DNA of 64,000 nt. It comes from Chara braunii. Taxonomy: Eukaryota > Plantae > Charophyceae. Positions 1 through 64,000 of the stretch are shown one piece after another. The notes under the pieces are model-generated. The model made no database searches. It was not told the DNA's origin and was given only the letters and a program-made list of their open reading frames with translations. Within the stretch, counting starts at the first letter, position 1. The number at the start of each line of letters is the position of its first letter. The translations under genes were made by a program, and so were the position numbers. The stretch is taken from assembly GCA_003427395.1 (NCBI GenBank), contig BFEA01000017.1, positions 3,906,391-3,970,390 of the forward strand, read 5' to 3'.

Positions 1-1999
1 GTTAAGGATCGAACTTGCTATTAACTTTCTCCTTCATCATATTCACCCTCTCCTGTCTGCCATCTCCCGCAGCCTTTTTCCATCTGACTCTCGTCTCACT
101 AAGTTCTATACTAATCTAGCCCTGTCAATGAATTCGCCCTGCCCAAAAACATTGAACTAACACTTTCTCTCACCTGTTTCCATCGAGGAACGAGTGAAAT
201 CTCCGTTCCACCGCCCCGCCATATCTATCCTCGTGGCTTTTCCGCGCGGCACTTTTCTCCATTAACACCTATTCTGCCAGCCTAACACCAAAACTGACTT
301 CACCATCCCCCCTGCCTCGCTAAAAAAAACCTATATCGCATCTTTCCCCGCCTGATTTCATAAAGGAAGAGGCGGGCTATACGATTTTCATCGTCATCAT
401 ACCGTCCTCCCGCCATATCTCCGCGCACCATATCTTCCACTAATCTCCTATTCTACTAACCGAGTGCTAAAACTAACACCGCCATGTACTTTGCCCTGCC
501 CCAAAACCCCTATTTCAAGACCTCTCCCGCCCGTTTTCGTCAAGGATCGGGCAGTCTTCGTTTTCTCAGCTTCCTTCCGCTGGTTCCTACATCCGCCATA
601 GCTCGCTTGCACCGGTACGGTTTTCATGTCAGGTTCACTCCCACGCTACCCGCCTGTCGCCCGCCTCTCCCACTGCGCTGTTTCAGCGTCCGTCCCTCGC
701 AGCGCTCCGCTGCTTGTCGTTCAGCCTATAGCTGCCCAGCGCTGCGCTGCCCAACCTTCTCCCTCACTCCCTAGCGCCCCTCTCCACCCCGCTTCGTCAC
801 CCACCAGCCCGCACGCACTCGGCTCTGTTTCGCGCCTGGGTTCACTCTCTTCATTTTGCCTGTTGCCCCCTGCCTTCCGTCACTCCGCTGCCTGGCGCTC
901 AGCTCTCCCGTTCACCCGCCCAGCGTCGGTCGCTTGCTCCGCCTCGCTGCTGCACAGCGCCGCCTGCTGCTGGTTTATTTTGTCGGCGGCTGCCCGGTGC
1001 CTCTACTTATCCGTTCGCGACTGCCCGGTGCCGCCCGACCAGTCCCACACTCATCGCCCCCTGGTGCCCATAGGAGGAGGGGACCAGAGGGTAGGCCCAG
1101 TGATTGGCTCGTCGAAGAAGCCTGGTCCTGATGCTATCGGCTGACCCCTGGTCGGTACGGCCCCCCTGCCGTAGCGGGCATCGCACCTGCCGGCTGGTGC
1201 GGCTCCCGCGTGTTCCCCTATCGGACGCTCGGGCCCAAGCGTGGCTGTTACGAGATCCTGGGCGAATATGGCCACCCCTGCGTAGCCTCACCAGACCCAA
1301 AACGTAGGTCCTACACATCTAGCATTATCTCGCCGCGGTGGCCATTAAACCCAGCGCTGGTCCTGGTCAACGGCACGCCAGAGCAAAAAAAGTTTTAACA
1401 GAAGTACGATGCTAGAACAAATTATCTGGGGAATGTCACCGTCGATCAGGCGTCGTGGTCAGCAAGTCTAAGGGGGATAGCCCCACCGGGGCCTTCTCGC
1501 CATTTTGATGTTCCCGCGTCGTCGCTGCTCGACCTCGATCCCTGAATCTCCTTGACGAAAGTCTGATACTGTAACCCTTAGCACTAGGCCCAGTCTGGGT
1601 TTAGCTCTGGCGGACGCCTAAATAGACGGACACTGCGTGACACGCCAAGCTACCGAAATGCCTTCAAAGGTCACATTGTTGTTGATGTCGTCCTCCGTAC
1701 GTATGCACAGGTCACAGGCAAGCACCTGAATCAACGAGACATAATCTTCTTAATCCCTATTTAATCAGAATAAAAAATTCCGGCCGGCGATCACGCCATC
1801 TCTTCAACCATCAACAAGTATAAAGATCACGAGCGCCTCAAGTCGGCGCGCCCACACACTCTGTACTCTAGTCAACCATCAACCGTATAGACAACGAACC
1901 CTGCCGCGACCCACGCGATATATTTAATTTTTAAACCAAAGTTATTTTCTGCCACTTGCAAAAACCAGGGCGGATACCCTTGTAAGGGTATTCGCGCCG

Positions 2000-4900
2000 A
2001 CAGCGCATGTCCGTGAAATAATTCCGAATACACCAGGGTGTCGTCCATGTATATGATAACGCAAAAGTTCACCATTCCCTGCGTTAGTCGAGTCTTGTTA
2101 ACGAAATTCTGGAAGGTCATGTTCATCGCCCTTTCAAACGTGGCCGGAGCGTTGCAAATGCCCATAGGGCATCGAACCTATTGCTACGTGCCCTTGAACA
2201 GCACGAATGTCGTTTTCGGACGATCCTCTTCCTTCACCAATACGTGGTGGAACCCCTAGCGGATATCTAACTTACTAAAGTAGTTAGTACACCCAATCGC
2301 ATCCAACAAATCATCAATCCGTAGGAGGGGATATACATCTTTGATCGTGATATCATTCAGTTTTCAATCATCGATGCAAATGTGAATGGATCTTGTCTTT
2401 TTAGGGACTAAAACCATAGGGAAGGACCACAGTCCGGTAGCGGGCTCGATCCAACCATTGGCCTCGAATTCTCTTATCCGTTTTAGGGCGGTTCATCTGT
2501 CGACTAACGAGTACCGATATGGCTTACAATGAATCGGCGGGTGGGTGTCAGTCTGGATCTCATGCTGTATAACCAGGGATAGTCCTATGTCCGTGTCCTC
2601 TGTACTAATCGCCCTTTGATATTCGGTTAGAATGTCTGCGATGAGTCTGTGTATCCCGTCCGGCACATAATCCGACACATGCAGTTCGTAGTGGCAGTCT
2701 CGTATCGCCACTAGTAGTTGTTTTGTCATGGCCACGTGGGTCTTTTTCGTGGGTGGAGATGATATAAAGGAATGGTCGGAATGGCAGGAGAAGATCGTGG
2801 CAACCATTTGAGCTTCCTCTTCCCTGATTGCTGCATGTTCCTCCGGGGTGATACCGTCTTCGATGTCCCGGAGGTCCACGACCTTCTTCTCGATTTTTAG
2901 TCCAGTATCGAACGGGGCAAGGTCGTACAACCCAGAGGGTTCCGAAGTCCAGTTTTTGGTGCCCCTTTGTAGCAATCAGATTTCTTTTTCTTTGGTGAGC
3001 AACGAACCGGGAGGGATTTTTGAGATATAGCAGAAGGACCGCTTATCCTGATATATGGGCAACAATGGGGTGGTTGCCTCGTATATGGTTCGAGGGGGTT
3101 CCCGAAAATCCGTCAACCGGGATATCTGAATGAGCGGTTCTCCCATGATCAGTGTCCTGGTTCGCTGCGCGTCCCTTGTGAAAACGAAAGTTTCTGCGGC
3201 TTTTTGTCGAAGTGGGTAGCAGATTCTTTGTCGTGTTAGCTCGAGAATTTGAGGATCTGCATCGTCCTCACTCTCGGAGGTGGACGACGGTAGTGTGGGT
3301 TCGACGTCGAATTCGTCCGTGGATTCTTCCCACCTTATCATTTGCAGGATTTCGCCGGGTCCCAGTCATTGTCACTCAGACGTCGAAGTTGTCCGGAGGG
3401 TGAGGCGCATTGGAACGGTGTATGGCTTTCCTCCGGTGTTATTGAGGATGACTGCTTGCCGTTCGAAGTCCAGCGTGGCCCGTAAGGCTATGAGGGCTGG
3501 TAATCCGACGAGGACATTGTATGTGGTCACGTGTAGGACCACTACGTCACCTAAGGACCACTACGTCACCTAAGGCATGAACTTTACCTATTCGAAAGGC
3601 GACGTTGGACATACTTCCTGCAACTCGGATCTTACCTTCGTCAGCGGAAACGAAGTGATCGCCCGCTGCGAGAGGAATCGTGTCTTTCCGTCGGCCGGCC
3701 CGCTCGACCACCCATAGTGAGATGGCCAAGACTGCGGTCCCAGAATCAAGGACCGCACTGTAGGGGTTTCCCCAGACTTCCACGTCGCACTTCGCGGATC
3801 TCCACGACAGGGCTTTGATCGGTAGGAAGTGATCGTCTTTCCGAATTAGGCCCATCCGGATGGGTTCAGAGGTGCTTGACTCCTCCGGCTTCGAGTCTCT
3901 AGCGAGAGCCTTTCCTTTTGTGGTTGCCAATTTGGCGAGGGTAAATCGCTTCCGGTTCGCTTTGCAATGTTGTAGCATCCGGTCGTTAGCCTGTTCGGAG
4001 ATGGTTAACAGGTGTCCGATGGGCAAGGGGATGCGGTGATCCAAGGTACGAACTATATCTAACACATCGATCTCTCCTGTAACGAACGAGGGTCCTCTGG
4101 ATTCCATTTCCCTCGGGGAGGGCCTCCATTTTCTGACTTCGTTGTCGTCGAGGGCAGGTTGGATGACCCCTATCATGCAGAGGCCCGGGTATCCCAACGA
4201 TATGTATTGGTCGAGCGGGATAAGCTCCGCCGCTTTCTTCGTGACCCCCGACGGGCTTGCACCGCTGTCGGTTTCTTCTACCATTGTGGCCACCCGCCCA
4301 TGTCCGTTAGCAATAGGTGTTGTAGCTGCTGGCATGATTCTCGTTTGCGTGAGTCGGTGGGGACAGTCTCGGGCTATGTGCCCGGGCTAATGACACGTGT
4401 AACAAACATTCACGTTAGCTGTTGCCACGCCCACTGCTGGAGCGGGGGCTGCTCCTTGCATCATTGGTGCGGCTCTGACGGCAATGGGGCGCATCGATCT
4501 CATCAATGATTCGATCCGAGCATTGTGCTCGCGTTGTTCCTTCTTACTTTCTTGCATTAGGCTAACTAGTGTTCGAGTTAGTTCTAGTATCGCATTTGAT
4601 TCGTTGGACCTTGTAGGGGCTTCTGGGGGAGGCGGAGGCAGGGCCATAACCGGTAATCATGAGGTTGTCTCAGGTACCGATCTCTTGGCTGTGACTTGTT
4701 ATAGGTAAGTGACTGGATCGGAGACGAAACCCATATTTTCAAATTTGTTCTGGAGTGCGGCCAGCTCGGTTTTCGCTCTGGCCAGTTCCGAAGAGTCTCC
4801 ATCTTTTGTGTGATCCTCACTTTCTAGAAAACTAATGGCGAATTTTCATTCCATTTTTTCCGCCCCATCCATAATCTGTTGCATCGTATGGTTGATGGGG

Positions 4901-5230
4901 GAAAATTGCTTTCCTAACTTCGCCCTCATCGCTCGACTGCGAAGCCCATCGAAGAATAAGTCCCTCCCAACCTTCTCGTCCCTCTCAGATTTGACAAACA
5001 GTCTATAGAACCTACTACGCTATTCTGTGACAGATTCGAGAGGCCTCTAAACTCGGTCCTTTATCATAAAAAGCTTGTTACAGGTCGATATAATCGAACC
5101 TATTCAGGGAGTCTCATTCAAAGGTCGGGAGATTTATCCAGGCGTAAGTGTCGAACCAGTGATGTGCATCCCCTCCCTGTCGGGCGGGGATGTTGATCCG
5201 AGCTTCCTCATTATCATATTGTTGTGCGCG
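2000..5230 (-). mobile_element. Decayed Ty3/gypsy LTR-retrotransposon internal region (gag, zinc knuckle, aspartic protease, N-terminal/central RT); truncated, with stops and frameshifts
   Basis: Minus-strand translations give gag-like RPLESVTE*RSRF (~5000-5050), CCHC knuckle CYTCH*PGHIARDC (4363-4404), protease AVLDSGTAV (~3750), RT start HEIQTDTHPPIHCKPYRYS (2493-2975 ORF) and MPxGICNAPATFERAMN...IIYMDD (1872-2165 ORF). No intact LTR pair identified. Confidence 0.85.
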
Positions 5231-6853
5231 TAAGGTAGCTAACCAAGTGTGGGGTCGAAGAGCTACAAATCACGTGGAACCGTGGGTGCGCACTAGCTCA
5301 CAGTGGTATCGTGGAATTCCATAGCTCGCTATTGGTCCAGCCCACCGTGTGAGGACTGCCAACAGTACCAAATACGTCGGGCCTCGGGATCTACCCGACG
5401 AACTCGAACTGAAGTTGAGCAGCGATTGCACAACCTCCACCTACGACCCGCCCCGTCGGACTCCGAGGCTTGTTACGAGCGGCGCCGACAGTAACGTGAC
5501 AGCCACGGTGTCCCACCAATCCACTAGACAAGAGTCCGACCTCGGCAACGCAACTGGCCGAGGCCATAACCCCATCCCCTAAGACCGAAACGCCGGATAC
5601 GATCCGTGCGCCCCATTTTGCAGCATTGTCCCTAAAACCCGCCACAAGAGATCTCAGTTCCGATCTGGGACTCCACCCCCACTTTCCTAAAATCCTTGGC
5701 ACACCCCCTTTTCGCACTTCCAGGCCCCCATCCTACTCCGATCAGGAAGTCGCGTTGGGTGTGAGGTTGGTATCGGAGCCGACACGTGGCATGCTTCAGG
5801 ATTAATAAAAAGGGTAATCCGCGCGGAGCGATCTGGCGAACAGAGGGCGGACTAGACAGCGGAACGCGCCGCAATGCGATCCTATAGTACTTGGAAACCG
5901 ATCGGTCGGACAGCTGGCCGCCAACATGAACGCCAATCAGGCGCATGACGTCAATGTACAGCTAGGCGGGGCCCCTGTTCCCTCGCAACCCATCCGAAAA
6001 CCTGAGGAAGCCTGGGGATATGTAGTATTGAGTACTATCCGTATCTGGGTAGTCTGGGCCTCTAGCGTCGCGGGTTATAGCCCAGTGGAAATCCCCTGCG
6101 CACAATCGGTCGTTCTCTGTCAGACAGGGGAATTCCAGGTTTCTCAAGTTTCCCCATCGTCTGAGTTGTTCGCCTTGCCAGTACTCGCGATACTCCGGAT
6201 CCCTCAGGTTTTCACAATCGGTGATCCAAAGGGGATTTCCTTTGTCCATATCTGGCTAATGAAAGCGATTTCCCTCATCCTTACGATAAATTCGAGGTTG
6301 GCTCATGCAAACGCGCTCATATGCTGCGACTCAGTTTCCTCGAGCTCACTGTTGTACGCGAGCGTGCGCATCAGCAAAAGCGGATCGATCCGGCATCTGT
6401 CCCGAATGCAACTATCCTACTCGTGCTATGTTGGGTGAGATTTAGACTTCATATTCACATTCATGTCATTCATGCGATAAAAGCAGGGAAAGGAAAGGAC
6501 GATCAACACCTCACAACATTCCTGGCGATTTAACGACGATCAGAGAGTAACGATTGAATCTAACATCCATATCGGGTGCTTTCCGTTAGATCTGAGAGTA
6601 TTGCTCATACAGAGCGATAAGTAACGAAATTTGAATTAGACAGGCATTGCCAAAACAAGATTGGAAATCCGAGAAGATCACTAGTGCAAAAAGAGTTTAC
6701 ATCCATTCATACATACATACAAGGCAAATGCGACAAAGAAAACTCGAGACGATTTACAAGGAAAGATAAAAAAAGGCCGCGACAAAATCGACCATAGCGG
6801 GAGGCAAAATTGTATAGACAAGCAAAATAAAGAACCTCATCCCGCACCCACAA

Positions 6854-6857
<4 letters not shown>

Positions 6858-6915
<58 letters not shown>

Positions 6916-7000
6916 NNNNNNNNNNNNNNNNNNNNNNNNNNNNNNNNNNNNNNNNNNNNNNNNNNNNNNNNNNNNNNNNNNNNNNNNNNNNNNNNNNNNN

Positions 7001-7080
<80 letters not shown>
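6858..7080. repeat. (CT)n microsatellite spanning an assembly gap
   Basis: Pure CT repeat on both sides of the N run 6916-7000. Confidence 0.95.
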
Positions 7081-7083
<3 letters not shown>

Positions 7084-7795
7084 CTCTACACCCCCAATAC
7101 CGGCAATCCGTCGCCGCGTATCAACACAGAGTTGTCACCCCGCTTGGCTCGAGCATGCAAGCCAGGTTTGCCCGTGCGCCATAGTCCGTCGCGGGCCCGC
7201 ATGTCAACCCCGCATACCCGACACCAGCTCGTCGGATCGCCCAACTCTCGCACTCACTTACCTTCCAAACTTGCTCGTTAGCCGACCCTCACTGATCATG
7301 CTAACCTCAAAATTCTTAAAGAGAAAACTAATCGCGTTTGCGAAATTTATAGCGTGCGCGCTTGCGCGAAGGATATGGGATTAGACCCAAGTGGTGAGAA
7401 GGAGAAGAGAGGAGGTGCCTACGTCTGCATGTCTGGGCCTCGACGCGGTGGACAGAGCCACTCTCCGCGCATCGATGTGGGCATGCAGGCATAGGAACCA
7501 ATCAGGTCGGGGAAAAAGGTGTGCATGCGCGGGCGAGTACAAGGCGGGAAGAGGGAAGAATACGAAGGTCATCAAGAACAAGAAGATTACAGTTGCAGTC
7601 CCACCCGCCAAAACTTTTACAGGTATGTGTAAGATTAAGGCGCAAAAAAAAAGTCAGAACCCAGATCTTGTCGTGGCAAGGCGTGCGTAAGTAGGAAGCG
7701 CAACGCAACAAAATTCAGAAGGTGCCTGAATTCCTAGCTTAAGTCCTAATTGCAAAGGAAAATTCCGAATAGAAAAACAATTCCGAGAGTCCGTG

Positions 7796-8745
7796 GGGGC
7801 TCGACATCGGTTGAGATTTGAAAAGAAAACGACATTCCCGCGCGCTGATCGCGCCAAAATTTTCAGTGCTCCCTGCATAACAAGAAAGAAGCTATGGTAC
7901 AATTATTTCTCGCGCTCGCTAAGGTGCGGTTACTGCTCCCAGCATAACAAGAAAGAAGCTATGGTACAATTATTTTTCGCGCTCGCTCATCCGTTCGCAC
8001 GGGATGTTCCCGACACTGATCCGACAACTTCCAGCAGGAAAAAAAAAAAAAAAAACGAGGGCATCCTTGCAATTTGCCCGTCCAGCCTGTCTTCCCACAA
8101 CTCACCCCCTTCGACCCATCGAATTTCCCAAGCAGCTTCAGGCAGAAAGTCGCGCGATTACAGAAAATAGTTCGTCACAATTTTTGGAACCCGCCCACCT
8201 TGGGCCTTCCCTCATGCGAAATGGGTAAGATGTATAACCAAACCAAAAGCAAAAAGAAAAGGAAAATTTGTCTAGCAGCCCTGTAATTTCATCACTTGAT
8301 CGTTGGGGCTCGACATCAGTTGAAATTTGAAAAGAAAACGACATTCCCACGCGCTGATCGTGCCAAAATTCCCAGTGCTCCCAGCATAACAAGAAAGAAG
8401 CTATAGTACAGTTATTTCTCGCGCTCGCTAAGGTGTGGTTACCCATCCGTTGGCATGGGATGTTCCCGACACCGATCCGACAACTTCCAGCAGGAAACAA
8501 AAAAAAGAAACGAGGGCATCCTTGCAATTTGCCCGACCAGCCCGTCTTCCCACAACTCACCCCCTTCGACCCGTCGAATTTTCCAAGCAGCTTCGCGCAG
8601 AAAGTTGCGCGATTACAGAAATAGTTCGTCAGAAATTTCGGAACCCGCCCGCTTTGGGCCTTCCCTCATGCGAAATGGGTAAGACGTATAACCAAACCAA
8701 AAGCAAAAAGAAAAGGAAAATTTGTCTACCGCCCCTGTAATTTCC
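7796..8745. repeat. Two-copy ~450-510 bp tandem duplication
   Basis: ggggctcgacatc(g/a)gttga(g/a)atttgaaaagaaaacgacattccc starts at ~7796 and again at ~8305. Both copies end in aaaatttgtcta...ccctgtaattt. Copy 1 has an extra internal ~68-bp duplication (gctccc.gcataacaagaaagaagctatggtacaattattt). Confidence 0.9.
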
Positions 8746-8987
8746 ATTATTTCGCGTCACGCCCCTCCGATGGCCCACTTACCCTGTTGTGCCCCTCCGA
8801 CTGAAATAGTTTTGTTATGCCCCTACCAGTACCCATTCCAAAATTGCGGTATGCCCCTCTGGATAGCCATTTAGTACCGGCACAAAAAAATTCCATATGC
8901 CCTATTGGTAGGGTGCATGTTTTCAGCGCACCTCTATGGCTACGCACATGGCGGCCACTTCATTTCTCTCTCCCTCTTTCTCTCTCT

Positions 8988-9034
<47 letters not shown>

Positions 9035-9139
9035 GCACACGCGCACACACACGCGCACACACATGCACACGCGCACACACATGCACACGCGCACACACAC
9101 GCGCACACACACATGCACGCGCGCATGACCACCACTTCA

Positions 9140-9173
<34 letters not shown>

Positions 9174-9235
9174 CCCCACAGACACACACACACACATGCA
9201 CACACACACGTGCGCACATGCATGACGGCTACTTC

Positions 9236-9297
<62 letters not shown>

Positions 9298-9496
9298 ACA
9301 AAAACCACGTGCTTCAAATCCGAATTTGTGGCACGAGGGCATGATCGAAAGAAGCATGCCGCTCACGAGGGCATATCGCACAGGAAAAGACTGGCCGTCC
9401 AGTAAGGGCACACCGGGGCTGACAGGGGCATGAAGTGGGGCGTCGGAGGGGCGCGACGCAAAATAATGCAAATTACAGGGGTGCCAGCCAAATTTC
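8718..9496. mobile_element. Inverted-repeat-bounded, MITE-like element enclosing (CT)n/(CA)n microsatellites
   Basis: cccctgtaatttccattatttcgcgtcacgcccctccgatggcccactt (8732-8780) is a near reverse complement of aagtggggcgtcggaggggcgcgacgcaaaataatgcaaattacagggg (9433-9481). No TSD or transposase seen. Confidence 0.55.
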
Positions 9497-11129
9497 CCCC
9501 TCCCCCCCCAAAAAAAAGGGTACTGTCTCAGTCATTTTTTCATTGTTTTCGTCGATCTATTCTGACCAAGTCGCAGTCAGGCTTGCAACCGCATAGCATG
9601 CGGGGAGACGCCGCAACTGCGAATTTCAACCAAGAAACATCACCTGGCGGTAAAGTTGTTGTGAGCGCTAAGCACCTGTAGAGCGCAGACTGTGGTCCTT
9701 GTTCCATCACTCGCCATTCGCCAAAATTTTGAACGAATCTGAACACGAGATTTCCCCTTCTGCGCTGAAAATGTCGGCGGCTGGCGAGTGGAGCATCCAC
9801 ACTACTGCGGTGGAGGCGCCTACCGCGAGTGCCCGCCGATCAAAAGCGAGCGCGGCGGGATGCAAATGCAAAGATTGACTGCGCAAAAAAGAAAAGAAAA
9901 AAAGATTGACTGCCGCCGGTCGACAGGGCGGGAGTGCAGGGGGTGCAACGAAAATAGTTGGTTCGTTTCTCAACTTGTGTCGTTTTCCCCGCGCACCGAG
10001 GGCGAGATCCCAGTGGAAATGGAAAAGAGGATTGGAAGAAGTGTCCGAATCTGGAAGTGTTCCACACAGATATGCAGAAAAGCATATCAATCACAGGTTT
10101 TTGCACCTCTCCACAAACACGTCAAGATTCACACACTTTTATTCCAATCTTCTTTGCCAGTGGGGTTTGGCCCTGAGCGCGCAAACCGCGGTAAGGAGTG
10201 GCGGTGGGCTGCCGCCGCAACGCCCCGCTTGCGGCGGGGCGATCTGCCGGCTGCTTAGCGCGGGCGTGCGCGACGTACGTAATAAGCCGTGTTAATTCCG
10301 ATTGCCACGTGGGCAGGGACTGTCGGGCCCACCACCATCGCGGCGGCACATGTCGTCCCCTTTTCCCCCTTTTCCCCGTTTTCCCCGTTTTCCCATTTAC
10401 CGCCCCCGTACCCGCCCCGACTCGCCGCGCCCTTGCCGATGAGGACGGTGACGGTGACTGCGCTTCTCGCCCCCACTCCCCCTCTCCCTCCGCCTCCCCC
10501 TCCCCCTCCCACTCCCGCCCTCCCTGTGGGGTGTCGAGAGCCGATCAGTACTTATACGGAGTCGGGCGACACGAATAACTTTCCCGTCTGGCGATTTCGG
10601 GAAAGCGGGAAATTGTGTTGTGTAATAGGCCGGCCATGCTGAGTTGGCGCAGGCGAGCGGGCGGATGCGTGCGCGCGCGTGCACGCGATTGCTGGGGGCT
10701 CTCGTTTCGCCCTCCCTGTCAAGTACCATTCGTTCGTGTAGTCTTCTAAGGGAGGTGTGTGGAGGAGGAGATGGCTCCCGTCATGAGGGGGCAATCTGCT
10801 GTCTCACGACATCGCTTGGCTGTTGTGGGACCAAGTGCTGCTCCCGTTCTTTTCAGCCGAGGCTTGTGGACTGCTCTGTAGGCTGGCTGCGTGCCGGGTC
10901 TGCTCTTCCCCCTCCTCCTGGACATCCCCGTCCTTCCTCGACATCACATCCTCTTGTGTCTTTCCAAACTCGTGTCGTCTGTCATCCATCCATTGCGCGC
11001 CATATCCTGCGCTTGGTAGGCACGCCGCGGCGCTCACATTCTACGTGCTTGTCAGTGGGAGGAGGTGGAGATCGATTCTGAGTGCGCTTCTACAGCCCTT
11101 GCCCTTGTCTTCCTGCTTCCTTTGCCCGT

Positions 11130-11183
<54 letters not shown>

Positions 11184-12065
11184 CCCCGTGTTTCTTTATG
11201 TCTGGAGGATGCCTATGCGAAGGGTGGGTAAGTGGCACGTGGCAGCGGTTGAGGAACGCAGGAAAGTGACCGGCGCCTGGTGGTGATGTGATGGGAGTTG
11301 ACAGCTTGGCGGCGCCGTCGTCAGGGCCGATCTATCGTGGACAATATAGCTGACCGGCGTTGGGAGTACCCTCCGACGTCAGGTTTTGATCTTCTCTCTC
11401 TGCTTCCGGGAAAAAGCGAGGGAGCGGCTGAACGGGTAAACGAGACGGAAGGAAACGATGGGAGGATGAGGGAGGGATCATGGAGGCGTTGTTTGTTAGT
11501 CGATCGCCCTCAGTTGATGGGTTTTGATGATGGATGGAGTGGTTTTCTTCTCCTCCTTCCTCTACTGAGCTCTTCGTCTTCCTGATTCGGCTTGAGGGCT
11601 AATGGGTCCATCTGACATGCAGATTGCCGGAGGCAGACATCACGCGGGTGGGGGAGTTGGTCGATCGTTATCGTTATCGTTGATGAGTGTGAGGGGCGAT
11701 GTTCAGCATTCTCTAGGCGGCTGAAGCAACGCCTTATTTGTGATTGTAAGGGCCGACATCACTTCACCGTACATTCGTGGGGGGAAGGGAGAGAGGGTGG
11801 GAGGGAGGTGGGGGACGGCTTAGCCGGGGGATAGAAGGGGAGAAAAGGAGGAGGAGGAGGGGAAGGGGGCAAGGACAGGGAGGGGGGGAAAGAGAAAGCG
11901 AGAGGCAGGGGGGCAGTTGCGTTGGAGATGTTGCAGATTTTTTTAAGGATGTGAGTCGGTGTTAATCGCGGCTGCATTTCGTGCTTGCAATGCGGCAGGG
12001 GATGCCGGAGTCGTTGCTAAGGCGAAGTAACCCTAGACCTCGCCGGCTTGCAGCAGCTTCGAATG

Positions 12066-12210
12066 TTCCCGCCAAAAAAAGGACACCGTAGCTGCGCCTT
12101 CTTGCCATTCCCGCCAAAAAAAGGACACCGTAGCTGCGTCTTCTTGCCATTCCCGGCAAAAAAAGGACACCGTAGCTGGGTCTTCTTGCCATTCCCGCCA
12201 AAAAAAGGAC
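12066..12210. repeat. 42-bp tandem repeat, ~3.5 copies
   Basis: ttcccgccaaaaaaaggacaccgtagctgcgtcttcttgcca repeats at 12066, 12108, 12150, with a partial fourth copy. Confidence 0.9.
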
Positions 12211-12763
12211 TTGCTACAGTCAGTTATAAGGCGGAATCATAGGGCGTTGTGAACCGTCGTCGTCTAATGCCAGAGGAGCTGGAAACGGCGGGAGTAGGGG
12301 GAGAAAAAAGGCGGGAGAGCGAGGAGGAGACAAGGGCGGAAGTAAGGTGGGAGACAAGGGCGGGAGTAAGGCGGGAGAAAGGCGGGAGTGTCAAGAATGG
12401 ATGTAATCAAGGCGATTCCAGAAAATATTTGGTGGTGAAGGGATAAGTAGGAGCGGTGGGTAAGGTGGGTGTAGAGAGGTGCGGTGGAACGATCGGGAGG
12501 GGGGCGAAACTAGGCGGGGGGGGTGAAGGGGAGGGGGGGGCGGAACTAGGGGGGGGGTTTGAGGGGGGGCTGGTGCCTTTGTTGTAAGGTACGTTTCATC
12601 TGTAGCTGACGACAGTTCCCACCGATGGAGTAGAGAGTCGGAGGGTGGTGTGGGGAGGAGGGACGCGGTGGTGGGTATCGTAGTGGCAGTTCTTGGCGGC
12701 GGTGGGGGAGACGGATGGAGTAGAGAGTCGGTGTGCAATTCGCAATGATGAAGATGATGATGG

Positions 12764-12795
<32 letters not shown>

Positions 12796-13013
12796 GCCTT
12801 TTTCGAATCCTGAAGAATCGAGGCGCTAGGAGGAGGAAGAGGAAATGCGCGAGAAGTGACAGGGTTGTTGCTGAGGACCTGGAGGGTGCTTAGACCCCTG
12901 TCGGCCGGCCGCGGGTTTCCCCTCGCCTCCGAGTGTAGGAAACCGCTGACAGTGGAGCGCGATGCGATTGGCCCTTGTCAACTGTGCTGCTGATAAATCG
13001 TGGCGCGGTGCGC

Positions 13014-13235
13014 AGCCAATCAATCAATCAATCAATCAACGCGCGAATGTGCCGAACTCTTTCGGTCAGTGGTCAAGCCAATCAATCAGCCAATCAATCA
13101 ATCAGTCAATCAATCAATCAATCAGTCAATCAATCAATCAACCAGTGGTCAAGCCGGCGATGGGGAGGGTGCTGATTCAATATACATGACGTAGAAGATC
13201 TTCGGGGAGAGAGAGAGAGAGAGAGAGACAGAGAG
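13014..13235 (+). promoter_or_regulatory. Putative SnRK1 promoter/5' region: (CAAT)n microsatellite with three AGCCAATCA (CCAAT-box) motifs, followed by a (GA)n tract
   Basis: agccaatca at 13014, 13076 and 13088; (GA)n at ~13207-13235; start codon at 13299. TSS unknown. Confidence 0.35.
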
Positions 13236-13298
13236 GGCTTCCCGACGATAGGGAGAGTAGGGAGTCTGTGATATCGACGGATTGCCTTTGAATGAAGG

Positions 13299-13509
13299 AT
13301 GGAGAATCACGCTTCCAACATCCTCTCCGGTAGGAGTGGTGCTGCGGCGAATGCGGATTTCTATCTACCAAATTACAAACTAGGGAAGACTCTGGGCATC
13401 GGGTCCTTTGGTAAAGTGAAAGAGGCGGAACATGTGCTCACCGGGCACAAAGTGGCGATCAAAATCCTCAATCGGAGGAAGATCAGGGCCATGGACATGG
13501 ATGAGAAAG
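13299..13509 (+). CDS. SnRK1: SnRK1 alpha catalytic subunit (SNF1/AMPK family), coding exon 1
   Basis: MENHAS...LPNYKLGKTLGIGSFGKVKEAEHVLTGHKVAIKILNRRKIRAMDMDEK: Gly-rich loop and VAIK. Donor AAAG|GTGCGT (phase 1). Confidence 0.95.
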
Positions 13510-13729
13510 GTGCGTCGTCGATTTTCTCAGATTTTCTTTTCAGATTTGTCCTCTTTACCTTTACCTTTACCTCCCAAGCCGAATGATGAGGGTTCTCTGC
13601 GCCTGTTCCTCCCTTACATGCTCTCTAGTGTTCCATGTTTCCCTCTCCATTGTCCTTTTTCCTCTGCTTCTTTTGCTCTTCTTCCTTCTCGTCGTCTGAT
13701 CTCCGCATTTCTTCTCTCCTCTTTCACCT

Positions 13730-27059: not shown

Positions 27060-29410
27060 AATGGGCGTGGGCTGTGGGCTGGGTGTGGTGGGCTGTAGGC
27101 TGCGGGCTGTGGGTTGTGGGCTGGGTTCAGAGAGATGTGGGGTGGGGTGCAGTACTATGTGGACTGGGTACGACACTGTGCGGACTGTATAGCACTATGT
27201 GGGCTGCTGCATGGGCTGGGTGCAGTATGCACCGGCTAGGTGGCAATGTGTGGAGAGGGTGTTGTATTGTGTGGGCTGTGTGTGTAGTATATGAGCTGGG
27301 CGTGATTCTGTGTGGGTTGAATATGGTACTAAGTGGGTTGGATATGGTACTGTGTTATGATCCTGGCCAATTTCGAAGTACAAAATTCATGAGAAAGCAC
27401 ACTGCCGTCCAATTGCAAAAGAAATGAGTGAGCTTCGGAGGAGAGCGAGGCAAAGAGGAAGAAGAAGAAAGAAAGATGGAAGAAAGAAGAAGAAGAAGGT
27501 GTACACCAGCAAAGACCAATGATAATTTCCTTTTTCTCGCCAACCACTCTCCTCCTCCTCATATCACCCTCTTATTTCACAATAAATAATAATAATAATG
27601 TTGAATGGCTGAACCAGAATCAATGTCCGGGTCCCTCTTCTACTGCTTGGCATAACATGAGGTCCTTCATAGCCATGGCCGCCTCCTTTCTCTTCGTGAA
27701 GGCCTTGCCCGCTGTGCAAAAGACAACTCAAAGCAGCTATGGCTGCTCCTGCTCGGGCGGCCATGCCTGACTCTGCCTCGAAGCTTCTTGATGTAGCTCT
27801 ACCCCAATGGGGCCTGCCAGATGCAGCGCCCACCAGGGTGATGAAGATGGCATCCACCATAGCCAGGCAAGTACCTCTGGTGCTCCCCATTCCTAGTCCT
27901 CGTCTTCGTCCTCCTCCAGCCCGGGCTCCTCCACCATAGCCAAGGTGGGGAACTGGGCGCTCCTGCTTCCCCAGCAGCGCTGCTTCACCCAGCGCTGCTC
28001 AAGCCAGCGCTCCAGCAGTGTGTTGCCAAACTTGCACCCGCAGAATGAGGAGGAGCACTTTGCTCCTTCTGGAGATATAGCGGCCCGCGTGCCTCTTGGG
28101 CGGTGACTTCCAGGCTGGGTGGCCTCCAAGCAACCGGTACCGCCTCCCTTTCGGAGGGAAACGTCGTTGTAGACTCTGATGTTGCCCGTACAGGCCTTAG
28201 ACTCAGACTACTAGGACTGGTACCTGCCTAGACCTAGCGTACAACTACTGGGCCTCTAAAAATGCCAACTTTTGTTTTCTTCTGCTCGGCCACGAGTACC
28301 CGACACACCTACTTGGTGTGGTAGTGGCCTACCTGCTACTTGAGTGTTTTTCCACTGCTCTGAGTGTCGTGGGCGTCTTTTCCTGCCACTTGAGTGTTTC
28401 CTCTGCTGCAACCCTCAATGTCACGGCCACAGGCAAGTACCGGCCGGCCCTCCGGGCGGCCCGAACGAACGAGTACCCTTGCAGAGTCGCACGTACTCAA
28501 ACCGTCAAGCACTCAGACAGGCACGCAGAACAGCAAGCACGCACATACACAGACTTAGAAAACTCAGCAACAAGCGGGAAACTGAGCAAGGCATACATTC
28601 TTCCATTGGCAAAACTCAGAAATCAGCTGTGTGTCTCAGTCTGTGTTTGGCAGGTCCTTACAACTGTGTCGGCTGAGTGTGGTATTATGTGGGCTGGGTG
28701 TGATACTAGGTGAGTTGGGTGCAGTTGTCTGTGGGCTTGGTGCAGTAGTACTATGGCGCCTGTGAGTGGGAATTTGTGATGTGGGTGTGTTATTGTGTTG
28801 GCTGGGTGTGGGGAAATTTTGAATTTGGTGTACTCTAATGTTTGCTGGGTGTGGAAATCTGTGATGTGGGTGTGGGTTGGTTGTGTTACTCTGTGATGTG
28901 GATGCGAGTTCGTTGTGGCACTATGTGAGGTGGGTGCAGTGGCCTGTTGGCTCGGTGCAGCACTATGTGGCTTGGTGTGGTACCATGCGGGGTTGGTGCA
29001 GTACTATGTGGGTTTTCTGCAGTAGTTCGTGGGCTGGGTGTGGGCTGGGTGTGGTATTATCTGTGCTAGGTGTGGGCTGGGTGTAGGCTTGACGTGGTAT
29101 GGGGTGGGTGTGGTAGTATGTAGGGTGGGTGCAGATCTTCGTGGTTTGGTGGAACCCTATGTGGGCCAGGTGTGGTACCTTCTTGGCTGGGTGGTAGAGT
29201 GTTAGCTGTTTCTAATACTATGTTGGCTGGGTGTGGTACTGTGTGTGTTAGGTGCGGCAATATGGAGGCTGGGTGCAGTACTAGGTAGTCCGGATGTCGT
29301 GCTGGGCGTGACAGATGTGGCAGTATGTGGGCTAGGTGTGGTAGTATGTGGATTGGGTGTGTTACTATGTGTGGTGGGCATGGTACTTTGTGTGTTGGGT
29401 GTTGTACTAA
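27060..29410. repeat. Degenerate ~21-bp GT-rich minisatellite (gtactatgtgggctgggtg..) split by a ~1.3-kb unrelated block (27355-28670)
   Basis: Units at 27060-27355 and 28670-29410. The same repeat occurs in reverse orientation at ~45560-46320. Confidence 0.7.
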
Positions 29411-30029
29411 GTGTAAATAAAGGCAAATATCGAGAGAATGAGGGGCAGGCAGGTCTAGAAGTTGAAAACGAACGAGTGGAGCTTTGTCTGTGCAGTGGCA
29501 GTATGGGTCCATGGAATGACCAGACACTTTTCTCCTCTCAAATGTAGAAAGGAAAAAGTTGATCTCAGAAGTGACCTTGTTTATGGCGGTCAAACGAGCA
29601 TAGTTTAGTGGTTCCACAAAAGTGAAACCATGAGCCTGGCGGGACCGTGAGGGCCTCTACTCTCCCCCTTGTTCTTTTTTTTTCAAGCAAGAAGTATCCT
29701 TCTCAACTCCTTGGGTTATGCCTTAATCCCGTGATCTCTTCCTTGGCTGCTCTGCTCTGCTAGGTGTGTGGGAACCGTTTTGTGATGTCATGCTTCCACA
29801 ATCTCTTTCTTTTTTGAAATGTGGTTCTGTTGTTGTCATATGACCATCTTCTATTGCTGGGCCGCTCTGCTCTGCCCTGCCAGATGTGCAGAAAACCTTC
29901 CTGTGTTGGCACTACTTTCTTTGGGATCATAATTCTGCACGGTTTGCTCCTGGTTTTGCAGATTCGTGACATCAGCTTCTTAAAAAAAAATAATAATAAT
30001 AAAAAATACTGCCCTATATTCTTCTCTCA

Positions 30030-30346
30030 ATATATCTCCCACTACCTAGCTATGTATACCGGGCATGAAGTTAAGTCAGAAGTCTTTGATGTCCCACGTT
30101 TAGGGCTAAAGCTACGTGCTGGTTATGGGTTGCTCCTATCCCCTCAGGGTTGAACCTAACCCCTGGCAACAAAGGGATAGGACCAGATCCCCGAACAATG
30201 AACCCGTGGGGAGAGGGGGCAAGCTGACTATTTCAGCTGGTGACCCTGCAGCTTGCCGCAGGAGGCCATGGGGATTCAACTGGATGATGTGGGGATTCAA
30301 ACCCATGACCTCCTGAATGCAGCTTTCATGCTCTACCAACTGAGCT
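30030..30346 (-). mobile_element. tRNA-derived SINE, family 1
   Basis: Reverse complement of 30281-30346 is agctcagttggtagagc...gggtttgaatccccacatcatcca (A box, B box, ends in CCA). Body shared with the copies at 40871 and 42891. Confidence 0.8.
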
Positions 30347-30677
30347 GGGCTGATGGGCCCGTGACATCAGGTTCTTACTTGCAACATAATGACGCAAACT
30401 ACTTACTTCAGAGATCAAACATGTTATTTCAGAGATCAAACATGTTATTGGTTTTCAAAAGCCTCCAACATGCCCCCAGCCGCTTCTCAGACATGGGCGA
30501 TATGTCTTTGTAAACTGGAGCCCCGATGTGTGGCAAAAAAAAGCCTCCAACATTCAACCTGCCACTTTTCAGACAATCATCCATTCTCTAATTGTAACAT
30601 TGCTGTTCTGCGTCCCTTACAATCATTCGTGCCGACTGGCTGAATGTTGTACGGTTATCTCCTCATAGTATACTCTC

Positions 30678-30713
<36 letters not shown>

Positions 30714-30938
30714 CACACAAACACACACGGTCATGCTTTTTTTGTGGAGCTGTGATTAGTGAACATGACAACACAGACACACAAGTTTCAGACTTACTGC
30801 AATTTTTGTCAGGGGTTTGGACCAGCACTCTGCGAGGATTGCAGGGTTTTTGTGAGTAAAATCAACCGCTTTTCTCAGGCGTAATGCTAACTCCAGGTGA
30901 CAAGGTGAGTCCTTATCCACCAGTCAAATGCATCTTGG

Positions 30939-30991
30939 GACTGTCGGGGTTCAACCTCCTGATGAGTCGGTGAAAGTCCGACGAAACAGTC
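30939..30991 (+). ncRNA. Type III hammerhead ribozyme, intact catalytic core
   Basis: Stem III gactgt/acagtc; GUC cleavage triplet 30943-30945; stem I ggggt-tca-acctc; CTGATGA 30959-30965; stem II gtcgg-tgaaagt-ccgac; GAAA 30983-30986. Confidence 0.88.
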
Positions 30992-31050
30992 TGGTGCAGT
31001 GATGATTTGTTGTGGTGTTGTCTTTAGTCAACATGACAGCACATCTTGGG

Positions 31051-31109
31051 CAGACTGTCGGGGTTCAACCTCCTGACGAGAGTCGGTGAAAGTTCAATGG
31101 AATAGTCTG
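31051..31109 (+). ncRNA. Hammerhead ribozyme copy 2, degenerate
   Basis: cagactGTC ggggttcaacctc CTGACGA (ga insertion) gtcggtgaaagttcaat GGAA tagtctg; stem II and GAAA damaged. Confidence 0.7.
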
Positions 31110-31172
31110 GCACAGTCATGCTTCCTCTTGTGGAGTTGTGTATAGCGAGGTGGGGAGGGAGAGATACTTGGG

Positions 31173-31229
31173 CATACTGTCGGGGTTCAACCTTTTGATG
31201 AGTCGGTAAAAGTCCGATGAAACAGGCTG
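31173..31229 (+). ncRNA. Hammerhead ribozyme copy 3 (C3->U variant)
   Basis: actGTC ggggttcaacctt TTGATGA gtcgg-taaaagt-ccgat GAAA cag. Confidence 0.72.
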
Positions 31230-31256
31230 TCACAGTTATGCTTCCTCTTGTGGAGT

Positions 31257-31296
<40 letters not shown>

Positions 31297-31319
31297 TCCT
31301 GCTTTTATCAACACATACT

Positions 31320-34030
31320 ACTAAAGGTTAGTCGCCCTCGCCGTGACACTTAGTGTTTCGATGCGGGGCTCGGGTTCGTTGTTTGTTTAGAGTTCGGAAT
31401 GGCGAGTTCGGCGTCCTCTGAGGTTCGCTTAGTGTTTGATGCGGGCCTATTGGTGTGGGGGTGTTCTTTGTCTAGATTCAGCCGCCCCTGTGGGTCCTTC
31501 CGTTGGCCTGCATTTGGTCTCGTTTTGGGCCTGGTGCATCCGATGTGTTTTCTGGTGAGCCGCTTTTGTTTGTCATGGCGCGGTGTCTGCCCTTGCTCGA
31601 GCTTGGAGATCTGGAAAACAAAAAGTTGCAAAAGTTGACGGCTGGTCCGGCGGTTTTAACTGGTCGTCTTCCCGGTGAAGGTGCGTCTTCTTTGCGGTGC
31701 TCGCCATCCGCCAAAATCGTGAATGAATCTGGATATACAAACTGCCACGATGCATGCTCGCTGTTGGCGGATGGCGAGTACAGCTAGGCTCTTGCTTGCT
31801 TTGTTTGCTTGGTGGTGAACTGTCAGGGCGTTAGCATTTGTGTTGTCCGGTGTTTTCCTGACGGCGGGATTGTGATGATGACTTCCGGAAGGGCTTGCAT
31901 CGGGCCCTCTTGACCTGCCCGCCGTGGGTTGGGGTGATTGTGGGCCTTGCTTCCCTGCATAACATTGTGCACGCATTTGGACTCTTTGTGGGGCTGTTGC
32001 GTCGGACCTGTCACGCGATGTATCTGGCTCATCTTCTGTGCCGGTGGCCGGTTACTGTCCTCTTCGTTGCTTGGGTTGGAATCAAATTCCCGATGACCGA
32101 AGTTTTGCGGTGACTACGGTAACTGTCAGCCCTACACAACCAACTCCACAGATGACAGCGCTTAGGGCTGCGCTGACCCGTCGTTATGCAGGGAGTATAC
32201 TGCTGCCTTGGCTAAGAATTCAGATGCTCAACTGACAGTTGCGATACCTCTGCTTCGAACAAGTGTATCAATAGCCTGCTAGGCAGCTCCAGTGGATTCA
32301 CCGGAATCCTTGCTCGCACAAACGTTGCCTCTGGTAACTGGGTCAGACAACAATCCAACGGTTCAACTCGTTACCGGCATCTGTTCGGCTCGCGATTCGG
32401 TGGATCATTGTCGCCGTGAGTCTCTGGTCAGGATCTCCTTCCATATCGCCCCAGTGTCGAATGCTTTGTGATCATTACATCGTTCTACGCGGTGCTTTTT
32501 GTTGGGACTGGTCGACCAAAAATCTATTGTGGTTCTTCGACTGAGGTTGGCTTCTGTGTCAGTCGTCTTTTCGAAACTTTTATGGTTCCTCGTGCTCTCA
32601 TTGGACTTTTGTAAGGAGGCATCCTGTGTACGTATTTTGGGATCACATTGCTGCGTTGCAACAGTTGGTCGCCTTTCCTAATTTCTCGCATTCGGCATGT
32701 ATCGTTTTTTCAGTGTGTAACTCACGCGTGTCATTTGCCATGCCTGTCCATCTATGTCAGCAAGTTCTTCCCACGTCACGGTGACCTGAATAACCATTGC
32801 TCTTGCCTCACTTCGTACATATAAACGACTTGTACAAGCTTCTCCAAATTACACCGTTTACAAATGGGTGTGGAACTTCCCGATCTATACACACGGGTGT
32901 CACATCAGATCACCATGCCATGTCGAATGCCTCTCTTGTGTGTTTTCGCCTCATCGTCACTGCTTTTCCTTTGTTATGAGGTATTTTTGACAGCTCTCCG
33001 TGGGATGTCCATCTCATGTGTTTCCTTTGTTATGAGCTGTGTTTGACATCTCGCTTTGCATCATGTGTTTTCGCCTCATTTGCCACTTGGACACACTAAA
33101 ATGCTCTGGATATCCATCTGCATTTTCGTGAAACTGGCAATGCAACTTCTGTCTCCTCAACTTGCCCTCGCACCCTTTCTTCAACTCTCCCAATATTCCC
33201 ACTTCCAAAACCAGTGTGTCTACCCTCGACAACCAAGCCATCATTTCTACCTTGCCTTACTTTTGCCGTATTCCTCAGTGTCTGCCCTCCGCCATAGAAC
33301 CAATGACTTCTATATATATGTAAATGATTTATGTATACATAAACAAACATACGTACAGAGAGTCAGAGAGAGGGAGAGAGGGAGACAACAGACTGTTAAT
33401 ACCTCCCTTCTCAGATCCAATTCGATGCAAACACTTTTCTGAGTACTGCTTTCCTGCTATGCGTTTTTCAACTTCATTTTTTGATTAAATTCACAGCTCG
33501 CACTTTAATCGATTGACAATTGACAGGCTGCCACTATTTAAACCTCCTTCTCACCCTCCAATTGTTACAAACCATCATGTCCTCCATGTACGCCTCAAGA
33601 CACGTCCATACAACTTCCTCTCCTGCTGGGAAGGTTTTCACCTTCCGCAAATTCGCATGTTACTTCCACCCTTGAAAAACAAATGCTTCCGTATGTTTGA
33701 CAAAGGTCCCCTGTGTTCCTGGACTGCCTTACTCTTACGCATCTTTCTATTTCCAGCTGTTTTCCCTGTACACTGCACTCCATGCACCTGTTCCTCGCGA
33801 CTCTTTTCTGGTACTCGAAACATATTCCTGTCGCCAAAGATACTGATGTTTCTCTTCCCCAACCCTTTGAGCCGCTGGCAGGCCAATCACTCTTAACAGT
33901 ACAAGATAGAAAATAGGGTTGGTGGTGTAACAACTCGTCGACCGATGGTCTAACAGAACAAAATCATACTGCATTTTCTGGCACGGTCAATTCGATGATG
34001 ATACCCCACCGCTGCTTCCCTTGATAATAT
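31320..34030 (-). mobile_element. Possible heavily decayed LINE (L1-like) 3' remnant
   Basis: Only a weak motif: KMQYDFV...YLVLLRVIGLPAAQ(xG) resembles the post-RT LVxWxxIxLPxxxGGLG segment. No RT core recognised; boundaries approximate. Confidence 0.25.
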
Positions 34031-34559
34031 TGGGGGGAGAAAAAAAAAACGCCCGTGCACTGGGGCCTGAGCGGTGGAGTCAGGGCATACTCAGCTGAGC
34101 AATTTGCTGGGCCCTTCTCCCCTCTATTACAGACCAGCCTGGATCGAGGTGACTTCGATTGCGTCCGCAGCTAACTTGAAAAGTCCCATGACGACTCCGC
34201 AGCTAACTTATCAAGTCCCATGACGTTTGCCTTTTTCTTTAAGGCCCGAGCTGGATGCGCCTGTCCGGATTTACGACCGTAAGTGTGGCCCTTTCTGCAT
34301 GACTCACCAAAAATGTGAAATCGAAATGAATCTTCCACTACAAGGTCCGAAGATGCACTGCCGTATCTTTCTTCTTCTGTGAATTTGGTGAGTGGTGTGT
34401 TGAGGCTTGTGCCCGGCAGAAACAAATGGGAAAATTCAGCCCCTGGATCGCCAGTGGCCCTGTTTCTCTTGGTGAGTCATGATCAATGTTGTTTTTCTCA
34501 CTGTGGACATGTCTGACCTTATGCTACTGTCTATTCCACCCTCAGCTTCTCACGACCCT

Positions 34560-34920
34560 CTTCTCTACGGGATGCTACTCTTGTCGAGTTCCAACTCAAC
34601 GCTACACTATTCTGTACTCTATAACCTGCAGTACTCTCTACTCTACACCAAACTGTACTCTACTCTGCTCTCTACCCTCTACTACTGTCAACTCTTTTCT
34701 TTGCTGTCTGCTCTCTACTGCTATGTACACTGTGTCTACACTTAACGCTGTCTACTCCGATCTACCCTACTCTCTACTCTCTACTCTCTATGTCACTCTA
34801 TTGTACTCTACTCTATATTCCACTCTACTCTCTGCTGAGTCTACTCTTCTCTCGATGCACTGTAATCTCTACTCTAAGCTACTCTCTATTGTCAGCTACT
34901 CGCAGCTCTCATACCTACTG
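34560..34920. repeat. Degenerate (CTCTA)n repeat
   Basis: ctctactctctactctctac-like units. Confidence 0.85.
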
Positions 34921-35059
34921 AATGGAACCCTTTCTGTGGCGGGCGGAGCTGCGCTGGCTAATCTTGTAGTTGCTGTTTCTATAATGACTCTCTCTTCCTG
35001 TGACCGAAGAGGCATATAATAGCTTCCTCTTCCTGTGTCCGAAGAGGCACACACCGACT

Positions 35060-35123
<64 letters not shown>

Positions 35124-35211
35124 ATAGCATGTACATGAGATAACAAGGAAAGTCCTAGTGTGAGAATGACGTTAGCACATACAAGGCGTATTAAGATTTT
35201 GACAGCTATGA

Positions 35212-35388
<177 letters not shown>

Positions 35389-36786
35389 TGATTTTTGTGG
35401 TCTTGTCAATGGGAGTGTTATGGGACAGCCCGGAAACGTGCAGCTTTTGTGCGAGGCCTTGTTTCTTCCCTGAGTTGCTCGAGGTAGTGGGCGTAGGTTG
35501 CTGTAGTACATGAAAGGTGGAAAATGACAGAAAACTGGTTGGTGATATCTTCGTGCACTTATAAGAAGCTGCTCCAATGGTCATCCATTATTGATGGAGA
35601 CCCCCCTGTTTATTCTTGTTCTTAAAGCACGTGAGGGTCCCTCATTTCTGGGCGAGGCGAACTGTGAGGATGAAGTCTGTTCTGCCACCATCTCCGCTCA
35701 CCTGTCATTCTGTGCATATTTGGTTGGATCTGCTATGAAACAAGTAGTAACCCAGATCTGGTGCATCAGCTTACACCAAAAGCATCACATTCCTACTTTC
35801 TTGCAAAATGATGGGTGAAATGCACACTAGCAATAGTTTGGCACCTGATCGTGTTTCCATGGTGATGACATCTCAGCATGTTATCGGATTAATGCATGTG
35901 GGGAGAGGGACTGAGGTGGGAGGTGGAGGTTTCTTTTCACATATTTGAAGGACTCACTGCCTTTTACTTGTACGGGTGAAGTAACTTGACAGCCCGTGGC
36001 ATTTGCAATGTGAAAGGGTTTCTGGTTGTCGTCATGGTGCTCATGGAAAAGATACATATGAATGTAAGGGCTGTGGAGGTTTTCACGGCGTGCCAACTTG
36101 ATTGATGGTGCGAGCAAGGGTCGGCAAGAGTGGAGAAGTGTGAGCATGTAGAATCACACTTGGGAGGGTAGGCAGAGCGGGTTATGACGCCGAACCTCTG
36201 GTGAGAGGTCAGATTCAACTCTTAGCGCTTATTTGCTCTATTGCTGAACTAGTTGCCATTCTAGAAGAGTCGTGGTTGCTCTCAAAAGATGTAGTCTCCA
36301 GGGCCGTACTCAGATAAGGACTTGAGCTCTTCTTGGACTGAGCTCGGTGTGATCCATTTCAGAAAGTCCTGTAGTACGAGAATGGGCTGTGTGTAAGCGA
36401 CTGCGACAGCATCGTAGTATGTGTGGTTGGCACCTCTAGAGAAAGAGTTTATGTCATGCTGAAGGTGGCCAATGGGAACAGCACCCCTATTAGGATAAGC
36501 CTGCTAAAGATGTAGATCAAGTCGCAAGCTTTGCATGTGAGGTGGTTGTGGTTTCAAGTGATGTTGTGACGAGGACTTCGAATATGTCAACCTCTTCGCA
36601 ACCGCATCCGTTGCCTCCCTAAGCTGGTTGAGAGAAGAGATGCTCTGCCAAATAAAAACAGGTTCCTCTGGTGGTCATGGAAAAGTTGGTTCATGCTGCA
36701 CTGTTTTGGAAAAGCGTATTCTTATGCATGCTATCTGCACCTCCAAGAGAGTCTTGGAGAGAGAGAGAAAGATGTGTGTGTGTGTG

Positions 36787-36876
<90 letters not shown>

Positions 36877-37902
36877 NNNNNNNNNNNNNNNNNNNNNNNN
36901 NNNNNNNNNNNNNNNNNNNNNNNNNNNNNNNNNNNNNNNNNGTCGGAGAGGTCTGTGCTTTTCATGTTGAAACTGACTGTACATATATGGAGCGGGTCGG
37001 AGAGGTCTGTGCTTTTCATGTTGAAACTGACTGTACGTATATCAGATTAACTTGCAGATTATAGTGCGGAGCAGTGGAACCCATGTATTGGTTTTCCTGT
37101 GTCATTTGATTGTGTTGGATGTTGCAGACAGGCGTTGTGTCTACGCTGTTTTTCTTGAGGGAATATTTGACAGTTGGTATGAGCTTCGTTACGCAAAATG
37201 AGATCACAAACTATTACTCCCGTCTTTTCTATGTAGTCGATGTCTCTCTTCTGGTCTAATATGCATCCGAACGGTGGAGGAGTGACAACTGTTTCTACCG
37301 TTGTTTTGTGAAAATGGGATGTAAAGAAATTAAACTGTATCGCATCTCTCAAGATATGGCTATCATGCTGGGAGGCTTTCAGAAAATAGCGTAGACAGTG
37401 GTTCCTTCAAAGGTTCTCGCTTTGGCGGCCCTGCTTCGTGAGCCCATTTCTGATTCTTCTGAACCCTTTTCTTCTGGTTATGCTTCCCCTTTTTGTTCCT
37501 TTTCTGTATGTTTCCTGGTCTTCTTTGCTCTGTTTTTTCTCCTGCGGATACCGTCACACTCTCTCCTTGCGAAATCCCTTTTCAATCCTTGCGTGCTCTC
37601 TTTTGATGTGGCACTGTTGCTTTCGTAATGTAGTACACTGCCTGGATTGTGGTGGACCTGGCCGACCTATCATCATGGTTAACATGACATGGGCGGAAAG
37701 AACAGAATCAAGCTGATTTGATCCTGGTGGTGGAAGTTGCGGGGCTTGATAAGGGATGGTGGTGGTACTTTCAGCGAGGTATATAGGAGCGGATTGCTGT
37801 ATCAGTGCTGTAAGCTGTGATTTGAGGTTTCAATTCATGTTGCAGTGGTGAAACACAGGTGGATTTACAATCCCTTTGCGATCCCGGCTTATTATGTCAC
37901 AG

Positions 37903-38088
37903 GGTGGCATTTACACTCTACCGGCACATCTCTCACAGGGGGCAAAGGATTTGATTCCAAAGATGTTGGTTGTTGACCCCATGAAACGTGCAACAATAGC
38001 CGACATACGACAACACCCGTGGTTTCAAGCTCATCTACCACGGTATCTTGCAGTTCCAGCACCAGATGCTGCACAGCAGGCCCAGAAG
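37903..38088 (+). CDS. SnRK1: SnRK1 alpha exon 5 (end of kinase domain)
   Basis: CACAG|GGIYTLPAHLSQGAKDLIPKMLVVDPMKRATIADIRQHPWFQAHLPRYLAVPAPDAAQQAQK|GTATGT. Confidence 0.96.
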
Positions 38089-38591
38089 GTATGTGGTTGA
38101 TCTCCACTGGACAACAGAATTTGTGGCTTTCCCCCCAAGCATGTGTGTAATGCCCTTCAGTTTTATTGTGCTGGTGTGCAAATGTAGTGGTTTGTTTCTC
38201 TATAATGGTTGTGTGTGCAAGAAGAGAGGAACCGTGTGGGGAATCCTACGGAATGCGGTCCTCACAAATGTTGAAAACAGTTTGCTCTGGTCGGTTGCAA
38301 AGCTGCAATGTGTTTCAAAGTCTCTCTGGTTATGACCCAGCGATGCCAAATAAGCACAGAAAAGTGGGCAGTTGTCCCTGTTTGCAAGCAACACAGGTCG
38401 AATTGAGTCTAGGGAAATGGGTAGATGCTGCTGTCTTCTCCATGATGGAATGCCCGAGCGTCATGGGCATATCGAAGCCTAGTAGTCATGGCACCCTGTC
38501 ATTCCATTCATCAAAGATGCTACTGGCTTCCTCTGGTGGTGTCCCTCCTCCCATATGATCCTTGGCCACTGCTAGATGGATGTGCGGAAAC

Positions 38592-39235
38592 TACCGTCTT
38601 CACCCGAAAATAACACGCCCGGGCGCTGTAAACGAATATAACGCCCGGAGGGCATTATATTCGTTTACGACGCCCGGGCATTATATTCGGTAAATCGGTG
38701 GCAACTTCGGTGGGGCCCCAAAATTTTGAAAAAAAAAAGATGAAATAAAAAAGTTCTGTAAAAAAAGTATGTTGTCCAGAATTGCTATGCAACCAACTTT
38801 TGGCTGAGGGTCACTTCAGAATTCCTCATAAATTCGGAAAAAAAAAAGAAAAAAAATCTGCAAGGAGGGTACACTCTTACCACCACCCTTTCAGCCCACA
38901 CGTGTTGTTTCAAAACAATAAAAGAAGGCAAAAAGTCAAACCAAATCATACCCCTTGGAAGTCAAAACCCCCTTCAACCCCCTTTAAAACCCATGTATAC
39001 TCCCCCTCCCCCCTTTAAAACCCATGTATACTGCCTTTTCAAGGCACTCTGCCCATGACATATTCGAATATAACGCCCGGGCATTATGTTCGAATATAAC
39101 ACCCGGGCTGTTGTATTTGAATATAACAGCTGGCCCTTATATTTGAAGGGGCGTTCTATTCGAAAAACTATGATTTATTTTTTCAAGGGTAAGTTGAATA
39201 TAACGCCCCGGTGTTATTTTCTGGTGAAGATGGTA
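38592..39235. mobile_element. Long (~640 bp) non-autonomous member of MITE family A with subterminal repeats
   Basis: TA|ccgtcttcacccgaaaataacac ... gtgttattttctggtgaagatgg|TA; multiple gaatataacgcccggg / cccgggcattatattcg motifs near both ends. Confidence 0.85.
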
Positions 39236-40030
39236 GGCCTGGTGTATGGTTCCGCACCCAGTCTGTCTCTCAGTCTAGTAACCTCAGAGCTTGAGAAATT
39301 ACGAAGAGATGGACTCTCCTCCCTCTTATGTTCGGACCTCCAGGCTATGTTAGTCTCCTTGCGAATGAGGCAATACGTACATTGGAGTGATCTTGTGACC
39401 TACCTAACGTGGTGGTGATAGGACTGGTATTTACAGCCAGGAGAGACAACATAGGTTGCTACGGTGCCTGGGCAGAAAGCTCACTCGGGGCATTTTCATT
39501 CTGACGTCTTAGACCACCAATGCATGTGGTCGAGCTACCAGTGCAGGGGGGCCCCAGTCATCGGTTGGTTCTGTCTAATGGCCAATTGCTTCAGCTCAGG
39601 GGTGCGATCACTTTCGGAGTGTTACTGAAAAGGAATAATTGGTAAACAAGTTAAAACAACAGTAGGGAAGAGTCGTGGAAAGTTGCGAGTGTGGCACACA
39701 TTTTTTTGGATTTAAACTTCAAAGGGATATCCAATGGTAAGAGTGTAAAACAGGACTGCTTCGAATTCCAGATAGTATCATATTCGACAATGTCGTCTGG
39801 CCAGCAGGTCCAGCATATCCAACCCCTCTATTGCCATGCACAGAGTCTTGCGCTTTGTCTGATAGACTTGTGTCGGCAAGGCTTTTTTTAAATTCTGTTT
39901 GTGAATTGCTTGCAGAGATTTCTGCGAAGAACCTTTGCAGGATCGTGTTCGCTGCGAATGGTTGACATGGTGGTATTTGGATTGCAGACTTTGCTACTGA
40001 GTACTTCCTGCAGGTGTTCCACACACCTGC

Positions 40031-51927: not shown

Positions 51928-52459
51928 TGTTACGGACTCAGCCAGGGCTCGATCCCTGGTCCGCGGGTTACCACCCACCAGACTGCTATTCTTTTTTTTT
52001 TGAGTCTCTGATCTCCGGTTCCTGACTGTTGGTGTCCTCCGCAGTTGCCGCCCGTTCTCAAATTCCGCCTTTGGCACTTTCAGATTTCGATACTTGGCGC
52101 CATCCGGCATTCTGGCGCCCAGGCTCAGACCTTCGATTTTCAGTTCAGCCCCGAGGCAAATTGCACTTCTGGCCTCGGACTCAACTTGAGTCCGGTACTT
52201 AAGACCGGACTCGAGCTGAGTTCAGGCTTTCAGTTTTCGGCCTCAAAGCTTGTGCTTCGGTGTGACTTGCTGCGACATTGTGTTCGGAACCAAGATTGTG
52301 ACTTTGCGACTTTGCCACTTTGCCACTTTGCCACTTTGTGTCTGCGTCCGTCGAGTCGTGTCGAGTCTGTGTCGAGTCGAGTGAGTGTGTGTGTGTGTGT
52401 GCTCTCACTCCCTCCCTCTCTCTTCCCCGGCCTCGCTGCTCTGCCTCAGCCCCGTCACA
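51928..52459 (+). repeat. 5' LTR (532 bp)
   Basis: tgttacggac...cagccccgtcaca; aligns with 60338-60825. Confidence 0.92.
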
Positions 52460-52460
52460 C

Positions 52461-52472
52461 TGGTATCGGAGC
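52461..52472 (+). promoter_or_regulatory. Primer-binding site (tRNA-iMet type)
   Basis: TGGTATCGGAGC 1 nt after the LTR end; canonical form is TGGTATCAGAGC. Confidence 0.85.
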
Positions 52473-53980
52473 TGCAAACGGCCCTCCCTCCCTCCCTGTT
52501 CCGGCATCGCCATCGTCATCATCTTCGTCGTCGTCATCGCAATCGTCGTCATCCTCGTCGTCGTCGTCGCTGCCACGCCAGGGCCTCGTACCTGCCGTCG
52601 CCGCTATCGCCAGATTCGCCATGACAGCACCTCACTGCCTTCGTCATCGTCCCTGCTCCGTCACCGATCCCGAAGCTGACGCGCAGGTAAGTGACCAATA
52701 ATTTTTTTTTTTTTCTTCATTCCTTTTTTCCCCTCTTCTTCTTCCTCGTTTCTTCTCCCTCTCCTCCTTCACCATCATTGTCCCCATTTCCTCTTCCCCC
52801 CCTCCTTGTCGTCATCATCTCCCCCTCCTTCCTCTTCTTCTTCTTCGTCACCCTCTCTCCCGATCTCGACCCGTTTTCCCTCGTGCCGCTGACCGTTCCA
52901 CCGCACGACTTCCCGTGCGCCCTTTCCTCCCCCACTTTCCCCCCNNNNNNNNNNNNNNNNNNNNNNNNNNNNNNNNNNNNNNNNNNNNNNNNNNNNNNNN
53001 NNNNNNNNNNNNNNNNNNNNNNNNNNNNNNNNNNNNNNNNNNNNNNNNNNNNNNNNNNNNNNNNNNNNNNNNNNNNNNNNNNNNNNNNNNNNNNNNNNNN
53101 NNNNNNNNNNNNNNNNNNNNNNNNNNNNNNNNNNNNNNNNNNNNNNNNNNNNNNNNNNNNNNNNNNNNNNNNNNNNNNNNNNNNNNNNNNNNNNNNNNNN
53201 NNNNNNNNNNNNCTCTCACGTCCCCTCTCATCATCATCATCATCATCATCAATCTACCCGTGCAACCCCCTTTTTTAACCCTACCTACCACGCTACCACT
53301 CAATCAATTGTAGATAGGATCGCTCTGCCCTCTATTTATTTATTATATTTTTATTAAAACTCGTTCGAAAATACTTGATTAATTATCTTTTTCGACATTT
53401 CTTTTCCAAAAATATTTTCTTTTTTGAAACTTTTGAAAATACGTAGAATTAGTTATTCTTTCTTGGCATTTCTTCCTCGAAATTCGGAAATAATTTTAAT
53501 TAATTCTTTTTTGAAATTTTTGTAGTTCAAAAATATTTCAGAATTAATTAAATGCTTTTCGACATTCTTTTTCGTAATTCGGAAAAATTCCTAATCAATT
53601 CTTTTTCGGAAATTTTGTAACTGGAAAGTATTTTAGAATTAATTAAACTCTTTTCCTTTTGGTAATTCGAATGAATTCTTTGTCGACATTTCCTTGATAC
53701 TCGAAACTACTTTTAATTCATTTTTTTTCGAAAAAATTGAAGATATGCTAGAATTAATTAAATTATTTTTCGGTATTTCCTTTTTTAAATTCGAAAATAA
53801 TTTTAATTAATTCTTTCTCTTGTACGCTTTTTGATTTTTTTCTTGAACTTTGAAAACGCCTTATGATATCCTCTTTTTTTATTTTATTTTTTTTAATCCG
53901 GGAATATTTTCGAATTACTTAAATCCTTTTTTGAAATTTTCACATTTTCTTGTAAAATCTTACCCCAAATCTCCGACCTC

Positions 53981-56900
53981 GTGACACTTCTCCGCATGAT
54001 GACATCCCTCCACTCATCCATCGACAACATCAAAACACCCGTTTCCACCATCTCTGCCCGCGTGACTGCCATGGAAAATCAAACCCCCGCCATCCAGGCC
54101 GTCACCACCACGTCCCCTCCCCGGGCCTCGGATGCCACCACCATTCCCCCACCCTCCGCTCCCACATCTACACCAATCACCTCCTCCCCCACATCCACCG
54201 CCCTCTTCGCCAGCACGTCATCCACACCCCCGCCTTCATCTACCACTACCCCCACCATAGTCACCCAGCTGACAACCTCCGCCGTCACACAGTCGTCGAC
54301 CATTCCCCCCCAATCAAAACCCGTCTTGACGTCATCCGTTATCACCTTCACCCTCCCCAGCTATACCCAGATTATTCCACAAGCTATGTATCCCACCCTT
54401 CCGCTACTCCTCCCCAATGCTCTTATCCCCACCAACCCCGCCAACGATTTCACCCTGGTCGACTCTTCCTCTCCCACCCTTGATTTCAACGCCCTTGCCG
54501 CAACTACCCCCAGGGAAGGCAAAATCCCTCCATCCTTTCGCGCCAATGAGATTCCCACCTTGTCAGGCCAACCCCATGAGGATGTCTTCCTCTTTCTCAC
54601 CAAACTTCAACAAACCTTCTCCCTCCACAACATTCCTGTCGTCCACTGGCTCCCCATCGTCGGCAGCAGACTCCTAGACAGCGCCGCTCGCTGGTGGTAC
54701 ACCGAAATGACCAACCGCCATCACGCCAATCTCCGACCTCACACCTTCCTTGAGTGGGCCATCCTCATCACCTCCAACCTTCCGTCCATAGAAAATGGTC
54801 GACGACTACATCGACCAATTCTGCCGGCTCCAACAAAACGGCTCAACCGACCGTTTTGTACAATACGTCCGCTCGCTTCGTTAACATATCCCCATCGATA
54901 TTGTGAACGACTTCTCATTCATCTCCAGCGTTAAGTGCGTATGCCGCAAAGACCTAGCGGCCGCCCTTGTCCGCGAGCCACCCATGCCCCTCGCCGACCT
55001 CCTCACTCGTGCCCTCCAAATCGACTGCTTCTTCTCCCCCTACAAGATCGCAATTACATCGGCCCCTCCCCGCCCTTGCTTCTTCCACAACATCGCCTCT
55101 GAGGACACCACCTCCACCACCTCCTCGGACGAGTTCACCACCCCCGACCCCGACACCCTCTCCGATCCACTGGACACCACATCGCTTTCCTCTGACGAAC
55201 TCTCTACCATTCACCTCATGCAGATGGAAAGGAGAGAACGCACCAGCCGTCCTCCCATAAACACCCCCGGAACCCGTCTCACGAAACTCACGCCGGAGGA
55301 GTGAACCTACCTCCAAGCTAAGGGTGGATGTTTCCGGTGCTGACAGTTAGGACATCAGCAAACAAGTTGTCCGAATACCAGACAGTTCACACGTCAAGCA
55401 CCCAGGTCCGCGATTTCCCAACCAGCCGCTTCCGCATCCGCCATTCACGGCCCCTCCTCCACTTGAACATTGTCCCCATGATCACCACGAACCCGCCCCG
55501 GCATCGACGACTAGTCTGCCGGCAATCCCATCGGTGACGATCCCACCCCACCGGTGACCCATTTGGCATGGACAACAAGTCTGCCTCCCCCCTCCCCGGT
55601 GCTGCACATTCCACAGGACGACCCCCAGGCGCCCCAACCCACGTCGCCTGACGCCCCCCTCACTGCCACATGTTCCTCAACCCTCCTTTTGAATCCCTCC
55701 TTTGTCACCTTCTCTGATGTTGTCGAGGAACAAGCCCGATTCGATCAGCTTGTCCGATTTGGCAATGAACAACGTCGCCTCAACACCATTATCTGCACTG
55801 GGAACTCATCATGCTTTCACCTCAAATTCATCATCGCCACCCTTGGTGCGTCTACGACCAAGTTCCGGACCGTCCTCGACATTGGAGCCACCGGTAACTT
55901 CATCACCGACGCGTGTCCAAAATGCCGGTCTTACCTCTACTAGTTAGGACTCCCCGATTACGATTCATTCAGGGGAAAAAGACACTGCCGTCGTAGTAGA
56001 TCGCACGGTTCCCGAGACCACCATGACTGTCGGAACCCTCCGTAGTCAGGTTTCATTCGATGTCATGCACTTAAATGTGCGACATCGTTTTGGGAACACC
56101 GTGGCTGGACTGCTACATGCCATACTCGTTCCACCTCAACTTCATCCGCCTTGCCAACCCCCCTGACATAACCATCGACATTCCCTATCACCCCTATCCA
56201 CCCTCCCCAAGCTCCATCACCGCACACTAATTCCTTCATATGGCTCGTACGTACCCTGACTCCACCTACTATTGCCTTGTCCTTGATCGCAAGCGTCCGG
56301 AGAACTTGCTCCCAACAGATAAATCCGACCAAGCCCCACCCTCCGACCCCACCCTCACCTCCATCCTCGACGAGTTCAAGGACGTTTTCCCCGAGTCCTT
56401 GTCCGCCGGATCGCCTCTGGATAGTGGGGTATCCCACACCATTGATTTGGATCTCGGTCACTCTCCACCTTGCCGCCCTCCGTACCAACTCTCCGTTCCG
56501 GAAGCCAAAGAAATGAAGCGGCAACTCAATGAACTCCTTGAAAAAGGATTCACTAAGCCAAGTTCATCCCCCTTCGGCACAAGGTGCCTTTTCGTCAAGA
56601 AAGGCACAAACATTGGAACTCCGGCTGTGCACAGACTACCGCGCCTTGAATCAGACCACGATCAGGAACAAGTTCCCCCTGGCTTGGATCTCAGAGCTTC
56701 TTGATCACCTCAGTGGAGCCAAATAATTTACCAAAATTGACCTCCGAAGTGGCTTCCACCAGATCCTCATTCCATTCTCGCTTCGGGCACTACGAGTTCC
56801 TCATGATGCCCTCCGGACTCACCAACGCGCCCACCACATTCCAACCCACCATGAACCACATCTTTCGCGACCTCCACGAAGTCTGTGTCGTCGTTTACCT

Positions 56901-59305
56901 CGATGATATCCTTGTCTATAGCCCCACCTTCGAGTCCCACCTTCAGCATCTCCGCCAAGTCCTTTGTATCCTCAGAGAGCGAAAATTTTACGCCAAGCTC
57001 AGCAAATGCACCTTTGCCGCTTCAAGCGTGGAATACCTTGGCCACATCGTCTCCGATGAAGGTATCCGCATGGACCCCTCGAAGGTCACCGCCCTCCTCG
57101 AGTATCCAACATCCAAGACCCTTTTCCAACTTTGCTCATTTCTCGACCTTGCCAACTACTACCGCCCGTTTATCTGCAACTTCTCCGACATCTCGTACCC
57201 CCTCCACGAACTCACCCGCAAGGACGAACCCTTCACTTGGAACGACCGCCGCGAAAACGCCGTCGACTTTCTCAAACAAACCATCACCACGGCCCCCGTC
57301 CTCAAGATCGCCGACCCGTCTCGACATTTCTACGTTACCACTGACACATCCGAATTCGCCCTTGGAGCCGTCCTATCCCAACACTTGCCCCGCGACACCT
57401 CTGAAACCCCCTCCATCGAAAACTCCCCCACCCACCCCGAGGCTCCACCCGGCGAGTACCCCATTGCCTTCACTAGCAAGAAGCTCCTTCCCGCGGAGAT
57501 GAACTACCCCTCCAACGAGAAGGAACTCCTCGCCGTGATCCCTGCCTTCAAAGTCTGGCGCCCGTACCTCGACGGGCAATACTTCACCATCCGCACGGAC
57601 AACGCCCTCGTTTGCTCTATCCTCACCAAGAAAGACGTCACGCCGCGCCAAGCCCGTTGGGTAGACTTTCTTGCCCAGTTCACATTCACCATTTGCCACA
57701 CCCCCGGCAAAAGCAACCGCGTTGCTGATGCCCTCTCTCGACGCCCCGTCAACCCCTCAAACCACGCCAAGCTCGGCAAGCTGCAAGCATTGCCGATCCC
57801 CACCCACCGGTGGCATTCCATCTCCATGGACTTTGTCTGCGGTCGACCGCGGACGTGATTGCATCTATGTCCTTGTTTGCCGCTTGACTAAACGCGCCGG
57901 CCTCATCCCTTGCACCACATTGCACAACGCCAAGGACGTCACCGTTCTCTTCTTTGACCATGTCGCACGCTATCACGGTCTCCCCGAGAACATCATCAGG
58001 GACCGTGACCCTCGCTTCCTTTCACAATTTTGGAAACACCTCTTTAAATCCTACGGAACCGCGCTCAAGTATAGCACTGCATTCCACCCCCAGACCGATG
58101 GACTAACCGAGAAGATGAACTATACTCTCCAAAGAATCCTGCGGAAGTATTGTCATCCGCAGTTGCTCACAGCCGCCGAGATCGCCTATAACAATGCCTT
58201 CTGCCCTTCAATTGGTATGTCCCCGTTCTACCTCGACCTTGGCTACCATCCTCGCTTGCCCTCCGACTTCTTGCTCCCTTCACAACTCAACCCCTCCAAC
58301 CCCTGTCCTTCTCTTAATGAATGGGTAACAACAATGAATAGACTCCTCAGAGAAGCTACCGAAGCCCTTGAATGAACACAAGAACAACAGGCCAACAAGA
58401 CTAGCAAACACAGACGTGACGTGTCATTCAATAAAGGGGACAAAGTCTGGCTCTCCGCCAAACGCTTTCCCTTCACATCTCGACCCCTACACCCCCTGCC
58501 CTTCTCCCAAGGAATGGGTAGCAACAATGAAAAGACTCCTCAATGAATGGGTAGCAACAATGAATAGACTCCTCAGAGAAGCTACTGAAGCCCTTGAACG
58601 AACACAAGAACAACAAGCCAACAAGACTAACAAACACAGACATGACGTGTCATTCAAAAAAGGGGACGAAGTATGGCTCTCCGCCAAACACTTTCCCTTC
58701 ACAACTCGACCCCTACACCCCCTGCCCTTCTCTCCCAAGGAATGGGTGGCAACAATGAACAGACTCCTCAGAGAAGCTACCGAAGCCCTTGAACGAACAC
58801 AAGAACAAGAAGTCAAGAAGACTAACAAACACAGACGCGACGTGTCATTCAAAAAAGGGGACAAAGTCTGGCTCTCCGCCAAACCCTTTGAACCCGAACA
58901 CGGTATGTCCAAGAAACTCTCGAACAAGTGGCTCGGACCCTTCCCCATCATTGAAAAAACCGCCCCCGTCAACTACAAACTCAACTCCCTGCTGACATGA
59001 GTAGTGTCCACCCTGTCTTCCACGTCAAATACCTAAAAGAATACCGTGAATCCCCACCCCAATTTGCTGACCACCCATGCCCTAGACCTCCACCAGTCAT
59101 GTTACTCACAGGCCCTGAATTCGTCCTCGAAGCCATCATAGGACGAACAACTACTCAGGTATCTGACCACACTGAACCAATCACAGAATACAACGTTAAA
59201 TGGGCAGGATACCCTGACGAAGAATCCGCATGGGAACCTCTTGCTAACCTTAAGAATGCTATGAAACTTGTTCACGCCTATGATCGTGCTCACCCTATAT
59301 CCTAG
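53981..59305 (+). pseudogene. Disrupted gag-pol of the chromovirus
   Basis: gag (LLDSAARWW), knuckle CFRC*QLGHQQTSCP (~55329), protease VLDIGATGNF (~55870), RT LRLCTDYRALN and VVYLDDILVYS, RNase H TDTSEFALGAVL...NRVADALSRRP, integrase SISMDF...STAFHPQTDGLTE, KWLGPF, chromodomain EFVLEAII...YNVKWAGYPDEESAWEP. Multiple stops and frameshifts. Confidence 0.93.
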
Positions 59306-59999
59306 ATACATAATATAACTCAAACCATAAACCGTTGCATAAACCCCACCTTGACCCCGCCAAAGCCCCGCATTCCTGGTCTACACACACCCCTGTACCC
59401 AGCGAAGCCCTTGCCTCTGTACCCAACGAAGCCCTTGCCTCTTGACCCCCCCCCCCCCCCCCTTCCCCCACCTCTCCTCCACCACATCCTTGTCTCTCTT
59501 GTCCAAGTTGTCTATGTGGCCCCTGCGCGTCGCCGGCGATAATGGATCTAATGGCANGCGCACGAGGACGATGGCATGCTGCAGCTCAGTACGAGGAGAT
59601 AAGACAGCNGGTTGGCCACCATGCTGTTCCCTTTGGCCGGCGCCTTGGACTCGCAGACTTCTGGAGCAGCACCTCTGACATGGACATCAAGATCAGTCTG
59701 CGACCTGCTATCCGGATCAGACCTCGTCACCAGATCGTGTACCGGACGCAACCTGCTACTGGGACAATGAAGCCCTCGCCGTCCATATCACAGAACTGCT
59801 GAAGACTGCTTCCTCACTGGCACTTCTGCGACACCCGCCAAGACCTTCCTCAAGACATTTTTCGCCTCTGACACTTCGTTACAGACCTGAGACGTTGTTT
59901 TCCCAGACTTCCTCAGACACCCCACCACTTGAGCATTGAACAAACAATGGTTTTTTTTTTTTTTTTTTTTTTTTTTTTCCTTAAACCTGACAGCCCACA

Positions 60000-60230
60000 A
60001 CCTTGTAGAACACCAATAGGACTGCCCTGTTACCTGTAGAAGCTCAATAAGATTACCCTGTTACTTGAGCATTGATTCCGTCATCCCTATAGAACCTTAG
60101 TTGGATTACCCTGTTACTTGAGCATTGATTCCCTCACCCCTGTAGAACCTCAATAGGATTACCCTGTTACCTGAACATTGATTCCCTCATCCATGTAGAA
60201 CCCCCATAGGATTACCCTGCTACTTGCATT
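60000..60230. repeat. ~50-55-bp tandem repeat in the retrotransposon 3' region
   Basis: ggattaccctgttacttgagcattgattccctcatccctgtagaacc-like units, about 4 copies. Confidence 0.85.
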
Positions 60231-60337
60231 ACTCCCCCTTTCCATTTCTGAACAGTGATCGGCCCTGTCCCGTTCTTCACAGTTGTTCATTGGGTCTTTG
60301 GTAGCCGGGACGTTGCCTTCCAATGGTCCGTGGGTAA

Positions 60338-60825
60338 TGGTCCGTGGGTTACCACCCGCCAGGCTGTTGTTCCACTTTTTTTGAGTCTCTGATCTCCGGT
60401 TCCTGACTGTTGGCGCCCTCTGCAGTTGGCGCCCGTTCTCAAATCCCGCCTCTGGCACTTCCGGATTTCGATACTTGGCATCATCCGGTGTTCTGGCGCC
60501 CAGACTCAGACCTTCGATTTTCAGTTCAGCCTCGAGGCAAATTGCACTTCTGCCCTCTGATGCAACTCGAGTCCGGTACTTAAGACCGGACTCGAGCTGA
60601 GTTCGGGCATTCAGTTTTCGGCCTCAGTGCTTGTGCTTCAGTGTGACTTGCTGCGACATTGTGTTCGGAACCGAGATTGTGACTTGCGACTTTACCACTG
60701 CCACTTTGTGTCTGCGTCCGTCAAGTCGCGTCGAGTCCGTGTCGAGTCGAGTGAGTGTGTGTGTGTGCTCTCACTCCCTCCCTCTCTCTTCCCCGGCCTC
60801 GCTGCTCTGCATCAGCCCCGTCACA
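60338..60825 (+). repeat. 3' LTR, lacking the first ~30 bp
   Basis: Homology to the 5' LTR begins at tggtccgtgggttaccaccc; ends cagccccgtcaca|ATATG. Confidence 0.9.
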
Positions 60826-61568
60826 ATATGGGTTGGGTGGGGGATGGGTTTGTTGAGGAATGATGCGGTTGTTCCATTGCTTATGCAGCTCAGGTGTTCT
60901 TCCAGCTCGATGCACATGCTTGTATTTGATGCACCACCGACGGCAATGTCAGCGCTCTCGCCTTATGCTTGTATTTGATGCACTGCCGACGGCAATGTCA
61001 CTGCTCTGGGCTTGAATCAAAGAGTTGGTCTCTGTTTGCTAAGAGAAGACTCGTTCCTATATTGTTTCGTTTGGATGCGGTGTGTCATGCATGCTATTGC
61101 TGGGAAATGGACTCCTCATACTTCGAGCACTTTGACTTTTCCCCAGCTTCAGTGTGGATGCGCTGAATTTGTGCATGTGTGGAACAGGGCTTTGACTATT
61201 CCCGTCCTAGGCATGCTCCTTTGTTCTACCGCCTGCAAAAAATTATGATTCACAATGTTGTCTTCTTGCTGGGTTGCCTGTTTGGTGTTGCAATTAGTTC
61301 ACGGCGTTGCTTTGAATATGCCCCTCACTATGTTTGACAGCTGGACTGCTTGTTTGTGGTTTGCAGGGGTCTGTTCATATGCGCAAGGGCCTTCGGCCAT
61401 GTGCCTGCAACAGAAGCTGGGGTTGTGAGCATTCGGGTCCTCCTGTTAATCCTGCTCGACCTCCTGGATACCAGACACCGGTATGTTTTCTCTTCTGTGT
61501 TCTTGCTTCCCACCCTCTTTTTCAAGTTTCTCATGGAATGGAGGGGTACGCGCCCTGTGAGTCTAGAG

Positions 61569-61758
61569 CCTAGCTCAGCGGGTACACCCATGAACTGTTG
61601 AAATACAGACCCGGGTTCCAATCCAGATGATGGAAATTTTTGACGAGTATGTTACCGAAGATGTCCTAGCTCAGCGGGTACACCCATGAACTGTTGAAAT
61701 ACAGGCCCGGGTTCGAATCCAGATGATGGAAATTAATGAGTATGTTACCCAAGATGTC
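61569..61758 (+). mobile_element. Tandemly duplicated (96-bp period) tRNA-like SINE head, family 2
   Basis: cctagctcagcgggta (A-box-like)...ctgttgaaatacag...gggttcgaatcc (B box) at 61569 and 61665; no acceptor stem, so not a tRNA gene. Confidence 0.7.
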
Positions 61759-61968
61759 TGTGGGGGGCCCAGAGTTTTCAATAATTCGGAGGCTGTGGTA
61801 CCTGCACCAAGTCGACTGTTCCAACGGCCGGTACAGGTCCACTTTTAGGCTCTCAGCGAAATGGAGTTTTTGCAACTTTTTGGTTGATCAGTTTAGCTGT
61901 GGATGGACTGGTTGTTTAACGTCCTGATGATGGGTTTTCTGTTTTGATGACGTAAACTGTGTATGTAG

Positions 61969-62145
61969 GAGTATGTGACACAACAGCATGGGAGGCCTTC
62001 ACATCAGATGATGGATAACTATAACCGGCCGGGAATGGGTGCGGGATTCCTTCACAACGGAGGAAGTGGGTGGAGGAGACCATCCACAGGTTCGATGATG
62101 CCTCATAGATGCTCTCCTGAGCGCAAATGGGTCCTTGGCATTCAG
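61969..62145 (+). CDS. SnRK1: SnRK1 alpha exon 8 (linker to ERKWxLG); gene continues beyond the window
   Basis: TGTAG|EYVTQQHGRPSHQMMDNY...CSPERKWVLGIQ|GTAAGG. ERKW(A/V)LG(L/I)Q is conserved in plant SnRK1. The acceptor position is less certain than the donor. Confidence 0.85.
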
Positions 62146-63605
62146 GTAAGGCAACAATCAACTCTCTTTACTCTTTTTATGTTCTGCTGCACGCCCGTTC
62201 TTAGTTGGTGCAGTGATTTGTGTGTGTGTTTTTAATCCTTTTGCACAATGATGTCACAGCTGTGTCAATAGGCCGGGGTTGACGAATTGAACCGCTTTGT
62301 GCTGGATAACGGAATGCCTCGTGTGCTCCTTTCTATTCTGTCCGTCTGATTGCATCTGGATTCGAAGTCCGGTCTGTATTTCAACAGTATGTGGGCGTAC
62401 CAAGTGAGCTAGGCTCGTTGGTGCCTTGTGTGTTTCTGTTTGTGAATGGACCTGAGATATATCGGAGGCTATAACTGTGAAAAGAAATACCATTTAGATT
62501 TAGATCTTCGACAACCAAACCTCCCGGCCCTGGACGACAGGGAAGCCCGATGGCCCTCTGATGATTCACCCCTCGAACTGTGTTAGTGTGAAATAGTACT
62601 CGGTTGCCGATTCCTTTCCCCTGCACAGCAGACGTGATATATTTCATTGCTTTTGCCTGTTAGGAATTTGCCGGACTTCAATTACGTCCCATGCACATCA
62701 CGCAAAGAAAGTGAATCGGAGGCAGAATTATGAAAATCACAATTGATAGGAAGCTTTACACCAACACCGTATTGAAGGACCTGGGACCACATAAGCATAC
62801 TCGATAAGAACGAGGAAAAACCATATATGTCCGCTTGGGCACCTGGCTCCACTGAGCAGGCTGCAAAAATTGGTGCTCGCAACCGTGTACAGAACGGCCA
62901 GAACAACACTGGATATTGCTCATCCCAGACTCCCGCTCTCGGCTGCCCAAATGTAGCGCCGCTGCTCCTCCCTGTCGCTCCTAGCTCGTCACTTTTATTG
63001 AGTCGAATTTGCCAGGGCATACAGGGTCGTACTGGGCTCTTGCCTAGAGGCTTTTAGATGTCTAGCTGAGTGGTGCAGTCGGACTCGTCTTCTTTCTTAC
63101 TCAGCATGCCTGAAAACAGAGCGCAATCACACTGGAGACGAGCGCCCACACAAAGCCCAGAGACATCGTGGCCAAGAACACAGTTCAGATTCAACTTGCT
63201 TCGAATGGCTATGGCGCCTGTGCGCCCTCGCAACACCCTTCCACGCTGCATCCTCAGCAACTGTTCACCCACACGCTACTCTGGATCTCCCTGGATGTCC
63301 CACACACGCACACAACTCACTGCACCCTCATACACAAACACGCTGTAGCCTATCTCTGACGTAGCGCAGCTATGGCTGCTGGCTAACTCTACCACTGACT
63401 AGCGGCTATGGCCGCTTCATCTCCCTCTCAGCCCCACTTCTTCCTCGGGCACCTGCAGACCTCCTTTGCACAAGTCGCTCAGGAAGCGCTTCCACAAGAC
63501 TCAGTCTGAATGAATGAATAACTGGACGCTGCCTCTTGATTTATACTTTGGTTGGTCGCCAGTCTGCTCCTTTCCATCGGACCTAGCATGCACACAGTCC
63601 CACAT

Positions 63606-63643
63606 CTGTCTCTTATACACATCTAGATGTGTATAAGAGACAG
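63606..63643. other. Nextera mate-pair junction adapter with artefactual 143-bp duplication
   Basis: Exact 38-bp ME-ME adapter between identical copies 63463-63605 and 63644-63786. Confidence 0.98.
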
Positions 63644-64000
63644 CCTTTGCACAAGTCGCTCAGGAAGCGCTTCCACAAGACTCAGTCTGAATGAATGAAT
63701 AACTGGACGCTGCCTCTTGATTTATACTTTGGTTGGTCGCCAGTCTGCTCCTTTCCATCGGACCTAGCATGCACACAGTCCCACATGGTACTTGCTGACT
63801 GGACAAGGTGCGACTGCGACTGGGTACCGCTGACTGGAACTGGTAAAGTTTGCCCACTTGCCCACTTGCTTACGGACTGCTGCCAAGACTCTCAAAGGGG
63901 CAGTCCTAGAAGACTCTAGACCTTCCTACTTGCCCTTTCGGTACTGTAGCACTACGACTAAGGTTGACCCTTCAGACCTACAGCGGCTACGACCAGACAT

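Follow-up and report, generated by a model that had tools for sequence, protein, structure and literature searches.

The sequence analysed here was a 64-kb stretch of the Chara braunii genome (64,000 nucleotides of contig BFEA01000017.1), which is referred to as the window and within which all positions are given. The feature of interest, a tandem array of hammerhead ribozymes, lies inside a long intron of a protein kinase gene. The ends of the exons were located by translation, and this placed the intron at 24935-35232 on the + strand (GTGAGT...CAG, 10,298 nt), making it the third intron between the coding exons recognised in the window. The flanking exons encode a kinase domain of the SNF1/AMPK/SnRK1 type, the upstream exon ending in ...NYAAPE and the downstream exon, exon 4, occupying positions 35233-35364. 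When the exon translations were compared with solved structures, the best matches were Snf1 and AMPK-alpha chains (E=1e-30 and 1e-12), and the kinase exon sequences were typical of plants. The ribozymes and the kinase gene are both on the + strand. This confirmed the proposal of an earlier, first-pass annotation of the sequence that the array is sense to the third, 10.3-kb intron of an SnRK1 gene. The cut predicted for the first ribozyme is 6.0 kb from the start of the intron, with 4.3 kb remaining to the acceptor. No Pfam domain was detected in the ten largest ORFs of the intron between 26.4 and 35.0 kb, no long ORF was present near the array, and no tRNA gene was found around it in the intron.

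Tandem Repeats Finder reported positions 30939-31261 as a tandem repeat with a period of 120 nt, 2.8 copies and 78% matches, and in blastn and Rfam searches of the window this was its sole hammerhead array. The ends of the GUC triplets, as read from the sequence, are at 30945, 31059 and 31181, with spacings of 114 and 122 nt, which is exactly where the first-pass annotation had placed them. In each unit of the array, 55-57 nt of hammerhead-shaped sequence precede a spacer of 59-65 nt. On the left, a (CT)19 run (30673-30711 in the Tandem Repeats Finder output) is followed by a CA-rich run read from the sequence, and this flank as a whole (30673-30728) merges into a 5'-truncated unit at 30729-30785 on the + strand. 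This unit, recognised by blastn and by alignment, has no ribozyme and consists of spacer only (GTCATGCTT...GTGGAG.TGTG...AACATGACA.CAC). The blastn match to the spacer of copy 1 covered positions 30738-30775 (82% over 38 nt, E=0.001), in agreement with the ribozyme-less partial unit that had already been noticed at about 30726-30778. Between the partial unit and the array there are about 135 nt of unrelated sequence (30786-30919), which aligned to the monomers at the level of shuffled sequence, and no further copy of this stretch was found elsewhere in the window. A fourth, degraded unit was considered for positions 30779-30930 and was rejected, its local alignment score to the monomers being 15 against a shuffle mean of 14.8 (sd 2.2).

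The array opens with the remnant of a spacer tail (30920-30937, + strand; …GTCAA.ATG.CATCTTGGG), identified by its alignment with the ends of the spacers upstream of copies 2 and 3; this remnant runs into helix III of copy 1. The three ribozyme copies and their spacers then follow head to tail, all on the + strand. Copy 1 (30938-30992) is intact and is followed by spacer 1 (30993-31051), which in the predicted minimum-energy fold forms a hairpin that extends helix III of the excised monomer (30946-31059). Copy 2 (31052-31108) is inactivated and is followed by spacer 2 (31109-31173), which in the alignment resembles spacer 3 in its first half and is purine-rich and different from spacer 1 in its second. 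Copy 3 (31174-31228) is impaired, and its spacer 3 (31229-31256) was found by sequence inspection and alignment to be truncated, ending ...GGAGTTGTG directly into a (TG)n run. This run begins the right flank, a (TG)10(GA)10 compound microsatellite (31257-31296; Tandem Repeats Finder rows 31257-31276 and 31276-31296).

Both ends of the array lie within spacers, a pattern that would be expected if the array had been copied from a multimeric or circular template. The identity between spacers 1 and 2 was only 65%, whereas spacers 2 and 3 were 93% identical over 28 nt, and a single rolling-circle copy of one template therefore does not fit. The divergence of the spacers would seem to need a heterogeneous template, two separate events, or a later local duplication. 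Microhomology was seen at both outer junctions, in CA/TG microsatellites, with CACAC meeting the CACAG of the unit on the left, and GTTGTG meeting (TG)n on the right. No target-site duplication was visible at the array, whose flanks are microsatellites. The (TG)10(GA)10 of the right flank is the reverse complement of the motif types of the left flank. Compound TG/GA repeats are common across the window, and the two flanking microsatellites are inverted, not direct, so that the argument from the flanks for insertion into a microsatellite is at most suggestive.

Copy 1 matched the Rfam model of the type III hammerhead (RF00008, Hammerhead_3) over the full length of the model with a score of 52.3 bits (E=1.2e-8 for the 64-kb window searched on both strands) and without a single non-canonical pair. 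The curated gathering score of RF00008 is 48.5 bits, and copy 1 was the only hammerhead in the window above this threshold. Helix III, formed by 7 bp between 30938-30944 and 30986-30992 and including the A15.1-U16.1 pair (A30986-U30944), is open, and the ribozyme is accordingly of type III. The cleavage triplet GUC occupies positions 30943-30945, C17 being position 30945, with the cut predicted after C30945. Helix I and its loop follow at 30946-30958 (4 bp and the 5-nt loop UUCAA), then the core strand CUGAUGA at 30959-30965, helix II with its loop at 30966-30982 (5 bp, with G10.1-C11.1, and the 7-nt loop UGAAAGU), and the second core strand GAA at 30983-30985. All elements of the conserved core were present, namely C3-U4-G5-A6-N7-G8-A9, G12-A13-A14, the A15.1-U16.1 pair and an NUH triplet. 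The Rfam type III consensus is built largely from plant and viroid-like examples, and copy 1 is close to it.

Copy 3 scored 26.1 bits, far under the gathering score, with four non-canonical positions flagged. In this copy C3 is changed to U, G-U closing pairs are present in helix I and, at 10.1-11.1, in helix II, and helix III contains two mismatches. Copy 2, which is 84% identical to copy 1 in pairwise alignment, gave no Rfam match even at E<=10. Two extra nucleotides follow its CUGACGA, helix II is disrupted in its 3' strand (TCCGAC to TTCAAT), and GAAAC has become GGAAU. In their present form, copies 2 and 3 are not members of RF00008. The Rfam search, which the first-pass annotation had recommended, bore out its description of all three copies, that is, every core nucleotide and three helices in copy 1, and core or stem lesions in copies 2 and 3. 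In alignments of the copies, the lesions were mostly C>T or G>A, with several of them at CpG. Changes of this kind, including those at CpG, are the usual decay signature of silenced repeats.

Folding, which had also been put forward as a check, gave a divided answer for copy 1. The ribozyme fold, built by hand with nearest-neighbour energies, has -17.7 kcal/mol and agrees with the covariance model. Minimum-energy folding of isolated copy 1 (z-score -0.95) did not return the hammerhead but a competing fold of -19.0 kcal/mol, in which 30943-30948 pairs with 30977-30982 and the cleavage site is buried. This competing fold is better than the ribozyme fold by 1.3 kcal/mol, with a larger difference in longer context, and in 180-320 nt of context the predicted probability of the ribozyme helices was low. 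Natural hammerheads, which cleave during transcription, often have competing folds. As such folds are usual, and as the covariance model and the hand-built fold agree, the minimum-energy result was not counted against the ribozyme. On these predictions, the competing fold of copy 1 neither proves nor excludes activity. The UUCA of loop 1 is complementary to the UGAA of loop 2, and in nearest-neighbour folding this complementarity feeds the competing helix 30943-30948/30977-30982. The helix is strengthened by G30976C, the prevailing variant among expressed copies, with a minimum-energy fold of -23.2 compared to -19.0 kcal/mol. The complementarity of the two loops may represent either a tertiary contact or an off-switch. 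For the excised 114-nt monomer (30946-31059), the minimum-energy fold (-44.7 kcal/mol) kept helices I and II and closed helix III by the spacer hairpin. The folded monomer is predicted to be a compact three-way junction in which the two ends are adjacent, as would be expected if it were to be circularised by ligation.

Three stranded oligo-dT RNA libraries and one contig set carrying the same species label were mapped on positions 30000-35600. Exon 4 was covered on the strand of the gene only, with a bin depth of 27-43, and this fixed the strand convention. In the intron, RNA was restricted to a pile at about 30947-30993, corresponding to the ribozyme core of about 45 nt, with a depth of 0-3 in the remaining intron. 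The depth per base at position 30976 was 652-1378 in the sense orientation and 134-407 in antisense, a sense excess of about 3-5 times. Sense depth in the bins beside the array was 0.4-3.4, which is the intron background, and it did not change across the array. Between 94 and 96% of the mapped reads ran at least 20 letters into sequence unlike the array locus, which indicates that they originate from paralogues elsewhere in the genome. The majority of the reads carried A30954G and G30976C, both of which are in loops and leave the helices and core untouched. Several read joints linked a ribozyme, another spacer variant and a spacer tail/ribozyme, with the units in the same order as in the array. 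One 3' continuation was dominant (550-1217 reads, with 95% agreement), which indicates that at least one paralogue lies within a highly expressed transcript. The array belongs to a dispersed family that is transcribed from other loci.

A break in intronic coverage at 30945, which the first-pass annotation had suggested looking for, did not appear. There was no step in the very low intron depth, and in the three oligo-dT libraries the starts and ends of reads formed no pile at 30945/30946 and no significant pile anywhere in 30000-35600. Oligo-dT libraries are poor at showing circular RNA.

Relatives were also sought outside the window. A strict ribozyme pattern found no match in metagenome or viral contigs. 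A 20-mer spanning helix I and the core was present in 10 contigs, nine of which contained no ribozyme and were rejected as chance matches. One relative (L006; contig BFBZ01011546.1, positions 559-614) is a type III hammerhead that scored 37 bits (E=2e-4) and was 87% identical to copy 1 over 46 nt. Both core strands are kept in this sequence, and GUA replaces the GUC triplet; position 17 of the hammerhead can be any base except G. Compared with copy 1, a G-U pair of helix I is changed to A-U by an extra base, and a C-G pair of helix III is changed to U-A by a double change. The unit is solo, inside a longer non-repetitive sequence, and its 5' flank resembles, by eye, the commonest 5' continuation of the expressed paralogues. 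When the pairing of the helices was scored in four sequences, including this relative, 95% of the cells paired in register, compared with 37-53% when the partner strand was slid. As to stem covariation, another of the proposed checks, one compensatory pair was present in the four sequences, but it was not significant (120 of 500 shuffles reached it).

The array was compared with the known families of mobile hammerhead elements. Plant LTR retrozymes have LTRs of about 300-400 bp which hold the ribozyme, a non-coding core of 300-600 bp, a tRNA-Met primer binding site (PBS) and a polypurine tract (PPT); they produce 4-bp target-site duplications, their circles measure 600-1000 nt, and Gypsy-type LTR elements mobilise them (Cervera et al. 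2016, PMC4918200). The array resembles them in its type III hammerhead, its green-lineage host and its non-coding, non-autonomous nature, but differs in lacking LTRs, PBS, PPT, 4-bp duplications and units of 600-1000 nt (PMC4918200). No direct repeats longer than the units of the array were found around it, and a search of 30500-31500 for a tRNA-Met PBS, allowing 2 mismatches, was negative. Apart from the flanking (GA)n, the sole purine run near the array was one of 13 nt in spacer 2. With units of 114-122 nt and no LTR, PBS or ORF, the array is far smaller than the plant LTR retrozymes and is of the non-LTR kind, as had been said at first pass. The further description as a small non-LTR, type III retrozyme-like repeat is fair for the family, but does not extend to the locus itself, which is unable to excise a monomer with copies 2 and 3 inactivated.

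The metazoan non-LTR retrozymes carry type I hammerheads in monomers of about 150-450 bp and form circles of 170-400 nt (Cervera & de la Pena 2020, PMC7229834). Like the array, they consist of short, head-to-tail, non-coding monomers with one hammerhead each and a single polarity; they too have no LTR, PBS or PPT, and, like the family of the array, they have abundant RNA and a highly self-paired monomer (PMC7229834). The array differs from them in its type III ribozyme, for which Hammerhead_3 was the best Rfam family, in its unit of 114-122 nt and in its green-lineage host with a plant-type SnRK1. Metazoan non-LTR retrozymes co-exist with Penelope-like elements, by which they are presumably mobilised (PMC7229834, PMC7761336), and a comparable link may apply here. 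A 2026 preprint derives the animal non-LTR retrozymes from the pLTR regions of Penelope-like elements.

Penelope-like elements of the Chlamys group are very abundant in Chara braunii and have a strong insertion bias for (CA)n (Craig et al. 2021, PMC8557442). Canonical hammerheads occur in two Chlamys subclades, one of which includes Chara braunii families, so that hammerheads in Penelope-like elements of this lineage are already known (PMC8557442). Chlamys elements form partial tandem insertions and are frequently 5'-truncated, and one C. braunii type is described with a 'canonical 3'-HHR' (PMC8557442). In a comparison by features, the array shares with the Chlamys/PLE-X elements of Chara braunii and Selaginella the green-lineage host, the canonical hammerhead, the partial tandems, the 5' truncation and the (CA)n bias (PMC8557442). 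It is unlike them in that they are coding elements of 3-8 kb with a single 3' ribozyme, whereas the array lacks an ORF and has the ribozyme unit itself as its repeat. A mention of isolated hammerheads in algae dates from 2016 (PMC4918200). For streptophyte algae, the searchable literature yielded no description of retrozymes or of tandem arrays built from type III units of about 120 nt.

The array, the anatomy of its ribozymes, their lesions, the intronic position and the transcription of the family elsewhere are direct observations. The array is probably an old and decaying insertion of a short, non-coding, tandem hammerhead element, which would belong to a dispersed, transcribed, non-LTR retrozyme-like family with type III ribozymes. 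At intact master copies of such a family, multimeric transcripts would cut themselves at each GUH site, and the resulting monomer of about 115-125 nt would fold as a hammerhead in which the spacer hairpin closes helix III. The monomer might then be ligated into a circle, or be used as linear RNA, and would be copied by a reverse transcriptase (RT) acting in trans, which from the literature would most plausibly come from hammerhead-bearing Penelope-like (Chlamys) elements. Integration may have been primed by microhomology at CA/TG microsatellites. The element would have landed in sense orientation in the SnRK1 intron and then decayed, mostly by C>T and G>A changes. Copy 1 has kept a canonical ribozyme and copies 2 and 3 are dead, with the result that the locus can no longer release a monomer, and copy 1 may still nick some of the nascent intron RNA.

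The features expected of a Penelope-like insertion were found at the locus, namely microsatellite flanks, a 5'-truncated partial unit and an array of 2.8 units. Together with the microhomology at the CA/TG junctions, the last two are consistent with Penelope-like machinery. The Chlamys/PLE-X elements, which the first-pass annotation had not considered, are the most likely source of the RT, and possibly of the ribozyme module itself.

The same features bear on another account of the array, in which no separate non-autonomous family exists and the units are a stack of pseudo-LTR fragments, left by the 3' ends of an autonomous Penelope-like element that bears a hammerhead and has lost most of its 5' part. 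Truncation at the 5' end and an arrangement in partial tandems are typical of Penelope-like elements, their families are genome-wide with a microsatellite bias, and the C. braunii type with a 'canonical 3'-HHR' would provide a suitable 3' end (PMC8557442). The derivation of the animal non-LTR retrozymes from Penelope-like pLTRs in the 2026 preprint points the same way, as does the outside relative, which is a solo unit within longer non-repetitive sequence. However, no coding remnant of an RT or a GIY-YIG domain was found near the array, and no Penelope-like ORF was found in the window. The units are, moreover, complete head-to-tail monomers of 114-122 nt, whose RNA is predicted to form a closed hammerhead rod. 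We regard an origin as stacked element tails as unlikely, and favour the insertion of a short tandem hammerhead element.

A role for the array in its host gene was also considered, in which copy 1 would have been co-opted as an intronic ribozyme, cutting the SnRK1 pre-mRNA as it is transcribed and thereby tuning the output of kinase mRNA. Copy 1 is in sense orientation, fully canonical and above the Rfam threshold, and it is intact beside two decayed copies. Precedents exist in the CPEB3 ribozyme, which affects mRNA levels (PMC10919898), and in the intronic hammerheads cited in PMC7761336. The amniote intronic hammerheads and the HDV-like ribozyme of CPEB3 (PMC10919898) are, like copy 1, self-cleaving motifs in sense orientation within long introns of protein-coding genes, but they are single-copy, conserved across species and have measured effects on mRNA, whereas copy 1 has decayed neighbours and belongs to a repeat family. 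Its sequence belongs to a dispersed repeat and is not a unique conserved element. The missing read-end pile at 30945/30946 and the level intron depth also argue against co-option, as does the good representation of the downstream exon 4 in poly(A)+ RNA (bin depth 27-43), and a competing helix is predicted to hide the cleavage site.

The intactness of copy 1 beside dead copies could hint at constraint. By a rough Poisson estimate, the chance that a copy would receive no hit in its approximately 43 constrained positions is about 2%. With three copies in the alignment, this might count as weak evidence in either direction. Nothing in the data supports cleavage of the SnRK1 pre-mRNA, of which the first-pass annotation had thought copy 1 capable, or regulation of the kinase by the array, and we consider co-option of copy 1 very unlikely. 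Copy 1 is best read as a passenger in the kinase gene, and is presumably neutral.

It is less probable still that the array locus is itself an active source of circular RNA of 114 nt (or 236 nt). In its favour, folding predicts that the spacer closes helix III of the monomer 30946-31059 to give a compact hammerhead competent for ligation, and RNA of the family is abundant in the polarity of the ribozyme. However, a second cut would have to be made by copy 2 or copy 3, both of which are missing core or helix elements. As the ribozymes of these two copies are dead, the locus cannot release a monomer or a circle. Reads that match its own spacers and flanks were at background, and 94-96% of the ribozyme reads came from other loci. 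A chance resemblance to a hammerhead in an ordinary minisatellite, for which only the small size of the motif speaks, was refuted by a score above the curated threshold (E=1.2e-8 for the window), by the recurrence of the motif in register in each unit, by the transcribed paralogues and by the outside relative that retains the core and helices.

A decaying insertion from a dispersed hammerhead family, the reading preferred here, allows a bolder one, which we put forward only tentatively. The array could be the fossil of undescribed 'mini-retrozymes' of a streptophyte alga, in which type III monomers of about 115-125 nt would be circularised, giving the smallest known ribozyme-bearing circular RNAs, and would be copied by Penelope-like RTs, with copy 1 in addition cutting the SnRK1 pre-mRNA in cis. 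What sets the array apart is the combination of an animal-style tandem, non-LTR layout with a plant-style type III ribozyme, in units of about 120 nt and in a genome that also hosts hammerhead-bearing Penelope-like elements. The locus itself offers a more specific point, in that an essential energy-sensor kinase gene tolerates an intact, sense-oriented hammerhead within a long intron, which makes the locus a natural test of such tolerance. The value of the finding lies mainly in the family, the intronic copy being mostly a dated fossil. If the mini-retrozymes exist as proposed, they would bridge the retrozymes of flowering plants (type III, LTR) and those of animals (type I, non-LTR), would bear on the origin of viroid-like RNAs with type III hammerheads, and would lower the size limit known for a self-processing mobile RNA.

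Most transcripts of the hammerhead family, which derive from paralogues at other loci, carried two substitutions relative to copy 1, the intact type III ribozyme of the tandem array in the SnRK1-type kinase intron. These changes were A30954G and G30976C (window numbering). In the region 30943-30982, the cleavage site and a strand of helix I can pair with loop 2 and a strand of helix II to form a 9-bp alternative helix, to which G30976C adds one extra pair. By predicted folding, the competing fold had an energy of -19.0 kcal/mol without this substitution and -23.2 kcal/mol with it; the ribozyme fold was at -17.7 kcal/mol in both cases. The strengthened alternative pairing may serve as an intrinsic off-switch or reflect a contact between the loops. 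From position 30990 onward, the ribozyme core in most reads ran into one and the same 3' continuation, TTGTCACAGCCCC..., with 95% agreement and 550-1217 reads per library. This single dominant continuation therefore places one paralogue within a very highly expressed polyadenylated transcript encoded elsewhere in the genome.

Another member of the family, a solo type III hammerhead, was present in the public contig BFBZ01011546.1 (559-614; 37 bits). Its cleavage triplet was GUA, and its helix III contained a compensatory U-A pair. The sequence on either side of this relative was unrelated to the window.

Three U6 snRNA copies were located at 41292-41402 (+), 21385-21489 (-) and 14097-14211 (+), two of them scoring well (84 and 73 bits) and the third weakly (29 bits). 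They spanned approximately 27 kb, all within or adjoining introns of the kinase gene, and may not be genes but products of retroposition. A short repeat with 78-82% identity was dispersed at 30214-30345, 41105-41179 and 43104-43207, and one of its copies precedes the U6 sequence at 41292 by approximately 110 nt. The repeat contained tRNA T-arm motifs resembling GGTTCAAACC; no tRNA was detected in it by ARAGORN. It is possibly a SINE-like element. A 450-nt bacterial-type SSU rRNA match (46529-46978, minus strand; model positions 39-536, 222 bits) was embedded in nuclear-looking sequence. It probably represents either inserted organellar rDNA or part of an rRNA that a retroelement picked up.

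Microsatellites of compound TG/GA (or CA/CT) type recurred across the window (15684-15754, 35050-35130, 36760-36876 and 45473-45540), often adjoining assembly gaps, which appeared as N runs at 15755-16448, 18386-19150 and 36877-36941. Retroelements of this genome may land preferentially at such microsatellites or carry them as tails.
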